Shown here: positions 1 to 64,000 of the stretch, piece after piece | How positions within the stretch are numbered: position 1 is the first letter of the stretch | Layout: each line of letters starts with the position of its first letter | Source of the DNA: Limisphaerales bacterium | GTDB taxonomy: Bacteria; Patescibacteriota; JACMRA01 | DNA: 64,000 nucleotides | Assembly: GCA_044361365.1 (NCBI GenBank) | Contig: JBIKIW010000001.1 | Coordinates: 2,501 to 66,500, forward strand | Reading direction: 5' to 3' | Program-made: the position numbers and the translations under genes | The notes under the pieces: model-generated | What the model saw: the letters and a program-made list of their open reading frames with translations, nothing else | The model's database searches: none | What the model was told of the DNA's origin: nothing

Positions 1-1
1 T

Positions 2-679
2 CAAGTTAAGAATTTGTATTTAGTTGCGAGCTGCCAAAATATTGGTGATTTTAAAACCGGAAAAGACTTTAGTTTGATCCAAAAAAATTGTGAAAATATC
101 ACCATTTACCATTCCAAAGATGATCAAGTTGTACCTTTTAGCGTGGCTCAAGAAATTGCTAGCAAACTACCTAAGGCAAAGCTGGTTGAATTTGAAAACC
201 GAGGGCATTTTGTGGAAGCAGAATTTGTGGAATTAAAGTCTCAAATTAGTGCGGATTTACGAGTTGAAAACAAGACAGATTTTGAGAAATTTTACCCGAC
301 TCAGGAAATGACAACAGCCAAAGAAATTTTTTATATTTGGATCGTGCGAATGATTATTTTAGGGAAATATTTTACCGGTAAAATTCCGTTTGAAAAGGTG
401 ATTATTACGCCTACAATTTTGGACGAAAAAGGTAGAAAAATGAGTAAAAGCTTGGGCAACGGTCTCGACCCGGTTGTAGCAATTGATCAGTTCTCTTCAG
501 ACAGTCTCAGGCTTGCGATGCTCGGTGGTATGATCCCAAACAGAAACATGAAAATGGGCGGAAAATTAGCCGAAAATATCATGCAAAAATACCGCAACTT
601 TGGGAATAAGATTTGGAATGTAGCTAGGTTTTTGGAGGGGAAGGAAGGGGAGAAGAAACAAGATTTTGATATAAAATAA
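2..679 (+). CDS. valS: Chimeric ORF, 5' partial. The C-terminal end of a YdeN/RBBP9-like alpha/beta serine hydrolase is fused in frame to a valyl-tRNA synthetase catalytic-core segment (KMSKS region).
   Basis: The frame is open to the window edge. Up to about nt 265 it reads like the end of a hydrolase (IYHSKDDQVVPF...FENRGHF). From about nt 266 the same frame reads ValRS core: FYPTQ, IFYIWIVRMI, GRKMSKSLGNGLDP (KMSKS loop), YRNFGNKIWNVARF. There is no stop codon between the two parts. Confidence 0.7.
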   Translation, partial: QVKNLYLVASCQNIGDFKTGKDFSLIQKNCENITIYHSKDDQVVPFSVAQEIASKLPKAKLVEFENRGHFVEAEFVELKSQISADLRVENKTDFEKFYPTQEMTTAKEIFYIWIVRMIILGKYFTGKIPFEKVIITPTILDEKGRKMSKSLGNGLDPVVAIDQFSSDSLRLAMLGGMIPNRNMKMGGKLAENIMQKYRNFGNKIWNVARFLEGKEGEKKQDFDIK

Positions 680-804
680 ACCTCAAAATAAATATTTAGA
701 CACTAGATATAGTGTTAAAACTTAACTTAAAATTACTATATTTAGAAAAAAAGTGAATTTTCATTGACGAAAGTGTTGATTTTAGCGATAAGATTAATAC
801 TTTT

Positions 805-2382
805 ATGTTTGTGAAAATAATAACTCCAAAAACTTACTTTTCAGATTTTTTTGGTGTTGAGCAGAAAACAATTGAAAAATATGGTGCTTTTAATATTTCT
901 TTATTAAATGATTTACCATTATTTATTGACCCATTTTTACTTTTTAATAGCAAAAAAGAAGAGTATCAAAAATTACACCAAGATATTATAGATTATTTAT
1001 TATTTTTAAAATCAATTTCGGTTGAAGAATTAACTAAGGGTGATATTGATAATTATTTTAAATTTCCTGAAATTAAACAAACTTGGCTGGGCTATTCAAA
1101 AACTGGAAATGGTGGGAGTGGGTTAGGTGAAAAATTTGCAAATGGGCTTACGGAAAGTTTTAGAAAATATTTAACCAATTTCGGACAAGAAAAAGGTATA
1201 AGCCCACATTTAGAAAAAATTTGCTTATTTGATACAGGAATTGGTAAAGATAATATAAGTGATTTTACAACTAATTTGATCGTTGGATATTTAGCTAATT
1301 ACACACAAAAATTTTCAAATAAAAATATAGATGATAAATTTTTAGAGGATTTTAAAATTGAAAAATACAAATTTAATTATAACACAAGTAGTTGGGTTCC
1401 AAAAGTTTTTAAGCTACCTTTTATTATCAAAAGTAACGGGAAGAAAGAATATGTCTTATTAACACCTAAAGATATTTTAACTAAAGACAATCCCTGGATT
1501 AATAATAAAGATAAACTTAATCAATTTAATACAATTTTAGAAATACTTCCAAATGAACAATTGAGATCTCAAATAAATAGATATTTTAACTCAATTTTAA
1601 AAAAAGACGAAAAGGGTAGGTCGAGTAAAAAAGATCAAAATCAGGCTAAACTACAAATTTATCAAGAATACCCAGAATTAATAGATTTATTCATTAAAAC
1701 TAAAGAAGAGAGTGGTGATCAGGCTATAGCAAATAGCAGTGAAATTGTAGCTCAAACTGAATCTATCTTTATAGATCTTGCTAGAGAAATTGTTAAAAAA
1801 TTACAATCTGAAACAAATTTCTATAAACAAAAAACAGATTCTTTCGAAGATATTTACAGGAGGTTGCTTTATTTTAAAGATTGGGTTGAAAATAAAGGAG
1901 GTTGGAAGTTATTTTATAATAAACACCGAGAAATTACGAATGAATCTGAACTCCAGCTACTTTTTAAACTAGCTCATTTTGAGTCAAAATTTGATATCAA
2001 CTCGGAAGTAGACAACGGTTCGGGTCCAGTAGATTTTAAATCTTCAATGGGTTCAAAAGATAAAACTATTGTAGAGTTTAAACTTGCGAGAAATAGTAAA
2101 TTTAAACAAAATGCTCACCCACAAGGACAAGTTAGAGTTTATGAAAAATCTAATAATACTAAAAAATCTATAAAAGTCTTTTTTTGCTTTAATAAAAGTG
2201 AAGTTCAGAAGGTTGAAAAAAGTATAAAAGAGTTTAAGCTAAATGAAAATCAAATTGTAATTATAAACTGTAATAGCCAAGTTTCTGCTTCAAATGTTGA
2301 TCCTGCTAAGTTTGATGATTGGGATATAGAGAAAATGAGCGAACCCTCTTTTGAAGAGCAAGAATTAAATTGGAAGATATAA
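805..2382 (+). CDS. Hypothetical 525-aa protein with a C-terminal PD-(D/E)xK nuclease-like motif
   Basis: Long uninterrupted ORF. The C-terminal segment ESELQLLFKLAHFE...GPVDFKSSMGSKDKTIVEFKLARN fits the E...D...(D/E)xK pattern. The N-terminal 350 aa are not recognised. Confidence 0.6.
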   Translation: MFVKIITPKTYFSDFFGVEQKTIEKYGAFNISLLNDLPLFIDPFLLFNSKKEEYQKLHQDIIDYLLFLKSISVEELTKGDIDNYFKFPEIKQTWLGYSKTGNGGSGLGEKFANGLTESFRKYLTNFGQEKGISPHLEKICLFDTGIGKDNISDFTTNLIVGYLANYTQKFSNKNIDDKFLEDFKIEKYKFNYNTSSWVPKVFKLPFIIKSNGKKEYVLLTPKDILTKDNPWINNKDKLNQFNTILEILPNEQLRSQINRYFNSILKKDEKGRSSKKDQNQAKLQIYQEYPELIDLFIKTKEESGDQAIANSSEIVAQTESIFIDLAREIVKKLQSETNFYKQKTDSFEDIYRRLLYFKDWVENKGGWKLFYNKHREITNESELQLLFKLAHFESKFDINSEVDNGSGPVDFKSSMGSKDKTIVEFKLARNSKFKQNAHPQGQVRVYEKSNNTKKSIKVFFCFNKSEVQKVEKSIKEFKLNENQIVIINCNSQVSASNVDPAKFDDWDIEKMSEPSFEEQELNWKI

Positions 2383-2527
2383 AAAACAACATAGGTTATT
2401 TTAGTTTAATTAAAATTTAAAAGATAGATTCTCATAAACCCCTATTTAATCAACAAATATCTTTTTATACGAAAGAAAAAAAGTTTTGTGAAAATTAAAG
2501 AAAATAAAAAAAGAAACTCGGACTTGC

Positions 2528-2983
2528 TTACCCCACCAACTTAATCTTTTGAAATTTAGAATATTTCTTACTTAGTTCAATATCCCTAGTCACAAACATA
2601 TCAACATTATTGTTAATACAGCAGGCGATTTGCAGGGCATCTTCAAAATCTTTTTGACCATAATTACTTATTGCCCATTTTGCGTCTTCTTTAGATGCAT
2701 TCATTATTTCAAAATCTTTCGTAATTTCTTCAGCTAAGGTTAAAAAATTCTTTTTATAATTTTCTTGATCTAGCTTGGGAATATCTTCAAATTTAAGGTT
2801 TTTTAAATCTTTTTTAAAACCAGATTCTGCATAATAAAATATGGTATGTAGCGATAAAATAGTTACTGCAGGAACGTCATCATGTGCTAACTCTTGTATA
2901 AAAGAAGTGCTTGTTTCGTGAGATTCTCTATGAGAATTCATTATGTCCAAAATTATGTTTGTGTCGAAAAGAATTGTTGCCAT
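2528..2983 (-). CDS. vapC: PIN-domain toxin (VapC-like)
   Basis: N-terminus MATILFDTNIILD carries the first acidic residue. The C-terminal FVTRD motif, the size (151 aa), and the position immediately downstream of a small antitoxin-like ORF fit VapC. Confidence 0.8.
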   Translation of the reverse strand: MATILFDTNIILDIMNSHRESHETSTSFIQELAHDDVPAVTILSLHTIFYYAESGFKKDLKNLKFEDIPKLDQENYKKNFLTLAEEITKDFEIMNASKEDAKWAISNYGQKDFEDALQIACCINNNVDMFVTRDIELSKKYSKFQKIKLVG

Positions 2984-2989
2984 GTATAA

Positions 2990-3280
2990 TTATATTTTAC
3001 GTTCGTTATAAAGTTTATTTATATCAGTATTTGGATTGATTGGTGGTAATTTTGAAGATATTTTTTTTTGTTTATCAAGAAATGAAACTACTCTTTTATT
3101 TTCGATTTTTGAGTCAGCATTTAGCACAATACTAAATCGTTTCATTTTTTCACCGCGACCGTAGGTAAATTCGACTTCTTCGCCGTTGTAATAAATATCG
3201 TTGACGATATCACTTAGGTTTTGGCGGAGTTGTTTGGCTGAGACTGTTTTCATAAAAGTTAAAAGGTTGAACTTTGTCAA
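2990..3280 (-). CDS. Phd/YefM-like antitoxin (VapB partner)
   Basis: MKTVSAKQLRQNLSDIVNDIYYNGEEVEFTYGRGEK resembles Phd/YefM N-termini. The gap to the PIN gene is 6 nt. The true start is more likely the ATG at 3253 than the TTG at 3280. Confidence 0.7.
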   Translation of the reverse strand: MTKFNLLTFMKTVSAKQLRQNLSDIVNDIYYNGEEVEFTYGRGEKMKRFSIVLNADSKIENKRVVSFLDKQKKISSKLPPINPNTDINKLYNERKI

Positions 3281-3298
3281 GGTAAAAGTAGTAGATAA

Positions 3299-3327
3299 AA
3301 CTTACCACTACTTTAAAGTATTGTCAA
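3299..3327 (-). promoter_or_regulatory. Candidate sigma70-type promoter with an overlapping inverted repeat (putative TA autoregulatory operator)
   Basis: On the minus strand: TTGACA (3327-3322), a 17-nt spacer, then TAAGTT (3304-3299). The inverted-repeat arms aaagtagt (3285-3292) and actacttt (3307-3314) bracket the -10 element. Confidence 0.35.
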
Positions 3328-3476
3328 GTATTATCAATAAAGTAGCTAATAAATTGTATTTAATAAAGTTGAAAGGTTAAACTTTTGATGGTATTTTTGG
3401 ATTTATTTATGTCAACTTAAATATTGCCCTGCCAAAACAATTTGCCCAAACTTAAAAAGATTCGTTAGGTTTAGAT

Positions 3477-4025
3477 GTGTCCAAAACTGTTTTGATTTCT
3501 TGTTATGGGGTGTACGATTTAGAGCATCGAAACCCACTTCAGATCCAGGGTTTGCAGTCTTATTTTGGGGGGATTTATAAATATTTAAAGCCTATTAAAG
3601 ACGATTTAAAGTCGGTGATTTTTTGTGGAGGTTATCGGAATTTGGCAATTAGTGAAAGCCAAACTAGTCGGGATTATTTTTTAACTTTAGGTGCTGATTT
3701 TGAAAATTTCCCCTTGCTTTTAGAAACTAATTCTAAGTCCACACTTCAGAATCTAGCTCTAGGCTTTTTAACTGCCAACGAAGGTTTTTTGGGTCAAGAT
3801 TTGCTGATAATTTGTGATAGTTTTAGAGTAGAAAGAGTTAAAAATTTATCCAAGATTTTGTTTGAAGATCTAGGGCTAAAAATTGAAGTAAAAGGCTTTG
3901 AACGAAAAGATGATCACCCTCATTCTGATCAAAAATACCAACTAGAAACTGCTCTTCCGGGAGATTTAAACAGTCCAGAACTACAAACTTGGAAACAACT
4001 TTTAACCACTCAAATTACAAAATAA
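3477..4025 (+). CDS. DUF218/YdcF-like protein
   Basis: CGGYRNLAISESQTSRDYF...LLETNSKSTLQNLALG...LLIICDSFRVERV matches the DUF218 pattern (GG..SEA, S.nT.eN, vTs.fH..R). The stop at 4023-4025 lies 3 nt before the ATG of the valS C-terminal fragment. Confidence 0.55.
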   Translation: MSKTVLISCYGVYDLEHRNPLQIQGLQSYFGGIYKYLKPIKDDLKSVIFCGGYRNLAISESQTSRDYFLTLGADFENFPLLLETNSKSTLQNLALGFLTANEGFLGQDLLIICDSFRVERVKNLSKILFEDLGLKIEVKGFERKDDHPHSDQKYQLETALPGDLNSPELQTWKQLLTTQITK

Positions 4026-4028
4026 TTT

Positions 4029-4847
4029 ATGCTACAAACTCAAAATTTATCGCCGGCTTCCATTTGGATTTTGCAAAAATATGTGGAATTAGAAAACAGA
4101 TTAGAAGAAAATTTGGTGACCTACGAATTAGCTCATTCGGTGGACGGTTTATACAAATTTTTGTGGGATTTTTATGCCGATTGGTATGTGGAATATATCA
4201 AAACTGACCCAAGTCAGGTGCCTTTTGCTAAAGATCTTTTTAAGCAATTTATAGTTACTCTAAACCCGTATTCACCGTTTGAAACTGAAGCCCTGTGGCA
4301 AGATTTTTTTGGAGAAAAAGAAAGTTTAGCTTTGGTGCAAAAAGATGTAAGTTGGGCTAAAAATATTTGGTCGCAGATTGATCAAAATAGGGTAGGTGAG
4401 TTCCAAACAATTGTGGATTTTATTTCAGATGTGAGATCTCTGAGGGGTTTATTTGCTATCGACCCGGCAGTTTTTTTGGAGGTAAATTCGTCCACCAAAT
4501 TGCTATCGGTTTATGCTGATTTTATAAAATCCAGCTCAAGAGTACACATTTTGGATCAAGAAGTTGAGGGTTTGTACGAAGTTGCTAGTCAAAATTATAT
4601 TTACAAAATTGATATTATTAAATACATTCCAGACTTCCAAAAAGAAATTAAACGAACTGAAAAAATCTTAGAAAGCCTAGAAAAGCAAATCAAAGCTTTG
4701 GAAAGTCAGCTACAAAATGAATCATTTTTGAAAAACGCTGAAGCTGAAGTAATAGCAGAAAAAAGACAAGATTTAAGGAATAGAGAGTTAGAAAAAACCC
4801 AGCAAGAGCAAAAACTAAAATACATAACAAGCTCGATTTTAAGCTAA
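4029..4847 (+). CDS. valS: Valyl-tRNA synthetase C-terminal fragment (anticodon-binding domain plus C-terminal coiled coil)
   Basis: SIWILQKYVELENRL...YKFLWDFYADWYVEYIK aligns to the ValRS segment that directly follows the NKLWNASRF motif. The heptad-like tail IKALESQLQNESFLKNAEAEVIAEKRQ is typical of ValRS. Confidence 0.85.
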   Translation: MLQTQNLSPASIWILQKYVELENRLEENLVTYELAHSVDGLYKFLWDFYADWYVEYIKTDPSQVPFAKDLFKQFIVTLNPYSPFETEALWQDFFGEKESLALVQKDVSWAKNIWSQIDQNRVGEFQTIVDFISDVRSLRGLFAIDPAVFLEVNSSTKLLSVYADFIKSSSRVHILDQEVEGLYEVASQNYIYKIDIIKYIPDFQKEIKRTEKILESLEKQIKALESQLQNESFLKNAEAEVIAEKRQDLRNRELEKTQQEQKLKYITSSILS

Positions 4848-4883
4848 TAATTGCACTACCACAACTAAACTAAATTTATAATT

Positions 4884-5336
4884 ATGCACTGTCCAAAATG
4901 TTATCACCAGCACACCAAAGTCTATGATACTCGCCTAAGCCAAGGTGGAAAAGCCACTCGAAGACGCCGAGAATGTGAAGACTGTGGCTATAGATTTACA
5001 ACCCTTGAAGAAGTAAAAGTGTTAGATTTGAAAGTAGAAAAACGAAATGGACAGTTGGTTGATTTTAGCCAAGAAAAGCTAGAAAAAGGTATTCGAAAGG
5101 CTTTTAACAAGCGAAATACTGACAACCAAAAAATTGCTCAGCTGGTTCAAAAAGTAATTGAAGATACTTTAGCTACCGGCAAAAACCCTATTAAATCAAC
5201 TAGAATTGGTAAAATTGTACTCAAAAATCTCAAAAATACCGACGAAGCCGCATATGTTTGTTTTGGAGCAATGTTTTTAAGCTTTGAGAGTATTGAAGAT
5301 TTCCAAATGCTTCTTAAAGATGTTCAAAAGGATTAA
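4884..5336 (+). CDS. nrdR: Transcriptional repressor NrdR
   Basis: MHCPKC...VYDTR...RRRRECEDCGYRFTTLEEV zinc ribbon followed by an ATP-cone region; 150 aa. Confidence 0.9.
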   Translation: MHCPKCYHQHTKVYDTRLSQGGKATRRRRECEDCGYRFTTLEEVKVLDLKVEKRNGQLVDFSQEKLEKGIRKAFNKRNTDNQKIAQLVQKVIEDTLATGKNPIKSTRIGKIVLKNLKNTDEAAYVCFGAMFLSFESIEDFQMLLKDVQKD

Positions 5337-5350
5337 CACATTTTAAATTT

Positions 5351-5917
5351 CTATTTTGAAGTATCTCTTTCCGAGTATTCATCTTCAACGGTATTTACCA
5401 GGATTTGCTCTCCAATTTTAATAAATCCTGGTACTTTCACAACTTTTCCAGTTTCAATGGTAGCATCTTTCATTACCCCTTGAACAGTATTTCCCTTATC
5501 TACATCTGCAGTAAGAATTACTTTATAAGAAATCTTAATAGGCAAATCGATACTTATAGGATTTTCGTTAAAATATATAATCGCAATCTCCAAACCTTCT
5601 TTAAGGTAATCAACTTTATCAGCCATAATACTACCAGGTATTTCTACAGTTTCATAGGTTTCAGACTCCATAAAACTAAGAACTTCTCCAGTTTTATACA
5701 TAAAAGTTGCCATTCTTTTGGCAAGATCTGCCTCTTCTACAGATTCTCCACTTTTGAAAGAGTAATCTACGTTATTACCGGTTATCAAGTTTTTCATAAC
5801 ACACTTCTTAACAGGTTTTCGTTGTTGCATTCTCAAAAAGTCACACTTTACAATCACACAAGGATTGTTATTAAACTGAACCACTTTACCCAGTTTAATT
5901 TCAGAAAAATCGAGCAT
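5351..5917 (-). CDS. efp: Elongation factor P
   Basis: 188 aa with the EF-P three-domain layout, including LRMQQRKPVKKCVMKNLITG and C-terminal OB-like repeats. Confidence 0.9.
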   Translation of the reverse strand: MLDFSEIKLGKVVQFNNNPCVIVKCDFLRMQQRKPVKKCVMKNLITGNNVDYSFKSGESVEEADLAKRMATFMYKTGEVLSFMESETYETVEIPGSIMADKVDYLKEGLEIAIIYFNENPISIDLPIKISYKVILTADVDKGNTVQGVMKDATIETGKVVKVPGFIKIGEQILVNTVEDEYSERDTSK

Positions 5918-6032
5918 AAATTAAATATAATTTAACTTATTTCAAAAGAGTTTGTTTTGTCAAAATATACCATGAATTAGGCTCGAATCGGCACCGTTTA
6001 GGCATGCTTAATAACTTATTTTTTATAACTGT

Positions 6033-6061
6033 TTGACAATCAACCAAGCTTTTCGTAGATT
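6033..6061 (+). promoter_or_regulatory. Candidate promoter of tRNA-Ser
   Basis: TTGACA (6033-6038), a 17-nt spacer, then TAGATT (6056-6061). The tRNA 5' end at 6068 lies 7 nt downstream. Confidence 0.45.
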
Positions 6062-6067
6062 ATATTT

Positions 6068-6155
6068 GGAAGTGTCGCCTAGTGGCCTATGGCGGCGGTC
6101 TTGAAAACCGCTTGGGCTTATACCCTCGTGAGTTCGAATCTCACCACTTCCGCCA
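6068..6155 (+). tRNA. tRNA-Ser (anticodon UGA), long variable arm, CCA encoded
   Basis: Acceptor GGAAGTG/CACTTCC. Anticodon stem GCGGT/ACCGC with loop CTTGAAA. Variable arm TTGGGCTTATACCCTC. T arm GTGAG-TTCGAAT-CTCAC. Confidence 0.9.
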
Positions 6156-6192
6156 TCTTTTTGATTTAAAAAGTCACTCTTATACAAAAAAT

Positions 6193-6456
6193 ATGAAAAC
6201 AAATAAAAAAATAAATCCCAATATTGCTATAATAGTTGTTTCTATTATTTTGATGATCGGTGTTCTAGTTTTAATAATTAGTTCAATTATCAGCAAGCAG
6301 GACACAGGAGGGTCAAGCTCTTCTTCAAAATCTTCTTTTTCTAGCTTTTCCACGTCTAGCGTTGGCACGAGTTCTTCTTTGTCGAAAAGTGAACCACCTA
6401 AGCCAAGTAGTACTCCTACTCCTCAAGTTTTGCCAAGTACTCAAAATTCAAATTAG
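6193..6456 (+). CDS. Small membrane protein with a Ser/Pro-rich tail
   Basis: The ATG at 6193 lies downstream of the tRNA, whereas the ORF-track start at 6082 lies inside the tRNA. One hydrophobic helix (IAIIVVSIILMIGVLVLIISSII) is followed by a low-complexity S/P tail. Confidence 0.5.
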   Translation: MKTNKKINPNIAIIVVSIILMIGVLVLIISSIISKQDTGGSSSSSKSSFSSFSTSSVGTSSSLSKSEPPKPSSTPTPQVLPSTQNSN

Positions 6457-6512
6457 CTTGACATCATTAAGTAATTGCTAGACTTCCTTCGCTTAATCTA
6501 ATAATTTTTTAT

Positions 6513-7007
6513 ATGTTCGAATCATTTTCAAAAGCTTACGAATCAATTTTTCGTGTGATTTTTATTATTTGGGTCTCGTTATGGGGGTTTATTAACCTAA
6601 TTAATTTGATAGTCCAATATGCCAATTTTTCCTCAATTTATGATGCTGGAGGTAACCAACTTGGTCTTTGGTGGGTAAATACAATTGGACATGTTTTAAC
6701 TATTACTTTTGGAGTTAGTTTGTTTGCTTTTATGCTTACAATTCCAAGCAAAATTAGAAAAGAAAAAACTGTCAGTAATGTAGGACTTATGGTTGCTTTG
6801 GTCATCTTTTACTACTTGTTTATTACAGTTATGAATATTGTAGCTAATCTACTTTTTGATCCAGGTAATTTTGCTAAATACTTTGCTTTTTCGACAGCTT
6901 GGTTATTGCCTAGTATAGTTTTGATGGTCTTCCATATTCTATATTTTGTGAATATCAATAAATACAATTTAGAGCTTGAAGAAAAGATGAAAACACATTC
7001 TAAATAA
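6513..7007 (+). CDS. Integral membrane protein, unknown function
   Basis: 164 aa with four to five hydrophobic segments. Confidence 0.6.
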   Translation: MFESFSKAYESIFRVIFIIWVSLWGFINLINLIVQYANFSSIYDAGGNQLGLWWVNTIGHVLTITFGVSLFAFMLTIPSKIRKEKTVSNVGLMVALVIFYYLFITVMNIVANLLFDPGNFAKYFAFSTAWLLPSIVLMVFHILYFVNINKYNLELEEKMKTHSK

Positions 7008-7013
7008 TTCAAA

Positions 7014-7838
7014 ATGCTTACTAAATTCTTAATAGGGACAAAAGATTTTTTGTTTGATACTTGGTGGAAAACAATCATAACTTGGATTTTACTAATTGCC
7101 TTACTTTGGGTCGCAGCTTCTTTTTATTTACTTTCTCAAACTTCAACTTTAGTTTTTAATAACACTGTTAGTTGGGCTCCAGTTCCAAATATTGGATTTG
7201 AGCAAAATTATGTAAGAAACTCTAAAAACGAAAATATTTCACTTGCTTATTTTCCTAACTCAAACAAAAAAGAAGTTATTTTATATTTACATGGAAACGC
7301 AGGAAGAATCAATGATTTTTTCAAAGATTTAACTGCACAAGCTAACGTTTTATCACCAGCTTATACGGGTTATCATGAATCTGAAGGAGATCCAACTCCA
7401 GAAAAAGTCTATGAAACTGCCCGATTAGCCTACGATTGGCTTGTTAATGTAAAAGGTTATAAAGAAAATCAAATTACAATTCTAGGTCACTCTCTTGGTG
7501 GATCTCCATCAACTTACTTAGCTAGTATCAGACCACAAGCTAAAAGATTAGTATTAATAAACACCTTTAGTAGTATTCAGAGCATGTGTTTTAGAAGTTA
7601 TACAATTTTATGTGGTTTCACTGGTGGGGTTTTTAACTCTGCTGAAAATGCTAAAAAAGTGGAGATTCCAGTTAGACAATTTGGTTATAAAAACGACCTA
7701 ACAGTTCCTTTTGAAGAGGGAAAAACTTTATATACCTATTTTGAAAAAAGCCCAGATAAAAAGTTTATAGAATTAGATGAGTTTACTCATACTTTTCCTA
7801 ACTTTAAAAAAGTTTTTGCAGAGGTCAGCTTTAGTTAG
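7014..7838 (+). CDS. Membrane-anchored alpha/beta hydrolase
   Basis: N-terminal TM helix, LYLHGNAGR oxyanion region, and nucleophile elbow GHSLGG. Confidence 0.75.
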   Translation: MLTKFLIGTKDFLFDTWWKTIITWILLIALLWVAASFYLLSQTSTLVFNNTVSWAPVPNIGFEQNYVRNSKNENISLAYFPNSNKKEVILYLHGNAGRINDFFKDLTAQANVLSPAYTGYHESEGDPTPEKVYETARLAYDWLVNVKGYKENQITILGHSLGGSPSTYLASIRPQAKRLVLINTFSSIQSMCFRSYTILCGFTGGVFNSAENAKKVEIPVRQFGYKNDLTVPFEEGKTLYTYFEKSPDKKFIELDEFTHTFPNFKKVFAEVSFS

Positions 7839-7876
7839 TTTTTTAATCTTTGGTCAGACATTTTCCAATTAAGGCA

Positions 7877-7906
7877 GCCCTGAATTTATTTCAGGGTCTT
7901 TTTTTT
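7877..7906 (+). terminator. Rho-independent terminator between convergent genes
   Basis: Hairpin ccctgaa-tttat-ttcaggg (7878-7896) followed by tctttttttt. Confidence 0.6.
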
Positions 7907-7941
7907 GGATTGAAGTAAAAAGTGAAGTAAGAGAGCTTTTA

Positions 7942-9318
7942 CTAATCAGCAATTCTTAACTCTTTAGGGTAAAAGGTGTTAATCCTTTTTTCGTTTACTT
8001 TTGCCCAAGATAAAGGTATATTTTGGTAAGTTAAAATAATCCAGTCACTCTTTGTGTGAACTTCTTGAATCATGAGACCATCGATTTCTAAGGTTTTACC
8101 TTGCATCACCTCAAGACTTTTTTGTTCACTAATTTCTAGGGTAGGGATGTTTTTATTTTGCTGACAGCATAACAAAGTTTGGTGATGAGGAACAAACTCT
8201 TTATGTCCAAAAGTACCCACTTTAAAGCTATATTTGTGAACTCTAAAGTCTAGTTCAAGAAATTTTAAAATATCTTTATGGTGCATTTTATTGATAGCCA
8301 AAACCTGATTATCCTTTTTATATAAGAAAAAGTTGTTTGTATTTTGAATAAACTTTGCCACTACTTCTAAGTCTTGTTTGTTTAGTTCTTTAAACACAAA
8401 CTCAGATTTTTTAGGCTTGAATTCATTCGTTAAAACCTTTTCAAGTCTAGCCTTTTTCTTGAAAATAGCAAAAGAAAACCCTTCACCATCAAGCTTGTGT
8501 GGTAACATTTTATAACACCCCTTTTGAAGGCTAAACAGATTCCACTCTTTATTAAATTCTAAATCAATTGCTTCTAATTCTGGGTATTTTTCTAGCAACC
8601 AAGTTGTGATATCTTCGTTTTCTATTTTGTTAAAAGTACAAGTTGAATAAACCAAATAACCACCAACTTCAATTGCTGGTAAAATATTTTCTAAAATTTC
8701 TTTTTGTCTGAGGGCATCCTTTTTAACCATTTCCAAAGACCAGTGATTCCACAAAAAAGCGTCTTTTCTAGCTAAACCTTCGCCACTACAAGGAGCATCG
8801 ACTAAAACACAGTCAAAAAACTCTCCAAGCCTTGAGAAATCCTGACCCTGATTTTGAGTTACTACAACATTAGAATTTCCCCATTTTTCGAGATTGTCGA
8901 TCAGCTTATGAACTCGTTTTGTAACCACTTCGTTGGCTATTAAAAGGCTTTCTGGGGTTATTCTGGCAAGGGCCAAAGTACTTTTTCCACCAGGACTAGC
9001 ACACAAATCTAAAACTTTTTTTGGCTGCAATTGGCTTAAAATTTCACCTAAAATCATGGAAGAAGGTTCTTGAGAATAAACCGCTCCTAAGTGCCAAAGT
9101 GGATCATTTTTGTAAGTTTTTTCAGGTAATACATACTCTGCATCTAGTGACCAAGGTACAGGATTTTTAAGAGTTGGTAAAATTTTATTTGGATTATAAC
9201 GAGTGGCTCTTTTGGAGGTTAATTTTAAGGATTCAATAAAGCTAAAAAACTCTTTTTTATCAGTAAAAATAGGTTCTACGGTGTTTATAAAATCTTGTGG
9301 TATTGGGGCTGTTTGCAT
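7942..9318 (-). CDS. NOL1/NOP2/Sun-family RNA m5C methyltransferase (RsmB/RsmF-like)
   Basis: SAM motif VLDLCASPGGKST, catalytic VDAPCSGEG and YSTCT motifs; 458 aa. Confidence 0.8.
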   Translation of the reverse strand: MQTAPIPQDFINTVEPIFTDKKEFFSFIESLKLTSKRATRYNPNKILPTLKNPVPWSLDAEYVLPEKTYKNDPLWHLGAVYSQEPSSMILGEILSQLQPKKVLDLCASPGGKSTLALARITPESLLIANEVVTKRVHKLIDNLEKWGNSNVVVTQNQGQDFSRLGEFFDCVLVDAPCSGEGLARKDAFLWNHWSLEMVKKDALRQKEILENILPAIEVGGYLVYSTCTFNKIENEDITTWLLEKYPELEAIDLEFNKEWNLFSLQKGCYKMLPHKLDGEGFSFAIFKKKARLEKVLTNEFKPKKSEFVFKELNKQDLEVVAKFIQNTNNFFLYKKDNQVLAINKMHHKDILKFLELDFRVHKYSFKVGTFGHKEFVPHHQTLLCCQQNKNIPTLEISEQKSLEVMQGKTLEIDGLMIQEVHTKSDWIILTYQNIPLSWAKVNEKRINTFYPKELRIAD

Positions 9319-9391
9319 AAATGAAAAATGTATAATAAAATCGTGTAGAAAGTTAAGATTTCAAACAAAATCAAAAAATCAAAGACAAAAA

Positions 9392-11128
9392 ATGTATCGA
9401 CCAAATACTTATAATCAAAACCCTAATTGGCAAGGCGACCCCTACAATCAAAATAATGGATATTACCCACCTCAAAATAATAATGGATACAATCCTTACC
9501 AAAATCATCCTAGTTTTCAACAATATTATCCTCAGAATTTATCTCAGCCTCAGCAGCAAAACAATTCTTTTAGAAACTTTAACCAACAACTACAACCTGC
9601 TTCAGTAATTACCCAAGAAGAGTTAATTGCTAATCATTTAGAGCAAACCAGAAAACAAAGAAAATACAGACAGGTTCCGATCAGAACTAAAGTGGTAGAA
9701 GATACACATCAAGAATTACAGCGAAGGCTTTTGGGCAAAGTGGTTGAAAAGTCAGCTAACTCAACTAACAGTAGTATTGTTCCTGTAAATATTTACGTTC
9801 ATAAAAATCAACCTGTAAGTCCTGTTCAAAGTGAAGCTAGGAAAGAGATTAAAACAAACCCATCTTTTAAAAATTCACAACCTTTTACCTCTCAGCAATC
9901 TGCTATTAATCCAACCTTAAACAACACTGATAATAAAAGTTTTGCTTCCAAGATTGAATCAGATAATGAAATTTTAAAATCTTTTAGTATTAAAAAGAAG
10001 CCCAATTTTTCAATTTATCAAAAAGATTTCGAACCGAACAAGGCTTCAGCCAAAACCTCTAAGGTTTCTCAAACTCATTCTAAATTTCCTAAAAAAATCT
10101 CAAAAAGAAGAACTAAAGTTGCTGCTATAATTTCTATTTTTTTGTTATCAGCTAGTATTTTTGGGATAAGCGGTTTTAGTTATTATCAAAAATTCTTTAA
10201 ACAAACACAACCAACAGTTGCTGGAGCTATGGAGGTAGCCAAGCCAAAAGTTGTTAATTATGATGAATACAAAACTTGGATCGAGTCTAAAAACGAAGGT
10301 AGCTTTTCTGAACCAGATTTAGATTTAGATAAAGATCAGCTTAGCAATTATGAAGAATTTTTAATTAGTTCAAATCCTATTTCAGCCAATACTTGTGATC
10401 CAAAAACAAGTGATAGTAAAAATTTGTTTCAACTTATAAACCCAGCTACTTGTAAGCCAATTGACTTGAAAGATGAAAACCAAGCTAAACTCTTCGGTAC
10501 TCTTTTGAGTGTTTCGGATAGTAGCCAGCGTTTTGTAGAAAGTTTTGTTGAAGATTCTAAAGCTAATTCTACAGTTACAAACAGTTCAGTTTTAGATTTA
10601 TTTGGTGTAAAAGAGTATTCTGAAATAGATAAAATTACCAACGAAAGTTTGGATCAAAAAGCCACTCAGGAAAACCTTAAGAAAGATTACTTAAAATCTA
10701 TTCAAAAAACTAAAGATTATATTGATAAGTACAGATCTTACGAAACATATGATAGAAATTATGATTCTCCAGTGCATCCAGCAGTGTATTTAGAAATGTC
10801 CATAAAGTACGGAACTCCACTTAAATACATGTTGGCCATTGCTCGTACTGAAAGTCGTTTTGGTACTGATAGATACACAAATAGTGGAGCCTTAACTAGA
10901 CCAGGTCAGTTTCAAAATATCTACTCCATGGGTCTTACTGATAGCGGAAGTAACTTTGGATTTATGGCTTGGGAAGAAGGGGTTGAGTCTTTTGGTAAGT
11001 GGTATAAGAAATTTCAAGACAGGGGTGTAGGGGATTGTAATAAATGGAGAATATATAATCCAAATGGTGACTATTGTTCCAAGATAGAAAATTTGGCTGC
11101 CGAGATTGAAGTTTTTTTAAAGTCTTAA
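9392..11128 (+). CDS. Membrane protein with a Q/N/P-rich N-terminal tail and a C-terminal lytic-transglycosylase-like domain
   Basis: The start was moved to the ATG at 9392, because the ORF-track start at 9203 overlaps the divergent methyltransferase gene. TM helix AAIISIFLLSASIFGISGF. C-terminal LAIARTESRFG resembles an SLT catalytic E-S motif. Confidence 0.55.
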   Translation: MYRPNTYNQNPNWQGDPYNQNNGYYPPQNNNGYNPYQNHPSFQQYYPQNLSQPQQQNNSFRNFNQQLQPASVITQEELIANHLEQTRKQRKYRQVPIRTKVVEDTHQELQRRLLGKVVEKSANSTNSSIVPVNIYVHKNQPVSPVQSEARKEIKTNPSFKNSQPFTSQQSAINPTLNNTDNKSFASKIESDNEILKSFSIKKKPNFSIYQKDFEPNKASAKTSKVSQTHSKFPKKISKRRTKVAAIISIFLLSASIFGISGFSYYQKFFKQTQPTVAGAMEVAKPKVVNYDEYKTWIESKNEGSFSEPDLDLDKDQLSNYEEFLISSNPISANTCDPKTSDSKNLFQLINPATCKPIDLKDENQAKLFGTLLSVSDSSQRFVESFVEDSKANSTVTNSSVLDLFGVKEYSEIDKITNESLDQKATQENLKKDYLKSIQKTKDYIDKYRSYETYDRNYDSPVHPAVYLEMSIKYGTPLKYMLAIARTESRFGTDRYTNSGALTRPGQFQNIYSMGLTDSGSNFGFMAWEEGVESFGKWYKKFQDRGVGDCNKWRIYNPNGDYCSKIENLAAEIEVFLKS

Positions 11129-11200
11129 TTTAAATCATTTTTAGGAATAAATTTGTTCTCTAAAATAGAGTTTTAATATAAGTATTTGAAAACTTTTTGC

Positions 11201-11230
11201 AAATAAAAAATTCCTCTAAATTAAGAGGAA
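11201..11230 (-). terminator. Candidate terminator downstream of the minus-strand tRNA cluster
   Basis: Hairpin ttcctct-aaatta-agaggaa (11211-11230). On the minus strand it is followed by ttttttattt. Confidence 0.4.
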
Positions 11231-11247
11231 AACATTTTGAATTTATT

Positions 11248-11335
11248 TGGTGGGTATGGGTGGATTTGAACCACCGACCAGTCGCTTTGCGACTCTGCTA
11301 CTTCGTATCAGGCAGACTTATGAGCTAAGTTCTGC
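11248..11335 (-). pseudogene. Partial tRNA-like copy with no 5' half: anticodon loop with CAU, a 32-nt insertion, then T arm and acceptor 3' strand plus CCA
   Basis: 11248-11279 is identical to the 3' 32 nt of the adjacent tRNA. The sense strand reads CTCATAAGTCTGC, then a 32-nt insert with hairpin AGTCGC-AAA-GCGACT, then GGTCGGTGGTTCAAATCCACCCATACCCACCA. No GGGTATG 5' acceptor strand lies upstream. Confidence 0.5.
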
Positions 11336-11410
11336 TATTTATGGTCGAACAAAGTCCGATCCTTCTCAGCATTCACTTCGTTATGCTTTCTCTCAATCGC
11401 CACTTGGCTT

Positions 11411-11486
11411 TGGTGGGTATGGGTGGATTTGAACCACCGACCGCAGACTTATAAGATCTGTGCTCTAACCCCTGAGCTACATACCC
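11411..11486 (-). tRNA. tRNA-Ile (anticodon UAU), CCA encoded
   Basis: Sense strand: GGGTATG-TA-GCTC-AGGGGTTA-GAGC-A-CAGAT-CTTATAA-GTCTG-CGGTC-GGTGG-TTCAAAT-CCACC-CATACCC-A-CCA. This gives a clean cloverleaf of 76 nt. Confidence 0.75.
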
Positions 11487-11564
11487 AAATCACATTAAAT
11501 CTGATCTAAGTTTCTAAAATCGGTCAAGTAAAACTGATTGTAGTTCAATTAATTTGGGTCAAAT

Positions 11565-12197
11565 TTACTCTTTTGTTTCTATATATTCAAACGGGAAAGG
11601 ATCTCCCCAATATCTTTGTCTGCTAAACACCCAATCTCGGAATTTAAAATTAATCTGCTTTTCACCCTTTCCAAGGTCAACCAATTTATTAGTAATTTTT
11701 TGCTTTGCTTCTTTTCCATCTAAACCACTAAACTCACCAGAGTCGAATAAAATTCCATATTTGGTAAAAATATCTCCATTTTTTAACTTTTCCTCACAGT
11801 TTTCTCTTGGCTTTCCGTCTTCACTAATAGTTTCTTTGAGAGGAATGTTGTATTTTAAAGCAAATTCTACGTCTCTTTCGTCGTGAGCATCTGCCATAAC
11901 TACCCCAGTTCCGTAATTAGCTAAAACAAAATCGGCAATCCAAACAGGAATTTTATCTCCTCGTAGTGGGTGTTTAACAAAACTACCTGTGAAGACTCCA
12001 GTTTTTTCTTTGTTAATTTGCCTCTCTCGTTCACTTTTGGCTTTGGCTTTTTGGATGTATTTTTCAACCTCTTGCCTAAATTCTGGTTTGGTTATCTCTA
12101 AAACCATCGGGTGTTCTGGAGCCATTACTAAAAATGTGGCTGCATAAATAGTATCAACTCGGGTAGTGAAAGTGGAAAGTTTGGTAGGTTTTGACAT
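11565..12197 (-). CDS. leuS: Leucyl-tRNA synthetase fragment (CP1 editing domain through the RDW..SRQRYWG strand only)
   Basis: TTRVDTIYAATFLVMAPEHP, IPVWIADFVLANYGTGVVMADAHDERDVEFA and FKFRDWVFSRQRYWGDPFP align to the LeuRS CP1 region. The HIGH, KMSKS and anticodon-binding parts are absent. The ORF has its own ATG and stop. Confidence 0.85.
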   Translation of the reverse strand: MSKPTKLSTFTTRVDTIYAATFLVMAPEHPMVLEITKPEFRQEVEKYIQKAKAKSERERQINKEKTGVFTGSFVKHPLRGDKIPVWIADFVLANYGTGVVMADAHDERDVEFALKYNIPLKETISEDGKPRENCEEKLKNGDIFTKYGILFDSGEFSGLDGKEAKQKITNKLVDLGKGEKQINFKFRDWVFSRQRYWGDPFPFEYIETKE

Positions 12198-12264
12198 ACA
12201 AAAGTCTTATTTATTGTAGAATTTCACAAGTATTTTGGTTAGTCAAACAGAGAAGAGTTATTTT

Positions 12265-14505
12265 TTAACTAAATAAAGTGTCTTGACCGCTAGTTTTTAT
12301 CTTCCACCTATCGTCTTCGGTTCTTTCAGCAATATCTTCCAAAACTCTTAAAATATCTTGGTTTTCAGGTGTGATTCCATTTTTAAGTAGTGGAATAATT
12401 TCCCAACAAATTTCATCAAAAGTAGGCAATTGTTTTTCTCGTTCTCTACGATTTAAAAGACTAATTAAATAGTATTTTATCCTTAATTCTAAAGGGATAT
12501 GAGTTCTAAATTTTTTATTTTCTCTGATAAAGTATTTTTGTGAATTAAAATCGTAGTCAAAATTGGCTGTCAAAATTGGAGTTAAATCGCTATATTCTTT
12601 GCTTAAAATATCCAAAAAACCAAGTTCCAAACCTTGGATAACCAAGGCGTCATTGATTTCTTCCAAAGTTGCTCCATGATTTTTAGCAATAATTCCTTCG
12701 ATAGTCTCCAAAACTATAGCTGCAATATCTGTACCCAAATTTGCTTTTAGGATATTTTTTGGACTGCGGACTTTTTTGAAATTGATAATCAGTTGTCCAG
12801 CGATTACAGTAAAAGGATTTTGTCGTTTTTTAAAGCTAGTTTGCCCATTTGCTTGCTTGACTGCTCCTGCGTACTCAAATCCCATCTTTTCAGCTGTTTC
12901 TACGATAATATGCCAGTAGTGGGGATCTTTGTGAGCAAAAACAAAACTCATCCAGCGATCAAATTTTAGCACCCTGTACATTTCAGATATACTTTTAGCT
13001 ATCAAGTCCGAATACTCATGTTTGGTCTTATTATGGCTACCTCCCTCGATGGCTTCTTTTTCAAAATCCTCTTCAGTTACGGGCAAATCCAGCCAAGCAT
13101 TCCACATTGCTGACAAATCCAAATAAGCAATTTTAGCTCCGTAAGGTGGGTCAGTATAAATATAATCTACAGATTCGTCTTCAACTTTATTCAAATCAGT
13201 AGCATCACCTTTATAGACTTGTAAATCTTGAATAGTTTTTTGGTTAATTTTGTCCTTGATTTCTTGTTTGGCTGAAATTATTTTCTTCACTTTGTTTTCA
13301 AATGAATTTATCAAATTTAATTCAACAGGAGTTTTAGCTACTCTGTATCTATAATAAGCGAAAGCAGCAGCATTTCCAGCATTTTCTCCACGAGAACTAG
13401 AGGCATGATAGGTTAAGTTGTGTTTGGTAACTGTACTTGAAAAAGCTAATAAAAGTGAATTTTGAATACTTTTGTCTTTTACTTTTTTGATTAAATGCTT
13501 CAAAAAGGCTAATTCGGCAGTTTGTAGCGAGCTAAATAATTCAGCTACAGTTTGGACATCGGCAGTTTTATCGAGCTTTATATTTTTTAGGTTTTGCCAT
13601 TCAGTTTTATATTTTTCAAGATATTCTTGAGGTTTTTCTTTAATTTTATTCTCTTCGTTTTCATACTTTTCTTTAATTTTTAAAAATTCTTCATGTAATT
13701 TAGCAATATCTGTAGGCTCACAAAGACTGTTGATTATAAAAACTGGTAAAGGATTGAGGTCGATTCCAATAGTTTTGCGAGCTTGCATTAAAGATTCGAT
13801 ACTAGTAACACCACTTCCTACAAAAGGATCTAGTACCAAATCTCCAGGCTGGGTAAAATGCTTGATATAATGACTAACAATATTCCAAGCTTGTTTGGTA
13901 AAATATCCGTGAACTCCAAAATGCCTAGCAGTTGACTGTTTTTTTACTGGTATTTCTTTTGGTAATGGTCGGTTCAAATAATCAAAGTCTGGTTGTAAAG
14001 CTGGCGACACGGTGGTCGCCTCTACGGAAAGGGAATTGGGTTTGTTGAAATTTTTTGGTGAAAGGAGTTTTTCTAACTTACCCCAATAATAATCAATTTC
14101 TTGAAGATCGAAACGAAGTAGGTTCTGGCTACTTTCTTTTTCCCAAAGGACAAATTCTCTTCCGTTGCACATTGCAAAATATTTAGCACGAATTTCTGGA
14201 TGAATAGCATAACCATAAACCTGTCCATCATCTTCACACTTTTCTTTTGGAGATTTCGCATCAAGAACACAAATTGAAAGCCCATTAGTTTGTAATAGAT
14301 AATCTGGTATTTCAGTTATTTGTCTTTTATTTGATCCAATTTTGTAAAAAGGATTTCTCAAACCTTTGTGTGATAAAATTTTAGCATCTTCTGTTGACCT
14401 AGAATAACCAAGTTTGATTAAAATTGGCATTATCAGGTCTTCCCGTACAGAGTCTTCTTTAAAATCTGGTGAATTTAACAAATCAAAGTTGAAGTTGGAA
14501 AACAT
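12265..14505 (-). CDS. Fusion of an HsdR_N-like PD-(D/E)xK fold with an amino (N6-A/N4-C) DNA methyltransferase
   Basis: N-terminus DSVREDLIMPILIKLGY...IPDYLL...VLDAKSP (nuclease-fold motif). SAM motif DPFVGSGVTS. Catalytic motif YTDPPYGAKI. 746 aa. Confidence 0.8.
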   Translation of the reverse strand: MFSNFNFDLLNSPDFKEDSVREDLIMPILIKLGYSRSTEDAKILSHKGLRNPFYKIGSNKRQITEIPDYLLQTNGLSICVLDAKSPKEKCEDDGQVYGYAIHPEIRAKYFAMCNGREFVLWEKESSQNLLRFDLQEIDYYWGKLEKLLSPKNFNKPNSLSVEATTVSPALQPDFDYLNRPLPKEIPVKKQSTARHFGVHGYFTKQAWNIVSHYIKHFTQPGDLVLDPFVGSGVTSIESLMQARKTIGIDLNPLPVFIINSLCEPTDIAKLHEEFLKIKEKYENEENKIKEKPQEYLEKYKTEWQNLKNIKLDKTADVQTVAELFSSLQTAELAFLKHLIKKVKDKSIQNSLLLAFSSTVTKHNLTYHASSSRGENAGNAAAFAYYRYRVAKTPVELNLINSFENKVKKIISAKQEIKDKINQKTIQDLQVYKGDATDLNKVEDESVDYIYTDPPYGAKIAYLDLSAMWNAWLDLPVTEEDFEKEAIEGGSHNKTKHEYSDLIAKSISEMYRVLKFDRWMSFVFAHKDPHYWHIIVETAEKMGFEYAGAVKQANGQTSFKKRQNPFTVIAGQLIINFKKVRSPKNILKANLGTDIAAIVLETIEGIIAKNHGATLEEINDALVIQGLELGFLDILSKEYSDLTPILTANFDYDFNSQKYFIRENKKFRTHIPLELRIKYYLISLLNRREREKQLPTFDEICWEIIPLLKNGITPENQDILRVLEDIAERTEDDRWKIKTSGQDTLFS

Positions 14506-14546
14506 AAATACTTCTCTTAAAGAGGTCTTAGAAGTCTATCTAATTT

Positions 14547-17360
14547 TTACTTCGCCTCATTTTCCAAGATTTCAGCTGGAACTAGATCTGGAGTGACTTT
14601 GAAAATGGTTCGGGAAACTTCTTTATCTACCTCTTGTAAAAGATTGATGAAAATGTTTAAACCTTCTTCTTTAAATTCAGTAAGAGGGTCTTTTTGAGAG
14701 TAACCTCGAAGTCGTACAGCATCTTGTAAATGTTCGATTGTTACCAAATGTTCTGTCCACAAAATATCGATTGCTCGTAGGAAAATAAACCTAACCATCG
14801 CACCTTTTTCTACAGGAGTGTAGTCAGTCCATCTTTTATTCATTTGGAATTTGATTTTATCAAACAAAAAGCTAGCTACTCTTTTGTATTTGTATCTTTC
14901 ATCTTTCATCAAAACTTCCAAAATTTCCGAGTCAAAATCATGTAAAGAAACAACACTTTTTAGATCTTCGCTGGTAGTTTTTAGCTCTTTTTGGTAAATT
15001 TCAGCATTTTTTCTTTTTGGTGGCTGCACTTGACTTACAGCTCGTAAAGTTTCTCTTTGTAAAGATTTTTCAACTTCATCTTGCCATTCAAAACCATCGT
15101 TTAAAAGTACTTTTTTGCGTCTAGCATAGATTACACTTCGTTGGCGATTGATTACATCATCGTATTCGGTAACGTGTTTACGGATATCAAAGTTTTGTCC
15201 TTCAATTTTCTTTTGAGCCTGTTCGATCAACCAAGAAAGCTGTCCATTAGAAATTGGTTCATCATCAGCAATTGGTAAAATACTGTAGTACCCAACTCGG
15301 TCTCCTCCAAAAATTCTGAGGATAAAATCTTGTAAAGAAACATAAAACTGACTTTCTCCTGGATCTCCTTGTCTTCCAGCTCTCCCTCGTAACTGGTTAT
15401 CAATTCTTCGGCTTTCGTGCCTCTCACTTCCAATTACGTGCAAACCCCCTAAGCTTTTAACTTCTTCGTGTTTCTCTCTCCAATCTTCCATTTTTTCATG
15501 ATTTTCTGGTGGCTCGCCTCCAAGCTTGATGTCAATTCCACGACCTGCAATGTTGGTAGCTAAAGTTACAGCTCCTTTTTTACCAGCTTCAGCGATAATT
15601 CGGGCTTCTTGTTCGTGGTTTTTAGCGTTTAATAGTTGGTATTTTACCCCAGCTTCATCAAGATATTTAGCAAGTAGCGAATTTTTCTCGATGGAAGTTG
15701 TGCCAATCAAAATTGGCTGACCCTTAGCATTAATAGCTTTTACGTCTCTAGCAATTGCTTTGAATTTACCGTCTTCAGTTTTGAAAATTTTATCAACAAA
15801 ATCTTTTCTCACAATCGGTTTGTTTGTTGGGATTGTAACTACCAAAAGTTTGTAAATTTTGAACAATTCCTCTGATTCAGTGCTAGCAGTTCCAGTCATT
15901 CCGGCTAGTTTTTTGTATAATCGGAAGTAGTTTTGGAAGGTGATCGAGGCTGTAGTTTTGCTTTCTGGTTGAATATTTAGACCTTCTTTAGCTTCGATAG
16001 CCTGGTGTAAACCTTCGTTGTAACGACGACCAAACATCAATCGACCTGTGTTTTCATCTACAATAATAATTTCTCCATCTTTAGCGACATACTCTTTTTC
16101 TCGTTTAAATAGAGCTTGAGCCTTTAAAGCTTGGTTAAGGTGATGAACAATGGTTACATTTTCTACAGAATCGTATAAATGAGTAATGTTTAACATTCTT
16201 TCAATTTTCTCAACTCCTAATTCGGTTAGGGTTACAGTTCGGCGTTTTTCATCTACATCGTAGTCAAGATCTGGGTTTATTTTTGCAACAATTTTGGCGA
16301 AGTTTTTGTATTCTTCTGAAGAGTCTTTATCTTGAGCTGAGATGATAAGGGGAGTTCTGGCTTCGTCGATTAAAATAGAGTCAACTTCATCTACAATAGC
16401 TACATGGTGACCAGCTTTTTGAGATATTTCGCTAGGTGTGTTTGCCATGTTGTCACGCAAATAATCAAATCCAAATTCGGAATTTACTCCATAAACAATA
16501 TCGACAGGCTTATCTGCTTTTTCATCAAAATAAGCTCGTTTTCGATCGCAAGGAATAAGGTGTTTTACGTCCAAAACCGTGCGTGATTCTTGTTTCTCAC
16601 CATCTTCGTATGTTTCCAAAAGTCCAGCAGCTCGTTTCTTTTCAGAATTTTCATCACTCCCAGCTCCAAGTTTAAAGTAAAAACTAGCCTGGTTTTGAAT
16701 AACTCCAACAGTTAGTCCCAAAAAATTGTAAATTTGACCCATCCAGCTAGCACCAACACGAGCAAGGTAGTCATTTACAGTAACCAAGTGAACTTGATTT
16801 TTTTCAGGTAAAGCGTTTAGATAACCAACCAAGGTTGATACCAAAGTTTTTCCTTCTCCAGTACGCATTTCAGCAACCCGTCCTTCATGAAGCACCATTG
16901 CTCCAATAAGTTGAACAGGAAAGTGTTTTTGACCGATTGTACGGTGAGCCGCTTCTCTAACTACTGCAAAAGCCTCAGGTAAAAGCTCTTTTAGTTTCTT
17001 TTCAATTTCTTTTTCATCTTTAATCCCTTTCATGCGGTTTCGAAATTCTTGGGTCTTCCCTCTTAATTCCTCATCTGACAAAGCTTTAGTTTTTTCATCC
17101 AAATCCAAAACTTGTTGCACTACCGAATCGTACCTACCAATTTCTTTTTTCTCTCCAACTACACTACTAAAAAACTTGGAAATAAGACCTTTGTTTTTAT
17201 CGTTATGAGTGGTGGTTTTGTAGCTTATTGAGGTAGATTCTGGTTTAATTTCAGCAGAAATTTCTACTTTCATTTTTGGTTCTGTTTCGGTGATTTTGTC
17301 AGAAACTGGCTTCTTGGAAACAACTTTTTTGTGCTTTTTAGTCGTAGTAGTTTTATTCAT
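14547..17360 (-). CDS. secA: Preprotein translocase ATPase SecA
   Basis: MRTGEGKTLV Walker A, DEVDSILIDEARTPLIIS, TNIAGRGIDIKLGG, and the C-terminal HWD/IRA regions. It has a Lys/Thr-rich N-terminal extension of about 58 aa. Confidence 0.95.
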   Translation of the reverse strand: MNKTTTTKKHKKVVSKKPVSDKITETEPKMKVEISAEIKPESTSISYKTTTHNDKNKGLISKFFSSVVGEKKEIGRYDSVVQQVLDLDEKTKALSDEELRGKTQEFRNRMKGIKDEKEIEKKLKELLPEAFAVVREAAHRTIGQKHFPVQLIGAMVLHEGRVAEMRTGEGKTLVSTLVGYLNALPEKNQVHLVTVNDYLARVGASWMGQIYNFLGLTVGVIQNQASFYFKLGAGSDENSEKKRAAGLLETYEDGEKQESRTVLDVKHLIPCDRKRAYFDEKADKPVDIVYGVNSEFGFDYLRDNMANTPSEISQKAGHHVAIVDEVDSILIDEARTPLIISAQDKDSSEEYKNFAKIVAKINPDLDYDVDEKRRTVTLTELGVEKIERMLNITHLYDSVENVTIVHHLNQALKAQALFKREKEYVAKDGEIIIVDENTGRLMFGRRYNEGLHQAIEAKEGLNIQPESKTTASITFQNYFRLYKKLAGMTGTASTESEELFKIYKLLVVTIPTNKPIVRKDFVDKIFKTEDGKFKAIARDVKAINAKGQPILIGTTSIEKNSLLAKYLDEAGVKYQLLNAKNHEQEARIIAEAGKKGAVTLATNIAGRGIDIKLGGEPPENHEKMEDWREKHEEVKSLGGLHVIGSERHESRRIDNQLRGRAGRQGDPGESQFYVSLQDFILRIFGGDRVGYYSILPIADDEPISNGQLSWLIEQAQKKIEGQNFDIRKHVTEYDDVINRQRSVIYARRKKVLLNDGFEWQDEVEKSLQRETLRAVSQVQPPKRKNAEIYQKELKTTSEDLKSVVSLHDFDSEILEVLMKDERYKYKRVASFLFDKIKFQMNKRWTDYTPVEKGAMVRFIFLRAIDILWTEHLVTIEHLQDAVRLRGYSQKDPLTEFKEEGLNIFINLLQEVDKEVSRTIFKVTPDLVPAEILENEAK

Positions 17361-17613
17361 AACTAGATGATAGTAAATAATTTGGGAATTTGCTTTGGAG
17401 GTTGCTTTGGTACAGTTATTTTGTCAAGAAGTAAAGTAATAGTCGGTTGATTTAGATTAGGCTTTTGAAAATTGTGTCGCTTGTTTGATTTAATGAGAAA
17501 AGCTGTTTGATAAATTATTTTTGGGTTTGTTTAAAAAACGATGAAATGCGAAGTTAGTAGATTTAAGTTTTTGACTTTGACGAAGAAAAATAAACCGCAT
17601 AGCAGTTATTTAT

Positions 17614-20600
17614 ATGCCAAAAGATCTTCACCTTTTTGATAGTTACCAAAGAAAAGTTTTGCCGATCCAGTGCAGCGAAGAAGATAAACTAAAAATTTAC
17701 GGCTGTGGTCCAACAGTATATAATTATCAGTCTATTGGAAACATGCGAGCAGTCTGGTTACCGGATACAATTTCAAAAGTTGCTAAAATTGCCGGGTACA
17801 AAACTGAGTGGGTTAGTAACATTACCGATGTTGGGCATTTGGTGGATGATGGAGACGATGGTGAAGACAAAATCGAGAAAGGTGCCAAGCGAGAGCAAAA
17901 AACCGTGGAGGAAATTATCAACTTTTATGTACAAGATTTTAAGGATCAGTGCGGGGCATTAAACTTTGATTTGCCAGCTGGAAAATACCAACCAAAAGCT
18001 ACACAATATATTGGTGAACAAATGGTTTTGGCTTTGGAGCTACTGCGAGATGGGAAAGCTTACCTGACAGATGACGGGATTTATTTTGAGAATATCCCAC
18101 CAGATACAACATCTCCCCAACCCTTGTGGAACAGAGAAACACCCCCCCAACCCCCTTCAAAGGGGGAGTACATCAAGCTTACTAGTGTTCTTGAGGATAG
18201 GGATGTGTATTCTTCTACCTTTAGCCACCCCCCCAGCCTTCAAAGGGGGAGTACAAAGTCTAGGTTAGAACTTGCTCGGGAACACAAATTAAACAAAGAA
18301 GGTTGGGATTTTGTAGTTTATAACAATAAGTTGAATAAGTTTTCTAAAGAAATGCGAAAAAACCCCACGAAAGCGGAGAAAAAGTTTTGGGATGTTGTCC
18401 GTAAAGATAAGTTGTTGGGTGAATTTACCTGGAATCGACAAAAACCTATAGATAATTTTATAGCTGATTTTTACTGTAGGGAGTTGAAAGTGGTTATTGA
18501 AATTGATGGAGGTGTGCATAATTCTGAGCAAGCCAAAGGCTACGATAATGAGAGGGATAATATCCTAAGAGGTTTAGGTTTAGAAATGCTTAGATTTACA
18601 AATGATGAAATACTAGTTAATCCAAATTCAGTTTTGGCACAAATAAATGATTGGGCTAACTTATCACCTACGAGCTTTCAAGTCGAGAATACCCCCCCCT
18701 TGAGGGGGGTTGGGGGGATGTCTCCATTAAAGGGGTTAAGCCAAATTATTGAAACGATTCAAAATCTCCAAAAAGAAAAACCAAACAAACCTTTGATAAT
18801 AACTATCGACGGGCGAGGTGGGAGTGGAAAGTCAACTTTTGCTGAAAAATTGATTGAACTAATCCCAAATTCAGCTGCAATTGAACAAGACAAATTTTTG
18901 GAATTTATGAAAGGAATGGATACCAAATCTGACTCCTGGAACCATCGAAATTTTGAATTAGATAAACAATCTTTGCAGGAAGAATTGGAAAATCACAAAG
19001 ATAAAAAAGTGATAATCCTAGAAGGCATAAAAAGTTTTGCAAATATTGAATCTGATCTAAAAATTTGGCTTGATTCTAGTCAAAAAGATAACAAACAAAG
19101 AGCTAAAAAAAGAGATGTAAAAGGTGAAGTAAATTCAGATGGTTTTGAAATATTTTGGCAGGAGTTTGAGGTACATTCTCAAAAATATATTCAGGATTTT
19201 AAACCCGAGGAAAAAGCTGATTTCATAGTTTCGATAGAAGGTGATGGGTATGAGGTAATTTCAACTGATGACACAGAACTCGAAAAAATAGTTGGTACTA
19301 TTAATCGACTCAAAAAAGATAAAGGTGATAAACCAATTATAATAGCTATTGATGGTCGAGGCGGGAGTGGAAAGTCAATTTTAAGTAAGAAAATAGCTGA
19401 AAATCTCGAGGATGTAGAAGTTTTAGAATGTGATGATTTTTTTGATTTTGAAAAGCTAGATGAAAAGGTTTTTTTCTGGGATAAAGAAAGATTTAAAACT
19501 CAAATTCTAATACCACTGACTCAAGGCAAAGAAGCTATCTTTGAAAGCAATAATTGGATAGATCAAAAACTAGTCGGTAAAATAAATAAAACTGTGCAAT
19601 CAAAAAAATTTATTATACTTGATGGTTTGTGTACTTTGCAACAAGATTTGATCAAGTATTACGATCTTAATATTTGGGTTGAAAAAGAATTAGAATCATC
19701 ACTTCATGCCGCTAAAACACGAGATGTAAATGAGAGAAATAGAGCAGAACAAGAATTTCATGAATTGTGGGATAAATGGATTCCAGTTCAAGAGAAATAT
19801 ATCAATTTAGTAAAACCCCAGGAAAAAGCTGATATTATTATTTCTACTGAAAATGGTGGGTATGAGATTTTGGAAGATAGAACCAATCAAAACTACACCG
19901 GTCGTAACATAATCCAAACCGAAAAAAGAAATCCGCATGATTTTGCTTTGTGGAAATTTGTATCCGAAAATAGTTTGCAAAAATGGAAGTTTAATCAGTT
20001 TGAAAATACTGAAGATTTGATGATTGAGATTATTCAAACCCTCGATTCTAAAGATTACGATTTACCAAATAGATGGGGTTGCCCTGGTTGGCACAGTGAG
20101 TGCGTGGCGATGATTAGTGAGATACTTGGGCATCAGAGATTTTCTGGAAAGTTTGGGCATCTTCTCAAAGATAATTTGTATGAAATCGACATTCATACCG
20201 GCGGCGAAGATCATATCGATATTCACCACAAAAATGAAATTTTACAATCCAAAGCTCTTGGTTTTCATTTGTCCAAATATTGGGTTCACAACAAATTTGT
20301 GCTGGTTGATGCTAAAAAAATGAGTAAGAGTTTGGGGAATGTTTTTTTGGTTAAAGGCGATTTTAAAACAACAGGTTTTTATAGTTTCCAAAACCCGCCA
20401 ACTCAAGATTTTAGCGAGGAGTTTAAACAGCAGATTATTAAGAAATATAAGGAGCTGAAAATTTATGATTTGAATAAAAATCTAAGTGAAGTAGAAATAC
20501 CCCGTCAGTCTATGACTGCCACCCCTTCGCAAGCAAAGGGGAATATGGAGTTTGAAGAACAGTCCAAAAAAGAAAGTGTATTTTGGCAGAATTTTAGTTT

Positions 20601-21120
20601 CGACCCCATTGCTTACAGGTTGATGCTAATGGAACATCACTACACTGAACAGATGAATTTTACCTGGGAAAAGCTTTGGCAAAGCCAAATGAGACTCTGG
20701 AATTTGCGAAAAGATGCTGCTAGAATTATCAGTTTTGCAACTCAAAATAAAACTAAACCAGAAACCGATCAAAAACAAATTCAAATACTTTTGGACTATC
20801 TTTTAGATAATTTAGATACACCAAAATTTGTGGAAAAATACCAGAACTTTTTGGGAGATGTTATAAATGAAATTGCAAAAAATAATGTTTTAAACCCTAA
20901 AAATTTGGGAGCAATTCTATTTTGGGAAAAGGAACTTTTGAAGTTAAATTTTAATCCAAAAATATCACCTGAAGTTATTGAGTTAATCGAGCAAAGGCAA
21001 GAGGCAAAAATTGCCAAAGATTATCAAAAATCTGATCAAATTAGAGTTCAAATTCAGGCTCAAAATCTGCAAGTTGATGATTATAGTTGGGGTAGTGGAG
21101 TTTGGAAGAGATTAAATTAA
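17614..21120 (+). CDS. cysS: Cysteinyl-tRNA synthetase with two large in-frame insertions
   Basis: CysRS motifs: YGCGPTVYNY, RNPHDFALWK, GCPGWHSEC, DIHTGGEDHIDIHHKNE, KKMSKSLGN, MEHHYTEQMNF. The ORF is interrupted in frame at 18097-19890 (598 codons) and at about 20365-20592 (76 codons). Confidence 0.9.
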   Translation: MPKDLHLFDSYQRKVLPIQCSEEDKLKIYGCGPTVYNYQSIGNMRAVWLPDTISKVAKIAGYKTEWVSNITDVGHLVDDGDDGEDKIEKGAKREQKTVEEIINFYVQDFKDQCGALNFDLPAGKYQPKATQYIGEQMVLALELLRDGKAYLTDDGIYFENIPPDTTSPQPLWNRETPPQPPSKGEYIKLTSVLEDRDVYSSTFSHPPSLQRGSTKSRLELAREHKLNKEGWDFVVYNNKLNKFSKEMRKNPTKAEKKFWDVVRKDKLLGEFTWNRQKPIDNFIADFYCRELKVVIEIDGGVHNSEQAKGYDNERDNILRGLGLEMLRFTNDEILVNPNSVLAQINDWANLSPTSFQVENTPPLRGVGGMSPLKGLSQIIETIQNLQKEKPNKPLIITIDGRGGSGKSTFAEKLIELIPNSAAIEQDKFLEFMKGMDTKSDSWNHRNFELDKQSLQEELENHKDKKVIILEGIKSFANIESDLKIWLDSSQKDNKQRAKKRDVKGEVNSDGFEIFWQEFEVHSQKYIQDFKPEEKADFIVSIEGDGYEVISTDDTELEKIVGTINRLKKDKGDKPIIIAIDGRGGSGKSILSKKIAENLEDVEVLECDDFFDFEKLDEKVFFWDKERFKTQILIPLTQGKEAIFESNNWIDQKLVGKINKTVQSKKFIILDGLCTLQQDLIKYYDLNIWVEKELESSLHAAKTRDVNERNRAEQEFHELWDKWIPVQEKYINLVKPQEKADIIISTENGGYEILEDRTNQNYTGRNIIQTEKRNPHDFALWKFVSENSLQKWKFNQFENTEDLMIEIIQTLDSKDYDLPNRWGCPGWHSECVAMISEILGHQRFSGKFGHLLKDNLYEIDIHTGGEDHIDIHHKNEILQSKALGFHLSKYWVHNKFVLVDAKKMSKSLGNVFLVKGDFKTTGFYSFQNPPTQDFSEEFKQQIIKKYKELKIYDLNKNLSEVEIPRQSMTATPSQAKGNMEFEEQSKKESVFWQNFSFDPIAYRLMLMEHHYTEQMNFTWEKLWQSQMRLWNLRKDAARIISFATQNKTKPETDQKQIQILLDYLLDNLDTPKFVEKYQNFLGDVINEIAKNNVLNPKNLGAILFWEKELLKLNFNPKISPEVIELIEQRQEAKIAKDYQKSDQIRVQIQAQNLQVDDYSWGSGVWKRLN
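18140..18168 (+). repeat. Left terminal inverted repeat with internal hairpin cccccttcaaaggggg
   Basis: Read directly from the sequence; the hairpin spans 18151-18166. Confidence 0.7.
18226..18255 (+). repeat. Second, direct partial copy of the left repeat
   Basis: The 19-mer ccttcaaagggggagtaca is shared between 18154-18172 and 18237-18255. Confidence 0.7.
18691..18720 (-). repeat. Right terminal inverted repeat
   Basis: The sequence accccccccttgaggggggttggggggatg is the reverse-complement match to 18140-18168. Confidence 0.7.
20497..20544 (+). repeat. GC-rich two-hairpin element (about 48 nt), copy 1, in frame inside cysS
   Basis: ataCCCCGTCAGTCtatGACTGCCACCCCTTcgcaagcAAAGGGGAAt. The same architecture occurs at 34125-34172 and 34260-34310 on the opposite strand. 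Confidence 0.7.
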
Positions 21121-21122
21121 AT

Positions 21123-22136
21123 ATGAAAAAAATAATTTTTGTTTTTATTGTTTTATTACTATTAGCTTTATTTGTATTCGGTGGTTTTGTGCTGTATAAG
21201 AAATTTAAAATATCCGAAAACCAAAAGTCAGTAGCTAAAGTCTTTAACAACGAAATAAATGTTCAAAGAATTAAACCATCTCAAACTGATAAAGAAATTA
21301 ACGATCCGAATAATGATTATCTTGTGGCAACTTCTAAAATTTCAGAAAAAACAAATAAACTGGTTATTTTTCTTCCAGGGACTTTTGGCAATCCTGATGA
21401 CTACTCCTTGCTAAACTCATGGTTAGCAGATCAAGGTTATTATAGTATTTCTATTAGTTATCCAAATGATTCTGCAGTTGTGAGTGTTTGTAAAAACAGC
21501 TTTGACGAAGATTGTGCTGGTAAAATCAGAGAAGAGCGTTTTAGCGGCAAAGACAAAAGTGAATTGGTAAAAGTTAGCCAGTCTAATTCAATTGAAAATC
21601 GTATTCAAAAACTTTTAGTATACCTTAAGAAAAATGATAAAAACAACAACTGGTCACAGTTTTTAAAAAATGATGAGACTAATTGGTCAAATATTATTGT
21701 TTCTGGACATTCTCAGGGTGGTGGGATGGTAGCCTACATAGCTAAAAAAAGATTGGTTGATAGGGCGGTTATGTTTTCAGGGCCTGGAGATTGGGATTAC
21801 AAAACCGAAAAATCTTCTAAATGGCTTTACGAATCAAGTATAACTCCAGCAAACCGGTATTTTACAGTTAGGCACGTAAAAGAACCATCAACAGAAATCA
21901 TTCAGTCGAATTTTGAAGCTTTGGGTTTGTCAGAATTTGGTCCTGAAAAAGAATATACAGATTATTCTAGTCTAAATAATACACATCGGATATTACTAAA
22001 AATTGAACCAAAAGAAGCTAGTATAGGGATTTTTAACAATTTTCACTCTGCATCAGTTACTGACAAATTTACTCCAGTTGATAAAGATGGCAAGCCCATT
22101 TTAAATGATGTTTGGAAGTTTTTATTTTCAACCTAA
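21123..22136 (+). CDS. Secreted or membrane-anchored alpha/beta hydrolase
   Basis: Start at the ATG at 21123 (MKKIIFVFIVLLLLALFVF signal/anchor). Nucleophile elbow GHSQGG. Confidence 0.7.
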   Translation: MKKIIFVFIVLLLLALFVFGGFVLYKKFKISENQKSVAKVFNNEINVQRIKPSQTDKEINDPNNDYLVATSKISEKTNKLVIFLPGTFGNPDDYSLLNSWLADQGYYSISISYPNDSAVVSVCKNSFDEDCAGKIREERFSGKDKSELVKVSQSNSIENRIQKLLVYLKKNDKNNNWSQFLKNDETNWSNIIVSGHSQGGGMVAYIAKKRLVDRAVMFSGPGDWDYKTEKSSKWLYESSITPANRYFTVRHVKEPSTEIIQSNFEALGLSEFGPEKEYTDYSSLNNTHRILLKIEPKEASIGIFNNFHSASVTDKFTPVDKDGKPILNDVWKFLFST

Positions 22137-22161
22137 AGTTAATTCTATTTACTATTCTAAC

Positions 22162-22189
22162 TTGACAACCATACAACCAAAAGTATAAG
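22162..22189 (+). promoter_or_regulatory. Candidate promoter
   Basis: TTGACA (22162-22167), a 16-nt spacer, then TATAAG (22184-22189), upstream of the ORF at 22221. Confidence 0.4.
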
Positions 22190-22220
22190 TGCTGTTTGTA
22201 GATAAGAATTCAAATACAAA

Positions 22221-22610
22221 ATGCAAACTAAAAATTCTTCAAGCTTATCGAAAGTTAGTACCTATTCTTTAATAGTTAGTTTAGCTTTGGTTTTGTTTTC
22301 TTTAATTTCCTCACTGATTAGTTTTGTAGGCTCTTTTTTTATTTTTCAGTTTGGTTTTAAAGATAAATTTCTAGCTTTAGATTATACTCAGAAACTTAGC
22401 TCTGGTATTTTGGTGGTTGCTATTTTGATGGGGATTTCTTTATTTTCAGCCAACAATTTTTTGAGTGTTCGTATGGAAGAGATTGAAGAAAGTGTAGGTT
22501 CGGTTTTATTATCGATTTTATCACTCATTTTATCAACTCTACTATTGGTTCTTTTTTATTTTTCTTTTAGCTATTTTATCAGCTATTTAAGTACTCGTTT
22601 TTGGTCATAA
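22221..22610 (+). CDS. Integral membrane protein, unknown function
   Basis: 129 aa with four hydrophobic segments. The stop is 1 nt from the next ATG. Confidence 0.6.
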   Translation: MQTKNSSSLSKVSTYSLIVSLALVLFSLISSLISFVGSFFIFQFGFKDKFLALDYTQKLSSGILVVAILMGISLFSANNFLSVRMEEIEESVGSVLLSILSLILSTLLLVLFYFSFSYFISYLSTRFWS

Positions 22611-22611
22611 T

Positions 22612-23151
22612 ATGAAATTTAGTAACAACTTCAACTTCAATAGACGCACACTTTCTTCGTATTATGTGTCTATCTTAATAAGTTATTTTTTGATTCAGCT
22701 GATCGAGCCGCTGGTTAGAAGTTGGACGATCTTTTTTGCTAGCTATTTTGCGGTATCAGACTCTACAGCTTTTTTGTCCACCGGCAGACAATGGGTTATT
22801 TTTTTCATAATTTGTTTGCTTATTTTGATTTTAGTTAGGCAGTTTATTGCTGAACCTTTGACACTTTTTGTTGATACAGATGACGGAAAAGGTTGGGAAG
22901 CCTCCATTTTAGTTTTAGTTTTGCTCGGGTTTTATGCTTATCTACTAAATCAAATTTTTGAATATCCTATGCCTCGTGAATGGTGGTCTCCAAGTTGGTT
23001 GGTGAGATTATTAGGTGGTTATAGAGCTACTTATTTACCAGGAATTGCTAGAGCTAGCTACCAAGAAGAGTGGTGGCTTTTACCTTGGTTTTGGTTTTTA
23101 GCTCCAATCGGGATAATATTTGCACGCACTAAGATTGCGATTAAAGAATAA
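22612..23151 (+). CDS. Integral membrane protein, Trp-rich, unknown function
   Basis: 179 aa with multiple TM segments, coupled to the preceding ORF. Confidence 0.6.
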   Translation: MKFSNNFNFNRRTLSSYYVSILISYFLIQLIEPLVRSWTIFFASYFAVSDSTAFLSTGRQWVIFFIICLLILILVRQFIAEPLTLFVDTDDGKGWEASILVLVLLGFYAYLLNQIFEYPMPREWWSPSWLVRLLGGYRATYLPGIARASYQEEWWLLPWFWFLAPIGIIFARTKIAIKE

Positions 23152-23247
23152 GTGGTGGTTAAATTTAATCAGATTAGGTTTTAATTATTTAAGATTTTGG
23201 TTACAAAAAAAACTAGAATTTTAAAGCTCTCAAGAGTTGTATTTTTC

Positions 23248-23276
23248 TTGACAAAACGCTGGTTTACAACTTTAAA
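23248..23276 (+). promoter_or_regulatory. Candidate promoter of tRNA-Leu
   Basis: TTGACA (23248-23253), a 17-nt spacer, then TTTAAA (23271-23276). Confidence 0.35.
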
Positions 23277-23289
23277 TTAAGTTGATGTT

Positions 23290-23375
23290 GCCGTGGTGGC
23301 GGAATGGTAGACGCGAAGGACTTAAAATCCTTTGTCTTTACAGACGTGAGGGTTCGAGTCCCTCCCTCGGCACCA
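23290..23375 (+). tRNA. tRNA-Leu (anticodon UAA), long variable arm, CCA encoded
   Basis: D arm GCGGAATGGTAGACGC. Anticodon stem AAGGA/TCCTT with loop CTTAAAA. Variable arm TGTCTTTACAGACG. T arm GAGGGTTCGAGTCCCTC. There is one T-T mismatch in the acceptor stem. Confidence 0.85.
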
Positions 23376-23433
23376 ATAAAAAATCTTTTACTTAGAAGAA
23401 TTAACCGATTTCAAATATTTGATATTTTCATAA

Positions 23434-23462
23434 ACACCTTTTTTAGGGTGTATTTTTTTTGT
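23434..23462 (+). terminator. Candidate terminator after tRNA-Leu
   Basis: Hairpin acacc-ttttttag-ggtgt followed by attttttttt. Confidence 0.4.
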
Positions 23463-23557
23463 TTGAATTAAATTTGCCTAAACCAAAATCTTACTATATA
23501 ATAGTGGTAGTTGGCTAAAACTTTAGCTCAAAATAAATACAAAAACATATACAATTT

Positions 23558-24107
23558 ATGCCACAATTACCAGCAGTAGGTGCTACAGGATGGGGAACTA
23601 CCTTACATTTTTAGAAACAGCTCATGATAATACTACCAGTGCTACCAATAGTGGTAAAATCAAACCAGCAGGGATTATAGGAGGGACTGAAGGGCAGGTT
23701 TAACAACAACGGCAAGTGGAGTGCCTGCTTGGGGAAGTGCAGCTGGAGGTGGAAACCTTGATTTTTCAGCACCAAATTTGTTATTTCTTCAAAATGAAAC
23801 CTTAGTTGGAAATAGTATAGCAAATATTATTCCAGGAGATTCAACAAAAACAACTCTAGTAGGAATTGATTATTATGGCAATCTCGTTGCAGGAGCAACA
23901 TCGTCATATGTATCTACTACTTTAGTCAAAAATGGAACTTTCGTACCATTTGACGCAAGAATAGGCTATATGACCTACAACGTAACATTTGGTTGGTACA
24001 TGAAAGAAACCTTAAGTTTCCCTTTTAAAGTTGCTTCTAATCAGGTTATTAGGTTTATTACAGATGCTAATGTTCAGAGCATGACGCTTCAGCTTAGATG
24101 GGTTTAA
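23558..24107 (+). pseudogene. Phage tail-fibre-like gene broken by two single-base frame changes in T runs
   Basis: MPQLPAVGATGWGTTLHF stops at 23612-23614. Adding one T to T5 (23608-23612) and one T to T3 (23699-23701) restores a continuous reading: ...LHFLETAHDNTTSATNSGKIKPAGIIGGTEGQVLTTTASGVPAWGSAAGGGNLDF..., running to 24107. Confidence 0.6.
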
Positions 24108-24138
24108 TAAATATCAAGCAACTCTCATACCCAGAAAT

Positions 24139-24693
24139 TTGAGCAGAATCGATTGTAATTTTTGTATTAAAATAGCTTTGACAGAAATTTTAGGGATAAA
24201 TAAAACAAAAAAAGCCTTGACTCAAACTTTCCCCTTCCAAATCCGTGGCGACTCTATGTTTCCCACACTCAAAAACCTTCAGGAGGTGGAGATTGTGGCT
24301 ATTAGTTCAGATGAATCGATCGATCGTGGTGATATCGTGGTTTTTAGTTTGGATACAGATTCCTCCAAAACCGCCGACCAAAAACTTTGGCATGTAAAAA
24401 GGATTATCGGCTTGCCAGGTGAGCAAGTAATTTTTAGAAATGGTTCAGCTTGGACTAAAAACTCTCTAAACGAAGAATCTCAGTTAGATGAGTCTTATCT
24501 TCAAAACGATTCTAGCTACAAATTAGGGATCAGAAATTATACTGAAAATGGTAAAGGAAATGTGGACTATTTTGAGCCTATTTTAGACCGTAATCAATTT
24601 TATGTGTTGGGTGATAACCGCACAGGAAGTAGTGATTCTAGAAATTTTGGAGCTATTGATGTTGGTTTAATCAAATTCAGAGTGGTGGTTTGA
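24139..24693 (+). CDS. lepB: Signal peptidase I
   Basis: IRGDSMFPTL (catalytic Ser), VKRIIGLPGE (catalytic Lys box), VLGDNRTGSSDSRNFG. Confidence 0.85.
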   Translation: MSRIDCNFCIKIALTEILGINKTKKALTQTFPFQIRGDSMFPTLKNLQEVEIVAISSDESIDRGDIVVFSLDTDSSKTADQKLWHVKRIIGLPGEQVIFRNGSAWTKNSLNEESQLDESYLQNDSSYKLGIRNYTENGKGNVDYFEPILDRNQFYVLGDNRTGSSDSRNFGAIDVGLIKFRVVV

Positions 24694-25557
24694 TTACCCC
24701 AACAAATTCTCCCAATCTTTAACGAATTTTATTAGCCCTTCTTCGGTTTGAGAATTGTAAATGTCATAACTTTCCCAAGGTTTGTTTAGATCAATTTCTT
24801 GGTATTTTGGCTCGGTTAGACTTGGTGAACTTAGATCAAGATGAGCGGGAATTTCGAGACCTGCTTTTTTCCATTCTAAAATTAGTGGCAGTGAAACTGT
24901 GATTATTTCTGGTTTGGTAATTAAAGAAGCTTGAAACTGAGCTAAACTTCTAAAACTAGCTGCCAAAACATGCACATGACCATCGCCCTTTTTGTACAAT
25001 TTTAGTACATTTTCGAGTTGAGTTATGCCGTTGATATGATTATCAAAAAGTCTGCCGATAAAAGATGAATAAAAAACATCTCCAGGTTTTGCTCCCAAAG
25101 TTGCTGCATAAACTGCCGCTGCCTGCTCTGAGGTAAAACAGAGTGTCATGTTTACTCTTCCACCTTTTTTGACAAATGCTTCGCTAGCTCCAAGTCCAGC
25201 TTTGGTAGTTGGGAATTTGATGTGGGCATTTGGAATCCAAGCAAACATTTCTTCAGCTTGTTTGAGTAAATCTTCTTTGGTAGAATCAGGTTTGGCATCG
25301 ACTTCGATTGAAACCGAACCTTGTGGAATTAAGCTAGAGATTTCTTGGATAATTTCTTTGTAAAAACCGTTTAAAGATTCTTTGGTAAGTTTTTGACCAC
25401 TTTGAATTTTTTTCTGAATTTGGGGGTTTTTAGTTACAAGTGAGGGGTTGGTAGTTTGTCCGTCCAAAAAACCAAGTTCGGCTAGGGCTGTACGAGTTTC
25501 AGCTGGATCACCTGAGTCTAAAAATATTTTGGATTGTAAGTTGTTTGGCTTGTTCAT
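24694..25557 (-). CDS. Transaldolase-family enzyme
   Basis: IFLDSGDP...DGQTTNPSLV and the Schiff-base lysine context HIKFPTTKAGL; 287 aa. The stop codon abuts the lepB stop with no intergenic base. Confidence 0.85.
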   Translation of the reverse strand: MNKPNNLQSKIFLDSGDPAETRTALAELGFLDGQTTNPSLVTKNPQIQKKIQSGQKLTKESLNGFYKEIIQEISSLIPQGSVSIEVDAKPDSTKEDLLKQAEEMFAWIPNAHIKFPTTKAGLGASEAFVKKGGRVNMTLCFTSEQAAAVYAATLGAKPGDVFYSSFIGRLFDNHINGITQLENVLKLYKKGDGHVHVLAASFRSLAQFQASLITKPEIITVSLPLILEWKKAGLEIPAHLDLSSPSLTEPKYQEIDLNKPWESYDIYNSQTEEGLIKFVKDWENLLG

Positions 25558-25698
25558 ATTTTGCTAAAATTAAATTAGTATAAAATTGAAACTTATCTCT
25601 CGCCATTTTTCTGTCAATGGAAATTTGTAGTTCTGAATTGAGTTTTATTCGCACAAACTTGCTAATTTTTTAAAGCCAGGTTTTAGTAGATTTGAATT

Positions 25699-26691
25699 AT
25701 GGATTTTGACCCCAAAGAAATTATCAAAAACTTGCCTCACGAGCCTGGAGTTTATCGTTTTTATTCTTCCAGTGAAGATCCACTTTATATCGGAAAAGCT
25801 AAAGACCTCAAAAACCGAGTTAGTAGTTATTTTCAAGATGGGCGTCCTAAAAACCAGCGACTAAGTTTGATGATTTCTCAGATTGAAAGGATTGAATATA
25901 CTGTTGTAAAAACTGAAAAAGAAAGCCTAATTTTGGAGGCAAATTTGATCCACAAACTTCAGCCAAAATACAATATTTTACTCAAAGATGATCGTAATTA
26001 TTTGTATGTGCGGCTGACGAACGCCGATCCGATTCCAGGATTTTTCTTGACCCGCAGAAAATACGACCCACGAAGTGACTATTTTGGTCCATACACCAAG
26101 TTAAGCGGAATAGTCCAAACCATGAGGACTTTAAGGCTTATTTTTCCGTACTGCCAAGAAAAATTTCCCAAAAAAAAAGCTTGTAGTTATGTGGGGATTA
26201 AGCAGTGCGATGGAATTTGTGCGGGGCTTGAAAGCAAACAGGATTATCTCAAAAAATTAGATCAAATTAAAAATATTTTGAGTGGGAAAATTGAACCAGC
26301 CGAAAACTTTTTGACCCAAAAAATGCAAGAAGCGGTGGCAACTCAAAACTTTGAACTAGCGGCACTTTGGAGGGATAGATTAAAAATGCTTAAAGAAACC
26401 ATCGCCGATCAAAAGATAATTTTGCCACACCCGCAAGATCTGGATTTGGTGACTTTGGTGGTGGACGAACCGGACGGAAATGGCTTGCAAATCGGAAGTG
26501 TTTTTGTGCAAACAATTAGAGAAGGGAAGATTATTAATGTGAACAATTTTTTGCTTAGCGGAAGTGAAGAAGAGAGTCAGGAAAATTCTGCAAATTCATT
26601 TTTAGAAAGATTTTTGGTGTCGTATTATTCGTCTCGAACTGAAAATGCTCCGGTTTTGGTGCAATCTTTTTATAGACAAAATGAGATTTAA
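25699..26691 (+). CDS. uvrC: UvrC N-terminal half only (GIY-YIG nuclease, Cys cluster, UVR domain)
   Basis: PGVYRFYSSSEDPLYIGKAKDLKNRVSSYF (GIY-YIG), CSYVGIKQCDGICAG, QNFELAALWRDRLKML (UVR). It ends at 330 aa with no RNase H-like or HhH2 C-terminal half. Confidence 0.8.
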   Translation: MDFDPKEIIKNLPHEPGVYRFYSSSEDPLYIGKAKDLKNRVSSYFQDGRPKNQRLSLMISQIERIEYTVVKTEKESLILEANLIHKLQPKYNILLKDDRNYLYVRLTNADPIPGFFLTRRKYDPRSDYFGPYTKLSGIVQTMRTLRLIFPYCQEKFPKKKACSYVGIKQCDGICAGLESKQDYLKKLDQIKNILSGKIEPAENFLTQKMQEAVATQNFELAALWRDRLKMLKETIADQKIILPHPQDLDLVTLVVDEPDGNGLQIGSVFVQTIREGKIINVNNFLLSGSEEESQENSANSFLERFLVSYYSSRTENAPVLVQSFYRQNEI

Positions 26692-27472
26692 AAATTTGGA
26701 TTACAAAACTATGCCAAGATTAATGACGCACCTGGTCGCCAATTTCCCTGATCCAAAAGGGTATCAAGAGGCTCTACAAACCATGCTAGAATTTGATGTG
26801 GACTACTTAGAAATTCAACTCCCTTTCAACCACCCAGTAGGAGACGGACCAACAATTTATCAGGCAAACCAAGTCGCTCTGGAAAATCACCTAACTCTAC
26901 AAGAACTTGTTCAGAATTCAGCTCAGTTAAAATCTAAAATTAAAAGCAAAACCAAGCTAATTTTGATGACTTACCTAACGCCAGTTTTAGCTTATGGAAT
27001 GGCAAATTTGGGTGAGCTACTAAAAGAAAATGATTTTTTTGGAGTCATAATTCCAGACCTTCCTTTTGGATCTCCTGAACATTTGGAACTGCACGCAGCT
27101 AACCCTAAACTAGAAATAATTCCGCTAATTTCACCACTTACAAATATAGATAGATTAAACTTTATCAAACAATTTCTAATCCCAAATCAAGTAGTTTATG
27201 CAACAGCTAGAAAGGGTCAAACTGGAAACGGCTCAGATCTGGATAATCCTGAAATTCAGAAATATTTTAGTTTTTTAAAGGAAAATTTAGAAGGGTTTGA
27301 AATCGCAGTTGGGTTTGGAATTGCCCACAAAACTCAGGTAGATTTTTTGAGTGAATTAAATTTTATTTCAGTTATCGGCTCAGAAATTGTACGCAGGCTC
27401 GAAGCCGCTCAAAAAGAAGGCGGATTATATCAAAAAGCTGTGGAGGGTTTTTTACATGGGGTTTTGGGGTAG
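26681..27472 (+). CDS. trpA: Tryptophan synthase alpha chain
   Basis: DYLEIQLPFNHPVGDGPTIYQANQVAL (catalytic Glu and Asp equivalents), VGFGI loop. The ATG at 26681 overlaps the uvrC stop. No trpB is adjacent. Confidence 0.8.
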   Translation: MRFKNLDYKTMPRLMTHLVANFPDPKGYQEALQTMLEFDVDYLEIQLPFNHPVGDGPTIYQANQVALENHLTLQELVQNSAQLKSKIKSKTKLILMTYLTPVLAYGMANLGELLKENDFFGVIIPDLPFGSPEHLELHAANPKLEIIPLISPLTNIDRLNFIKQFLIPNQVVYATARKGQTGNGSDLDNPEIQKYFSFLKENLEGFEIAVGFGIAHKTQVDFLSELNFISVIGSEIVRRLEAAQKEGGLYQKAVEGFLHGVLG

Positions 27473-28126
27473 GGGTGGGTTAGGCTGATCTTTGTTTTCA
27501 TGATTATCTAGCTCGTCAATATGAAACCCAAATTTTGGCAAAGCTTTGTCTCGAAGGTGAAGACACATAACACTTAAAACATCTTCCAAACTGTATCCTT
27601 TTTTATAAATATAATCCTTAATCGGGATAAAGTCGTCTTGGCTAGAGTATGGAGTTAAGACGGTGAGAGTGTAAGATTGAACATCATACGCACTTTTCGG
27701 ATTTAGACTCCGCATAGATTCTGTAAGACTATCAAAATATTTATCTACATACTTGTCGCCACCAGAATCAGTCAACAGACTTATACCTTCATCTGTTAGT
27801 TTTAACGGACTGTTATTTGCCATAAGACCTTTGTTAACTTTCTTACTACTAAAGACTACCATCTTAATTTCTGTAAAACTGACTTCAATTGTTCTAATTT
27901 CTCTGATCAAGTCATCTTTGTTTGTGTCTACTTTACTACTTAAACTGTCTAACTTGCCTTCAAAGCTATTAAATTTTCCGTTAACTTCGTTTTTTAGCTC
28001 TTTCAGCTGATCCTTCACACCTTTTATGCTTTCATTCAAAGCTCCAAAAAAGTAAAACCCACCACCTACTGTAACAAGTAAGCTAATTAAGGTGCTAACT
28101 AAACTAAAGATAATTGATACATCCAT
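27452..28126 (-). CDS. Hypothetical membrane-anchored coiled-coil protein
   Basis: N-terminal TM helix followed by heptad-like KGVKDQLKELKNEVNGKFNSFEGKLDSLSSKV. The C-terminal domain is not recognised. It overlaps the trpA 3' end by 21 nt (convergent). Confidence 0.55.
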   Translation of the reverse strand: MDVSIIFSLVSTLISLLVTVGGGFYFFGALNESIKGVKDQLKELKNEVNGKFNSFEGKLDSLSSKVDTNKDDLIREIRTIEVSFTEIKMVVFSSKKVNKGLMANNSPLKLTDEGISLLTDSGGDKYVDKYFDSLTESMRSLNPKSAYDVQSYTLTVLTPYSSQDDFIPIKDYIYKKGYSLEDVLSVMCLHLRDKALPKFGFHIDELDNHENKDQPNPPLPQNPM

Positions 28127-28233
28127 AAAATTTACTATAAAATTATTATATACTTTTTGTTAATTGGGAATTTGCTTAATAGGGTACATCAAAACGCTCT
28201 TAGTCAAATTTATTTTTTCAACATTTATTTATT

Positions 28234-28866
28234 TCAAATTTTTGCAAACTGCTCTTTACCTAGTTTTTCCAAAACATCAAAATCAGTTTTTGTGCCTGAC
28301 TGAGTATTTGTAATAAAAACATTTTCTTTTATTGCCATTATAAAAACGGGCTTTTCAGGTTCAATTATAAACCCAATACATTTTTCACCTACATCGCATG
28401 GTAATTCTTGTGCGGTTGGCACAGCCTTTTTAACCTCGCTTTTCGCATCATTTAATTGTAGTGATAGATCCGAACCTTCTTTATAGACTGATACTGATTG
28501 TTCAACCACTGAGTACAATCCTTGTACTTTTTCACTTGTACTTACGGTTGTAGTATAACCTTTTAGCCAATAATCTTTTGCTCCCTGTGAAATCTCGTCT
28601 TTGCTTCTTGGAGAATTAGAGACCAAGAAAGTATAATCTTTAAGCCCACCTTCTTTTTCATTAACAATTATTTTTTTTGGGTCTCTAGCTTCCACATTAA
28701 TTTTTGACGAACTGCTAGACGTAGCAACTGATGCTTTATCATCTTTTTTAGCGATATTTTGTTGGCTGTAAAAATAGATACCCCCACCAGCAACGCTGAT
28801 AAACAAAACCACACCTAAGATAATAACTATTATTTTATTCATAAATTGCAACAAATTTTCAAACAC
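28234..28866 (-). CDS. Hypothetical secreted or anchored protein
   Basis: N-terminal hydrophobic anchor. The ATG at 28842 is a plausible alternative start. Confidence 0.55.
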   Translation of the reverse strand: MFENLLQFMNKIIVIILGVVLFISVAGGGIYFYSQQNIAKKDDKASVATSSSSSKINVEARDPKKIIVNEKEGGLKDYTFLVSNSPRSKDEISQGAKDYWLKGYTTTVSTSEKVQGLYSVVEQSVSVYKEGSDLSLQLNDAKSEVKKAVPTAQELPCDVGEKCIGFIIEPEKPVFIMAIKENVFITNTQSGTKTDFDVLEKLGKEQFAKI

Positions 28867-29011
28867 CTTATAAAATAGGGTTTGCTTTAAATTGTCAAGG
28901 TTTTAGCCGCTCAATTTCAACAAGTTTGTTGCCCCCCAAAAAACCATCACCACCTTTGATTTAAGTCACGATTTTGGCCTTATCTAGCTAAAAAATTGAT
29001 TTGGCTGTGAA

Positions 29012-29359
29012 CTACAAACTTTTACTTTCATACTTTTCCCCATAACTTTTGATAGCCTCTACTATAAGATGTAAGTCTGTGCCTTTTTGGGTTAAGCTGT
29101 ATTCCACGCGGGGAGGGATTTCTGGGAATGAAACTCGTGTTAAAATATTTTCAGATTCTAGTAATTTTAACCTCTGAACAAGGGTTGAAGAGCTAATACC
29201 TTTTAGGGATTCTAAGAGTTCGTTAAACCTTTTTGCACCTTTCAAAAGGTCTCGAATAATCAAAAGTGTCCAAATATCGCCAATTATTTTACTAGCCGCC
29301 GCCATTGGGCAATATCCATTGATTTCTTTGTGTTCAGTAGATTTTTTGATTTTCAGCAT
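29012..29359 (-). CDS. HxlR-family transcriptional regulator
   Basis: CPMAAASKIIGDIWTLLIIRDLLKGAKRFNELLESLKGISSSTLVQRLKLLESENIL...RVEYSLTQKG matches the HxlR wHTH signature. Confidence 0.85.
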   Translation of the reverse strand: MLKIKKSTEHKEINGYCPMAAASKIIGDIWTLLIIRDLLKGAKRFNELLESLKGISSSTLVQRLKLLESENILTRVSFPEIPPRVEYSLTQKGTDLHLIVEAIKSYGEKYESKSL

Positions 29360-29372
29360 ATTCTATAGGTTT

Positions 29373-29384
29373 GTAGTTAACTAC
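29373..29384. promoter_or_regulatory. Perfect 12-bp palindrome GTAGTTAACTAC, a candidate HxlR operator
   Basis: Lies 14 nt upstream of the hxlR-like start codon (29359), in the gap to the co-directional VOC gene. Confidence 0.3.
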
Positions 29385-29471
29385 TGTTACATTAAATTAA
29401 TCAAATTGGCAAGTTTATCAGCAATCTATTCTGATTTCTCGTTTGTGATTTTATACTAAATCTGGCTATAT

Positions 29472-29867
29472 CTATATTGAAATCAACTCGACCATGACTT
29501 TATCTGGGGTGTAAAAAGTAAAAGTGAAATATTCTTTTCCGTGGTGCATAGCCATTTCTAGATTTTCTCGTAGAGCTGGGTTCAATTTTAGAATAATTTG
29601 TTTAGCAATGTTTTCAAGCTTTTCTCTGGTTTCAATTTCTAAAGCAAAATGTGACATTCCAACTTTAAATCTATCATATTTTTCACCTTCAAATTGTTGG
29701 GAGCTTGAAACAATTCCAATGCTCAAATTATCTTTAGAAAAAGCGACAAAACCACCATCTGTATAGACAAAGGTTTTTTGGAATTCTAAAATTTCGAATA
29801 AACTCTCAAACCAGCTCAGATTTTTATCAAAGTTGTTGATTGTTAGGTATAGGTGATTTATTTTCAT
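29472..29867 (-). CDS. VOC/glyoxalase-bleomycin-resistance family protein
   Basis: 131 aa. MKINHLYLTINNFDKNLSWF and the paired beta-alpha-beta-beta-beta pattern with HFALEI. Confidence 0.7.
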   Translation of the reverse strand: MKINHLYLTINNFDKNLSWFESLFEILEFQKTFVYTDGGFVAFSKDNLSIGIVSSSQQFEGEKYDRFKVGMSHFALEIETREKLENIAKQIILKLNPALRENLEMAMHHGKEYFTFTFYTPDKVMVELISI

Positions 29868-29895
29868 ATTTCTTTATTAAATCTATTTTTATTTC

Positions 29896-29969
29896 TGGCA
29901 CGGGTGGAAGGAATCGAACCCTCGACAAAGGTTTTGGAGACCTCTATTATACCATTTAACTACACCCGT
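29896..29969 (-). tRNA. tRNA-Trp (anticodon CCA), CCA encoded
   Basis: Sense strand: ACGGGTG...GAGGT-CTCCAAA-ACCTT...GAGGGTTCGATTCCTTC-CACCCGT-G-CCA. Confidence 0.9.
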
Positions 29970-29998
29970 ATGTAGCTTTAAATCAGTTTTATTTTGAC

Positions 29999-31126
29999 CT
30001 ATTTGTCAAGAATATCCTTAATCTTTTGGTAATAATTTTCTAGGTTTTTGTGAATTTGGGTCGAGCTTTTGAATTTGTTATTTAGAAAAGCTTTTGGGTA
30101 ATTTGCTTGAATTTGGGAAAGCCAGTTTTGGCTATTTTTTTGCTCCAAAATGTAAAATTTATCTTTTACAAGTTCAGCATTCAATTCTTGATGTGAGTCT
30201 GGAAGTGGAATCAAAAAAGCTGGTTTGTTTAGGTACTCCAATTCGCTAATCGAAGCTAGTCCTGCTCTGCAAATTACCAAATCAGACAGACTCAAAATTG
30301 GTACCATTTCTGCCACAAAAACTTTGGTTTGAAAGTAATTTTCCCGTTTGATTTTAAATTGTTCTGTCTGCAAAATTCCTGTTAGGTGAATGATTTTAAA
30401 TTTTACCAAAAGACTTTCCAAATTATCAATTGTCCACTTATTTATAGCTTCAGCTCCACTGCCTCCACCAAAGATAAACAGCGTGGGTTTGTCAGTTTTT
30501 TCTTGAAGAAAATTATACAGTTCAAAATTACTTTTTTGCAGGATTTGATGCAGTTCATTTTCAGTTTGATTGTATTTTTTTTCATCGATTGGATTGGGTG
30601 TTAATAAAGCTTTTGAGAAATTTTTGAAATGACTTTTTGTGTAATCAAAAACACACGAAACCAAATCAGCAAACTTAACTGTAACTCGATTAGCAAGCCC
30701 TGGTAAAGGATCTTGTTGGTGAATCAGAATTTTACTATTTGTAAGCCTCAAAAAGTTAGTAATTTTGCTACTAAAAATAATTGGAACTGCCAAAAAACTC
30801 CCAGTTGAAATTATCAAGTTTGGTTTGTATTTTAGAAGTAAAAAAATGGATTTAAAGAATGAAAAAATGAGTCTAAAAACATCTAAAAATGTTAAAAAAA
30901 GATTGGCGATTTTTTCTAAAAAAGTTTGATTTTTAAAGCTCAAAATTCCTAATTTCACTTCCGATAAAAATTCTAACTTCCAATTATTTTGGGTACACAC
31001 TTTTTGTTCAAAACTATTTCTAACTCCAATAAAAATTGGATTGTATTCCGGCAAATTTTGAGCAATGGTAGGGAGTGGGAAAAAAGGACCACCTGTTCTG
31101 CCAGCAAGTAAAAAAATGTTTTTCAT
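29999..31126 (-). CDS. murG: MurG-like glycosyltransferase (GT28)
   Basis: AGRTGGPFFPLPTIA (G-loop), FGGGSGAEAIN, ICRAGLASISELEYLNKPAFLIPLPDSHQELNA. Confidence 0.8.
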   Translation of the reverse strand: MKNIFLLAGRTGGPFFPLPTIAQNLPEYNPIFIGVRNSFEQKVCTQNNWKLEFLSEVKLGILSFKNQTFLEKIANLFLTFLDVFRLIFSFFKSIFLLLKYKPNLIISTGSFLAVPIIFSSKITNFLRLTNSKILIHQQDPLPGLANRVTVKFADLVSCVFDYTKSHFKNFSKALLTPNPIDEKKYNQTENELHQILQKSNFELYNFLQEKTDKPTLFIFGGGSGAEAINKWTIDNLESLLVKFKIIHLTGILQTEQFKIKRENYFQTKVFVAEMVPILSLSDLVICRAGLASISELEYLNKPAFLIPLPDSHQELNAELVKDKFYILEQKNSQNWLSQIQANYPKAFLNNKFKSSTQIHKNLENYYQKIKDILDK

Positions 31127-31289
31127 GGGTTAGATTTTAAAGAAATTCTAAAAAATTTAGTTTGGCAAATTTGGACTAATTGAAATACTTAATGAATTTA
31201 GCCCGTAATTAACCATCAATCATTTACAATTTACAATTTACAAACCCTTCGTTTGCCCAAAAGCTGTTTTTCTGTTTAGAATTTGACTT

Positions 31290-32231
31290 GTGTCTTTCGC
31301 AACCAACCCGACCTTTTCTAGAGAGTTTTTATCTGAATTAAATCAAGTTATCACCACCGATCAATGGAGCCAGAGTTTGTACGATTTACTTACTCCAATT
31401 CGAAATTGTCTATTAGCTGAAACCAATTTACTAAGTTTTTCCATCGCTCGCCACGCTGGAGCCCCAATCAAAATTGCATTTTTTGCCGAGTGGAATTATC
31501 AGATTTTAAGACTAACTGCTGATTCCAAGATTTTGCTAGAAGAAAATCGCAAATATTTCCGTAAAAAAGTTCCAGTCCGTTTGCGAGGAGTGCCTGGTTT
31601 GTATGATTTAATAGACAAACATATCAACGAAGTCTTTCAACCCAAACAAAATATTTTGATGAATCTTAAGTCTGAAGAATTAATGAATCAGCTTGGGCAA
31701 AACCATGAGTATTACAAAAAATACTTTAGTAAAGAGTTTTTAGCCAAATTTCAGCAAAGCGAAATGCTGGGAGTGCGTCCACTTTATCAAGAAACCGTAA
31801 ATGTAAGTCAGTATCTGGAAGCTCAGGGTATGAGACTCGGTTTTATTAAAATTGGTTTGCCGGTTTTACTCGGATTTTTACACACTTTTTATTTGGTTCC
31901 TAAAAATTCTACTAAGAGCATTCGATGGGTTTTGCTCGAAGAAGTTTTACGGGGAATTTCAGCTCTCCACCAAACCGGAGAAACCAAGGATTTGCAAAAG
32001 TTTATTTACGCTAGCAGGTTAAACGAAAAAGAGGAGTTTCAGTGGTGGCAACAAGACGAAAGCAAACAACTTCAAATCGCACTTTCTAGCACTGAAGCCC
32101 GCGAAATCAGCAAAGAAGCCAGAGAAAAAATCTACCACAACACTAAAAACAACCTCGCCTCAGTAGGACTTTCCACCAACCAAAGAGAGATACTGGAAGA
32201 CCTTTTGAACTGGACTTATAAGATGGGGTAA
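31290..32231 (+). CDS. Hypothetical protein
   Basis: 313-aa ORF with a GTG start and no recognisable motif. Confidence 0.5.
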   Translation: MSFATNPTFSREFLSELNQVITTDQWSQSLYDLLTPIRNCLLAETNLLSFSIARHAGAPIKIAFFAEWNYQILRLTADSKILLEENRKYFRKKVPVRLRGVPGLYDLIDKHINEVFQPKQNILMNLKSEELMNQLGQNHEYYKKYFSKEFLAKFQQSEMLGVRPLYQETVNVSQYLEAQGMRLGFIKIGLPVLLGFLHTFYLVPKNSTKSIRWVLLEEVLRGISALHQTGETKDLQKFIYASRLNEKEEFQWWQQDESKQLQIALSSTEAREISKEAREKIYHNTKNNLASVGLSTNQREILEDLLNWTYKMG

Positions 32232-32238
32232 AATCAAA

Positions 32239-33522
32239 CTACTCCTGCCAAAATTCGCTGGTTTTTTGCTCTATGTATTTTTGAAGTCTTTGCATGTCTG
32301 TTGGTAGTTTTGACAAATCCATAGTATCAACCATTTGGCTAATTTCTTCGTAGCTTTTGGTGTCTAGCCCAAGCAATTGATCTAGCTCTGAATCGAATCC
32401 GCTTTGACTTTGACCAAGCATGTTTCCAGCTCCACGAAGTTCCAAATCTTTTTGAGCCAGTTCAAAACCGTCATTGTATTGCACCAAATATTTCAGTCTT
32501 TTGGCGTATTTAAAATTCGGGTGAGTGACCAAAATACACAAATTATTTTCTAGATTATTTCTACCAATTCTACCTCGTAATTGATGCAAAGCTGCTAGTC
32601 CAAACCGCTCAGAATTTAAAATCAAAATCATTGTTGCAGACCCGACATCAACCCCAACTTCAACCACACTTGTTGCCACCAAAATTTGCTTTTCGGGGTT
32701 ATCTTTAAACTCTTGCAAAATCTCTTTTTTTTCTTTTAGTCTGCCGTGAACTTGTAGTACTTTTCCTCTAAAAAATGACTCAAAATAATTGTAAGTTTTT
32801 TGCACATTCCAGACTTCATTTTCTTCCACTTCTTCGCCCTCTTCCACTTTCGCACAAATCACATAAACCTTTTCTCCAAGCAAAAGTTTGTTTTCAATTT
32901 CAGCAAAAGTTTGGTTTAATTTATCAAAAGTTATAACGTTAGTCTGGATCGATTTTCGGGTGGCAATTTTTTGCAAAAAATGGGGCTGCAAATATCTATA
33001 AACTGTAAGAGCTAAAGTACGTGGAATTGGGGTAGCTGAAAAGGATAAATAGTGAGCCGAAAGTTCTTGTTTTTCACTTGCATTTTTAGTCAAAACTTCA
33101 CGCTGTCTTACTCCAAATCTGTGTTGCTCATCCACCAAAACCAAGTCAGGTTTTACCTCCGCATCAAACAGTAAAGCTTGAGTCCCAATCCAAAATATTT
33201 TTGCCTCAGCTTCAAACAACCTTTCTTTCTCTTTTAAAAACTCTTTTTTGGTTAATTTTTGTCCATTTAAAAAGTATTTTTTCCCAGCTACCAAAAACAC
33301 CTCAAACCAATTTAGTAGTTCTGGATTTTGATTTTTTAATTCCAAAAGGCTTGCCGCGTGCTGACCTGCCAAAACCTCGGTTGGAGACATCAGAGCAACT
33401 TGGGATTTTGGTAAATTCTGCATGTAACAAAGTGCAATTACAAAAGCTACAATGGTTTTTCCACTTCCTACATCTCCAATTATAATACGGTTTACAGCCG
33501 AAATGAGATTATCTTTTGGCAT
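32239..33522 (-). CDS. recG: RecG-type helicase core without the N-terminal wedge domain
   Basis: GDVGSGKT, LVDEQHRFGV, SATPIPRTLAL, QLRGRIGR, ELRGAGNMLGQSQSG. Only 427 aa, and the Walker A motif begins about 15 residues from the start. Confidence 0.85.
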   Translation of the reverse strand: MPKDNLISAVNRIIIGDVGSGKTIVAFVIALCYMQNLPKSQVALMSPTEVLAGQHAASLLELKNQNPELLNWFEVFLVAGKKYFLNGQKLTKKEFLKEKERLFEAEAKIFWIGTQALLFDAEVKPDLVLVDEQHRFGVRQREVLTKNASEKQELSAHYLSFSATPIPRTLALTVYRYLQPHFLQKIATRKSIQTNVITFDKLNQTFAEIENKLLLGEKVYVICAKVEEGEEVEENEVWNVQKTYNYFESFFRGKVLQVHGRLKEKKEILQEFKDNPEKQILVATSVVEVGVDVGSATMILILNSERFGLAALHQLRGRIGRNNLENNLCILVTHPNFKYAKRLKYLVQYNDGFELAQKDLELRGAGNMLGQSQSGFDSELDQLLGLDTKSYEEISQMVDTMDLSKLPTDMQRLQKYIEQKTSEFWQE

Positions 33523-33532
33523 AAAGTTTTTT

Positions 33533-35386
33533 TTATTCTAATTCAAACATTGACTCAACTTCAGACTCCCACTCATCATGTATATTTTTAGCTACAGGTG
33601 ATGGAATTTGATCTTTATAAACTGGCACATTTGGATTAGAAAAACCTTCTGGAATTTGCTTATAAACTTCATAAAAAATCTTTTTCCCTGCAACCAAATT
33701 CAAATTATTTTCAGGTTCATCTTGAGTAATTTTTGGAGGTGGGGTTGGAGTGTCAAAATCTTGAATTTCGTACGATTCTTTAGGTGGTTCTTCGTAGCTA
33801 ATATCTTGAAAATTTTCTGGTTCAAATTTTGGATTTGGAGCTGTTGATTTTGCCCGAATTATATTTTCAATTTGAGGTGCAAATTTTAATTCAGAAGTTA
33901 AAAATTCTTTCAAAAAGTTTTGCAAAGTTGTCGACTTTAATTGGCTCAAAAAAAGATTGGTTGTGACACTAAAAATTGCCTTGTTATTTTCTACACTTTC
34001 TAACCTCAAATCGTGACCCAACATTTTTAAAATCGTAGGTGCGTTCGAAGCCTTCAACATCTTAGAAAAAAGTGAATTTGAGTTTGTATTTAAATCACTT
34101 TCTAGGTTGGAATTTTGAGTAAGCAATTCCCCTTTTGAAAGGGGTGGCACCGAAGGTGACGGGGCATGTTTGCCACTTTCAGATTCAACTAAATCAACTT
34201 TTTTTATGCTCGATAAATTTTCTTTTGATTCACTTTCATGCTTGGAACCTGGAGTCAATAATTCCCCTTTTTCAAAAGGGTTGGCAGCGATAGCTGACGG
34301 GGTATGTTTGTCGTTTTGAGAATAAGCAAAATCAACTTTTCTTACCTCTGAATTTACTACAGTAGATCTGTTCTCAACTGGCTTTTTTTTTACACTAACC
34401 ATTCCTTCTTTCTGATTCAAATTTGCCTGCAAAAGTGCAATTGTTTGAGCTATCGAAGTCACTGGTAATTTCCAACTTAAAACCTCAGCCGTAGTCGGAA
34501 CCAGGCTACCATAATCTGAATTTCCAGACAAAGTTTGGTCTAATAAAAATTCTAAAAATTGTCCCAAAAAAGTTTCCGCATCAAAGTTAATTTGAGTTAG
34601 TTTTTGTAAAAAGTTTTTATCTAAATTTTGACTTACAATTTTATCTGCAATTTCTACCAAAAAAGTTTCTGGAATTACACCCAAAATCTCAGCAGTTTTT
34701 TCAACCGAAAATTCATCCAAATTATAACTAGAAACTGTCTCCATGAGGTTGATTGCATCGCGTTGACTTCCTTCAGCTCTTTTAGCAATCAGCTCCAAAC
34801 TTTCTGTGTCAATTTTCAAAGTTTCAGCCTTAGCTATGAATTGTAATCTACCTACAATATTTTGAATTGTATGAGACGAAAGTGGAAGCTTGGTAAGCCT
34901 AGAAAGTACAGTAGGTAAAAGCTTTTCGGGATTGGTGGTGGCAAGCAAAAATACTACATGTTTTGGTGGCTCTTCTAGGGTTTTGAGTAATGCACTCATG
35001 GCACTTTTGGACAGCATGTGTACCTCGTCGATGATATAGATTTTGTACTTACCCGAAAGTGCTGGGGTGCTGGCGTTTTCAATAAGTTGTCTGATGTTAT
35101 CAATCCCGGTATTTGAGGCTGCATCTAGCTCGATAATATCAATTTTGGCTTCAGGGTAAGTTTCTACCTGGTTCAAAAGATTCGCAAAAATCCTGGCTAG
35201 TGTGGTTTTTCCAACTCCTCGTGAACCCGAAAAAAGATAGGCTTGTTTGATCAAATTTTTGGCGATTGCATTTTGCAAAACTGATTTTACTAACTCCTGA
35301 CCAACCACATCTTCAAAAGACTGGGGGCGATACTTGTTGTACCATGACATATACTTATTTCTTGGGTTAAAAATAACTTTAGTCAA
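33533..35386 (-). CDS. dnaX: DNA polymerase III gamma/tau subunit
   Basis: YRPQSFEDVVGQ, GSRGVGKTT, IYIIDEVHMLS, LLKTLEEPP, SRL. The linker region contains the tandem repeat listed below. Confidence 0.9.
   Translation of the reverse strand: MTKVIFNPRNKYMSWYNKYRPQSFEDVVGQELVKSVLQNAIAKNLIKQAYLFSGSRGVGKTTLARIFANLLNQVETYPEAKIDIIELDAASNTGIDNIRQLIENASTPALSGKYKIYIIDEVHMLSKSAMSALLKTLEEPPKHVVFLLATTNPEKLLPTVLSRLTKLPLSSHTIQNIVGRLQFIAKAETLKIDTESLELIAKRAEGSQRDAINLMETVSSYNLDEFSVEKTAEILGVIPETFLVEIADKIVSQNLDKNFLQKLTQINFDAETFLGQFLEFLLDQTLSGNSDYGSLVPTTAEVLSWKLPVTSIAQTIALLQANLNQKEGMVSVKKKPVENRSTVVNSEVRKVDFAYSQNDKHTPSAIAANPFEKGELLTPGSKHESESKENLSSIKKVDLVESESGKHAPSPSVPPLSKGELLTQNSNLESDLNTNSNSLFSKMLKASNAPTILKMLGHDLRLESVENNKAIFSVTTNLFLSQLKSTTLQNFLKEFLTSELKFAPQIENIIRAKSTAPNPKFEPENFQDISYEEPPKESYEIQDFDTPTPPPKITQDEPENNLNLVAGKKIFYEVYKQIPEGFSNPNVPVYKDQIPSPVAKNIHDEWESEVESMFELE
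34125..34172 (-). repeat. GC-rich two-hairpin element, copy 2 (inside dnaX)
   Basis: Sense (minus) strand: caaacatgCCCCGTCACCttcGGTGCCACCCCTTtcaaAAGGGGAAtt, translated as KHAPSPSVPPLSKGEL. Confidence 0.7.
34260..34310 (-). repeat. GC-rich two-hairpin element, copy 3 (inside dnaX, 135 nt from copy 2)
   Basis: Sense (minus) strand: caaacataCCCCGTCAGCtatcGCTGCCAACCCTTttgaaAAAGGGGAAtt, translated as KHTPSAIAANPFEKGEL. Confidence 0.7.
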
Positions 35387-35434
35387 AAATCAAAATTTAT
35401 AATTCAACATTTATAATTCACAAATAACTCACCT

Positions 35435-35463
35435 TTGACATAAAATCACCCTACGGCTATGGT
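35435..35463 (+). promoter_or_regulatory. Candidate promoter of ssrA
   Basis: TTGACA (35435-35440), a 17-nt spacer, then TATGGT (35458-35463). The tmRNA 5' end at 35472 follows. Confidence 0.5.
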
Positions 35464-35471
35464 TAAAATCT

Positions 35472-35959
35472 GGGGATGACCTAGTTTTGACAGTTGGATA
35501 TTGGCTAAAACATACTAGATAGTTTTGCTTATTTTTTCTATAAAAACGAGTAGCACTTTTAAATGCAAACAATTCAACTTCTGCCTTTGAGAAAATCGGA
35601 GGACGTATCGCACAAGCTTTAGGTCTCGAGATCACTCAGGGCGTACCCCAAACAGCAATCGCCTAGTTTAGTTGCCACTTATTGGCAGAATATCCCTCCG
35701 GATAAAATCTAAACATGGGGTACACAATTACTTTTATATTGGATTTGGCGTAAGAGTAAATTGTAGAAAAACAACACAAATTCCTTGGTTAAGTTGTTAG
35801 CGGGCTAACCGAGTACAATGCTAACAGTGTGCTTAAAACTTTTTTGATTTGGTTTGAGATCACACTTAAAACAATTAAATCAAATATGCGTCTAGTTTGA
35901 AAAAGTGTTTTAGACCCAAATCCAATTGGACGGGGGTGCAACTCCCCCCATCTCCACCA
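35472..35959 (+). ncRNA. ssrA: tmRNA (SsrA)
   Basis: The 5' GGGGATG pairs with the 3' CATCTCC, including the G3-U pair, followed by ACCA. The T-arm-like GGACGGGGGTGCAACTCCCCCC precedes it. A candidate tag frame starts at GCA 35565. The length of 488 nt is at the long end for tmRNA. Confidence 0.85.
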
Positions 35960-35988
35960 AGAGAAAAATAATAATTAAATGATTTAAA

Positions 35989-36459
35989 ATGCCTGAAACT
36001 TCAAAAGTATCGATGGATTTACTACTATACCTTTACGGTTTATACAAAACGAACTTAACACTATTTAAAAAAATAGACTTATTTTTTGACCCACCTGCAA
36101 AACTTATGAATACAACTTACAGTGGTGGCGAAGAATCTGATCAGTTAAAAGAAGATTTCTTAAAAGTGTGTCAAACAGCTGATGAAATGAGAAGATCCTT
36201 AGATTTTCTTGAAAACGAAGGTTTTATTAGCTATAATAATTGTAAGTATGATGAGTGGAGTGTAGAGTATAAAGAGTTTAATCTTCACTCTTCGGGAATC
36301 AAAATAATCGAAGGTATTAATGACAAGAATCATAGAAAAAGTTTTTCAGATAAATTCCATATTACCATAAATGTTAATTTAGAAAGTCTTATAAAAAATG
36401 AACTAGGAGGTCTAAATTTAAGTTTGCTGAATTTAAAAGATTTACTCGGAATGCTCTGA
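35989..36459 (+). CDS. Hypothetical protein
   Basis: 156-aa ORF directly after ssrA. The segment RRSLDFLENEGFISY is wHTH-like, but this is weak. Confidence 0.5.
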   Translation: MPETSKVSMDLLLYLYGLYKTNLTLFKKIDLFFDPPAKLMNTTYSGGEESDQLKEDFLKVCQTADEMRRSLDFLENEGFISYNNCKYDEWSVEYKEFNLHSSGIKIIEGINDKNHRKSFSDKFHITINVNLESLIKNELGGLNLSLLNLKDLLGML

Positions 36460-36579
36460 AATTCTTAAACTGAGAAATAACTTAATTAGTACAACAATAC
36501 CAAATTTAACCGAGGAAATATTAGGTCTTGAAAGGTTTAGTTAGGTTAATTAGATCGAATTTACTCTGTTTGAATATAT

Positions 36580-36852
36580 TTAAAACCAGAATTTCTTCAT
36601 TTGAACTAAGAAATTTTTATCTATTTCTACATCGCTATTTGCAATAACTGAATCAATTCCACAATTAGGACAAATAGCTGTTTTACATTCGTGTTTTGCT
36701 TCGTTAACCCATTCGCTAATCGTATTTGGGTGATAAATTTCTAAACAATAAAAACAACCACAACTATCAGATTTTGCTAGACTTGGTTTATTACAAATAC
36801 AGAAATCGTGGTACTTTTGCAGTTCTTCTTTGGATAGAATTTCGTTTTTCAT
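36580..36852 (-). CDS. Small cysteine-rich (probable zinc-binding) protein
   Basis: 90 aa with nine Cys, including CGCFYC and CPNCG pairs. Confidence 0.55.
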   Translation of the reverse strand: MKNEILSKEELQKYHDFCICNKPSLAKSDSCGCFYCLEIYHPNTISEWVNEAKHECKTAICPNCGIDSVIANSDVEIDKNFLVQMKKFWF

Positions 36853-37011
36853 AAGTATGAATTATCTTTTTATAACTTATTTACTTTAAATGCAAATTTA
36901 TCAACTCAAATTTTACTCCACTCTACCCCAATTTGACCACCTATTTAAAACTCAAACTACAACATCAGCTCATCCCTTTACAGTCCACAACAATCCAACT
37001 AAAAACACACT

Positions 37012-37605
37012 ATGACAAAAAACACACCAAATCCAAAAGTTGATTTTTATTTTACTAAAGCCAAAAAATGGCAAGTGGAGTTAGAAAAATTGCGAAAAAT
37101 TGTCCTTGATTGTGGACTAAGCGAAGAATTGAAATGGGGTGTTCCTTGTTATACTTTTGAGGGAAATAATATAGTTTTGATACATACATTTAAAGAGTAC
37201 TGTGCAGTTTTGTTTTTTAAGGGAGTTTTGTTAAAAGATATCAGTCATATTCTAATCCAACAAACTGAAAACGTGCAGTCAGCTCGCCAAATACGATTTA
37301 TAAATATTGAAGAAGTGGTTGAAAAGGAAGAGGTTATAAAAGCCTATATTGATGAAGCCATAGAAGTAGAAAAATCATGGTTGACGGTGAATTTTAAAAA
37401 GCCTGCGGAGTTCACATTTCCTGAAGAATTTCAAAACAAATTAAACGAAATTCCTACCCTAAAAACTGCTTTTGAGAAATTGACTCCAGGACGACAAAGA
37501 GCATATATTCTATATTTCTCCGCACCCAAACAATCCAAAACCAGAATCTCTCGAGTTGAAAAATACATCGACCGAATTTTGGACGGATTCGGAATAGACG
37601 ATTAG
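37012..37605 (+). CDS. YdeI/DUF1801-family protein
   Basis: N-terminal DUF1801-like region (KKWQVELEKLRKIVL...ELKWGVPCYTF) and the C-terminal YdeI signature LTPGRQRAYILYFSAPKQSKTRISRVEKYIDRIL. Confidence 0.75.
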   Translation: MTKNTPNPKVDFYFTKAKKWQVELEKLRKIVLDCGLSEELKWGVPCYTFEGNNIVLIHTFKEYCAVLFFKGVLLKDISHILIQQTENVQSARQIRFINIEEVVEKEEVIKAYIDEAIEVEKSWLTVNFKKPAEFTFPEEFQNKLNEIPTLKTAFEKLTPGRQRAYILYFSAPKQSKTRISRVEKYIDRILDGFGIDD

Positions 37606-37610
37606 ACAAA

Positions 37611-38642
37611 CTAAACCACCCCCGTCAACCTCCTAACAATTTCCTCCTCACTAGGTAAAAACTTGGCGATATTTTCTGGGAGATCTGAGAAATTTTTGTA
37701 TTGATTATAGGTTGCTACTCCAACGGGTTGATTTTGAGCTTCAAGTAAATACTCTACCACTGTTCTGTCTTTATCTTTGCAAACTAAAATCCCAATTGTA
37801 GGGTTGTGTTCTGGTTTTTTGATAGTTTGGTTTGTGGCTAACAAATACATCTGCAATTGACCTAAATCTTTTGGATCAAATTCTCTAGCCTTTAGTTCAA
37901 AAACTACATAACAATTTAGCGTCAGATTAAAAAACATTAAATCCACAAAGTATTCTTTTTCCCTATATTCTAGCCTAAACTGCCTGCCCACAAAAGCAAA
38001 ACTTCCACCCATTTCTGACAAAAACCTCACAATATTAGTCACAATGCTACTTTCTAATTCTTGCTCCTCAAATGGACTATCGGGGTTTATCAGTTCCACA
38101 TTGTAGTCATCTACAAATTCCCAGGCAACTCTACTTTTCAAATCTTCAGAAATTGTGCTGCCAAAGTTATTTTGTGTAAGCAATTGTTTTTGATAAAAGT
38201 TTTGCTGAATTTTGTCTTTTAGATCAAGTTTTGACCAACCCATTTGTGCGGTCTTTTTGAGGTAAAATTCTCTTTCCAAATCATCTTTACACTTTTCAAT
38301 AATCATACAATTTTGCACCCAGCCAATTTCTGCCACTAGCGGTGTCAGTTTTGCATTTTTTGAATAAACTTCATACAAAGACTTCATTCTCCATATATTT
38401 CTAGCTGAAAATCCTTTTGTTCCTGCAAATTCAAATTGTAAGTCTTTGGCTAATTTTTCGACCGTGCTATTACCCCAACATTCCAGCTCAATTTTCTCAG
38501 AAATAGTTTTGCCAATATTCCAGTACAGCTCCACAGTTTGCCTCGAAACGGATTTTAGCATGCTGTACCTAGCAAGTCTTATGTTTTCAACAAGTTGCTT
38601 TAGGGTTTGAGAATATTCGGTTGATAATTGGCTTTTGGTCAT
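37611..38642 (-). CDS. DUF1016/YhcG-family PD-(D/E)xK nuclease-domain protein
   Basis: N-terminal VELYWNIGKTISEK...WGNSTVEKLAKDL...KGFSARNIWRMKSLY. C-terminal nuclease core YFVDLMFFN...VVFELKA. Confidence 0.85.
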   Translation of the reverse strand: MTKSQLSTEYSQTLKQLVENIRLARYSMLKSVSRQTVELYWNIGKTISEKIELECWGNSTVEKLAKDLQFEFAGTKGFSARNIWRMKSLYEVYSKNAKLTPLVAEIGWVQNCMIIEKCKDDLEREFYLKKTAQMGWSKLDLKDKIQQNFYQKQLLTQNNFGSTISEDLKSRVAWEFVDDYNVELINPDSPFEEQELESSIVTNIVRFLSEMGGSFAFVGRQFRLEYREKEYFVDLMFFNLTLNCYVVFELKAREFDPKDLGQLQMYLLATNQTIKKPEHNPTIGILVCKDKDRTVVEYLLEAQNQPVGVATYNQYKNFSDLPENIAKFLPSEEEIVRRLTGVV

Positions 38643-38792
38643 CAGTTAAATTTAAAAAATAGTTTCTACTAAAGATCAAGCGTGTTCAATTGTTTTTGCA
38701 AATAACGGTCAAAATGAGTATTAATTTGGTCAGTATGTTTATTTTGGATAAATAAAAAATGATGTGTATTCGAAACAATCAGACTCTAAATT

Positions 38793-39143
38793 CTACCCCA
38801 AAACCTCTCCCCATTCCCCAATTTCAAACCCTCGAAGCACAACCTCCCCTTCTTTTTCAACCATCGGTCGTTTAATGGAATTAGGAGTTTTTAGCATAAA
38901 TTCAATAGCTGATTTGGTATCCACAACTAAATTTTTGTCTGATTCTAGGGCTTTTCGCCACATCATTCCTTGTCGGTTCAAAACCTGTTCCCAGCCAAAT
39001 TTATCACACCAAGACTGCAAATGAGTTGCGTCAATTCCTAATTTTTTATAGTCGTGGAAATTATAATTTATTTCGTTAGATTCCAGCCAATTTCTAGCTT
39101 TTTTTACAGTAGAACAGTTTGTAATTCCATAGACAGTAAGCAT
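38793..39143 (-). CDS. ArsC/Spx-family protein (YffB-like)
   Basis: The start is taken at ATG 39143: MLTVYGITNCSTVKKARNWLE...NRQGMMWRKL-type motif...SIKRPMV. Confidence 0.8.
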   Translation of the reverse strand: MLTVYGITNCSTVKKARNWLESNEINYNFHDYKKLGIDATHLQSWCDKFGWEQVLNRQGMMWRKALESDKNLVVDTKSAIEFMLKTPNSIKRPMVEKEGEVVLRGFEIGEWGEVLG

Positions 39144-39264
39144 ATTTTTGAATTTCTCCAGCAAGTTTGGGTTTGTCAAAAGCTATCTTCAGAAAAGATC
39201 TGCACAATTTTTTGTGTTTTGCGGTAGAAATTTCAACTCTTGATTAGTCGTTTTCCCCTTTGTA

Positions 39265-41247
<1,983 letters not shown>

Positions 41248-41255
41248 ACAAAATT

Positions 41256-41969
41256 ATGCTTGATATTGCCGTTTTTGAAGAACAAATTGGATATGTTTTT
41301 ACAGACAAAGTTTTATTAAAAATTGCCCTTACTCATAGATCTTATTTACACGAAAAAGAAAAAGACCCTGATATAACTAACCACAATGAAAGGTTGGAAT
41401 TTTTGGGCGATGCAGTTTTGGAACTGATTGTTACAGAGTTTTTGTATTCAGATTTTCCTGGTTCAGAAGAAGGTTATCTTACTTCTTTGCGGGCTGCCTT
41501 GGTGAATTATCGAAACTTAGGCGGAATTGGTAAAAAATTAGAGTTAGAGAAAAAAATGCTACTAGGAAGGAGTGAAAAAAGCGATCCGTCAGCAGATAAA
41601 ATAGTCTTGGTTGCTAACGCCATGGAAGCACTTCTTGGGGCAATTCACCTAGATGGTGGCTATGAACCAGCCAAAAAATTCGTGCAAAAGTTTATTTTGG
41701 TTGAAATAGATAATATCATTGCCACCAAAATTTACCGTGACAGCAAAACTGAATTCCAAGAACTAGTTCAAAGAAAATTAAAAGTTACCCCTCGCTACAA
41801 AATCATCGAAAGCCACGGTAAAGATCATGAAAAAATGTTTATTTCTGGGGTTTTTTTGGATGATAAAATGATCGCTCAAGGGATGGGTAAATCTAAACAA
41901 GAGGCAGAAACTATGGCAGCAGAAGAAGCACTGAAAGAAATGGCTGAAGAATTAGAAGAGGTTCTTTAA
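41256..41969 (+). CDS. rnc: Ribonuclease III
   Basis: NERLEFLGDAVL signature, a second acidic cluster ANAMEALLGAI, and a C-terminal dsRBD. Confidence 0.9.
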   Translation: MLDIAVFEEQIGYVFTDKVLLKIALTHRSYLHEKEKDPDITNHNERLEFLGDAVLELIVTEFLYSDFPGSEEGYLTSLRAALVNYRNLGGIGKKLELEKKMLLGRSEKSDPSADKIVLVANAMEALLGAIHLDGGYEPAKKFVQKFILVEIDNIIATKIYRDSKTEFQELVQRKLKVTPRYKIIESHGKDHEKMFISGVFLDDKMIAQGMGKSKQEAETMAAEEALKEMAEELEEVL

Positions 41970-41991
41970 ATTCACTTGGTAAGTTATTGAT

Positions 41992-43755
41992 TTAAGCAAT
42001 TTCTAGTTTAGATTTATGTCTGTGCCTGCCAAGATCATCATCACAAAAGCCTAGATGAAAAAGAGCATCTTTAGTTTTATCAAAAACCTTCCCATCAGAA
42101 TACATTTTTTTAAAAAAGGAGCTCTGTCTTAAAACTACTTCTACATCTTTGCCAGCGGAACTTATTAAAACATTTTTTCCAACTGCACGAAAATTGGTTA
42201 CAATTTCTTCCAAGGCATCAAGACCATCAATATCAACATAAAACAAATCTCGCATTCTTAAAATCACAGCCTCCAAACCAGGCATAGCTTTTATTTTTTC
42301 TAAATTTTCTTGATGAGCTTGGGTGTCTAAATAGACCATTACACCTTCAATACTATAGACCACTGTATCTACATCGCATTTAGGCATAAAAAGTGAATGC
42401 CCATGTTCGTATTCCACAACTTTTTTATTGGAGTTAAAAGTAATTTCGAATTCACCACGACTAAGCTTATCTACAAACATCAAAAGACTTACTACCACGC
42501 CAAGTAAAATCCCATATGAGGCATCTTCAGCAATTGTTATGCCAGCAACTAAAAGACTAACTATCAAACTTCCTGTTTCTTTTTTCCAGAAACGTTCAAA
42601 TTTTTCTATTTCAATCAATCCTAGGGCAGTATTAAAAAGTATTGCTGCAATCGCTGCCATTGGAATATACTGAAAAAATGGTAGGAAAATAATAGCCAAA
42701 AAACCTGTAAAAATAGCCGCTAATCCGGCAGAAAGCTTTCCTTTTGCTCCAGTTTTTATATTTAATCCGGTTCTAATAAAAACTCCGGTAGCAGGTAGTC
42801 CACCAAAAAAACCAGATGCAATATTCGCTAAAGCTAAACCTAGAACTTCTTTACGAACATTAGTTTTAGTTTTAGTTGTTTTATCTGCTATTCGGGCTGA
42901 GATTAGAGTTTCTAAAATAGCTATAGCTGCCACAACTATAGCTGTACTAATAAGCCTAGAATTAAAAGAATTGTCGTTTTGAATTAAATTAAGAATTTTT
43001 GAATAATCTGGAAAATTCCATATAGCTGGCTTTATTTGTCCAAATTTGTTGATTAGCGTTATTGGTTTTACCCCAAAATTAAAACTTGTAGTTATCCAGC
43101 CTAGAGCTATGCCGATAATTGAAACTATAATAGCTCCTGGGATTTTGAACTGAATTTTTTTTAGGTAAATTAAAATCGCTAAGGAAATAAAAAATATCGC
43201 CAAAGAGGTTGGTTGCCAAGTATCAATTTTATCAAAAGAAGCGACTAGTTTTTCAAAAAAGTGATTTTCTGAGTGCACACCTTGAAGACCAAGAGCATCG
43301 TTTATCTGTCCAAAAGCAATTAAAATAGCTACCCCTGCGGCAAATCCGTACATCACTGAACTTGGTATATAGATCAAATATTTATCTAATCTCAACATCC
43401 AAATAATAAGCGTAACTAAACCAGTTGTCATTGCAAGTAGGGGTAGTGCAAAAACCAACTCTTGACCATTAAAGTTGGCAAATGCAAAAAGTATTGTAGT
43501 TAAAGCTCCAGCAGCTCCAATGATATTATATTTACTACCACCAAATATAGCAGCTATCAAACCTGCCCAAACTCCAGTTATTACACCTGGTATCGGTCCA
43601 GCCCCGGAAGCGATTGAAAGTGCAATTCCAAGAGGTAAAGATACAAGAGCAACTGTAAGTCCAGCCGCCCAGTTTTGACTTAAATTAAATAAGATATTTT
43701 TTCCAAAGTTATTATTTTCCAAGTTTGTATCTTTTTCAGACACTAAATCAATCAT
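41992..43755 (-). CDS. SulP-family anion permease with a C-terminal STAS domain
   Basis: Multi-TM core with the SulP pattern (GLTVALVSLPLGIALSIASG, NIASGFFGGLPATG) plus a STAS-like tail. Confidence 0.9.
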   Translation of the reverse strand: MIDLVSEKDTNLENNNFGKNILFNLSQNWAAGLTVALVSLPLGIALSIASGAGPIPGVITGVWAGLIAAIFGGSKYNIIGAAGALTTILFAFANFNGQELVFALPLLAMTTGLVTLIIWMLRLDKYLIYIPSSVMYGFAAGVAILIAFGQINDALGLQGVHSENHFFEKLVASFDKIDTWQPTSLAIFFISLAILIYLKKIQFKIPGAIIVSIIGIALGWITTSFNFGVKPITLINKFGQIKPAIWNFPDYSKILNLIQNDNSFNSRLISTAIVVAAIAILETLISARIADKTTKTKTNVRKEVLGLALANIASGFFGGLPATGVFIRTGLNIKTGAKGKLSAGLAAIFTGFLAIIFLPFFQYIPMAAIAAILFNTALGLIEIEKFERFWKKETGSLIVSLLVAGITIAEDASYGILLGVVVSLLMFVDKLSRGEFEITFNSNKKVVEYEHGHSLFMPKCDVDTVVYSIEGVMVYLDTQAHQENLEKIKAMPGLEAVILRMRDLFYVDIDGLDALEEIVTNFRAVGKNVLISSAGKDVEVVLRQSSFFKKMYSDGKVFDKTKDALFHLGFCDDDLGRHRHKSKLEIA

Positions 43756-43869
43756 AGTAATTAATATCAGGGTAAAAATGTATAATTAAAAACATATTAA
43801 TCTTAAAGCCCTCTTGTCAAGATTTTAAGCCTAGACACAAAGTAAAAAACTCTATTAATTAAAATTATT

Positions 43870-45528
43870 GTGACTTCCAAAAAAACATTCCTTAAAAGAT
43901 TTATCAATTTTTCTTGGTTAAAAGAGATTAGTGGTGAAAATCTATTTCTGATTTATGCTATTTTAGTTTTATTAATAAGTTTTTGCACCTATTTTGTAAA
44001 CTATCAAAACCCTCAAGCTCCATTTTGGGATGAAAATTTTCACATAGCTTCAGCTGAAAAATATATTCAAGGAGACTTTTTTATGGAAAACCATCCACCA
44101 CTAGCCAAGATGTTGATTGCAGTTGGTGAGGTGATTTGGAATCCAAACAAAGATATCGATAAATCTGAATTTGTAAAAACTGATTATATTAAGGAATTTC
44201 CTAAAAATTATTCATTTACAGGAGTTAGATTTTTCCCAGCTCTTGCGGGTTTTTTGAGTTGTTTTTTGTTTTTTTTGCTACTGTACTTAATAAGTAGAAA
44301 CAGCCACTTGTCTTTTTTGTTTTCAAGTTTATATTTGTTTAACAATCAGATGATAGTTCATTTTCGGGGGGCTATGTTGGAGAGTATTCAGATTTTTTTT
44401 GGACTTTTGGTGCTTTTGTACACAGTTCATCTTTACCTTAGAAGTAAGAAAATCAAACTGTGGGAATATTTAATTCTGGGGGTTTTGGTTGGATTGGTTG
44501 CTAGTGTAAAAATAAACTCGCTTATAATGCTATTGGTTTTTCCATTTTTGTTTCTTACACGTACTCAATTCAGTGTTTTAGATAGGAAAGAAATCTTTCA
44601 GACCATAAAAAAATTAGTAATTAAAGGTTCGTTTTTTGTTTTTGGAGTCGGATTAATTTTTATGAGCATTAGTTACCTTCACTTAGCAATTGCTCACAAA
44701 CAATTACCTGATAAAGAAAACAACAATGGATATAAAATTATACCAAGTTATCAAGAAGTTTTGGATAAAAAAGACTATTATAATCCGCTAAACGCCTACA
44801 AAGCTAGCCTTGCCTGGTATTTTTATCAAAATCAGTACAACAACGGCGTACCTAAATTAGACGAAGCTAAACCGGATGAAAATGGTAGTTATCCCACTGA
44901 CTGGTTGGTTGGTAGAAAAGCTATTAGTTATAGATGGGAAAAATATCCAATCGAGAAAAAAAACCATTTTACTTATAATCTTTTTGAGCCTGATGGTAGC
45001 AAGACAATCACTCTGGACGAATATTCTCAGCTTCCAGAAAATGAAAAAAATAACTGGTTTGTGGTGGTAAAATATCTATATATTCAAACTAATCCGATTA
45101 TTACTTTTGTGAGCTTAGCAGCCTTGGTTTTAGCTCTTGGTTTGATTATTGCAGTGGCTTTTTTTGGTCTAAAAGTGCAAAATAAAAATCTTTTTAATCT
45201 AATTCTTCTCTTTATCTTTTTGTATGGGTTTTATATGTTTTCAGCTCTTCGAACGGAGCGGGTTTTGTATTTATACCACTATCTAATTCCATCTATTTTC
45301 TTGTTTATAGCAGGCTTTCTGGTGTTTTTGTATCGCTTTGAAACAATCCTTAGAGAAGATGATTATTGGCGAAAAAGATTGTATTTTTTGGTAGCTTTGG
45401 TAGCAGCAGCTATTTTTATTAGCTTTGTTTTCTTCGCTCCCTTTACGTACTATTTACCACTTTCTTCTCAGGAATTTCAAATGCGTAATTGGTTCAGTTT
45501 TTGGGGATTAAAAGATGTTAGCGGGTAG
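43870..45528 (+). CDS. PMT/GT39-family phospholipid-carrier-dependent glycosyltransferase
   Basis: FWDENFHIASAEKYIQGDFFMENHPPLAKMLIAVG matches the PMT loop-1 DE motif and the HPPL box; multi-TM protein. Confidence 0.8.
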   Translation: MTSKKTFLKRFINFSWLKEISGENLFLIYAILVLLISFCTYFVNYQNPQAPFWDENFHIASAEKYIQGDFFMENHPPLAKMLIAVGEVIWNPNKDIDKSEFVKTDYIKEFPKNYSFTGVRFFPALAGFLSCFLFFLLLYLISRNSHLSFLFSSLYLFNNQMIVHFRGAMLESIQIFFGLLVLLYTVHLYLRSKKIKLWEYLILGVLVGLVASVKINSLIMLLVFPFLFLTRTQFSVLDRKEIFQTIKKLVIKGSFFVFGVGLIFMSISYLHLAIAHKQLPDKENNNGYKIIPSYQEVLDKKDYYNPLNAYKASLAWYFYQNQYNNGVPKLDEAKPDENGSYPTDWLVGRKAISYRWEKYPIEKKNHFTYNLFEPDGSKTITLDEYSQLPENEKNNWFVVVKYLYIQTNPIITFVSLAALVLALGLIIAVAFFGLKVQNKNLFNLILLFIFLYGFYMFSALRTERVLYLYHYLIPSIFLFIAGFLVFLYRFETILREDDYWRKRLYFLVALVAAAIFISFVFFAPFTYYLPLSSQEFQMRNWFSFWGLKDVSG

Positions 45529-45707
45529 GGCAACTAGATATAGTTGTTAAGTACAATTTTAGATACTACAAGTTGAATTTTTTATTTGATAAATTGGTTA
45601 TTTTTAAGTAAAAAACCCTTTAAAAAGAGGATATTGATGTTTTTGACCAGAATTTAAAATTATTTCAGGTGATTATTAATAAATAAAATCAATAAATAAT
45701 TAAAAAA

Positions 45708-46955
45708 ATGCTCAAAATATCAAATGTTGAGAAAGGTAACAAGTTTGAAGCTGAAGTAATACCAATGTTTGAAAAATTATTACAAAATGGAGAATTGTCA
45801 GTTAATCCTAAAATTTCTAAATTAAGAATTAAGCCAAAATATTACAATAAAGACAGAGGTAGCTTAGATGCTTTTGACTTATCAATAGAAACTTATCCAG
45901 TGGGTGCTAAAATGCCGTCTTTGGTTCATATAATAGAATGTAAGCACTTTTCAGGAACTATAAATGTTGATGAGCTTGAACAAACCCTTTCCTTAACTTC
46001 AAATCATTTTCTAAAAGTAAGTAAAGATTCAGATTATAGTTTTGCAGTAAAAGTGATTTTTATATTCAAAGGTAAAATATCTCAAACACTTTCTACTAAA
46101 GCTAAAAATAATGGGGTTATGTTAATAGAGGTTTTGGATAAAAAAGATTACAAGATTCTTCTCTATAAAAATGAGAAAAAAGATTTTAGAAAATATGTTT
46201 GTCTTGATAAAAATATTGAAAAAGAGTTGGTAAAAACGGTTTACAGTTTAATAAATAACAACAATATAAATCAACCCAAAATTGAAGGTCTTAGAAGGCT
46301 TTCTAGGGTAGATGTTAAAGAAATTGCAAGAAAAGAATTTAAAAAAGTTGGAGCAATAAAATCGACTAGGTGTTTAAAAACACGAATTGTAAATTATATT
46401 GAAGAAACTTATTCTATTAAGGTTTGTTATAAAGTTTTTGACGGTTGCACGGAAGACAGTTTAGGGTACTTAGATATAAACTCTAATTCTATTTTTATTA
46501 ACGAAAACTTACGTGACACAAAATTGGAAATGTATCCAATTTGCCATGAAATAGGACATTTTATTTTACACAAGGATTTAATAAATAAAGATAATTTCGT
46601 GGACTATTTGAATTTGCCAGATTCTCTATATAATCAAAAAACTGGAAAATATGATTTAGTAAATGACAGGAATTTTATTGAATATCAGGCAAATACTTTT
46701 GCAGTTGAGTTTTTTCTTAATGAAGAACTTCTGAGATCTTTACTAGTAGAAAAACAAATTGAGATGGGCTTTAGTAAAACAAAAACAGGTTATATCTTTG
46801 CTGATAATCAGTATTGTAATTTAAAAGACAAAGAAGAAATAATCTCTCATTTATCAGAATATTTTAACACAACAAAAAAAGTTATAGAAAGCAGATTGGA
46901 AGGCTTAAAAATGTTAAGGTGTAATCATTTTACCCAATCACAGCCTGTTTTTTGA
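45708..46955 (+). CDS. Fusion of a restriction-endonuclease-like (PD-(D/E)xK) N-domain with an ImmA/IrrE (M78) zinc metallopeptidase C-domain
   Basis: N-terminus GNKFEAEV...DAFDLSIE...VHIIECKHFSGTINVDELEQ. C-terminus ICHEIGHFILH (HExxH) with downstream EYQANTFAVEFF, typical of ImmA/IrrE. Confidence 0.7.
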   Translation: MLKISNVEKGNKFEAEVIPMFEKLLQNGELSVNPKISKLRIKPKYYNKDRGSLDAFDLSIETYPVGAKMPSLVHIIECKHFSGTINVDELEQTLSLTSNHFLKVSKDSDYSFAVKVIFIFKGKISQTLSTKAKNNGVMLIEVLDKKDYKILLYKNEKKDFRKYVCLDKNIEKELVKTVYSLINNNNINQPKIEGLRRLSRVDVKEIARKEFKKVGAIKSTRCLKTRIVNYIEETYSIKVCYKVFDGCTEDSLGYLDINSNSIFINENLRDTKLEMYPICHEIGHFILHKDLINKDNFVDYLNLPDSLYNQKTGKYDLVNDRNFIEYQANTFAVEFFLNEELLRSLLVEKQIEMGFSKTKTGYIFADNQYCNLKDKEEIISHLSEYFNTTKKVIESRLEGLKMLRCNHFTQSQPVF

Positions 46956-48603
46956 CCAAATCGAACGAAACTGAGCCAAGTGTGAGATCTACGGTAACTG
47001 GGTTTTTTTCGTAGGCGTAACCAGCTTCTGATTTTCCGTTGGATTTTAGAACCGCAAGTTTTACTTTACTTTCTGCTTGTTTACCCAAAATTGCACGTCT
47101 AAGTGGGGAAGGGTTGTTTCTACTGGAGACGATTTTCTCACCATCGACTTCCAAAATAATATCACCTTCTTTCAAACCTGCCTGAGCTGCGGCTGAATCT
47201 TTAGCAATTGGGCTACCTTGTTCGCTGAATATAATTTCTCCATAATCTACAGGAATCCAAGAATTTTGAGACTTTCGCAGAGGTGTAATTTGTAATGAGG
47301 CTAAACCGATTCTAGGACGAACAATTTGACCTTTGGTTAGATAACCTTCCAAAACAGTCTTTATCGTTCGGGAAGGGATTGCAAGTCCGATATTTTGAGC
47401 ATCAACAGTACCCAAAGTATTCATGCCAATTAACTGACCAGAAGCATTAAATAGCGGTCCTCCAGAGTTTCCACGGTTAATAGCTGCGTCGGTTTGAATA
47501 AGGTTGTCAGCTTGAAAAGTAGTGTCTGTACATTGGTCTTTTATTTCAGTTTCAAAACTTCTATCCAGACCTGAAACTATCCCTCGAGTAACAGTATTTT
47601 GAAGCTCTCCTAATACGTTTCCGATGGCTACAACTTCTTGCCCTAATTTCAACTTTTCACTGTCAAAAAAGCTTACGGTTTTGAATTTCTCAGTACTGCC
47701 TTCTATTTTTAAAACAGCTAAATCATCAACTGGGTCTATACTTTTTAGGGTTAGATTATAAATTTTTTGATCACTAGAAACTCCAGTAATTTGAATTCTA
47801 GAAATATCGTTTTTACAGACCGTAGCAACTACGTGCTTATTGGTAACCACCAACCCATCCTCACTTACAATATAACCACTTCCAGCACTTAGATCTTGTC
47901 CTAAATCTACACCATTGCTTTTGCTTTTCAAGCTTATAGATAACACTGTTGGAAAAACGTCTTCCACAATTTGGGTCACTTCTTTACTATCAGTTGGGTC
48001 TTTGAAAGCTAAGTTTGGATTATTGCTAACAGCTGTAGAGCTATTTTGAGAGGAGCTTGAGCTTGTTTCACCTTGAGTTACTGTTGTTGATACGCTTGAA
48101 CCTGAGGATGATTCAACCAAATTGTTCAAAAAACTATTTTTAATAACCCACTTACTTCTCTCATCTTTTGGATTTACCACCACCAAGACCACAGCAATAC
48201 TACTCAAAATTAATCCCAAAACCAGTATAAAGGCTACCGTTCTAGCCATGCGTCTGATCGAGGAGGTTGTATTTGTTATTTTGGAGTATTTTTTTGGTTC
48301 AAAATTAAGGGATTCTGGGTTGCTATTTGAATTTGAATTTTGATTAGGCTGGTTGAAACTATTCGGATTGTTAAAATTATTTTGATTCGTAGAACTTTGC
48401 GAGAAGTCGTTTAAGCTGTCTCCACCAAAAGTATTATTTAACTCAGCATTGCTGAATTGCTGGTTGGAATTTAAATTTTCTAAGCCTTCTGTCGAGTTTG
48501 ATGTAGTTGGTTTCCAATCATTATTAAAATTAAAATCGGAATTTTGCCAATCTTGATTTGGGTTGATTGGTTCTGGGTTTTGTTTTTGATCGTCTGGTTG
48601 CAT
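46930..48603 (-). CDS. HtrA/DegP-type serine protease with a PDZ domain and a Q/N-rich N-terminal tail
   Basis: TNKHVV (His), DLAVLKI (Asp), GNSGGPLF (Ser), and a C-terminal PDZ (GLKEGDIILEVDG). One TM helix follows the low-complexity tail. Confidence 0.85.
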   Translation of the reverse strand: MQPDDQKQNPEPINPNQDWQNSDFNFNNDWKPTTSNSTEGLENLNSNQQFSNAELNNTFGGDSLNDFSQSSTNQNNFNNPNSFNQPNQNSNSNSNPESLNFEPKKYSKITNTTSSIRRMARTVAFILVLGLILSSIAVVLVVVNPKDERSKWVIKNSFLNNLVESSSGSSVSTTVTQGETSSSSSQNSSTAVSNNPNLAFKDPTDSKEVTQIVEDVFPTVLSISLKSKSNGVDLGQDLSAGSGYIVSEDGLVVTNKHVVATVCKNDISRIQITGVSSDQKIYNLTLKSIDPVDDLAVLKIEGSTEKFKTVSFFDSEKLKLGQEVVAIGNVLGELQNTVTRGIVSGLDRSFETEIKDQCTDTTFQADNLIQTDAAINRGNSGGPLFNASGQLIGMNTLGTVDAQNIGLAIPSRTIKTVLEGYLTKGQIVRPRIGLASLQITPLRKSQNSWIPVDYGEIIFSEQGSPIAKDSAAAQAGLKEGDIILEVDGEKIVSSRNNPSPLRRAILGKQAESKVKLAVLKSNGKSEAGYAYEKNPVTVDLTLGSVSFDLVKKQAVIG

Positions 48604-48631
48604 AGTGCAGAATTAAGGAGTTGCTAAAAGA

Positions 48632-49927
48632 TTAGTTTATTTTGATTTTATTAATTTCCGCTTTGTTGCTTACGATCACAACCTTTTTTTCTAAGAGACT
48701 TTTTTGAACATCTTGATAGATTTTTTTAACTTCAGCGATGGTCACTTTTGTTAATCTTTGCAAGTAATTCTCCAAATTTTCTGAGATTCCATAATTTAGC
48801 AGACTACTCTGGGCAAATTCAGTCTCGGCAGAAATAGTATCGGAGCTGATTTCAATTTTTTTGCGAATAGTTTGTTTCAAATCTTCAAATTTTTTCTCCT
48901 CAAAGAATTTTTCAAAATTGCTAAAGGTATCTGAGATAATGTCTAAAATTCGATTTGCAGAGTCTATTTCACACGAAAAATTTATAATCATTTTTCCTAA
49001 AGTCATATCGAAATTATTACTCATAGAATAAATCAAACCCTCTTTGTTTCTTAGCCTATCATACAAAATCCCGTAGTATTTTAAAAATAACTCATCAAAA
49101 ATTTTTAGAATCGGTTTGTTTTCAAAAGAAATTTCCAGTGGAATATAAATCGTTACATCAGCATGAGCATGAGCAAGTTCATGTACTATCGATAAAAAAT
49201 CAAAGTTTTGAAACTCGCTTTTTACTGAGAAATTAATCTTATCTTTACCTTCTACTTGATTGATAAGAGATTTTTCTGCTTTGTGTAAATTAAAATTCTT
49301 CTTAATATTATCGAGCGCTTCATCAAAACCAAAACCACCGCTAAGAGTTATTAAAAAGTGACTTTTAGCTAAATTTTCTCTATGGAGTCTCTCAAAATCT
49401 TCAATTATAGTTTGAGCGACACACTCGGAATCTCCCAAAACCTCATGATTTTCAAGACTATTAATTTCAAAAACTTGATTCATTACGGCGTAGTGCAAGC
49501 GATAATTAGGATCACCTCTTCTCTCTGAAATTTCTCTTAAAACAATCTCTTTTTCTTGGGCTAAGATTTCAGTATCAAAAGTTGGACGGATACTAATTTC
49601 CATAATTTTAGCAATCATATCTTGGGCATTTTCAGTATGACCTTGAGCATTTACTCCCATGGTCAGGGGGCTGGTATAAGCGTTGACCATTATGTTGCTT
49701 GCAAACTGAAAATCATGAAAACCTTGAAAATTTAACTCTTTAGTTCTGGAGGCGATACAGTGTTCTAAAAGATGTTTTTTACCTCGATCTAGATTTTTTT
49801 CAAACCAACTACCACCACTGGAATAAGTAACCTCAATTTCAAATTTTTTCCGTTCAGATGGTTTGGCTAAAACATGAATAAATGGGGATAATTGCTGATA
49901 AAACATAGTAATAATTTTAAATAACAA
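48632..49927 (-). CDS. M16 (pitrilysin) family peptidase-like protein
   Basis: Inverted zinc motif HLLEH followed by REISER-like EKEIVLREISER. Confidence 0.75.
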   Translation of the reverse strand: MLFKIITMFYQQLSPFIHVLAKPSERKKFEIEVTYSSGGSWFEKNLDRGKKHLLEHCIASRTKELNFQGFHDFQFASNIMVNAYTSPLTMGVNAQGHTENAQDMIAKIMEISIRPTFDTEILAQEKEIVLREISERRGDPNYRLHYAVMNQVFEINSLENHEVLGDSECVAQTIIEDFERLHRENLAKSHFLITLSGGFGFDEALDNIKKNFNLHKAEKSLINQVEGKDKINFSVKSEFQNFDFLSIVHELAHAHADVTIYIPLEISFENKPILKIFDELFLKYYGILYDRLRNKEGLIYSMSNNFDMTLGKMIINFSCEIDSANRILDIISDTFSNFEKFFEEKKFEDLKQTIRKKIEISSDTISAETEFAQSSLLNYGISENLENYLQRLTKVTIAEVKKIYQDVQKSLLEKKVVIVSNKAEINKIKIN

Positions 49928-50041
49928 TTAAATTTATTTTTCGTGCAAATTTTCAAAAATAAAAGATATTTACTTGACAAAAACCATTTCCTAGTTGATT
50001 TCGGTTGGTTATCTTTAAAAAATTATTTATTTATTATTGTT

Positions 50042-50341
50042 ATGGCTACTAAAACAGTTAAAAAAGCAAACCGCACCCAACTTATTGATAAGTTGTCTAT
50101 CACTCTTGGAGTTTCCAAAGCTCAAGCAGAAAAAACTCTAAATTCAGTTTTACAATCTGTTGTTGACATGGTTGTTGACGGATACGATCTTAACCTTACG
50201 GGTTTCGGTTCTTTCTACAAAACTTATAGAAAAGACAGAATTGGAGTTAATCCAAAAACTGGAGAAAAGATGAAAATCGCTGCTTCTACTAGCGTTGGTT
50301 TCAAAGTTGGAAAAACTTTTAAAGAAGCTGTTAAAAAATAG
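50042..50341 (+). CDS. HU/IHF-family DNA-binding protein
   Basis: Start at ATG 50042. GFGSFYKTYRKDRIGVNPKTGEKMKIAAS is the HU arm signature. Confidence 0.9.
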   Translation: MATKTVKKANRTQLIDKLSITLGVSKAQAEKTLNSVLQSVVDMVVDGYDLNLTGFGSFYKTYRKDRIGVNPKTGEKMKIAASTSVGFKVGKTFKEAVKK

Positions 50342-50364
50342 TTTTTTAGAAATTAAAATTCAGG

Positions 50365-50390
50365 AATTCCCCGCAAGGGGTTTTTCTTTT
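50365..50390 (+). terminator. Rho-independent terminator
   Basis: Hairpin cccc-gcaa-gggg (50369-50380) followed by tttttctttt. Confidence 0.65.
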
Positions 50391-50511
50391 GTCTCATAAA
50401 AGACCCTCCTTTCATTTGAAGGCAAGACGTGTTTCACTTAGTAGGCCAGATGTTTTAGGCTATTTAGATTGACAAATAAGGGAAATTCAATTTTTTTGAA
50501 AAGGAAATATT

Positions 50512-51090
50512 ATGCTTGCTCCAAATAAGCAAAACCTACTCATCCAAAAGAACCAAAAAAAACTGATTCTAAACGGCTATAAACTACTTAAAGAAAAGAG
50601 AGCTGGTCTGATAATTACTTTCTTGGAGTTTGCTAGCAAAGGAAAAAAAATAGAAAAAAAAGTCTCCAACCAAATATCTCAAATCTTAAGCTCGTATCGA
50701 ACTGGACTAACCTTTGTAAGCAGCCAAACTCTGTTTGAAAATTTGCAATCAACACCATCTTTAAATTTGAATGTATCCAAAAAAAGAGTTTCTGGCGTTT
50801 ATATAGATTCTTTAGATTTACAGACCAAAATCCCTGATAGAAAAGATTTAAAAGCTGATATAGAAACTAGCTTAAAAGCTTTTGGTTGGTTTTTTCCGAT
50901 TCTTTTGGAACTAAGTCAACTAAAAATAAACACTCTTAGAATTGCTGCTGAAATTGAAAAAACTAACAGACAGATCCAAAACCTAGAGAAAAAAACTGAG
51001 GACATAGAAGCTGAAATAAAATTCATCGAAAACGCCTTAAATGAAAAATCCAATCTTGAAAAAGCAACCTTAATTAAAATTTTTAAATAA
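50512..51090 (+). CDS. V/A-type ATPase subunit D
   Basis: APNKQNLLIQKNQKKLILNGYKLLKEKRAGL, LRIAAEIEKTNRQIQNLE and the C-terminal LNEKSNLEKATLIKI align along the whole length with NtpD/AtpD-type subunit D. Confidence 0.85.
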   Translation: MLAPNKQNLLIQKNQKKLILNGYKLLKEKRAGLIITFLEFASKGKKIEKKVSNQISQILSSYRTGLTFVSSQTLFENLQSTPSLNLNVSKKRVSGVYIDSLDLQTKIPDRKDLKADIETSLKAFGWFFPILLELSQLKINTLRIAAEIEKTNRQIQNLEKKTEDIEAEIKFIENALNEKSNLEKATLIKIFK

Positions 51091-51091
51091 T

Positions 51092-51361
51092 ATGTCATAC
51101 ACTAATTTTGAAGAATACTTAGCTAGCTTAGCTAAAAAAGTTAAAAACCTAAAGTCTAAAATTGATGAAGCTGGAAAATCAATTGTAGAACAGGGTTTAA
51201 GTTTTGAAATCAAAAAAAACGATCTATATGAAGTAGTTGCTGGAGAGCAAAGAGGTTACAAACCATCTGGAACAGGCTTAAATATCAATATAAATTCTGA
51301 TTCTAAAATTTCAAACGAAGAAATAACTAAAATTTTATCTTCAATGTATAAACTTTCCTAA
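51092..51361 (+). CDS. Hypothetical 89-aa protein between V-ATPase D and I
   Basis: ORF tightly coupled to subunit D (1-nt gap). No motif recognised. Confidence 0.45.
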   Translation: MSYTNFEEYLASLAKKVKNLKSKIDEAGKSIVEQGLSFEIKKNDLYEVVAGEQRGYKPSGTGLNININSDSKISNEEITKILSSMYKLS

Positions 51362-51379
51362 AATTAAATTACTCGAAAC

Positions 51380-53155
51380 ATGTCCGTAACATCCACAATA
51401 TCAAAGCTTGTAAACATACCAGCAAAAAAAGTAGATTCTTTTTTCAGATCTTTAATGAAAACTGGAATTGATTTTGAAGTATTAGACCCAAAAGACCTAG
51501 AAGGAAAATGGTCTGCAATTAGCTATTATAAAACTGAAGGAGTTGAATTTGCCGGTCAAAAACTAATCACCATAGATGAAATTTTAAGCACCAATCTTCC
51601 TAAAAAAAGCTTTTTAGAGTCATTTGCTGACGATAGAGTTGAAGTTAGTTTAGGCGAACTAAAAAATATTGAAGATGAGAAAGTTGAACTAGATAATCTT
51701 GTTTCAAAACTAGCCCTAGTCAACGAAAAATCTCAACTTATAAAAACTGATATTGCTGATGAAAGTAAAGAAGAACTCCAAAAAGAAATAGATCAAATTA
51801 AAGACTCATTAAAAGATTATTTAGAAAAAGATTTATATATAAACTCTGAGACCAAGAAAAAATTAACCCTATTGTACGGATACTACCAGTTGCAGGCTAA
51901 AACTGAAGAGATTAGGTCTAAAGCTTTTAGGTTAAATGATAAATCTGAAGCTGTATTTGCTTTTATTGCTGTTAAGGAAAAAGACGAAGCTAAACTTGCT
52001 GAATTCTTACAAAAAGAAGAAGTTTTTGGAGAAAATATCGATTGGAATAAAGACATTGTTGATTGGGATAATCCAGGGGCTTTAAAATCTTTTCAAGATG
52101 TAGCTCAATCAATTGGAACTATTGATAAAAAAGAAGCAGACCCAACTTCAGGAGTTGCTGCATTTTTCATGATTTTCTTTGCTTTTTGCTTGGGAGACGC
52201 TATTTATGGAGCAATAATAGCTTTATTTACAGGTTATTTTCTATTTATCAGAGGTGTGAAATCTAACTTTAAAGGTATCTTTAACATATTTTTCTATTCA
52301 AGTCTTATTGCTATTTTGATTGGCGTCGTGACTAACTCTTGGGCTGGAGACTTTTTCAACAGTTCTTTGGTGAAGCAACTATTTGGAATTAGTACTGACC
52401 CAGCTCTTTCCACTTCTACACCGATTAACGACTTTCTGGTTAATTTCCAGCTCATCGATGTTCTAACTGCTAGTGCTAAAGTTCCTGTTAATCAAGCCAT
52501 GAAAGATACCAGTCCTATCATAATCATGATGTTGGCTGCTGGTTTTATTGGTTTTTTAAATCAGCTTTTGGGTTATATTTACAGAATTATCACAAATGCA
52601 GCTAATGGTCTTTGGAATGTTGTTTTTGGTCAGTTTGCGTGGTTACTTTTCTTATCGATGTCTATAGGTCTTATTGTTGTAAATTCAGTTGCTCCTAGTA
52701 TAAGCTCCGTAGCTTTAATAGCACTCTATGTTTCTTTAGGTATTTTGTTTATTCTAAATCAAGCAGACTCTTTTGGAGGAAAAATACTTGGATTCTTGTT
52801 AGGACCAAGAGGTATTTACGGTATATTACAATTAGGATCAAACCTTATCTCTTATGTTCGTATAGTCGCCATTGGTTTAACTGGTACTATTATTGCCCAG
52901 ATAGTAAACCTTTTAGCAGGTCTTATGTATGCAAGTGCCGGACCGGTTGTTGGTTTGATTTTAGCCTTAATTATTTTGATTATAGGTCATGTATTTAATT
53001 TTGTTCTAGCTGCTTTTGGAGCATACATTAACCCACTTCGTCTTACATACGTTGAATTTATGCCTGGATTTTTTGAAGGAAGTGGAAGACAACTCGCTTC
53101 AGCAAGGCCTGAATTTAAACATCTAAAAATAGTTTCTAACTCAGAAAATTCATAA
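51380..53155 (+). CDS. V/A-type ATPase subunit I (a-subunit)
   Basis: A soluble coiled N-terminal half of about 250 aa, then a multi-TM half with LISYVRIVAIGLTGTIIAQ (the conserved Arg helix). Confidence 0.7.
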   Translation: MSVTSTISKLVNIPAKKVDSFFRSLMKTGIDFEVLDPKDLEGKWSAISYYKTEGVEFAGQKLITIDEILSTNLPKKSFLESFADDRVEVSLGELKNIEDEKVELDNLVSKLALVNEKSQLIKTDIADESKEELQKEIDQIKDSLKDYLEKDLYINSETKKKLTLLYGYYQLQAKTEEIRSKAFRLNDKSEAVFAFIAVKEKDEAKLAEFLQKEEVFGENIDWNKDIVDWDNPGALKSFQDVAQSIGTIDKKEADPTSGVAAFFMIFFAFCLGDAIYGAIIALFTGYFLFIRGVKSNFKGIFNIFFYSSLIAILIGVVTNSWAGDFFNSSLVKQLFGISTDPALSTSTPINDFLVNFQLIDVLTASAKVPVNQAMKDTSPIIIMMLAAGFIGFLNQLLGYIYRIITNAANGLWNVVFGQFAWLLFLSMSIGLIVVNSVAPSISSVALIALYVSLGILFILNQADSFGGKILGFLLGPRGIYGILQLGSNLISYVRIVAIGLTGTIIAQIVNLLAGLMYASAGPVVGLILALIILIIGHVFNFVLAAFGAYINPLRLTYVEFMPGFFEGSGRQLASARPEFKHLKIVSNSENS

Positions 53156-53208
53156 GATTGACTTTTTAGGCTAATTATGTATATGATAAGTACTAATTAT
53201 TTGAATTA

Positions 53209-53877
53209 GTGAATATTATGCATGTTGGCTTTATAATGGATGGCAATCGAAGATGGGCAAAAAAAGGTAATTTTCTTCCATACTTTGGTCACAACATGGG
53301 AGGTGAAACGCTAGAGAAATTATTAGAAATTTGTCCTAAATTTAACATCACAACTGTCACAATATATGCACTTTCTTCGGAAAATTTAGAAAATAGATCT
53401 AAAGCAGAAGTTGTGGCATTGATGAGTTTGTTAAAAATAATGGCAGAGAGCAAAAAAGAGAAACTATTCAAAGGAGGTATAAGAGTTAAGATTGCAGGCA
53501 ATTTAAAGCCATTCCCAGAATCTACTTCTAAAGCTTTGATTGAGCTGGAAGATTACACAAAGGATTGCAAAAATAGCTTGCTTCAAATTTGTGTAAATTA
53601 CGGGGGAAGGCAAGAAATAATTGAAGCTGTCAAAAAGACTCTAAAAGACGGAGAAGATATAAATGAAAAAAATATAAGTAAAAATTTACAAGCTGGTGGT
53701 GATCCTGATTTGATTATTCGTACAGGTGGCAGACAAAGACTATCTAATTTTTTGCTTTGGCAAGGAACTTATTCTGAGCTATATTTTTCTGATAAATTGT
53801 GGCCTGAGTTTGATGAGGCTGAGCTTAAAAAAGCGATAGAATTTTTTGAAAGCCAAGAAAGAAACTTTGGTAAGTAA
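53209..53877 (+). CDS. uppS: Undecaprenyl-diphosphate synthase
   Basis: HVGFIMDGNRRWAKK, TIYALSSENLENR, IRTGGRQRLSNFLLWQ. Confidence 0.9.
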   Translation: MNIMHVGFIMDGNRRWAKKGNFLPYFGHNMGGETLEKLLEICPKFNITTVTIYALSSENLENRSKAEVVALMSLLKIMAESKKEKLFKGGIRVKIAGNLKPFPESTSKALIELEDYTKDCKNSLLQICVNYGGRQEIIEAVKKTLKDGEDINEKNISKNLQAGGDPDLIIRTGGRQRLSNFLLWQGTYSELYFSDKLWPEFDEAELKKAIEFFESQERNFGK

Positions 53878-53946
53878 AAACTAATGCATCTAAGTTGCTT
53901 TTAAAATTTCAATCTCTGAGTTTTTATGACTATAAATCCTTGGCGT

Positions 53947-56900
53947 TTAATTAATTTCAACTGTTTGTTTCGGAGATAAATTTAAACTTGAATCTGATTT
54001 TAAGTTTTCAATGGTGGCACTTTGTACATTAAAACCCCCAGCACTAAAAGCTTTTGCAAAATAGTTTATTTTTATTGTTGATAAGCCAGTTTGGTTGGGG
54101 TAGATACAAAAATTAATAGTTTTAGTATCGTTTTGATAAGGTGTAATTTGGTTTATAGAGTCAGTTATTTTTTCGGGCATTATTTTGAGTCCAGCAGGTA
54201 CTTGATCACTAACTTTGTAGCAACCATCTAGCAAGTTATTTCCAAACTCGATTTCCAAGCCAACGTTAACCAAATCATTTTTATTAAACTTGTTAGTTGG
54301 AGTATTTTCAGTTTGGTAAATTCTGGTAATTTTTGGTTGATTAGGGTTAGATTCAAAAGCCAATGTGTAGTTTAAACCAAGAGATATTTCTCCAGTTTTA
54401 ATTTCTAAATTTAAATCTTCTAAAGCTTTTTTATTTAAGTTAATTTTAAATAATTTATTGTATTCAACTGTTACTTCTTTTTTCTGACCATCGATTTGAT
54501 AACTAAAAATAATTTTATCAGTTTTGAGATTTTTTAGAGTTTTTTGAAGATATAAAATTTGCTTAAAAGAAGAGTAATTATTCTTGGCTAAATACTCATT
54601 TAAATCTTTAGCATCTGGTTCATTTAGTAGATTAGCTAAACCTAAAGCCTGATTAGTTAATTCCAAATTCTGATCCAAATTATCACCCTTTATATATTTA
54701 GAATTATCACTCACTTGAGAGTTTTCTTGTAAAATTTGGTAGTAATTCTGACGAGCTTTTTCTTTATCACCAGCATAATCCAAAGCTTGCGAAATTATCA
54801 ATTTTTGGTTTAAAGTTAAATCAGTTTTTTGGTTCAAATTTTGTAATTGTTGCAAAACATTGTGTTGGTTTAAAGTTAGTCCAAAAAGTATCCAAAGGTG
54901 ATCTTCAAAATTTTCTTGAACTTTACTATTTTCTGCTTTAAAAAAGTTAAAGGATCTTGTTCCAGTTAAATTATTCAAATCACTTTCTAAAACTTGAGTT
55001 GTAAATTTTATATCTTTTTGAGAATCGGGGAAATTGCTAAAACCTCCATTTTTATTAAACGTATCTAGTTCTGGGGCGTTCGGTTTTTTAGTTGAATCGT
55101 AATATTGAGTAAGTAGTTTTTTAGCTAAATAAGAAATTTGCAAACTCTCTAAAGTTCCGCTATCTGAATTCGCCATTTTTTGTAGCTGAGTGTAGTATCC
55201 AATATTTTCAGCCGAGCCTATTACCACCTGAAAGGTTTGATCTTCGGGTAAATTTGTTAGACTAGCTTTTTGGCTTAATTCTGGGTAGGTAAACTGTTGG
55301 GTAATACTTTTTTGATTAGTGGATTTAACACTTATAATCTGTTGAATTTTGCTCTGCTTTTCTCCATTTTTGACACTAAGATTGAGTTCTAATTCTCCAA
55401 TCTTAAGCTTTGGTAATTGAACTTCGACCCCTGAAGCTAAGCCTTTTTGAGTTTTCTTAAATTCTAAATAGGGGATTTCTATTGTATATTCAACCTCAGT
55501 TTTGGGATCTAGCTTTTCACCAATAGTTTGTAATTTAATCGAGGGTTGGTCATTTTCTAGATAATCTGAGCTTAAAATACTTGCAATTTGTAAATCTGTA
55601 GCGGTGTAAATAGTTGCTAAGTTACTGCCAAAAAATAAATCTGAACTAACAACTTTAGCCAAAATATCCCAAGAATCAAAGCTATCAGGTAAATTAAAAT
55701 TAGCTTTAGCAAGACCGTTTTGATCACTTTCAATTTCTTCAAAAAAGATAACTTCAGATTTTTTAGGTTCATTTTGTAAATCAGATTTTGTAAGTTTTTG
55801 TGGGGAAGTCGAATCCGAATGAGAATTGTAGTTTTGATTAATTCCTGTACTTAAATTACTATAAATGTTTTCTGACTTATTTATTTCTAAATTTTCACCA
55901 TTAGCAGTTTTCGGACTAACCCAGACTAAGATTTTAGATTTCTTAGGTTCGTTTTTTAAGTCACTTATTTTAAATTCTACAGAGGCATTTTCTCCTGATT
56001 GATAGACACTTTTGTTACTAAATATTTCTACTTTTAATTCCTGATTTTCTTTGGTAAAATTAACTGGGTAACCTTCTGGGCTAATTTTAGAATAGTTTTT
56101 ACCGTCAAACTTTACACCTGAAAAATTTATATTTGGAATACCACTTTCAGTAAAATTATATTCGTATTGAGATTTGCTTTGCAAGCTATATTTTTTGATT
56201 CCATTTTGACTTTGAATAATTAGATAATTGCTATTTGTTTGAGGGATATCGGTTTGACCATTTTTTTGAATTTCCAATTTTACCACTTCTCCGGGTTGGT
56301 AGTTTTTTTGAGAAAGATTTTGAGCTTTTTGATCTATAAATTGAAAGTTTTGGGTTGTTTCAGGTGAACTATTTGTAGTTGTAGAAAAATAGCGACTGAA
56401 CAAAATATTTTTATTATCAGAATCCGTTAGTTGCAGATTTATTTGGTAGTAGGTTTCTGATTCAAAGCTTATTTCTAGCCTAGCCAGACCCTGATTGTCG
56501 GTGCTGACTTTGGTTTCAGTTTGTTTTTTGTCACGCCTAGTATATGAGTACTGAGTTTCAGTTTGCTTAGTAATTGGGTTGTAATTTTGGCCAGTTTCAA
56601 TTTTATCAAAAACATAGCTAGTTATTTGAGCTAAAATATCTTTGCTACCAATTGGATTTCCTTTCAAATTGTTAATATTTTGTAGCCCACTAGTGTATTT
56701 GAAGGTATCTAGAGAGTTTAAATTGATATCAAGGATTCCTTTACTAGTGTCTGTTTTGGATTGATCAGAGATGATTATTTGGTATGGGAAGTAGGGTATT
56801 TTTAAACTACTTTTAATATCAGATTCTTGTGGGTTTTTTAGTTGAACTAAAATGCTAGTGTGTGCAATTGGCTGGTAGCTTTTTTGAACAATCGAAGAGA

Positions 56901-58851
56901 CTGGATATTTGATACTAAAATTACCAAAATTATCTGTAACAACTTCTCCATTTACATCTCCAGAATAATTTAAACTCACTTGACTAGCTGGAGTTTGGTC
57001 TTTGAAATTTACTTTTCCACTGATTACAATTTCTTCATTTTTTAAATAAAACTTTTTGTTCGATTCTAAGAGAATTTGGTAGTTTTTTGGCGTAGGATTT
57101 TGAACTCTAAAATTGCTATTAATTATAATCTCATTTTCAGTATTTTTTTGTAAATTTAGTTGGTAATTTCCCTCAGGCAGATTTTGTAAATTAAGACTTG
57201 ATAGGAATGTATCTAAAGAAGAAAGTGAAATAGTTTGATCCTGAATTAAGACAGTTTTTTGGTTTTCAATTTTATAAACAACAGCTTTTAGAGAGTCTAT
57301 TTTTTCGCCAGTTCTAGATTTGGCTAAACCCCAAAAAGAAATTTTATCACTGGGTTTGTAGGTATTTTTGTCGAGGTATAAGTAACTCCAGTAATTAGCA
57401 TTTTTAGTTTCATTTAAAGGTGAATTTTGTTTTGTTTTGGTTGTTGATACGATTAGTATTTCTTTGTCTGAGATTACTTGATAAAATTGATATCTGTCTT
57501 CATTATTTTTTGGTTTTGGTTTATCAAAAAAAGCTAGACCACTATCGTCTGTAACGGCTAATTGCTCACCATTTATGTCTTTAATTTGAGCTATGGAAGC
57601 AGGTTTTTGGGTTTGTATATTGTTTGCCCAAGCTAAAATTTTGTTGTTGTCTGTGGTAAAATTTACGGTCAAATCAGTAGATTGCAAAATAGCTGAGTTT
57701 TGATTTTCAGGAAGGTGCAAAAGATAAAAACCTTTTTCAAGCTGAGCTGGGAATTTTACAAAATTTTGAGTATCAGTTTTTTCAATTCCAAAACTTTCAC
57801 CTAACACTTTTTGTAAATTTTTGAGATCGTATTTTTCTTTTTGATCTTGATAATTTGTCCAATTTGGTAGCTGTTGCTTGGTTTTAAGATATTCCAAAAA
57901 CTGCCCCAAATCTCTAAATTTATATAGCTCAAGATTAGCTTTGTCACCAAGTTTTCCGCCAAGGGTAATATTTGGAGATACGCTTTGAGAAAATTCATAA
58001 AACTCTTGGTTAAAATAAGTTCTGTTTTCTGCAACCTGGGAGTCTTGTTGAGTTTCAAACTGCCAGCTAAAATCGTTGTCTAAAAATTGCTTACTACCTT
58101 CCAATGCCAAGCCTTTTTTGATTGTTATGGTATAAATTGTAGCGGGCTCTAGTTTTTCTGGAATGAAATTAATTTTGTTACCAATTTTTACAAATTTACC
58201 CTTGGTTGGTGGAGAGATTTCCCAAAAGTTTTCGATTGATTGAAAAGTCTCGGTGTTAAACTCTACTTCAATTTTGGAGTTGGTGGAGATGTCGGAAGTA
58301 TTAGATTCTGGAATGGTTTTTGTGACAGCAAATTTTTGGTAAGTTTGAAAAGCCCAGCTAAGTTCTTTAGTTTGATTTTGGTTACTAGTATCTTCTATGT
58401 TAAGACTAAATTTTTGTACCGAACCGGGGTCAAAAACGTTTTTTAGTTTGAGTAAAAATTCTTTATCGCTTTTTTGAGTGATTTCTATTTCTTGCTTTGG
58501 GTCTAATTTTAGATTGTCAGTAACTTGGTATTTAGTTAGTTTGATTTCACTTTTAAGAATATATTTAGAGCTTTCCAGAACCCCTATAGAATCTGATTGT
58601 TCGGGAGTGAGGGTGATTTGGCTGGGTTTGATTTGAATACTTTTGGTTGGAGAAATTTCAGCGTTATTTGGTTGGTTAAATTGGATAAGTTGTTTGCCGC
58701 CAGCTGTATTTAAAATCACAGCAACCACTAAAATCAGCACCAAAACTAACCCCAAACCAAAGCTCCAAAATAACGATCTTTTTTTAGTCTTTTGAGGTTG
58801 ATTGGCAGGATTTTGTTTTTGTTTTTCAGCGTGTGGTGAATTTGCCATCAT
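53947..58851 (-). CDS. Alpha-2-macroglobulin-family giant envelope protein (1634 aa) without a thioester motif
   Basis: N-terminal TM anchor and repeated Ig/MG-like segments. A2M_N-like DSFDSWDILAKVVSSDLFFGSNLATIY. The sequence SGTLES sits where the GCxEQ thioester would be. There are only two Cys in the whole protein. Confidence 0.7.
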   Translation of the reverse strand: MMANSPHAEKQKQNPANQPQKTKKRSLFWSFGLGLVLVLILVVAVILNTAGGKQLIQFNQPNNAEISPTKSIQIKPSQITLTPEQSDSIGVLESSKYILKSEIKLTKYQVTDNLKLDPKQEIEITQKSDKEFLLKLKNVFDPGSVQKFSLNIEDTSNQNQTKELSWAFQTYQKFAVTKTIPESNTSDISTNSKIEVEFNTETFQSIENFWEISPPTKGKFVKIGNKINFIPEKLEPATIYTITIKKGLALEGSKQFLDNDFSWQFETQQDSQVAENRTYFNQEFYEFSQSVSPNITLGGKLGDKANLELYKFRDLGQFLEYLKTKQQLPNWTNYQDQKEKYDLKNLQKVLGESFGIEKTDTQNFVKFPAQLEKGFYLLHLPENQNSAILQSTDLTVNFTTDNNKILAWANNIQTQKPASIAQIKDINGEQLAVTDDSGLAFFDKPKPKNNEDRYQFYQVISDKEILIVSTTKTKQNSPLNETKNANYWSYLYLDKNTYKPSDKISFWGLAKSRTGEKIDSLKAVVYKIENQKTVLIQDQTISLSSLDTFLSSLNLQNLPEGNYQLNLQKNTENEIIINSNFRVQNPTPKNYQILLESNKKFYLKNEEIVISGKVNFKDQTPASQVSLNYSGDVNGEVVTDNFGNFSIKYPVSSIVQKSYQPIAHTSILVQLKNPQESDIKSSLKIPYFPYQIIISDQSKTDTSKGILDINLNSLDTFKYTSGLQNINNLKGNPIGSKDILAQITSYVFDKIETGQNYNPITKQTETQYSYTRRDKKQTETKVSTDNQGLARLEISFESETYYQINLQLTDSDNKNILFSRYFSTTTNSSPETTQNFQFIDQKAQNLSQKNYQPGEVVKLEIQKNGQTDIPQTNSNYLIIQSQNGIKKYSLQSKSQYEYNFTESGIPNINFSGVKFDGKNYSKISPEGYPVNFTKENQELKVEIFSNKSVYQSGENASVEFKISDLKNEPKKSKILVWVSPKTANGENLEINKSENIYSNLSTGINQNYNSHSDSTSPQKLTKSDLQNEPKKSEVIFFEEIESDQNGLAKANFNLPDSFDSWDILAKVVSSDLFFGSNLATIYTATDLQIASILSSDYLENDQPSIKLQTIGEKLDPKTEVEYTIEIPYLEFKKTQKGLASGVEVQLPKLKIGELELNLSVKNGEKQSKIQQIISVKSTNQKSITQQFTYPELSQKASLTNLPEDQTFQVVIGSAENIGYYTQLQKMANSDSGTLESLQISYLAKKLLTQYYDSTKKPNAPELDTFNKNGGFSNFPDSQKDIKFTTQVLESDLNNLTGTRSFNFFKAENSKVQENFEDHLWILFGLTLNQHNVLQQLQNLNQKTDLTLNQKLIISQALDYAGDKEKARQNYYQILQENSQVSDNSKYIKGDNLDQNLELTNQALGLANLLNEPDAKDLNEYLAKNNYSSFKQILYLQKTLKNLKTDKIIFSYQIDGQKKEVTVEYNKLFKINLNKKALEDLNLEIKTGEISLGLNYTLAFESNPNQPKITRIYQTENTPTNKFNKNDLVNVGLEIEFGNNLLDGCYKVSDQVPAGLKIMPEKITDSINQITPYQNDTKTINFCIYPNQTGLSTIKINYFAKAFSAGGFNVQSATIENLKSDSSLNLSPKQTVEIN

Positions 58852-59031
58852 CTAAGGCTATTTTTAGCCAACAAGTAGTTTTGGTCAAAGGGGTGGGTTG
58901 GTGAATTAGGTTGATTTAAAAACCAAGAAGGTATTCAGCTTTAAATAATAACAGGGTTGATTTTTTTAAACTGATTAGGCTTAAATCACAAACTTGCCTA
59001 TTTTTGAAAAACTGTTAATTTTTCGCTCATT

Positions 59032-59334
59032 ATGACTACATGCCCACATGGACACGGAAACCTCAACAAAATAAACAAACAAGGTATTGAAATCGAATAT
59101 TGCCCAGTTTGTGGCGGAGTTTGGCTGGATAGAGGGGAGCTTGAAAATTTAATCGATTTAGCCTCCAGAGCCAGTGCTTCAGCTCAAAATATGGCACCTA
59201 ATTTAGATTTTGATAAGCCAAAACAAACCGACAACTTTTCTCAAAATAGAGACTCCCAGCCATACAACAAAGATTTCAAGAAAAAGAAAAAAGAAGGGTT
59301 TTTAGGTGAGATTTTCGATTTCGATTTGTTTTAG
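59032..59334 (+). CDS. TFIIB-type zinc-ribbon protein
   Basis: CPHGHG...IEYCPVCGGVWLDRGELENL matches the zf-TFIIB family pattern. Confidence 0.7.
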   Translation: MTTCPHGHGNLNKINKQGIEIEYCPVCGGVWLDRGELENLIDLASRASASAQNMAPNLDFDKPKQTDNFSQNRDSQPYNKDFKKKKKEGFLGEIFDFDLF

Positions 59335-59453
59335 TTTTGTAAGATAAAAAACGGTATAAATCAAGATTTTTTTAAACTCGAAGAAAATTTATAGTGCTAA
59401 AATAACTTTATTGACAAATAGCACATTACTATATTTTTTATAATGACACCGTT

Positions 59454-60506
59454 ATGACGCCAACTCACTTTAAATTTATTGATCTGTTTGCAGGAATAGG
59501 AGGCTTTAGAATAGCCTTGGATAATTTAGAGGGCGAGTGTGTTTTTAGCTCTGATATTGATCTGGAGTGTCAAAAAACTTATCAAGCAAATTTTGGAGAA
59601 TTACCTTTTGGCGATATTACAAAAATTGATCCAGAAAATGTACCTCAGCATGATGTTTTGTGTGCGGGTTTTCCATGTCAGCCATTTTCTATTTGTGGCT
59701 TGCAGAGGGGTTTTGAAGATACCAGGGGTACCTTGTTTTTTAATATAATGCAGATTATTAAAGCACAAAATCCTAGTATAGTTTTTTTAGAAAATGTAAA
59801 ACATCTTAAACATCACGACAAAGGGCGAACTCTAGAAGTTATTGTAGAAACCTTGCAAAACGAAGGTTATTTTGTAAATTGGAAAGTTTTAAATGCAAAA
59901 AATTTTGGTTTGGCTCAAAATCGAGAAAGAATCATTATTATAGGCACAAAGAACAAACCTTTTAATTTTAATAAAATAACTACAAAAAAAGCAGTCAAAA
60001 TTAGAGATATTTTAGAAACTAGAGACGATTTTAGTTATTTAAACCCAGAGGAGTACACTATTTTGGATAGAAATTTGTGGAAAGTGCAAGAAAGCGGTTT
60101 GATATTTTGTGGTTTTAGAAATAAATCAATTAGAACTAAAGGAACCAGACCAGACACCGAACATTTGTCCAGAGTTCACAAGCAACCAAACAGAATTTAC
60201 CATATTGATGGCACTCACCCAACTATACCTTCGCAAGAGGTTTCAGGTAGGTTTTTTATTTATGACGGTGAAAAAGTCAGAAAAATGACTATAAAAGAGT
60301 GTTTCAGGTTACAAGGTTTTCCAGACGATTACAAAAAAATTAGTTCAAATGGAAATTTATACAAACAAATTGGTAACTCTGTAGCCATTCCGATGATTCA
60401 AGCAGTTGGGGAAGAGTTGGTAAAAAGTCATTTGATTGATAGAAGTCCTATTTTAAATCATGTTTTTAGTTTGGAGAAAGTATCAGTGATGGAAAGGTTG
60501 TTTTAG
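59454..60506 (+). CDS. dcm: DNA (cytosine-5) methyltransferase
   Basis: Motif I FAGIGGF, motif IV GFPCQPFS, motif VI ENVKHL, motif VIII QNRERIIIIG, motif X YKQIGNSVAIPM. Confidence 0.9.
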   Translation: MTPTHFKFIDLFAGIGGFRIALDNLEGECVFSSDIDLECQKTYQANFGELPFGDITKIDPENVPQHDVLCAGFPCQPFSICGLQRGFEDTRGTLFFNIMQIIKAQNPSIVFLENVKHLKHHDKGRTLEVIVETLQNEGYFVNWKVLNAKNFGLAQNRERIIIIGTKNKPFNFNKITTKKAVKIRDILETRDDFSYLNPEEYTILDRNLWKVQESGLIFCGFRNKSIRTKGTRPDTEHLSRVHKQPNRIYHIDGTHPTIPSQEVSGRFFIYDGEKVRKMTIKECFRLQGFPDDYKKISSNGNLYKQIGNSVAIPMIQAVGEELVKSHLIDRSPILNHVFSLEKVSVMERLF

Positions 60507-60507
60507 T

Positions 60508-61191
60508 ATGGCTAATGTAATTATCAATGGAATCCAGGCGGAAATTGATAATGGTTTATCAAACATTGTTGGTTATAATTTTTTAAAAACCGTATTTTCA
60601 AATCATCAAACTATTCAGAAAAAAAGAGCAGAAGAATTTTTAGAATTTATCAAAGAAAATGAACAGAAATTTACTGTTGAACTTATAAATAATGAATGTT
60701 TTGTATCAGGCTTAGCTTTAACTTTAAGAGAAATAATTCAACAATACTCAGAAATTAAAAGGGTAAAAATTTACTCAATTTTTCTAGGTTTTGTAGAGTC
60801 AGAAGATAAAGAAAATTTTGAGTTAGAAAAAATGTATCATACTTTGAATTTGATGTCGCTAGAAGACCTACACATCTTAAATAACTATAGTGGCTTAGGA
60901 GTTTTTAGATTAACACAAGACGAGGTTGTGCAAGAGACAAAAGATGGTATTAAGGTTTTATTTAGTCGTGAAAATATGAAAAACTTAGCCTCGATAGGGA
61001 TTGTAAAGGAAGACATAGAATTTAGAGATGAAAAGGAGGCAAGGGTCGGGAATTTAAACAGCTCAACATTTTCAGTTTTGGAAGATTCATTGTTTAAAAA
61101 AGGTGTTATCTATGTTGAAATTTATGAATACACCAATTTTGGTAAAAAATTTAAAAAATTCGCTTTCTCACAAAACAGATTAAAAATATAA
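60508..61191 (+). CDS. Hypothetical 227-aa protein embedded in the R-M operon
   Basis: The ATG lies 1 nt after the methyltransferase stop. No Vsr, HTH (C-protein) or nuclease motif is recognised. Confidence 0.55.
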   Translation: MANVIINGIQAEIDNGLSNIVGYNFLKTVFSNHQTIQKKRAEEFLEFIKENEQKFTVELINNECFVSGLALTLREIIQQYSEIKRVKIYSIFLGFVESEDKENFELEKMYHTLNLMSLEDLHILNNYSGLGVFRLTQDEVVQETKDGIKVLFSRENMKNLASIGIVKEDIEFRDEKEARVGNLNSSTFSVLEDSLFKKGVIYVEIYEYTNFGKKFKKFAFSQNRLKI

Positions 61192-61203
61192 AATAATTCT
61201 GAC

Positions 61204-62340
61204 ATGTCCCAAGCCCATCACCAACTTTTAGAAGATATTTACAACCAAGTTTTAGCTGAACTTGAGGCAAGGGATTTTGTGGCTAACACACCAAAAGAAT
61301 TAAATATTGAAGTTATAAATTGGATTGAAATAATTGCCAAAAATAGCGAGAATTTTTTGGGTGTTTTGAATGTAACTGTAACCAGTTTAACTGAAAAAAT
61401 AGTTAGTCCTAATCAAGATATTAGAAAACATCAGGCAAAAATGGAAGGAGGTTATTCTGGTAGAACGCTGGACACAAAAACCATTGCACCTTGGCTCAAA
61501 TCTAAAAAACTTAAATCCATGGTAGAAAGTGGCTGGCTTACAAGGTCTTTAGAGCAAGATTCTCCTTATACTTTGGATTACAAGGGAGCTATTAGAAATA
61601 AAGAGGTTAAAGAAGCTTTTTTGCAACTACTCAATTTTATACAAAATAATCAAGCGAAAACTACTTTGTGTTTAAAATATCTCTTTCAGCTTTTAATTAT
61701 TCAAAGAGAACAAAATAAAGTAGAAATTAACCCGCTAGCTAAAAAATCTAAATACTCTATAACTGAAATAATTGACTTGTTAACCAAGCATTTTACTCAA
61801 ACCAGTCAAGTTGGAACTGCTAGGTTGCCTGTTTTGGCTATCTATTCAGTTTATCAGATCATTATAAAAGAGGTAGGCAGGTATGAAGAAAAAACTTTAC
61901 AACCTTTAGGGTCTCATACTTCTGCTGACCTCCGTTCTGGCGATATTGGAGATATTCAAATAAATGACAAAAATGACAAACCTTTTGAAGGGGTAGAGGT
62001 AAAATATGGTAAGCTAATTGACCATGCTTTGGTGGAAGACGCTTTTGAAAAAATCAAACAATATCCAGTAAATAGGTATTATTTGCTTTCAACAGAAATA
62101 ACCACTGGTGAAGAATTGGTCAAAATCCAAACTACTATTGATGAAATAAGCAAACAACACGGTTGTCAGGTAATAGTTAATGGACTTATTCCTACAATCA
62201 AATATTATTTAAGATTGATTAGTGACACAGACGATTTTTTACAAAATTACACAGACAATATCATCAATGACCCAGCTATAAAAATTGACCATAAAAGATA
62301 TTGGAAAAACTTGGTTGAAAACTCTACTAATAAAAACTAA
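61204..62340 (+). CDS. Putative type II restriction endonuclease
   Basis: Position behind the C5-MTase. Candidate PD-(D/E)xK core SGDIGDIQ...FEGVEVKYG. Confidence 0.5.
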   Translation: MSQAHHQLLEDIYNQVLAELEARDFVANTPKELNIEVINWIEIIAKNSENFLGVLNVTVTSLTEKIVSPNQDIRKHQAKMEGGYSGRTLDTKTIAPWLKSKKLKSMVESGWLTRSLEQDSPYTLDYKGAIRNKEVKEAFLQLLNFIQNNQAKTTLCLKYLFQLLIIQREQNKVEINPLAKKSKYSITEIIDLLTKHFTQTSQVGTARLPVLAIYSVYQIIIKEVGRYEEKTLQPLGSHTSADLRSGDIGDIQINDKNDKPFEGVEVKYGKLIDHALVEDAFEKIKQYPVNRYYLLSTEITTGEELVKIQTTIDEISKQHGCQVIVNGLIPTIKYYLRLISDTDDFLQNYTDNIINDPAIKIDHKRYWKNLVENSTNKN

Positions 62341-62367
62341 CACGAATCAGTGGAATCGAAAGTCCAC

Positions 62368-63438
62368 CTAACTCAACCCAACCTCCTTACATAAATACAC
62401 ACTTTGCACGGCTTTGAGGATTTCCACACCTTCTTCCATTTCTCTTTGAAAAGCTTTGCGTCCCATAATTAAGCCACTTCCACCAGCTTTTTTGTTGATT
62501 ACAGCTGATCTTACAGCATCTTGTAGGTCATTGTCAGCACTCCCACCTCCTGAGCTGATTAGAGGAATCTTGCCGCTGTAGCAGTTTAGTACTTGGTATC
62601 TAGCTAGGTCAATTGGGTGTTCGCTGGTTAGATTTGTGTAAATCTTTTCATCTAGTTTTCCGTAGCTGGAGCTTCCAGTATTCATAGCTTTAAAACCTCC
62701 GTTTATGTCTGGTAATTTTTGCTTGATAATATCAGCTTCAAGTGTTACTCCAAGATGATTAGCTTGCCCGGTAAGGTCGGCTGAAGTTTCGTAGTTTTTG
62801 CCGTTTTGTTTAAAATTATCGTTACGAACATAGCACCATAAAATCGTGAAAAGTCCTAATTTATGAGCTTTTTGAAAGGCTTTACGAATCGCTTGAATTT
62901 CCTCTCCAGAATTTGGCGAACCAAAATAAATTGTAGCTCCAACTCCCACCGCTCCCATATCAAAAGCCTGATCAACTTCAGCAAAAAGCTGCTCGTTAAA
63001 TTTATTTGGGTAGCTCAAAAGTTCGTTGTGATTTAGTTTCAAAATAAAAGGAATTTGGTGAGCGTATTTGCGAGACATTAACCCCAAAACTCCAAGAGTA
63101 GAAGTGACACCACTACAACCTGCATTTATAGCCAATTTGATTATATTTTCTGGGTCAAAATAAATTGGATTTTTGGCAAAACTTGCTCCTGCAGAGTGTT
63201 CAACTCCTTGATCAACAGGTAGAATTGAAAGATAGCCAGTTCGTCCCAAATTGCCGTGATTATAAAGCGAGGATAGATTTCGTAAGACTGAATTATTTCT
63301 ATCGGAGTTCATCATTATTTCAGAAATATGATTTGGATTTGGGGAGTGTAGGGAATCTTTGGATACAGTTTTGGACTCGTGATTTAGAAGGTAATCAGCG
63401 TGATCGCCGAGGATTTTTTGAATGTCAGAATATTGCAT
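62368..63438 (-). CDS. fbaB: Class I fructose-bisphosphate aldolase (FbaB/DhnA type)
   Basis: Near-colinear with E. coli FbaB: GYLSILPVDQGVEHSAGASFA, KLNHNE, GAVGVGATIYFGS, ADLTGQANHL, DIIKQK, VINKKAGGSGLIMGRKAFQ. Confidence 0.9.
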   Translation of the reverse strand: MQYSDIQKILGDHADYLLNHESKTVSKDSLHSPNPNHISEIMMNSDRNNSVLRNLSSLYNHGNLGRTGYLSILPVDQGVEHSAGASFAKNPIYFDPENIIKLAINAGCSGVTSTLGVLGLMSRKYAHQIPFILKLNHNELLSYPNKFNEQLFAEVDQAFDMGAVGVGATIYFGSPNSGEEIQAIRKAFQKAHKLGLFTILWCYVRNDNFKQNGKNYETSADLTGQANHLGVTLEADIIKQKLPDINGGFKAMNTGSSSYGKLDEKIYTNLTSEHPIDLARYQVLNCYSGKIPLISSGGGSADNDLQDAVRSAVINKKAGGSGLIMGRKAFQREMEEGVEILKAVQSVYLCKEVGLS

Positions 63439-63561
63439 AATATTTTTAGGTTACAAGAGTTTGATTTTTCTGTAAATGTTATTTTTTCAAGATCTTGTGC
63501 AGGTGGAATTATTTTTGGGAGAATTTGACATAATACTGAAATCAGTATATTTTACTGAAAT

Positions 63562-63807
63562 ATGATCACCAAAACCGTTAGAATAACTTTAGATTTACCC
63601 CTTAAATTGCACACTCAAGTCAAAACTAAAGCAAGTCAAAATGGGCAAACTCTAAAGCAGTTTTTTATAGATTTGGCGACTGGTAAAAATCAAAATTTAG
63701 TAAATGCCAAAAAAAATACTAGGAAAATGCCAAAAGGTGTGAAACTTGGTGTAAATGAGGATCAGATCAAACAAATAATTAGTGAAACATGGCTACCAAA
63801 GTTTTAA
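63562..63807 (+). CDS. Ribbon-helix-helix antitoxin (VapB-like)
   Basis: VRITLDLPLKLHTQVKTKASQNGQTLKQFFIDL is an RHH pattern. It overlaps the downstream PIN gene by 19 nt. Confidence 0.55.
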   Translation: MITKTVRITLDLPLKLHTQVKTKASQNGQTLKQFFIDLATGKNQNLVNAKKNTRKMPKGVKLGVNEDQIKQIISETWLPKF

Positions 63808-64000
63808 TTGATACCAATGTTTTGATTTACACTTTCGTTGTAGATAGTCCATTTTATGCAAAAAGTAGAGAGTTTTTGGAAGGTTTAATTCAAGATAAAG
63901 AAGTGGAAATTTGCATTACTGAAAAATCACTTTTTGAAATGGTAGTTGTTTTTGCAAGTCCAGCTTTTTTGGGCAAAATTGAAGTGGTGCAAATAAAAGA
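63789..64000 (+). CDS. vapC: PIN-domain toxin (VapC-like), 3' partial
   Basis: The MATKVLIDTNVLIY N-terminus is nearly identical in style to the PIN gene at 2528-2983. The ORF runs off the window. Confidence 0.75.
   Translation, partial: MATKVLIDTNVLIYTFVVDSPFYAKSREFLEGLIQDKEVEICITEKSLFEMVVVFASPAFLGKIEVVQIK

What the first reader, a model, noticed from the sequence alone, without database searches (positions are those of the whole stretch)
18097..19890. cysS carries a 598-codon in-frame insertion of foreign domains inside its catalytic domain
The gene is one uninterrupted 1168-codon ORF. CysRS similarity stops after ...DDGIYFENI (18096) and resumes at NYTGRNIIQTEKRNPHDFALWK (19891). This is the connective region between the two Rossmann halves, where characterised CysRS enzymes have only a short linker.

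The insert encodes a DUF559 endonuclease fold and two P-loop kinase-like modules, with no stop codon. The junctions lack intein hallmarks: there is no Cys/Ser/Thr as the first insert residue and no His-Asn before the C-terminal junction. The extra roughly 600 residues would therefore stay in the enzyme.

The zinc-ligand contexts (CGPT, GWHSEC, HTGGEDH...HHKNE) and KMSKS remain intact, which argues that the host gene is still under selection. I know of no described aaRS with a selfish-nuclease-plus-kinase cargo in its CP region.
Basis: partly seen in the sequence, partly recalled or inferred. Interest (0 to 1): 0.85.

Follow-up and report, generated by a model that had tools for sequence, protein, structure and literature searches.

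The report
CysRS gene carrying nested in-frame cargo
An essential translation enzyme (cysteinyl-tRNA synthetase) of a Patescibacteria bacterium really does carry about 600 extra in-frame codons in one loop: an old, conserved kinase plus recently inserted nuclease and kinase modules, in a clade whose CysRS genes carry varied inserted cargo.

Summary
ORF 17614-21120 (+) is 1168 codons. Codons 162-759 (18097-19890) interrupt the CysRS catalytic domain with no stop.

It is not an assembly artefact. At least 10 near-identical 1168-aa variants occur in JGI, Logan, ENA and NCBI assemblies. No intein or intron signature was found, and the gene is not decaying: against relative P0002, dN/dS is 0.09 for the CysRS parts and 0.14 for the shared kinase.

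The insert is a nested composite, not one foreign block:
- An old uridine-kinase-family module, shared by a sub-clade.
- A recent DUF559 endonuclease cassette (18094-18738), bracketed by 35-nt G/C palindromic inverted repeats.
- A recent 612-nt block (19201-19812) that adds a paralogous second kinase.
- A 66-nt solo palindrome (20486-20551), in frame in another loop.

Relatives have the same loop empty or filled with kinase, HAD, Ser-hydrolase, NUDIX or DUF218. Other loops carry DUF559, Y1/RayT transposase, HAD or APH. SHMT is interrupted the same way in two related database proteins.

Best reading: a working CysRS whose permissive surface loops accumulate whole genes and palindromic mobile elements in frame. 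I rate it a new variant of known kinds (domain insertion; in-frame palindromic elements). Expression as one polypeptide is untested.

The parts
17614..21120 (+). Whole cysS ORF, 1168 codons plus stop, encoding one continuous polypeptide
   Evidence: the ORF listing. The identical protein occurs in JGI and Logan assemblies. At least 9 further 1168-aa variants exist.
17614..18093 (+). CysRS N-terminal Rossmann half and the start of the CP domain (residues 1-160). It includes the Zn ligand C31 and a HIGH-equivalent motif reading SIGN (nt 17731-17742).
   Evidence: TIGR00435 best stretch at residues 5-159. 95% aa identity to P0002 with dN/dS 0.069. AF2 pLDDT is mostly above 90. It superposes on CysRS structures at about 2 A over about 160 residues.
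18094..18738 (+). DUF559 cassette, 645 nt and in frame. It is absent from the close relatives L091/P0003 and L003/P0002, where a linker of about 15-20 codons sits instead.
   Evidence: DNA alignment to L091 shows 600 nt of gaps here. Protein alignment to P0002.
18136..18170 (+). Left arm of the cassette's inverted repeat (GAAACACCCCCCCAACCCCCTTCAAAGGGGGAGTA, translated TPPQPPSKGEY). A partial copy lies at 18108-18123 and a second direct copy at 18225-18255.
   Evidence: the repeat finder I1, D3 and D17. Within the window the palindrome core matches only around the DUF559 module, apart from one 2-mismatch match at 34129-34144; 5 matches against 0.23 expected.
18328..18648 (+). DUF559 / Vsr-like PD-(D/E)xK endonuclease core (residues 239-345), with the family's invariant residues retained (D...E-I-D-G...H).
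   Evidence: PF04480 E 3e-31, 108 bits. Alignment A1 with free-standing homologues. PDB 3HRL, E 7.7e-17.
18690..18724 (+). Right arm of the inverted repeat (TACCCCCCCCTTGAGGGGGGTTGGGGGGATGTCTC, translated TPPLRGVGGMS). It is 86% complementary to the left arm, with 519 nt between them.
   Evidence: the repeat finder I1. The same arm architecture flanks DUF559 in L086, L087, L089 and L090.
18739..19269 (+). Linker helix plus kinase module 1 (uridine-kinase family; P-loop GRGGSGKS from nt 18811). It is shared with P0002 and P0003 at 82-84% aa identity.
   Evidence: blastp. dN/dS 0.14 with dS 0.67 against P0002. AF2 pLDDT about 90. The kinase profile matches uridine kinases in the PDB.
19201..19812 (+). 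Window-specific block of exactly 612 nt (204 codons): the tail of kinase 1, a linker and the body of kinase 2. Its breakpoints lie inside the conserved C-terminal kinase motif (KYIxxxKPxEKAD).
   Evidence: A single 612-nt gap in the alignment to the syntenic L091. Direct repeat D1, 72 nt at 74% identity with 612-nt spacing.
19270..19887 (+). Kinase module 2 (residues 553-758). It is a paralogue, only 32% identical to module 1, and is closest to a module in the SHMT protein P0022 (42%).
   Evidence: PF00485 E 1.7e-12 and NF005115. blastp. The P-loop, D-x-F and lid R-x-x-R-D motifs are present.
19888..21117 (+). CysRS C-terminal part: the rest of the CP domain, the second Rossmann half (GWHSEC, HTGGEDH, HHKNE, and KMSKS at nt 20317-20331), the helical domain and the anticodon-binding end.
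   Evidence: PF01406 best stretch at residues 806-918. Invariant columns in A2. dN/dS 0.07-0.14. pLDDT mostly above 90.
20486..20551 (+). 66-nt in-frame solo palindromic element in the loop after KMSKS ('site D'). It contains ACCCCTTCGCAAGCAAAGGGG, translated ...TATPSQAKGN.... It is absent from L091, and P0002 also lacks the extra segment at this site.
   Evidence: 66-nt gap in the alignment to L091. Sequence. Hairpin fold. GC is 0.50 against about 0.32-0.35 in the flanking sequence.

Best explanation
This is a working, selection-maintained cysteinyl-tRNA synthetase of a Patescibacteria (CPR) bacterium. Its surface loops, above all one hairpin of the CP1 domain between the two Rossmann halves, act as permissive landing sites. 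Whole free-standing-type genes and palindromic mobile elements have been fixed there in frame.

The 598-codon insert was built in steps:
1. An ancestor of a sub-clade acquired one uridine-kinase-family domain in this loop. That domain has since been kept under purifying selection.
2. A self-contained DUF559 (Vsr-like nuclease) cassette, bounded by G/C-rich palindromic inverted repeats, landed in the linker upstream of that kinase.
3. A 612-nt block carrying a paralogous second kinase was added by recombination within the conserved kinase C-terminal motif.
4. A 66-nt solo copy of a similar G/C palindrome landed in a second loop.

Because cysS is presumably essential, only stop-free insertions whose length is a multiple of three, in tolerant loops, survive. 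That explains why every block is in frame.

Shown: the anatomy, the order of events, the selection, the repeats and the diversity across the clade.
Inferred: the whole ORF is translated as one polypeptide, the cargo domains fold as independent beads extruded from CP1, aminoacylation is retained, and the DUF559 nuclease together with its palindromes is the agent or target of the insertion.
For: Real and fixed:
- The identical or near-identical 1168-aa gene occurs in many independent assemblies.
- It has 0 stops in frame, against 18-81 in the other frames.

Host functional:
- CysRS dN/dS is 0.089 at dS 0.53 against P0002.
- The Zn ligands and much of the core are invariant in the clade, and a KMSKS-type motif is present in every member.
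- Both CysRS halves are modelled with pLDDT above 90, and the best PDB matches are CysRS structures.
- No plus-strand terminator lies inside the gene, and promoter-like matches are at chance level.

Composite origin:
- Against the syntenic L091 (SecA upstream, 85-87% nt identity), the window has three discrete extra blocks of net 600, exactly 612, and 66 nt.
- Kinase 1 is 82-84% identical to the single kinase of P0002 and P0003, with dN/dS 0.14.
- Kinase 2 is only 32% identical to kinase 1.

Mobile cassette:
- A 35-nt inverted repeat brackets DUF559 in the window.
- In the two other DUF559 insertions whose DNA was examined, at two other loops of relatives' CysRS, the longest inverted repeat also brackets DUF559: L086 34 nt, L087 26 nt. 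A fourth case, P0388, was seen at protein level only.
- Free-standing DUF559 genes in a Desulfuromonadaceae genome and another Patescibacteria genome carry the same arm architecture: a C-run, then AA, then a CCCCC-N6-GGGGG hairpin.
- Solo copies of the L087-type palindrome sit in frame at two loops of P0011's CysRS.
- A Y1/RayT transposase flanked by inverted palindromes sits in frame in P0013.

Permissive hotspot:
- The DGIY-to-TGR distance is 25-52 residues in empty alleles, about 200-250 with one cargo, and 404, 600 and 607 with several.
- The cargo types are kinase, HAD, Ser_hydrolase, NUDIX, DUF218, APH, DUF559 and Y1_Tnp.
- The host-core tree requires repeated gains and swaps, for example P0004 (kinase) against P0007 (HAD) at 76% core identity.
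- The cargo families exist as free-standing genes.
Against: - There is no transcript, proteome or enzymatic data, so translation as one 1168-aa protein and retained CysRS activity are inferred.
- The HIGH motif reads SIGN. The first histidine is replaced by serine, which is unusual for a class I synthetase.
- TIGR00435 scores 227 bits against a cut-off of 340, because the match is split.
- The AF2 model has pTM 0.59, and its DUF559 region has pLDDT below 50 because no alignment depth was available there. I had no coordinates or PAE, so I could not verify that the two Rossmann halves reassemble or that the cargo points away from the tRNA.
- The population variants are too similar to test selection on DUF559 or on kinase 2.
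- I could not see the whole genome. A second cysS elsewhere, and the genome-wide copy number of the palindrome, are both unknown. The window itself holds no second cysS, and the palindrome core matches elsewhere in it only once, with 2 mismatches.
- No target-site duplication could be defined at the cassette ends.
Confidence: 0.75

Rival explanations
1. Functionally integrated multi-enzyme. The kinase modules, and the HAD, NUDIX or hydrolase modules in relatives, would be adaptive parts of the synthetase and more than tolerated passengers. Examples would be coupling nucleotide salvage to an essential, constitutively expressed protein, regulating CysRS, or acting on the tRNA or aminoacyl end that CP1 faces.
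For: - The kinase is retained across a sub-clade whose CysRS cores are only 56-62% identical.
- It is under purifying selection, with dN/dS 0.14.
- Its catalytic motifs are intact: the P-loop, D-x-F and the lid arginines.
- Most non-nuclease cargo families are small-molecule kinases or hydrolases. The same kinase, together with APH and GNAT modules, interrupts SHMT in the same lineage.
- The kinase C-terminal strand just before re-entry into CysRS is the most conserved part: 74% nt identity between paralogues that are 32% identical at protein level.
Against: - The cargo at the same site is interchangeable between close relatives (kinase against HAD) and is absent in a sister clade. That argues against a role required for aminoacylation.
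- The relatives of the kinase are ordinary free-standing proteins of about 180-220 aa in the uridine-kinase family.
- Purifying selection on the kinase shows that it is useful. It does not show that it works together with CysRS.
Confidence: 0.25
2. The insert is removed before the mature enzyme forms. The route would be an unrecognised protein-splicing element, RNA splicing or excision guided by the inverted repeats, or translational bypass. The cell would then make a normal-sized CysRS.
For: - The DUF559 family belongs to the same PD-(D/E)xK clade as Vsr-like homing endonucleases. Those reside in group I introns or sit between split-intein halves (PMC3424549, PMC3239194, PMC2677866).
- The inverted repeats could bring the cassette ends together in the RNA.
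Against: - No intein or Hint family is among the 25 best Pfam matches. The junctions lack an N-terminal Cys/Ser and lack His-Asn followed by Cys/Ser/Thr.
- An Rfam E-value scan of 16500-22500 finds no intron or other RNA family.
- Every inserted block is a multiple of three and free of stops. Kinase 1 evolves under codon-level purifying selection in the host frame. Neither would be needed for an intron or a bypassed segment.
- The inverted repeats bracket only the DUF559 part, not the kinases.
Confidence: 0.04
3. This is not the housekeeping CysRS. It would be a diverged paralogue, MshC-like or moonlighting, that can afford insertions because a canonical cysS elsewhere in the genome charges tRNA-Cys.
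For: - HIGH is degenerate: SIGN here, and (H/S/Q)IGN across the clade.
- The NCBIfam cysS score is below the curated cut-off.
- MshC structures appear among the fold matches.
- Only 64 kb of the genome is visible.
Against: - All four Zn/cysteine-pocket ligand positions (C31, C830, H871, E875) and many other core positions are invariant, and a KMSKS-type motif is kept in every clade member.
- The C-terminal helical and anticodon-binding region typical of CysRS is present and confidently modelled, and the best sequence and fold matches are CysRS. By my own recollection, MshC lacks that region.
- dN/dS of 0.09 is typical of an essential gene.
- No second cysS lies in the window or in any relative's locus.
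- By general knowledge, Patescibacteria genomes are small and usually carry one gene per synthetase.
Confidence: 0.06
4. Assembly chimera or sequencing artefact that joins unrelated genes.
For: The window is probably a metagenome-assembled sequence. One 8.5-kb JGI contig shows the ORF broken between the two kinase modules (P0370 and P0371).
Against: - At least 10 distinct 1168-aa variants exist, produced by different assemblers and archives (JGI, Logan, ENA, NCBI), and one variant is on 12 contigs.
- The JGI and Logan CDS each differ from the window by 2 nt.
- Relatives share parts of the architecture with co-linear junctions.
Confidence: 0.01

Closest known systems
Rickettsia palindromic elements (RPE) and other intragenic MITEs inserted in frame in protein-coding genes
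   Same: Short palindromic mobile DNA is fixed inside essential or metabolic ORFs and translated as extra peptide in tolerant surface regions. The review PMC10969869 reports 44 in-frame RPE insertions in R. conorii. Here the 66-nt element at 20486-20551, the repeat arms at 18136-18170, 18225-18255 and 18690-18724, and the solo copies in P0011 behave this way.
   Different: - The lineage is different (Patescibacteria), and I saw no resemblance to RPE by eye, though I made no direct comparison. The motif here is a C-run, AA, then a CCCCC-N6-GGGGG hairpin.
- In this case the palindromes also bracket a complete nuclease gene, and the same loops hold whole enzymes.
- Genome-wide copy number could not be measured.
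REP/REPIN elements with their RAYT (Y1) transposase ('REPtrons')
   Same: A single nuclease-type gene is flanked by inverted copies of a short palindrome, and that palindrome also occurs as solo copies (PMC2817692, PMC3337134). In relatives P0013, P0016, P0017 and P0395 an actual Y1_Tnp domain sits in frame in CysRS. P0013's copy keeps the HUH motif and the tyrosine, and is flanked by an inverted palindrome pair in L088.
   Different: - In the window the associated protein is a DUF559 PD-(D/E)xK nuclease, not a HUH-Y1 transposase.
- REPs are by definition extragenic, whereas these copies are intragenic and translated.
- No experiment links DUF559 to the repeats.
Vsr-like homing endonucleases (I-Bth0305I family) in group I introns, inteins and 'fractured genes'
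   Same: They belong to the same PD-(D/E)xK clade as DUF559. The survey PMC3424549 groups VSR, DUF559 and DUF2726 together with the structures 3HRL and 3R3P. They are also selfish nucleases lodged inside conserved host genes (PMC3239194, PMC2677866).
   Different: No intron or intein surrounds the nuclease here. It is read through as part of the host protein, and it sits in a linker, not at a conserved catalytic-site motif.
Lineage-specific domain insertions in class I aaRS and other housekeeping enzymes (CP1 editing domains of Leu/Ile/ValRS; insertions in RNA polymerase and GyrB)
   Same: An independently folding domain is nested in the connective polypeptide between the Rossmann halves, or in a surface loop, of an essential enzyme (general knowledge; PMC11515920, PMC2995079 and PMC13114784 were listed).
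   Different: - Those insertions are ancient, fixed and functionally integrated.
- Here the cargo is made of unrelated stand-alone enzymes and mobile-element genes.
- It is stacked up to three deep and differs between close relatives.

Membership tests
Cysteinyl-tRNA synthetase (class I; PF01406 / TIGR00435) | Profile match to the CysRS catalytic domain | tested here: met
   PF01406 E 2.7e-50, 172 bits against a cut-off of 27. TIGR00435 E 3.9e-67, but 227 bits against a cut-off of 340 because the match is split into 3 stretches. The spliced core best matches Borrelia CysRS 3SP1, E 1.7e-37.
Cysteinyl-tRNA synthetase (class I; PF01406 / TIGR00435) | HIGH signature motif | tested here: not met
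   The window reads S-I-G-N at residues 40-43. The clade has (H/S/Q)IGN. HIGN also occurs in Borrelia CysRS (alignment), but loss of the first His is unusual.
Cysteinyl-tRNA synthetase (class I; PF01406 / TIGR00435) | KMSKS motif and the Zn/cysteine-pocket ligands (E. coli C28, C209, H234, E238; numbering recalled from memory) | tested here: met
   KMSKS lies at residues 902-906. C31, C830 (GWHSEC), H871 and E875 (HHKNE) are invariant in A2.
Cysteinyl-tRNA synthetase (class I; PF01406 / TIGR00435) | Aminoacylation of tRNA-Cys | not testable with these tools
   Needs an enzyme assay. Only indirect support is available: dN/dS 0.089.
Intein | Hint/splicing domain blocks, Cys/Ser as the first insert residue, and His-Asn followed by Cys/Ser/Thr at the C-junction | tested here: not met
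   The insert starts with Pro and ends ...TNQ before Asn. No intein or Hint family is among the 25 best Pfam matches shown.
Group I / group II intron | Match to intron covariance models, with no need for the host frame to be preserved | tested here: not met
   An Rfam E-value scan of 16500-22500 gives 0 matches. The insert is stop-free in the host frame, and kinase 1 is under codon-level selection.
DUF559 / Vsr-like PD-(D/E)xK endonuclease (PF04480) | Profile match and conserved catalytic core (D...E-x-D...H) | tested here: met
   PF04480 at 108 bits against a cut-off of 20.6. All columns that are invariant in A1 are, by definition, kept in the window copy. 3HRL E 7.7e-17.
DUF559 / Vsr-like PD-(D/E)xK endonuclease (PF04480) | Nuclease activity and its DNA target | not testable with these tools
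   No biochemical function for this family was found in the searchable literature. The link to the flanking palindromes is inferred.
Uridine kinase / PRK family (PF00485) | Profile match, P-loop, substrate Asp (D-x-F) and lid arginines | tested here: met
   PF00485 at 48 bits against a cut-off of 22 for module 2. Module profile A3 against the PDB: uridine kinase 9Y3V 9e-14, 1RZ3, UCK2. The motifs are visible in A3. The substrate is unknown.
In-frame palindromic mobile elements (RPE-like / MITE) | Short palindromic unit, present or absent between close relatives, inserted in frame | tested here: met
   The 66-nt element is absent from L091, and P0002 lacks the extra segment at the same site. 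Hairpin folds. Solo copies lie in frame in P0011.
In-frame palindromic mobile elements (RPE-like / MITE) | Many copies dispersed in the same genome | tested here: inconclusive
   Within the 64-kb window, the palindrome core (up to 3 mismatches) matches around the DUF559 module plus one 2-mismatch match at 34129-34144, which I did not examine. The diverged site-D copy was found by eye. The rest of the genome is not available.
REPtron (REP + RAYT) | Y1 HUH transposase flanked by inverted REPs | tested here: not met
   The window has no Y1_Tnp. This feature is met only in relatives (P0013/L088; P0395).

The most novel reading that the evidence does not exclude
In this Patescibacteria clade the surface loops of essential enzymes (CysRS CP1, and SHMT too) may work as genuine integration hotspots. 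Palindromic repeat elements and their associated nucleases (DUF559, RayT) would insert, stack and exchange whole enzyme-coding cassettes in frame. This would be a protein-level cassette array: a way for tiny genomes to acquire genes and express them constitutively as part of an indispensable protein. DUF559 would then be the nuclease partner of a widespread, undescribed REP-like repeat family.
Probability: 0.2. Interest if true: 0.85.

Novelty: new variant of a known kind. Interest (0 to 1): 0.66.

Why it matters
- **Tolerance of an essential enzyme.** If the 1168-aa protein is made and active, a class I synthetase can carry about 600 residues of unrelated enzymes and a nuclease inside its catalytic domain. 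That marks the CP1 hairpin as an exceptionally permissive site, useful for engineering insertions.
- **Domain accretion caught in progress.** Close relatives show empty, single, double and triple cargo states, with datable insertion blocks. This links mobile palindromic elements to the origin of multidomain proteins.
- **A lead on DUF559.** It gives this large uncharacterised family a concrete, testable hypothesis: that it is the nuclease partner of a conserved G/C palindrome.
- **Annotation.** Such genes fall below curated cysS cut-offs and are named as three fused functions, so genome-completeness and metabolic inferences for CPR bacteria can be misled.

Tried and rejected
- **Genome scan.** The clade alignment produced generic patterns (PGWHSECV, NITDVGHL).
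- **Composite alignments A4 and A5.** These were meant to give DUF559 and kinase 2 alignment depth for structure prediction, but MAFFT scattered the short DUF559 homologues. I therefore used A6, which leaves those regions shallow, and the DUF559 part of the model is uninformative.
- **Foldseek on the full model.** The alignments that span the insert have about 20 A rmsd, so they do not show whether the Rossmann halves reassemble.
- **PADLOC and PHROGs on the three cargo modules.** Only weak matches came back, so I dropped the idea of a defence system or a phage origin.
- **Population variants.** They are too similar to test selection on DUF559 or on kinase 2.
- **Recent tandem duplication of the kinase.** Rejected, because the two modules are only 32% identical.
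- **Genome-wide habit of chimeric genes.** Ten other large ORFs in the window look ordinary.
- **My first DNA alignments.** These covered the cassette's 3' junction and site D. The global alignment drifted at the 3' junction and my site-D coordinates were offset. Both were redone against L091.
- **Literature searches.** None found a description of CysRS inserts in CPR bacteria or of a link between DUF559 and palindromes. The library is incomplete, so this is absence of evidence only.


Full report
**1. The observation**

The window has one ORF at 17614-21120 (+) of 1168 codons. Pfam and NCBIfam split the CysRS match into stretches, with best stretches at residues 5-159 and 806-918. Between them they place DUF559 (residues 239-345, E 3e-31) and two P-loop kinase modules at about 386-506 and 563-746 (PRK/uridine-kinase family).

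Positions 18097-19890 are 598 codons. They have 0 stops in frame, against 18-81 in the other five frames. From base composition the chance of this is about 5e-23.

**2. Not an artefact**

The identical protein is encoded on a 27.9-kb JGI contig and on a separately assembled Logan contig. Each CDS differs from the window by 2 nt. The 90% identity cluster contains at least nine more distinct 1168-aa variants from JGI, Logan, ENA and NCBI. One is on 12 contigs and another is on a 76.5-kb NCBI contig. All of them keep the frame.

**3. Not an intein, intron or pseudogene**

- The insert begins with Pro and ends ...TNQ before Asn, and no Hint or intein family is among the 25 best Pfam matches.
- A permissive Rfam scan of 16500-22500 finds nothing.
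- No plus-strand terminator-like site lies in the gene, and promoter-like matches are at chance level.
- Against the closest diverged relative (P0002, locus L003), dN/dS is 0.089 for 505 CysRS codons (dS 0.53) and 0.14 for the shared kinase (dS 0.67).
- The Zn/cysteine-pocket ligands (C31, C830, H871, E875) and much of the core are invariant across an 18-member clade alignment, and every member keeps a KMSKS-type motif.
- The spliced core matches Borrelia CysRS 3SP1 best.
- An AlphaFold2 model gives pLDDT mostly above 90 for both CysRS parts and about 90 for kinase 1. It gives 55-85 for kinase 2 and below 50 for the DUF559 region, which had no alignment depth (pTM 0.59).
- The model's best PDB matches are CysRS structures (1U0B, 8QHP, 1LI5, 6UJD, 3SP1). 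The N-terminal half superposes at about 2 A.

**4. The insert is a nested composite**

L091 (protein P0003) is syntenic with the window: SecA lies upstream on the minus strand. It is 85-87% identical in nucleotides over the shared parts. Relative to it, the window has three discrete extra blocks:

- **18094-18738.** This is 600 nt of gaps, replacing a linker of about 45 nt. It is the DUF559 cassette.
- **19201-19812.** This is exactly 612 nt. It holds the tail of kinase 1, a linker and the body of kinase 2. Its breakpoints lie inside the conserved C-terminal kinase motif, which is also the 72-nt direct repeat D1.
- **20486-20551.** This is 66 nt in the loop after KMSKS. It contains the palindrome ACCCCTTCGCAAGCAAAGGGG.

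Kinase 1 is 82-84% identical to the single kinase of P0002 and P0003. Kinase 2 is only 32% identical to kinase 1, and its nearest relative in the retrieved set is a module in an SHMT protein (42%). P0002 has a HAD domain where the window has kinase 2, and a 20-residue linker where the window has DUF559.

**5. The DUF559 part is a self-contained, repeat-bounded unit**

- A 35-nt inverted repeat (18136-18170 and 18690-18724, 86% complementary) brackets it. Each arm is itself a G/C hairpin. Extra left-hand copies lie at 18108-18123 and 18225-18255.
- The palindrome core gives 5 matches in the window against 0.23 expected. Four of them are around the DUF559 module and one, with 2 mismatches, is at 34129-34144.
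- Two other DUF559 insertions, in two other loops of relatives' CysRS, are bracketed in the same way: P0005/L086 with 34 nt and P0015/L087 with 26 nt. P0388 is a fourth DUF559 case, seen at protein level only.
- The window's left arm is nearly the same sequence as L086's right arm.
- The nearest DUF559 relatives are free-standing genes of 123-219 aa, at most about 55% identical. Several encode the same repeat-derived peptides (TPPSPPL.GG, KGR.GEG, PPL.RGG).
- In a Desulfuromonadaceae genome (L089) and in another Patescibacteria genome (L090), the gene is flanked by inverted copies with the same architecture: a C-run, then AA, then a CCCCC-N6-GGGGG hairpin.
- P0011's CysRS has solo copies of the L087-type palindrome in frame at two loops.
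- All family-invariant residues are kept in the window copy. The only solved relative is 3HRL.
- The PD-(D/E)xK survey PMC3424549 groups DUF559 with Vsr and with the homing endonuclease I-Bth0305I.

**6. A clade-wide pattern**

The closest CysRS relatives are 655-1187 aa. Using conserved anchors, the distance from DGIY to (Y/F)TGR falls into classes:

| Distance (residues) | Members |
|---|---|
| 25-52 | many members (empty site) |
| about 200-250 | one cargo domain |
| 404 | P0002 (kinase + HAD) |
| 600 | P0019 (NUDIX + Ser_hydrolase + HAD) |
| 607 | this window |

Other loops also carry cargo: Y1/RayT transposase (P0013, P0016, P0017, P0395), HAD (P0016), APH (P0395) and DUF559 (P0005, P0015, P0388). 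The RayT of P0013 keeps the HUH motif and the tyrosine, and it is flanked by an inverted palindrome pair.

A neighbour-joining tree of 522 core columns shows a kinase-bearing clade with one member swapped to HAD (P0004 against P0007, 76% core identity). Its sister clade has the site empty, and the outgroups carry other cargo.

The exhaustive search of 1.84 billion representatives shows that, of the roughly 30 closest representatives, many are 500-600 aa and about ten are 660-1187 aa. Ordinary CysRS genes of the same sequence subtype in GTDB genomes span the whole query in about 1.35-1.4 kb, so they have no insert.

The cargo families exist as free-standing genes:
- uridine-kinase-family proteins of about 180-220 aa;
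- small DUF559 genes;
- a free-standing homologue of P0005's Ser_hydrolase cargo at window 5-250.

Two SHMT proteins from the same searches (P0021, P0022), whose kinase modules are among the closest relatives of those in the window gene, are interrupted after residue about 190 by kinase, GNAT and APH blocks. They resume with the PLP-lysine motif.

**7. Mechanism**

Shown:
- The order and discreteness of the insertions.
- The in-frame state of every block.
- Purifying selection on the host and on the old kinase.
- The repeat-bounded nature of the DUF559 unit.
- The recurrent, varied occupation of the same loops.

Inferred:
- The ORF is translated whole.
- The cargo folds as independent domains extruded from CP1.
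- CysRS activity persists.
- Because cysS is presumably essential, selection filters insertions to in-frame, stop-free events in tolerant loops.
- The palindromes together with DUF559 (and RayT in relatives) provide the insertion or recombination activity.

The alternative that the kinases are functionally coupled to CysRS is open (about 0.25). It does not exclude the main reading.

**8. Caveats**

- The HIGH motif reads SIGN here, and (H/S/Q)IGN across the clade.
- The NCBIfam cysS score is below the curated cut-off.
- Only 64 kb of the genome is visible. No second cysS is in it, but one elsewhere cannot be excluded.
- Selection on DUF559 and on kinase 2 could not be measured, because the variants are too similar.
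- No model coordinates or PAE were available.
- No target-site duplication was definable.

**9. Novelty**

In-frame palindromic elements in coding genes are known (RPEs; PMC10969869). So are REP/RAYT systems (PMC2817692, PMC3337134), Vsr-like homing endonucleases (PMC3239194, PMC2677866) and domain insertions in housekeeping enzymes.

I found no description of the following:
- a synthetase whose CP1 loop holds stacked, exchangeable stand-alone enzymes together with a nuclease cassette;
- DUF559 genes bounded by a conserved palindrome family;
- a RayT read through in frame inside a host protein.

I therefore rate it a new variant of known kinds, with moderately high interest.

Noticed in passing
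not in window; proteins P0021 (1364 aa) and P0022 (1204 aa): These serine hydroxymethyltransferases, whose kinase modules are among the closest relatives of those in the window gene, are interrupted after residue ~190 by a cargo block of roughly 750-900 residues. P0021 carries kinase + GNAT + kinase + APH, and P0022 carries kinase + kinase + APH. The SHMT part resumes with the PLP-lysine motif TTHKT. Nested cargo is therefore not restricted to CysRS.
   Followed up: partly
window 17731-17742 (residues 40-43): The class I HIGH signature reads SIGN. Across the clade the first position switches between His, Ser and Gln in a pattern that does not follow the core tree.
   Followed up: partly
not in window; proteins P0024-P0120: CysRS proteins of about 720-740 aa carrying a glycosyltransferase family 2 domain (PF00535) are common. 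The ones that carry a source name are from Chloroflexota, Dehalococcoidia or SAR202. This looks like a separate, widespread CysRS fusion.
   Followed up: no
not in window; P0370/P0371 on one 8.5-kb JGI contig: In one assembly of the same species the ORF is broken between kinase 1 (...KKVI) and kinase 2 (VQSKKFII...), and about 190 residues are missing. This is either an assembly collapse of the two kinase modules or a real deletion or frameshift allele.
   Followed up: no
window 5-250 (ORF 14-679, +): This region encodes a free-standing homologue (40% identity over 84 aa) of the Ser_hydrolase domain that is nested inside the CysRS of relative P0005.
   Followed up: partly
window 11411-11486 (-): ARAGORN calls a tRNA-Ile with anticodon TAT. 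From general knowledge this is an uncommon way for bacteria to read AUA, which is usually done with a lysidine-modified CAU anticodon.
   Followed up: no
L088 3751-3770 / 4291-4310; proteins P0013, P0016, P0017, P0395: A Y1 (IS200/RayT-type) transposase domain is read through in frame inside CysRS, and P0013's copy keeps HUH and Tyr motifs. In L088 it is flanked by an inverted palindrome pair (TTAACTGAGGGCTTTAGCCC). P0016 has extra copies of the repeat-encoded peptide LTEGFS.
   Followed up: partly
L089 1537-1570 / 2064-2097; L090 1450-1472 / 1928-1950: Free-standing DUF559 genes in a Desulfuromonadaceae genome and in another Patescibacteria genome are bracketed by inverted copies of the same kind of G/C palindrome as in the window. 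This suggests a widespread unit of DUF559 plus repeat. I found no description of it in the searchable literature.
   Followed up: partly
L091 2760-3059 and 3001-4983: The closest syntenic relative's cysS is called as two overlapping ORFs, with a frameshift near codon 97. This may be a sequencing error in a Logan contig or a disrupted allele.
   Followed up: no
window 14547-17360 (-): SecA carries an N-terminal extension of about 65 residues, rich in Lys, Thr and Ser (MNKTTTTKKHKKVVSKKP...), ahead of the SecA_DEAD domain.
   Followed up: no

Follow-up and report, generated by a model that had tools for sequence, protein, structure and literature searches.

A DUF559 nuclease domain between inverted hairpin repeats within a patescibacterial cysS gene: a probable selfish cassette

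Why does a cysteinyl-tRNA synthetase gene (cysS) carry, in frame, a nuclease domain bracketed by GC-rich inverted repeats? The question is raised by an open reading frame at positions 17614–21120 (forward strand) of the stretch of DNA analysed here (64 kb, hereafter the window), the 1168-aa product of which is a CysRS (Pfam tRNA-synt_1e, E = 2.7e-50). Its connective-peptide region contains a composite insert of ~590 aa, flanked by 'DDGIYFE' and 'NYTGRNIIQTEKRNPHDFALWKF'. A first-pass annotation of this DNA had suggested that part of the insert is a small selfish mobile element and that DUF559 is its nuclease. We consider it probable that the region is a selfish nuclease cassette, that is, a DUF559 gene of ~120 aa lying between inverted copies of a repeat, here termed U, in frame in cysS.

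The DUF559 core (Vsr-like PD-(D/E)xK fold) occupies positions 18298–18663 on the forward strand, with the Pfam match at 18328–18648, and is the single DUF559 copy within the window. The domain between the repeats is complete, as had been supposed: residues 239–345 of the CysRS cover positions 2–105 of the 109 in the Pfam profile (PF04480, E = 3e-31). It also matches PDB entry 3hrl, NGO0050 of N. gonorrhoeae (E = 6.6e-17), and, under the equivalog cut-off, NCBIfam PRK09767 (YcjD; E = 5e-19). The DUF559 family profile detects 3hrl with E = 2e-29 and the homing endonuclease I-Bth0305I (3r3p) with E = 2e-5. All 13 columns that are invariant in a 28-sequence family alignment (R20, T24, E27, W31, Q48, D57, F58, E68, D70, G71, H74, D83 and R99) are present in the window, including the catalytic D...E-x-D...H...D series (D57, E68, D70, H74, D83), from which nuclease activity is predicted. 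The insert is presumably translated as part of the CysRS. A PADLOC search for defence systems returned weak partial matches only (DpdF; methyl-directed restriction enzyme). In the window we saw no link between DUF559 and a Dcm methylase.

The longest inverted repeat of cysS is the one that brackets DUF559. In a repeat search its arms, at 18136–18170 and 18690–18724, are 35 nt long, 86% complementary and separated by 519 nt; for the 29-mer ends described at first, an ungapped recount gave the same 25 matches of 29. The left arm is a short-form copy of U in reverse-complement orientation (rcU; 18136–18170, reverse strand) that reads TPPQPPSKGE. A second short-form rcU copy, at 18223–18255 (reverse strand), reads HPPSLQRGS. 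It is a direct copy of the left arm (18225–18255; 84% identity over 31 nt), and its final 19 nt equal the first copy, so that the 19-mer noted earlier is borne out. The right arm is a short-form copy on the forward strand, C8-TTGA-G6-TT-G6-ATG (18687–18724), reading TPPLRGVGGM. The repeats are thus read in frame, as claimed. A degenerate partial copy in rcU orientation, ACATCTCCCCAACCCTTGTGG, lies at 18108–18127 (reverse strand; repeat search match at 18108–18123), and a possible further degenerate copy, TCTCCATTAAAGGGGTTAAGC, reading SPLKG, at 18725–18745 (forward strand; weak, nhmmer E = 44). The GC-rich ends do stand out, because the window has a GC content of 33% and C or G runs of at least 7 nt occur nowhere outside these repeats. 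Allowing up to 3 mismatches, a 25-mer of the repeat occurs twice, against 0.00 expected from 100 shuffles, and C5-N4-8-G5 was found at these two places alone in the 64 kb (expected 0.01). The C5/G5 hairpin ascribed to each end is therefore essentially confined to these repeats. Solo long-form (two-hairpin) copies of U are present in frame in cysS itself (IPRQSMTATPSQAKGN; 20494–20544, reverse strand) and at two places in dnaX, an ORF on the reverse strand (34124–34170 and 34258–34308, both on the forward strand, with peptides HAPSPSVPPLSKGELL and HTPSAIAANPFEKGELL, respectively).

In outline, U consists of a C-run/G-run hairpin, an optional second hairpin and a G-run. The short form reads C5-8, a loop of 4–7 nt, G5-8, (C/T)T(A) and G5-7. 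In the long form, the short-form hairpin is followed by TGG, a second hairpin, whose stem varies with compensating changes and whose loop is GNA, and ACGGGG(TG). Long-form copies recovered independently of any pattern read ...TGG-stem-loop-stem-(G)ACGGGG, which on the opposite strand is CGTC...CCA. The hairpins are under selection: in the region left free by the pattern, a perfect stem of at least 4 bp is found in 59% of U copies versus 6.7% of shuffles, and the second hairpin of the long form uses 59 distinct stems, mostly of 3–7 bp, with GNA triloops in 78 of 125 cases (62%). The evidence for structure comes from this covariation across copies and not from folding energy, since single copies, when folded, had modest z-scores (+0.3 to −2.2). 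Dispersed U copies are found in many phyla, mostly as solo units or doublets, and a minority lie beside DUF559; in metagenomes, 5 of 58 evaluable long-form copies had DUF559 within 400 nt, and open frames of 600 nt or more enclosed 22% of copies. The view of the ends as element termini thus holds insofar as they flank DUF559, but they are not private to it and belong to a dispersed, mostly solo repeat family. Most frames of U are free of stop codons, and its translation gives Pro/Gly-rich linkers.

We then asked how the cysS insert is distributed among relatives. The two closest CysRS relatives, P0002 (L003; 83% identity) and P0003 (L006; 66%), read YFE|SGEE... and are without the ~650-nt segment. 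DNA alignment and protein comparison place the segment unique to the window at 18091–18745 (forward strand), which corresponds to the DUF559 cassette plus its flanking repeats. Its left boundary is sharp, directly after TTTTGAG, and its right boundary is approximate. In two other relatives a DUF559 domain is embedded elsewhere in cysS, each time between inverted U copies: before NRWGxPGWHSEC in P0005 (L001) and after KMSKS in P0015 (L002). The repeat thus flanks the DUF559 genes of relatives as well, at two other cysS sites, and these insertions are independent of the one in the window. Mutual identity of the three cysS-embedded domains is 33–36%, and the P0015 domain has lost two of the invariant residues (H74Y and R99H). 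The order is [rcU,rcU-DUF559-U] in the window and [U-DUF559-rcU] in L001 and L002. Two solo intergenic U copies are present in L001, and L005 has a solo U at a fourth cysS site, 24 nt of which are identical to the L002 copy. The solo cysS copy of the window (20494–20544) is missing from P0002 and P0003 and occupies the same position as the right-hand repeat of the P0015 insert. The solo copies in dnaX were considered as candidates for insertion polymorphism and rejected, as the one close relative (79% identity) has both; some copies, at least, are therefore old fossils and not active elements.

Is the association of DUF559 with U peculiar to this lineage? For a survey of GTDB genomes we used the narrower of two alignments (A2), the other (A1) being too diverse, and collected 80 DUF559 loci, the best-scoring matches of one peptide pattern, among which cyanobacteria dominate. 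The median best score for flanking inverted repeats was 39 in these loci versus 18 in 402 shifted controls, and 71% of the loci exceeded the 95th percentile of the controls. The arms correspond to the motif of the window (e.g. GTCCCCCCCTTCTTAAGGGGGGCTAGGGGGGATC). U-like matches were detected in 76 of the 80 loci, from Patescibacteria to cyanobacteria and Calditrichota, with a density of 5.3 per kb within 250 nt of DUF559 versus 0.26 per kb beyond, a 20-fold difference, and both polarities of the flanking pair occur. In this sample, DUF559 genes from other phyla lie as a rule between inverted copies of the motif seen in the window, and the search for further copies proposed in the first-pass annotation yields them in these loci, in relatives and in metagenomes. 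DUF559 is often multicopy in cyanobacteria. In Tychonema bourrellyi, two scaffolds with unrelated flanks have in common a 755-nt U-DUF559-U unit with 94% identity.

The idea that the module inserts in frame applies to the window and to other host genes but is not general, because cyanobacterial DUF559 genes usually stand alone and their repeats lie beyond the ORF. In-frame DUF559 domains with U-coded peptides on their flanks were found in PriA (L007), a type ISP restriction-modification enzyme (L042), a sugar-nucleotide enzyme (L089), TsaB (L087), LeuRS (P0170) and IspF fusions. An uninterrupted cysS had been envisaged as the specific target. With three different DUF559 sites in cysS and many other host genes, this specificity is not supported. 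The Pro/Gly-rich tails of DUF559 proteins elsewhere do, however, turn out to be translated repeat copies, as verified at the DNA level in L087, L089, L007 and L042. Recurrent 'PPLxxGG / SPLEGW...DGV' peptides in predicted proteins are explained in the same way. Phages do not suggest themselves as carriers, since 2.9 million viral contigs yielded no more than 6 such DUF559 loci.

A similar arrangement exists in E. coli. Directly after ycjD, a DUF559 gene, there is an inverted pair of a dispersed repeat, which we take to be 'Box C', with the layout hairpin-TTA-G-run, as in U. The median E. coli genome has this repeat at 18 places; ycjD occurs once in 62% of genomes and is missing from 38%. A strain without ycjD, Nissle, was tried as a source of a clean empty site and rejected; other genes occupy the sapF-fabI interval there, so that element boundaries cannot be read.

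Taken together, the module is best read as REPtron-like or homing-endonuclease-like, with a PD-(D/E)xK nuclease at its core, and as being tolerated in frame. The original proposal of a small selfish mobile element fits the absence from the closest relatives, the other cysS sites and the kinship with I-Bth0305I, and from these we infer mobility. DUF559 may recognise U, be it as palindromic duplex DNA or in the form of a hairpin, extruded or single-stranded, and would nick or cut at this place. Subsequent repair, or a template switch from one U copy to another, could duplicate U, or the whole U-DUF559-U unit, elsewhere by transposition or homing. A PD-(D/E)xK nuclease alone is incapable of strand transfer, and host recombination or replication must therefore be invoked. 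The cassette would have landed, or been kept, in frame in a permissive surface region of the CysRS and would be translated with the enzyme; in compact genomes, the survivors would be frame-keeping insertions at tolerant sites. Among the points against the cassette is that the pair exists in two polarities, an arrangement not obviously compatible with a transposase that acts on defined ends.

The same observation is accommodated by an alternative that we regard as unlikely, although it fares best among those considered. U might be a REP/MITE-like family moved or kept by another enzyme (RAYT or an IS200-type transposase) or by host replication slippage. DUF559 genes would then simply collect in U clusters or be directed to them, either as passengers or as a free-standing homing endonuclease for which U arrays are a safe harbour and which has no part in the spread of U. 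The predominance of solo copies would agree with this, as would U arrays or doublets into which a DUF559 ORF was apparently inserted, such as the 198-nt array of L047. Moreover, RAYT-like domains (Y1_Tnp) do occur in frame in cysS of relatives. These are placed between their own hairpins, however: the RAYT insert of L088 has on its flanks GGGCTTTAGCCC, a hairpin different from U, and the window cysS ORF itself has no Y1_Tnp match. Nor would a passive passenger be expected to have U in 76 of 80 loci with a 20-fold local enrichment. Finally, a published survey found no dedicated transposase beside CGTC-tagged repeats (PMC3733652), which are similar to long-form U.

How does the proposed cassette compare with known systems? 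REPtrons, in which REP/REPIN repeats accompany a RAYT (Y1/HUH) gene, likewise have a lone nuclease gene between inverted short GC-rich hairpin repeats (PMC3116915, PMC3733652). Far more copies are dispersed as solo units or doublets, clusters and both orientations occur, many phyla are represented, and in E. coli one gene copy faces ~18 repeat places, all as with U. The protein of the U system, in contrast, is a Vsr-like PD-(D/E)xK nuclease rather than an HUH tyrosine transposase, DUF559 is often multicopy in cyanobacteria, and the U-DUF559 unit occurs in frame inside essential genes. U also lacks the GTAG head: this tetranucleotide is absent from the foot of the window copies, and the G6-TAG-G6 of some cyanobacterial copies is not a conserved head. 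From a classical transposon with terminal inverted repeats the system differs in that the U pair has neither fixed polarity nor a consistent target-site duplication, and the occurrence of both polarities makes a REP/REPtron-like organisation the better fit.

A second comparison concerns CGTC-tagged REPs, including Rickettsia palindromic elements (RPEs) and Neisseria dRS3, which have a CGTC head and a CCA tail and are reportedly without a dedicated transposase (PMC3733652). Repeats of this type are found in frame inside genes, often those for replication or repair (PMC3733652, PMC10969869), as are the window copies in cysS and dnaX. Compared by description, the second hairpin of long-form U reads on the other strand CCC-CGTC-stem-loop-stem-CCA-CCCC. 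However, published CGTC REPs have stems of 8–9 bp starting with A/T and loops of 4–5 nt (PMC3733652), whereas the U second-hairpin stems are mostly 3–7 bp with GNA triloops; U has the extra C-run/G-run hairpin, and the short-form copies around the window DUF559 are without the CGTC hairpin.

EDxHD homing endonucleases such as I-Bth0305I are established selfish mobile nuclease genes (PMC3239194). With these and with Vsr, DUF559 shares the catalytic fold and motif, and the E, D, H and D are kept in the window. It differs in having no NUMOD or HTH DNA-binding extension and in lying outside introns and inteins, flanked by repeats and with no single conserved host target.

Could the insert instead be an ordinary accessory domain of the CysRS? 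Under such domain accretion, the Pro/Gly stretches would be plain linkers and the DNA symmetry would arise from complementary CCN/GGN codons. The CysRS proteins of the lineage do carry many other inserted domains, at the same and other sites, namely P-loop kinases, HAD, NUDIX, alpha/beta hydrolase and DUF218, and the intact nuclease residues of DUF559 would suit a working domain. We nonetheless consider accretion very improbable. The insert is missing from the closest relatives and sits elsewhere in others, and the codons involved are strongly atypical of the host: inside U, CCC accounts for 11 of 20 Pro codons (10% in the rest of the window) and GGG for 9 of 10 Gly codons (13% in the rest). 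Such usage, alien to the host, points to a constraint on the DNA, not on the peptide. The similarity also exceeds Pro/Gly codons and extends to non-coding copies beside free-standing DUF559 genes in other phyla; solo copies lie in dnaX and in intergenic DNA; and the repeats have already been seen at equal frequency in non-coding DNA.

Even less probable is an intein, an intron-like element or a bypassed segment, removed from protein or RNA with the inverted repeat pairing its ends. Pairing of the 35-nt arms in RNA could loop out the segment with DUF559, and Vsr-like homing endonucleases do occur in introns and inteins (PMC3239194). Yet Pfam revealed no intein or Hint domain in the cysS ORF, and the junctions (YFE|NIPP and ...KGLS|QII) lack the intein Cys/Ser and His-Asn-Cys/Ser/Thr. 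Rfam gave nothing in the window at gathering thresholds, intron families included, and in five related loci at E ≤ 0.1 nothing but spurious miRNA matches. In addition, the reading frame is kept in all host-embedded copies, which argues against removal because it is needed only if the segment is translated. As invaders of conserved housekeeping genes that carry a nuclease and leave the gene undestroyed, inteins and mobile introns do resemble the window insert, which differs in having no splicing machinery and in being apparently tolerated as extra protein. Lastly, an assembly chimera or sequencing artefact is most improbable, for although G/C homopolymers are error-prone and repeats may mis-join contigs, the identical 1168-aa protein is recorded from assemblies made independently at JGI and by Logan, in a cluster with 20 members, the frame is unbroken through all repeats, and like architectures are found in many unrelated assemblies.

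With the selfish cassette as the preferred explanation, a broader and more tentative idea can be put forward. DUF559 might be the dedicated nuclease of a second, RAYT-independent repeat system present in most bacterial phyla. C-run/G-run hairpin repeats would be its non-autonomous offspring, including the two-hairpin, CGTC/CCA-tagged form, related to orphan CGTC REPs and RPEs, and the ~20-copy enterobacterial repeat beside ycjD; the unit would colonise essential genes without splicing, as an extra domain with Pro/Gly linkers. If so, this large family, of which an E. coli K-12 gene is a member, would gain a function, and the orphan repeats a mobilising enzyme: because long-form U has the same head and tail as CGTC/RPE repeats, the association may address their missing mobilising enzyme (PMC3733652). 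DUF559 is a very large family, E. coli YcjD among its members, with no assigned function, and its association with U offers the testable hypothesis that it is the nuclease of the repeat. The cassette itself would represent a selfish nuclease that resides in an essential gene without an intron or intein, by means of frame-neutral, linker-like ends, and some domain insertions in Patescibacteria proteins may be partly explained by such cassettes. In the literature on DUF559, repeat sequences, small dispersed repeats and box C we found no account of the association, overlap with the cyanobacterial families of Elhai et al. 2008 being outside that scope. The proposed selfish element, which would be widespread and combines a repeat with a nuclease, has apparently not been described so far.

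As for the junctions, the cysS comparison revealed neither a clean target-site duplication nor an empty site of precise outline; the comparators are only 66–83% identical, and the right junction is ambiguous. Comparison of insertion sites had been suggested at the outset, and across 82 loci no consistent duplication emerged; target-site duplication was rejected, as the probe gave almost only full repeat copies on both sides. In the window, GAGAATATCCCACC (18088–18101) is similar to GAGAATACCCCCCC (18684–18697), and L047 has a comparable duplication, of AACTCAAACTACCC. These apparent duplications, of the 5' flank of the repeat plus its C-run, had suggested that the element enters a repeat already in place, just behind its C-run.

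The window is AT-rich (33% GC) and, judged by its protein relatives, derives from a Patescibacteria (CPR) bacterium. It encodes a 1168-aa cysteinyl-tRNA synthetase (CysRS; cysS, ORF 17614-21120) whose catalytic domain is interrupted between DDGIYFE and NYTGRNIIQTEKRNPHDFALWKF by an insert of ~590 aa. It is made up of a full DUF559 domain (aa 239-345, E 3e-31) and, after it, a tandem pair of uridine-kinase-like P-loop domains. The first-pass annotation had proposed that GC-rich inverted repeats bracket the nuclease domain, and they do: arms of 35 nt at 18136-18170 and 18690-18724 are 86% complementary, and the 29-mers originally singled out agree at 25 of 29 positions when counted on the sequence. 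The reported second direct copy of the left repeat is also there (18225-18255, the third copy overall, with a 19-mer in common with the first), and a partial fourth copy lies at 18108-18123. As claimed, the repeats read in frame as Pro-/Gly-containing peptides of the cysS ORF (TPPQPPSKGE, HPPSLQRGS and TPPLRGVGGM). This arrangement is beyond chance. A 25-mer with at most three mismatches occurs twice (0.00 expected), and C5-N4-8-G5 hairpins are confined in the window to these cysS repeats (0.01 expected). Inside the repeats, 11 of 20 prolines are coded by CCC and 9 of 10 glycines by GGG, compared with 10% and 13% in the rest of the window. Since codon usage in the repeats departs in this way from the rest of the window, it is the DNA that is constrained and not a linker peptide.

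The GC-rich ends had been interpreted as element termini. This holds insofar as they form an inverted pair around DUF559, but they are not exclusive ends, being copies of a dispersed hairpin repeat family that we name U (rcU in reverse complement). U was defined by a search for C-run/G-run hairpins in the window and in contigs of relatives, alignment of the matches and a profile search. The short form, found around the window DUF559 and in L001 (the cysS locus of relative P0005), comprises hairpin 1 (CTCCCCC-loop-GGGGG), TT and GGGGGG(G)TG; the long form comprises hairpin 1, TGG, a second hairpin and ACGGGGTG. Stems of the second hairpin vary among copies with compensating changes (CAGTC/GACTG, AAACC/GGTTT, CACC/GGTG, CTGGC/GCCAG and AGCATC/GATGCT). 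The window contains three solo long-form copies, each in frame: one in cysS (20494-20544, peptide IPRQSMTATPSQAKGN) and two in dnaX, which lies on the minus strand (34124-34170, peptide HAPSPSVPPLSKGELL; 34258-34308, peptide HTPSAIAANPFEKGELL). Some solo U copies are ancient. Two intergenic solo copies occur in L001, and at a further cysS site in locus L005 the first 24 nt of a solo copy are identical to the DUF559-flanking copy of L002, the cysS locus of relative P0015. Both dnaX copies (ORF 33533-35386) fall within the variable linker of DNA polymerase III tau/gamma; the 79%-identical relative P0242 has them too, one decaying.

According to protein searches and the retrieved sequences, the CysRS of this lineage is a mosaic of inserted domains. 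P0002 (83% identical) and P0003 (66%) are without the DUF559 segment; in the DNA alignment, a gap of ~650 nt starts sharply after TTTTGAG. Both relatives also lack the solo U copy at 20494-20544. In P0005, DUF559 occupies a second cysS site, directly before NRWGxPGWHSEC, and is surrounded by an inverted U pair (L001 11350-11387 and 11830-11865). P0015 has it at a third site, after KMSKS, where the window carries its solo U, again within an inverted pair (L002 9342-9392 and 9878-9925). The window's solo copy sits at the position of the right-hand repeat of the P0015 insert; it may be what a lost cassette left behind, or a landing site that was already there. The flanking pair varies in polarity: rcU, rcU - DUF559 - U in the window, and U - DUF559 - rcU in L001 and L002. 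The three cysS-embedded nucleases are just 33-36% identical to each other. All invariant residues are kept in the window's copy, and the P0015 copy has lost two of them (H74Y, R99H). Judged from the sequences, such low identity and lost residues would look like independent invasions followed by decay. A precise empty site or target duplication was sought in the DNA of cysS relatives, at junctions across loci and in E. coli, and none was obtained. The connective-peptide region of cysS evidently tolerates insertions; in relatives it also houses kinase, HAD, NUDIX, hydrolase, DUF218 and RAYT-like domains. In P0013 cysS, inverted GGGCTTTAGCCC hairpins (L088 6740-6770 and 7285-7310; inverted-repeat score 32 against a background of ~18) surround an in-frame Y1_Tnp (RAYT-like) domain, an arrangement also seen in P0016 and P0017. 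This insert resembles a REPtron that is translated within an essential enzyme.

The association between DUF559 and U extends across phyla. Pro/Gly-rich tails had been noted on DUF559 proteins elsewhere, and the closest relatives of the window's domain often have the same peptides at one end (e.g. ...IPPNPPLEGGE, APLPDKGGAGGGFK and IPPLKGEASASSQGDV); several of them are inserted into, or fused with, LeuRS, TsaB, IspF, an epimerase or a GNAT. One genome per GTDB species was scanned with a DUF559 alignment, which yielded 80 loci, defined by one peptide pattern and biased towards cyanobacteria, the others including Peribacteria, Nomurabacteria, Paceibacterota, Bacteroidota and Calditrichota. At these loci, the best-scoring inverted repeat joining the two 200-nt flanks has a median score of 39; moving the same geometry along the locus gave 402 controls with a median of 18. 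Of the 80 loci, 71% lie above the controls' 95th percentile. The arms carry the window's motif, C5-7 TTnnnAA G5-7 (C/T)TA G5-7 ATC. A regular expression for short-form U matches 76 of the 80 loci, with 5.3 matches per kb up to 250 nt from the domain and 0.26 per kb farther out. In the scanned genomes, the gene is mostly an ORF of its own (~130 aa) that does not include U, and right-hand U copies precede the stop codon in just 8 of 60 cases; since this is the usual arrangement, translation of U is incidental. In-frame insertions in large host genes were found at two of the 80 loci, in PriA (a Peribacteria MAG) and in a type ISP restriction-modification enzyme (a Calditrichota MAG). Another in-frame insertion, in a sugar-nucleotide enzyme (L089), has the same polarity as in the window.

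In a Tychonema genome, a 755-nt U-DUF559-U unit is present on two scaffolds with 94% identity and unrelated flanks. On either side, the unit is flanked by a second small dispersed repeat in direct orientation. This repeat has HIP1 ends, GCGATCGC-ACGTTTTGACTAATTCCAAAAGG-GCGATCGC (L030 2696-2739 and 3392-3432; L033 881-924 and 1595-1636), and also occurs solo nearby. At the cyanobacterial locus L047, U pairs form a 198-nt tandem array, and a DUF559 ORF is placed between two of its units. Cyanobacterial U arrays (L047 3381-4139; L012, L082 and L034) alternate two subtypes in opposite orientation, C5..G5-ATTTA-G5 and C7..G6-CTA-G6; the Symploca array has a period of 198 nt and 3.8 copies.

JGI metagenomes were scanned for long-form U with 22 specified bases, leaving the loop and second-hairpin regions free. 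The long form was found on at least 120 contigs, with GC contents of 0.31 to 0.66 among the matches listed. Among these matches, a DUF559 domain lies within 400 nt of 5 of the 58 copies having at least 700 nt on both sides, a small fraction, yet one that looks far above expectation for a gene with a few copies per genome. Likewise among the matches listed, open frames of 600 nt or more contain 22% of copies versus 65% of random positions, the free part of hairpin 1 adds 2 bp or more to the stem in 71% of copies versus 6.7% of shuffles, and the second-hairpin region forms a perfect stem of 4 bp or longer in 59% versus 6.7%. The second hairpin has at least 59 different stem sequences. Its loops (L091-L210, among the matches listed) are overwhelmingly C-G-closed GNA triloops, mostly GAA (47 of 125), GTA (14) and GCA (11). 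C-GNA-G triloops are typical of very stable DNA mini-hairpins, and they give a hint of a single-stranded DNA form of U.

The DUF559 family profile matches a Neisseria DUF559 protein (PDB 3hrl, E 2e-29) and the catalytic domain of I-Bth0305I (3r3p, E 2e-5), an intron-encoded homing endonuclease of the Vsr-like type that introduces double-strand breaks (PMC3239194). The DUF559 protein is without a DNA-binding extension. At ~120 aa, a PD-(D/E)xK protein would most simply work as a dimer, either on a palindrome or on a structure with a branch or hairpin, and U would offer both.

One nuclease gene between inverted repeats, with many solo or paired copies elsewhere, is the organisation known from REPs and RAYTs (PMC3116915; PMC3733652). 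We propose that DUF559 cuts or nicks at U, and that host recombination, repair synthesis or template switching among U copies would spread U and, now and then, the whole unit. Where genomes are gene-dense, insertions inside genes would survive only if they preserve the frame and fall in tolerant loops; U is unusually harmless there, because it is open in most frames and encodes a Pro/Gly-rich peptide.

The closest known systems are REPtrons, CGTC-tagged REPs together with RPEs, and EDxHD homing endonucleases. The cassette is organised like a REPtron, but its nuclease has a different fold. Read on the other strand, long-form U has the defining CGTC head and CCA tail of the CGTC superfamily as published, but stem and loop sizes differ. 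Members of that superfamily occur inside genes and 'apparently lack a dedicated transposase' (PMC3733652), and in-frame palindromic repeats are known from Rickettsia (PMC10969869). We found no description of a link between DUF559 and repeats in the literature, of which our coverage was incomplete. There is a substantial chance that DUF559-U is the pairing of enzyme and repeat that a large class of orphan repeats has lacked.

The NCBIfam name of the DUF559 family is taken from E. coli YcjD. K-12 ycjD (b1289) ends within one copy of a GC-rich repeat, and an inverted copy lies 154 nt further downstream (L090 7217-7241 and 7396-7420, in the region 7195-7420), with a partial duplicate of the ycjD 3' end in between. 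The distal copy, CCCCTCGCCCCTCTGGGGAGAGGG-TTA-GGGTGAGGGG, shares U's layout of hairpin, TTA and G-rich run. Across 5426 complete E. coli genomes, the 56-nt sequence of this distal copy occurs at a median of 18 places per genome; ycjD itself is single-copy and present in 62% of them. The repeat is probably the classical 'Box C'.

The tandem kinase-like domains of the window CysRS (~18769-19864, aa ~386-750) lie inside the connective peptide, and the longest direct repeat between them is 72 nt at 74% identity. CysRS of relatives contains, at the same or other sites, one kinase, kinase plus HAD, HAD alone, NUDIX plus hydrolase plus HAD, or DUF218, and similar kinase domains are embedded in serine hydroxymethyltransferase of other contigs (P0021, P0022). 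These embedded domains are without flanking U. The class I HIGH signature of the window CysRS reads SIGN (YNYQSIGNMRAVW; 17700-17730, aa 36-42), as in P0002, P0005 and P0015, and HIGN in other relatives; KMSKS and the zinc ligands look intact. The window also contains a tmRNA gene (35472-35959; Rfam RF00023, 72.7 bits) and four tRNA genes, all ordinary.

Follow-up and report, generated by a model that had tools for sequence, protein, structure and literature searches.

The 64-kb window (the whole stretch of DNA analysed), from an uncultivated low-GC bacterium, carries three copies of a GC-rich unit of about 50 nt, CCCCGTCA-hairpin-GCCAnCCCTT-loop-AAGGGGAAT, all of them inside cysS and dnaX (Table 1). 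The catalytic core of CysRS is interrupted by a DUF559 cassette, by two P-loop kinase-like domains and by one of these units, a solo module, while the two dnaX copies sit in the variable linker behind domain III of a product that is probably 605 aa long and starts at the ATG at 35350. Exactly this 605-aa DnaX occurs in 65 collection blocks and was read on 23 contigs, as was the exact window CysRS on 6 contigs of several samples. Neither sequence is thus an assembly artefact.

Table 1. Features of cysS and dnaX in the window, with the evidence for each
Feature	Position	Strand	Evidence
cysS host gene, 1168 aa	17614..21120	+	Pfam tRNA-synt_1e 2.7e-50, DUF559 3e-31, PRK 1.7e-12
Whole DUF559 cassette, in frame in cysS	18113..18745 (limits approximate)	+	sequence, Pfam
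cysS cassette, simple modules without hairpin 1 (C-run, C-run/loop/G-run)	18140-18169, 18224-18251	+	
DUF559 domain of cysS cassette	18328-18648	+	Pfam DUF559 3e-31
cysS cassette, simple module without hairpin 1 (C-run/loop/G-run, G-run)	18692-18717	+	
Solo double-hairpin module in cysS	20494..20548	+	pattern match; R1 64.0 bits, E = 2.9e-14
cysS module, CGTC tag	20503-20506	+	
cysS module, hairpin 1 (CAGTC/GACTG)	20506-20510 with 20514-20518	+	sequence and fold
cysS module, CCA tail	20519-20521	+	
cysS module, hairpin 2 (CCCCTT/AAGGGG)	20522-20527 with 20536-20541	+	sequence and fold
dnaX host gene	33533..35386	-	Pfam DNA_pol3_delta2 1.1e-31
Diverged tandem duplication in dnaX linker, about 2 x 138 nt (46 codons), one module per unit	34067..34342 (approximate)	-	gapped alignment
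dnaX copy B (downstream in gene)	34122..34170	-	R1 51.1 bits, E = 4.3e-11
dnaX copy A (upstream in gene)	34257..34308	-	R1 49.7 bits, E = 9.5e-11

Three modules in two genes

Exact matches of CCCCGTCA-N6-16-GCCANCCCTT lie at 20500-20527 (+), 34139-34164 (-) and 34276-34302 (-), and none was found in any of 100 dinucleotide-shuffled windows. A covariance model built on 55 family members (R1) recovered the same three sites with E values of 3e-14 to 1e-10 and, over the whole 64 kb, returned no other score above 10 bits. The three copies reported in the initial annotation are therefore real members of one family. DNA folding returned both hairpins for each of them, with loops of 3-4 nt in hairpin 1 (TAT, TTC(G) and TATC; TTCG-type loops are frequent in the family). 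With modest z-scores (-1.2 to -2.9) separating single sequences from shuffles, it is the covariation described below that supports the structure. No relevant Rfam match was obtained, either at gathering thresholds across the window or in a permissive scan of 20350-20650.

All three copies are in frame and have the forward orientation with respect to the coding strand. In cysS the first C of the CCCC block is at codon position 1, in both dnaX copies at position 2, and the translations accordingly differ (IPRQSMTATPSQAKGN and APSPSVPPLSKGEL); frames and orientation are both as first described. Copy B is translated as ..HAPSPSVPPLSKGEL.. and copy A as ..HTPSAIAANPFEKGEL.., and the module-spanning peptides of the cysS and dnaX products read EIPRQSMTATPSQAKGNMEF and HAPSPSVPPLSKGELL. 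The shared orientation is explained by stop codons, as module frames are mostly open when forward (82%) and mostly not when reversed (33%).

The module in cysS had been placed within an insertion of about 76 extra codons. The insertion stands, but not its size, because most of that stretch is a conserved CysRS segment: TGFYSFQNPP..FS.EFK.QI.KKYKELK and FWQNF, both within the 76 codons, are common to 13 of 13 aligned CysRS relatives. Against the closest homologue (P0001, 84% identical) the window protein has only 22 extra codons, about 66 nt, which is what the element adds. The module is absent from this closest relative (P0001/L125), which also reads straight through the site of the window's DUF559 cassette. 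Neither the exact element ends nor a target-site duplication nor a precise empty site could be defined at cysS, as the closest empty allele is too diverged in the linker.

This cassette contains the only DUF559 in the window. Its modules are of a simpler subtype and arranged inside-out, and no autonomous partner with termini matching the solo modules was seen in the 64 kb. Because the window's cassette carries this other subtype, the link between the modules and DUF559 rests on other genomes.

The two dnaX copies, which had been counted as independent, lie inside a tandem duplication. Their cores are spaced by 138 nt both in the window and in the closest relative (L212), the two units remain similar beyond the core, for about 40 nt on its upstream and 45 nt on its downstream side, and the 24-nt upstream flanks of the two copies in that relative's protein-coding sequence (P0122) are nearly identical. 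Tandem Repeats Finder made no call on the 138-nt duplication, so that the claim rests on gapped pairwise alignments. Judged from these sequences, there were thus probably two insertions, one in cysS and one in dnaX, rather than three, with the latter subsequently duplicated in tandem.

The dnaX modules are present in the closest relative and absent at 65% identity and beyond. Copy B is kept in P0122/L212 except for two substitutions, while the orthologue of copy A in P0122 has decayed, with stem changes that are not compensated. In the comparison of orthologues suggested in the initial annotation, the cysS copy is thus missing from the closest relative, while both dnaX copies are found there, one of them in decay. 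The absence of the former and the uncompensated decay of one of the latter indicate passenger DNA rather than a host function.

A host function is conceivable for dnaX in particular. E. coli dnaX has an A AAA AAG heptamer followed by a stem-loop, and the module could have been co-opted as the downstream structure for a programmed -1 frameshift, or for transcriptional slippage, that yields a short gamma subunit. An in-frame A AAA AAA heptamer (34207-34194, -) does lie about 35 nt upstream of copy B, a -1 shift there would meet a stop after one codon (AGT TGA), and the motif is also found in both units of P0122. However, stimulatory structures typically follow after only 5-9 nt, far less than here, nothing comparable to the heptamer context exists at the cysS copy, and at 33% GC a genome will often contain A-runs and stops out of frame (a second A9 run, at 34391, also has a -1 stop close by). 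We therefore regard this co-option as very improbable.

Distribution and covariation of the module family

A strict pattern search found about 55 true copies in low-GC genomes of many phyla, including Ignavibacteria, Endomicrobia, Rickettsiales, Thiovulum and Acidobacteria, with the conserved blocks CTACCCCGTCA, TGCCACCCCTTC and GAAGGGGAATTT surrounding a variable hairpin. Copies outside the window are mostly intergenic, often at ORF ends, and MITE-like inverted dimers exist in other genomes. Among viral contigs the strict pattern was found at only 6 loci, so phage carriage is no major route on present evidence.

The initial annotation had proposed compensatory changes in hairpin 1 from the three window copies. 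In an alignment of 55 sequences chosen without any hairpin constraint, and hence not fitted to the structure, the first inner pair is GC34/AU6/CG6/UA6 and the second CG18/GC14/AU8/UA8, and 94% of hairpin 1 cells are paired, versus 43-56% when the 3' partners are slid. The compensatory changes thus extend to the family, in which the stem of hairpin 1 shows strong covariation. With the loop-adjacent pair set aside, G:T and A:C mismatches number 7 and 10, respectively, roughly in balance and without a clear sign that one transcribed strand folds. Hairpin-templated repair could also yield covariation without selection.

These data bear on whether the similarity is one of protein rather than DNA, with a Pro/Gly-rich linker selected in CysRS and DnaX and the DNA resemblance a by-product or coincidence. 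Every window copy is indeed translated, in linkers, and the window's dnaX peptides are conserved in P0122. Yet the cysS and dnaX frames differ, the DNA unit is mostly intergenic in many phyla, its match is far beyond chance, and a translated module was found in only 2 of 240 retrieved CysRS and DnaX homologues, namely the window's DnaX and that of its closest relative. The frame difference together with the intergenic homologues practically refutes selection on the peptide. Rather than being sole copies with a peptide common to the orthologues, which the initial annotation had named as the outcome that would speak against it, the window modules belong to a 50-nt unit conserved at the nucleotide level, as it had concluded.

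The modules as ends of DUF559 cassettes

Which gene accompanies the modules elsewhere was evident from their surroundings. When neighbouring ORFs (within 400 nt, 45 family loci) were clustered, DUF559 was the sole repeat-linked recurrent family; no transposase family, RAYT or other, recurs, and the other clusters are ABC ATPases, surface proteins and translated repeats. DUF559 lies within 100 nt of a module in three independent loci (L002, L040 and L072), and subfamily modules flank DUF559 genes in these as well as in L162 and L187.

Across 80 metagenomic DUF559 loci the modules stand as inverted terminal repeats on either side of the nuclease gene; these loci are the best matches to a query from module-associated proteins, so that in DUF559 at large the association may be less tight. 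The covariance model gave 23 matches there at E < 1e-3. Ten are within 250 nt upstream of the DUF559 ORF, all on the minus strand, and eight within 250 nt downstream, six of them on the plus strand. Generic modules, defined as a C-run plus a C/G hairpin, number 145 within 200 nt of DUF559 ORFs (30 kb) versus 34 farther out (150 kb), and 64 of the 80 loci carry one or more. The suspicion that the window copies are non-autonomous derivatives of a DUF559 element is thereby supported by independent data.

The association extends to cultured organisms (Picosynechococcus PCC 7002 pAQ6, Pseudanabaena, Azospirillum lipoferum and Photobacterium). The flanks are not always of the kind studied here: in A. 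lipoferum, DUF559 has CCCCTCTCCC..GGGGAGAGGGG modules at its flanks and not CGTC-1 REPs, and the Neisseria gene (3HRL family), which sits in the carA-carB repeat region, is flanked by direct rather than inverted CCCCGTC-CT-rich hairpin repeats and by uptake sequences, not by dRS3.

Whole cassettes also enter host genes in frame. At 8 of the 80 loci the frame that holds DUF559 measures 476 to 958 aa or more, far beyond the size of the nuclease, and for six of these Pfam identified the host: HsdR twice, HsdM twice, EPSP synthase and a B12-binding/MeaB protein. The repeats lie exactly at the cassette ends in EPSP synthase, and no target-site duplication was seen at the cassette ends of L190. In another CysRS (P0005) the short linker that harbours the window's solo module, between KELK.YDL and FW.NF, is occupied by a complete cassette, with ends of the subtype without hairpin 1. 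The catalytic motif IEIDG..H is intact in DUF559, which matches an 'endonuclease-like protein' (PDB 3HRL, 5.5e-17). DUF559 proteins have been found enriched among predicted inversion targets (odds ratio 14; PMC9881135), as would be expected if inverted repeats flank DUF559, and Vsr-like nucleases are able to act as homing endonucleases (PMC3239194).

Discussion

We consider it likely that the window sequences are solo copies of the terminal repeats of a widespread selfish DUF559 cassette, and that their hairpins serve the element rather than the host. The module, CTA-CCCC-GTCA(variable stem-loop)TG-CCA-CCCCTTC(loop)GAAGGGG-AATT, about 50 nt long, forms the inverted ends of a cassette with the gene for a DUF559 nuclease (Vsr-like, PD-(D/E)XK), and cassettes, inverted dimers and solo modules would spread at the DNA level within and between genomes. 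DUF559 is the candidate mobilising enzyme, and we infer that solo modules were either moved in trans or left behind when the rest of a cassette was lost. In this compact low-GC genome, copies presumably landed in variable surface linkers of cysS and dnaX, where forward-oriented modules, being mostly stop-free, could survive and be translated as short Pro/Ser/Gly-rich linkers; dnaX would have received a single insertion, later duplicated in tandem. The hairpins are probably recognised or formed during mobilisation of the element, and would decay once a copy becomes immobile.

Two other origins have to be weighed. The module may be a host-beneficial, REP-like RNA element, such as a terminator or a 3' mRNA stabiliser, among whose copies DUF559 genes merely happen to sit. 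REPs are generally believed to be transcribed (PMC3733652), the copies elsewhere are nearly all intergenic and often at ORF ends, and a T-run often stands behind hairpin 2 in intergenic copies (GAAGGGGAATTTTT), as in an intrinsic terminator. In contrast, the window copies lie within ORFs and lack the T-run, a terminator scan called none at the cysS site, and no Rfam family matches. Modules moreover flank DUF559 in both orientations and enter host ORFs together with it as one unit, and dnaX copy A decays in the relative. A role as a host RNA element is thus unlikely. Alternatively, full DUF559 cassettes at the cysS and dnaX sites may have lost their ORF and one end by deletion, the 50-nt module never having moved independently. 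Cassettes are known from the present analysis to insert in frame in host genes, and one occupies the very linker in P0005; that cassette, however, has ends of the subtype that lacks hairpin 1, none of the three copies is adjoined by remains of a second end or an ORF, and solo and dimer modules outnumber cassettes in the retrieved loci, as REPs outnumber RAYT genes. We find such a footprint similarly improbable as the explanation at these sites.

Among the known repeats closest to the modules are the CGTC-tagged REPs (Di Nocera, De Gregorio & Rocco 2013; PMC3733652), which include RPE-4 and RPE-6 of Rickettsia conorii and dRS3 of Neisseria. They have an end tag CGTC, a first stem pair A:T, a stem of 8-9 bp, a small loop of 4-5 nt and a CCA tail; they occur in several phyla as singles and inverted dimers, in some cases lie inside genes and are translated, DNA-replication and aminoacyl-tRNA synthetase genes among them, and were reported without a dedicated enzyme gene, no mobilising enzyme having been identified (PMC3733652). 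Hairpin 1 reads CGTC-A(stem)T-G-CCA. The tag is present in all three window copies as CC-CGTC-A and GCCA follows hairpin 1 in all of them, both being required by the pattern with which the wider family was retrieved, and the first stem pair is A:T in 54 of 55 sequences. The last C of the tag can pair with the G preceding CCA. In contrast to the CGTC-tagged REPs, the stem is short (4-5 bp in the window copies, 4-8 bp across the family), hairpin 1 stands between two C-runs and is followed by an obligatory hairpin 2 (CCCCTTC..GAAGGGG), and the present family flanks an enzyme gene, DUF559. Only 2 of the 80 DUF559 loci have strict CGTC-hairpin-CCA units at their flanks, so that the DUF559 link holds at the level of the subfamily. 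We dropped the idea of such a link for all CGTC REPs, given this count and the other kinds of flanks in Neisseria and A. lipoferum.

The initial annotation had drawn a parallel with Rickettsia palindromic elements while calling the sequence family different. The parallel stands: as with RPEs, the units are palindromic, insert in ORFs while keeping the frame open, add a peptide at a permissive site of an essential protein, and decay, and here the cysS and dnaX ORFs are intact and recur in many samples. The separation was too strong, because the CGTC, A:T and CCA features of hairpin 1 are those that define the superfamily of RPE-4 and RPE-6. Nonetheless the stems appear unlike, as the R. conorii CGTC-1 peptides (VIPAKAGI) imply ATTCCCGC/GCGGGAAT, judging from the peptides alone. 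Other differences from RPEs are the host phylum, the GC-rich unit in an AT-rich genome, the two-hairpin architecture, the protein-coding partner DUF559 and the spread of the family over phyla, RPEs being confined to one genus.

The organisation recalls the REP/REPIN-RAYT system, in which hairpin repeats also occur as solos, inverted dimers and arrays, and inverted repeats flank the single-copy gene of an enzyme thought to mobilise them in trans. In contrast, the gene flanked here encodes a PD-(D/E)XK Vsr-like nuclease and not an HUH/Y1 transposase of the IS200/IS605 type, the module sequence is conserved across phyla, and whole cassettes enter host ORFs in frame. There is also no GTAG tag 5' of the hairpin; the forward consensus begins CTA-CCCC, so that GTAG falls at the 3' end when the reverse strand is read, and the window copies have ATA and ATG in place of CTA. 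Like MITEs, the modules share their ends with a longer element, the same module standing at both ends of DUF559 cassettes, but the window copies are single modules without a partner arm, and the L190 cassette ends lack a visible target-site duplication.

Homing endonucleases of the I-Bth0305I EDxHD type (PMC3239194) are likewise small nucleases of Vsr-like fold that insert selfishly in host genes. They reside in self-splicing group I introns or inteins and home to one cognate site, whereas DUF559 cassettes are simply translated with the host ORF, have hairpin inverted repeats at their borders and are found at many unrelated sites. No Rfam intron was found and no intein domain is among the Pfam matches of the cassette-carrying host ORFs, whose junctions, inspected by eye, show Pro/Gly-rich module peptides without intein-like splice-junction residues. 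The sites are diverse (CysRS twice, HsdR twice, HsdM twice, EPSP synthase and the B12/MeaB protein), which argues against single-site homing. Mitochondrial GC clusters, double-hairpin elements and repetitive hairpin-forming elements (PMC4478555, PMC2800124) are also GC-rich units of 30-60 nt in AT-rich compact genomes that proliferate, sometimes in frame in coding sequence; they are, however, organellar, have no sequence relationship to the modules and no DUF559 gene.

That palindromic repeats can be translated inside essential proteins was already known from Rickettsia and from REP surveys. What appears to be new is the link between repeat and nuclease, as we could find no account in the open-access literature of hairpin repeats flanking DUF559, and nothing relevant on palindromic elements in Patescibacteria, on Vsr-like nucleases together with REPs or on CPR together with homing endonucleases. 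The CGTC/CCA double-hairpin subfamily is tied to DUF559 by its inverted-flank architecture and by co-insertion in host ORFs. We tentatively suggest that DUF559 with its hairpin inverted repeats forms an unrecognised, phylum-spanning selfish class, a second kind of 'REPtron', and possibly supplies the enzyme for some CGTC REPs, a proposal that may well prove wrong. If true, a PD-(D/E)XK Vsr-like nuclease would drive this second REPtron in place of an HUH transposase, and the class would seed genomes with solo and dimer hairpin repeats and insert, nuclease gene and all, in frame in essential and restriction-modification genes without an intron or intein. In its boldest form the proposal would give at least some of the CGTC-tagged REPs, the superfamily that includes RPE-4 and RPE-6, the mobilising enzyme missing so far. 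DUF559, a domain of unknown function, gains a candidate role as mobilising enzyme, which would explain its odd occurrence as an insert in unrelated proteins and its appearance among predicted 'inversion targets'. For annotation, Pro/Gly-rich stretches such as PL..GG..GG and PRQ..ATP..KGN would be translated repeats and not functional motifs, and the cassettes and modules may offer a route for unusual in-frame insertions in the housekeeping proteins of compact CPR-like genomes.

Results

The pattern CCCCGTCA-N6-16-GCCANCCCTT, which describes a GC-rich double-hairpin module of about 50 nt, has exactly three matches in the window (G+C about 33%), all in frame within two host ORFs (see the table), and none of 100 dinucleotide shuffles of the window contained a match. 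A covariance model from the family alignment, run on the window, returned the three known copies and nothing else, and no Rfam family matches the module. Both hairpins were returned by folding for each copy (z = -1.2 to -2.9 versus shuffles), the improvement in single-sequence fold energies over shuffles being only modest. In cysS the CCCC block opens on the first position of a codon, whereas both dnaX copies have it on the second, and thus the copies are translated into different peptides. The same DnaX and CysRS proteins were seen, identical, on many contigs from independent samples, indicating that the insertions are not assembly artefacts. The initial annotation had described three in-frame copies, a two-hairpin fold for each and the difference in codon position; all of these hold, and its observation is real and its interpretation essentially right.

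Positions of the features discussed
Feature	Sequence	Positions	Strand	Remarks
cysS host ORF	window	17614-21120	+	1168 aa; holds first match
dnaX host ORF	window	33533-35386	-	start probably ATG at 35350; holds second and third matches
First match	window	20500-20527	+	
Second match	window	34139-34164	-	in downstream copy (B)
Third match	window	34276-34302	-	in upstream copy (A)
dnaX duplication	window	34067-34342 (both units)		138 nt
A AAA AAA heptamer	window	34207-34194	-	in frame; slippery motif; about 35 nt upstream of copy B
A9 run	window	34391	-	62 codons before the heptamer
cysS cassette	window	~18113-18745		complete
Two P-loop domains and cassette	window cysS	especially 18113-19950		IDGRGGSGKS motifs
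tmRNA call	window	35472-35959	+	Rfam; 488 nt versus 374-position model; 72.7 bits
GC-rich stretch	window	13989-14040		inside ORF 12265-14505 (-)
Identical modules	L040	801-969		139 nt apart
Module-like array	L134	1120-2199	+	units at 1120, 1272; 1848, 2000, 2155
carA-carB spacer	L214, L216	1250-2200		Neisseria
Cas12a/Cpf1-like gene	L124	1-1957		REC1, PI-like and RuvC domains

Two other features of the window were recorded. The tmRNA gene called by Rfam may carry an insertion or be permuted; ARAGORN reported no tmRNA for the window. An isolated GC-rich stretch holds a perfect 6-bp hairpin (GGCGAC acggtg GTCGCC) with AAAGGGAAT after it; the module covariance model does not pick up this stretch, which may be a decayed or unrelated repeat.

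The strict pattern was scanned over 185,579 species-representative genomes. About half of the rows listed are chance matches in GC-rich genomes, and at least about 55 of the matches listed are clearly homologous copies, reading (A)CTA-CCCC-GTCA-[stem/loop/stem]-TG-CCA-CCCCTTC-[loop]-GAAGGGG-AATTT. Their hosts, among the matches listed, are low-GC MAGs of Ignavibacteria, Kapaibacteria, Endomicrobia, Rickettsiales and other Alphaproteobacteria, Cloacimonadota, Thiovulum, Francisella, Ghiorsea, Acidobacteria and unclassified bacteria, commonly with several copies per 8-kb locus. Hairpin 1 was left free by the search pattern and the alignment is plain MAFFT. Its inner pairs covary (GC34/AU6/CG6/UA6 and CG18/GC14/AU8/UA8), and 94% of its cells are paired versus 43-56% with the partners slid, bearing out the compensatory changes proposed initially. 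This apparent compensation could stem from hairpin-templated repair rather than from selection. Among the matches listed, copies in other genomes almost always lie between ORFs or at their edges (about 1 in 54 sits clearly mid-ORF), and inverted dimers and alternating arrays are frequent, much like REP/BIME structures. Forward frames across these matches are free of stops in 82% of cases versus 33% in reverse, which explains the uniform forward orientation in coding sequence; the reverse strand reads TGAC-GGGG-TAG.

Among 240 retrieved CysRS and DnaX homologues, a translated module is present in only two, the window's own DnaX and P0122, its closest relative, from sample SRR29492075. Both dnaX modules lie at matching positions in that relative, in which copy A has decayed through uncompensated changes in both stems (ATACCACGTCCGCTATTGCGTTCGCCAC..) and copy B differs from the window by two substitutions; the modules are missing from DnaX proteins at or below 65% identity. 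The two dnaX cores are separated by 138 nt (46 codons), and in pairwise alignment their mutual similarity reaches about 40 nt upstream and about 45 nt downstream of the cores; in P0122, the 24-nt flanks upstream of the two copies are nearly identical. Thus, although the architecture does occur twice in dnaX, as initially noted, the flanks point away from independent insertions, and the pair would most simply derive from one insertion followed by tandem duplication. Tandem Repeats Finder did not call this diverged repeat.

A -1 shift at the A7 heptamer in dnaX leads to AGT TGA (stop), a -1 stop lies near the A9 run too, and in P0122 each of the two duplicated units retains the A7 motif. These A-runs could mark a gamma/tau frameshift or slippage site, or reflect no more than AT-rich composition. 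At another locus (L040), two identical modules in near-identical tandem units lie directly upstream of a DUF559 gene, with a period nearly equal to that of the dnaX duplication; modules may promote local tandem duplication.

For cysS, the C-terminal part of the window protein was aligned with 13 relatives. The 76 extra codons proposed by the initial annotation are mostly a conserved segment (TGFYSFQNPP..FS.EFK.QI.KKYKELK ... FWQNF) common to all 13. Versus P0001, the closest CysRS relative (84% identical; also from SRR29492075), the difference in this part is confined to a short variable linker, in which the window has 22 additional codons with the module inside them; P0001 lacks the module. 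The very same linker holds a complete DUF559 cassette in another relative, P0005. At another site, the window cysS itself has a complete cassette, and P0001 runs through that site without interruption.

Besides this cassette, the window cysS encodes two tandem P-loop (uridine-kinase/PRK-like) domains; P0001 has one P-loop domain and no DUF559. The modules of the window cassette are inside-out (C,C,G - ORF - C,G,G) versus canonical cassettes. At the P0005 locus (L124), a Cas12a/Cpf1-like gene ends 44 nt upstream of cysS.

The DUF559 domain interrupting the window's cysS was used as a tblastn query, and DUF559 ORFs were found directly adjoining modules at two loci (L002, from Pyrinomonadaceae, and L072); a third locus, L040, came from clustering of neighbouring ORFs, which revealed no recurrent transposase family near modules. 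In the reverse direction, 80 metagenomic DUF559 loci, with the gene set on the + strand, gave 23 covariance-model matches at E < 1e-3. Within 250 nt upstream of the ORF, 10 of 10 matches are on the - strand, and within 250 nt downstream, 6 of 8 are on the + strand. The layout is stereotyped: 5'-AATCCCCTCC..GGAGGGG-TG[hairpin]CGGGGTGGT - DUF559 - ACCACCCCG[hairpin]CACCCCTCC..GGAGGGGATT-3'. In this layout the cassette ends on either side in the module as a terminal inverted repeat, hairpin 2 lying on the outside. Hairpin 1 stems at the two ends of one cassette are unlike and yet both pair, indicating that structure is kept rather than sequence. By a looser definition (C-run plus C/G hairpin), the 30 kb within 200 nt of DUF559 ORFs contain 145 modules versus 34 in 150 kb farther out, and 64 of the 80 loci have at least one. 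The initial suggestion that the modules are non-autonomous derivatives of DUF559 elements is thereby supported. The association extends to cultured bacteria (Picosynechococcus PCC 7002 plasmid pAQ6, Pseudanabaena, Azospirillum lipoferum, Photobacterium) and to Neisseria, where the repeats are direct, not inverted.

At one locus (L134), a DUF559 gene sits amid a regular array of module-like units of 71-76% G+C, with a spacing of 152 nt on both of its flanks. The Neisseria homologue of PDB 3HRL, the closest solved relative of the DUF559 protein, lies in a repeat-rich carA-carB spacer, flanked by direct CCCCGTC-CTCTCTCCC..GGGAGAGAG and CCCTCCCCCACGGGGGAGGG modules and DNA uptake sequences.

Eight of the 80 loci have DUF559 within an open frame that runs far beyond nuclease length (476 to 958 aa or more). 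Pfam identified the host in six: HsdR (two, one with the cassette inside the SWI2/SNF2 ATPase domain), HsdM (two), EPSP synthase and a B12-binding/MeaB fusion protein. The 476-aa frame (L162) has no Pfam host domain, and another (L178) has an internal stop within DUF559. At the EPSP synthase locus, the outer ends of the two modules coincide exactly with the points where host sequence breaks off and resumes. The cassette as a whole is the inserted unit, often in frame. Rfam and Pfam showed no feature of an intron or intein at these insertions, and the cassettes appear to be simply translated with the host. Neither a target-site duplication nor a clean empty site was definable from the cysS empty allele or the EPSP synthase cassette ends.

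Discussion

In-frame palindromic repeats are already a known kind of element. Within the literature searched, three points appear to be new: a double-hairpin family conserved across phyla, the place of its modules as inverted termini of DUF559 nuclease cassettes, and the repeated entry of whole cassettes, in frame, into genes for housekeeping and restriction-modification functions. Among described classes, the CGTC-tagged REPs of Di Nocera et al. (PMC3733652) come closest. They have a CGTC tag, a stem opening with A:T, 4-5 nt in the loop and a CCA tail, occur in several phyla (R. conorii RPE-4 and RPE-6 and Neisseria dRS3 among them), include intragenic translated copies in replication/repair genes and tRNA synthetases, and were reported without a dedicated transposase. 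Hairpin 1 of the module, CGTC-A[stem]T-G-CCA, carries the tag, the A:T opening pair and the tail of this class. However, its stem is about half as long, two C-runs and a second hairpin are required, and the family is linked to DUF559. The present evidence does not extend that link to CGTC-tagged REPs in general: strict CGTC..CCA hairpins occur in only 2 of the 80 DUF559 loci, and the GC-rich modules around the Neisseria and Azospirillum DUF559 genes are neither dRS3 nor CGTC-1 units. The REPtron works similarly, but the module system lacks the defining REP/RAYT features (5' GTAG, HUH transposase). Homing-endonuclease cassettes are also similar, but DUF559 cassettes have no intron or intein and, given their diverse insertion sites, are probably not tied to one target. 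Mitochondrial GC clusters and double-hairpin elements are analogous in function alone.

The fold of the DUF559 protein is Vsr-like PD-(D/E)XK, and its IE.DG..H motif is intact. The protein would be the enzyme that mobilises the cassette and may mobilise solo or dimer modules in trans, probably recognising hairpin or cruciform DNA at the cassette ends, by analogy with REP/RAYT elements and Vsr-like homing endonucleases (PMC3239194). Solo modules would be either independent movers or remains of lost cassettes. DUF559 proteins showed a 14-fold enrichment among the "programmed inversion" targets predicted in a published screen (PMC9881135), an expected outcome of flanking inverted repeats. Taken together, the presence and absence of modules between relatives, the copies they share and the decay of one copy represent gain, tolerance and decay, which is the behaviour of passenger DNA rather than of a host-selected RNA or peptide.
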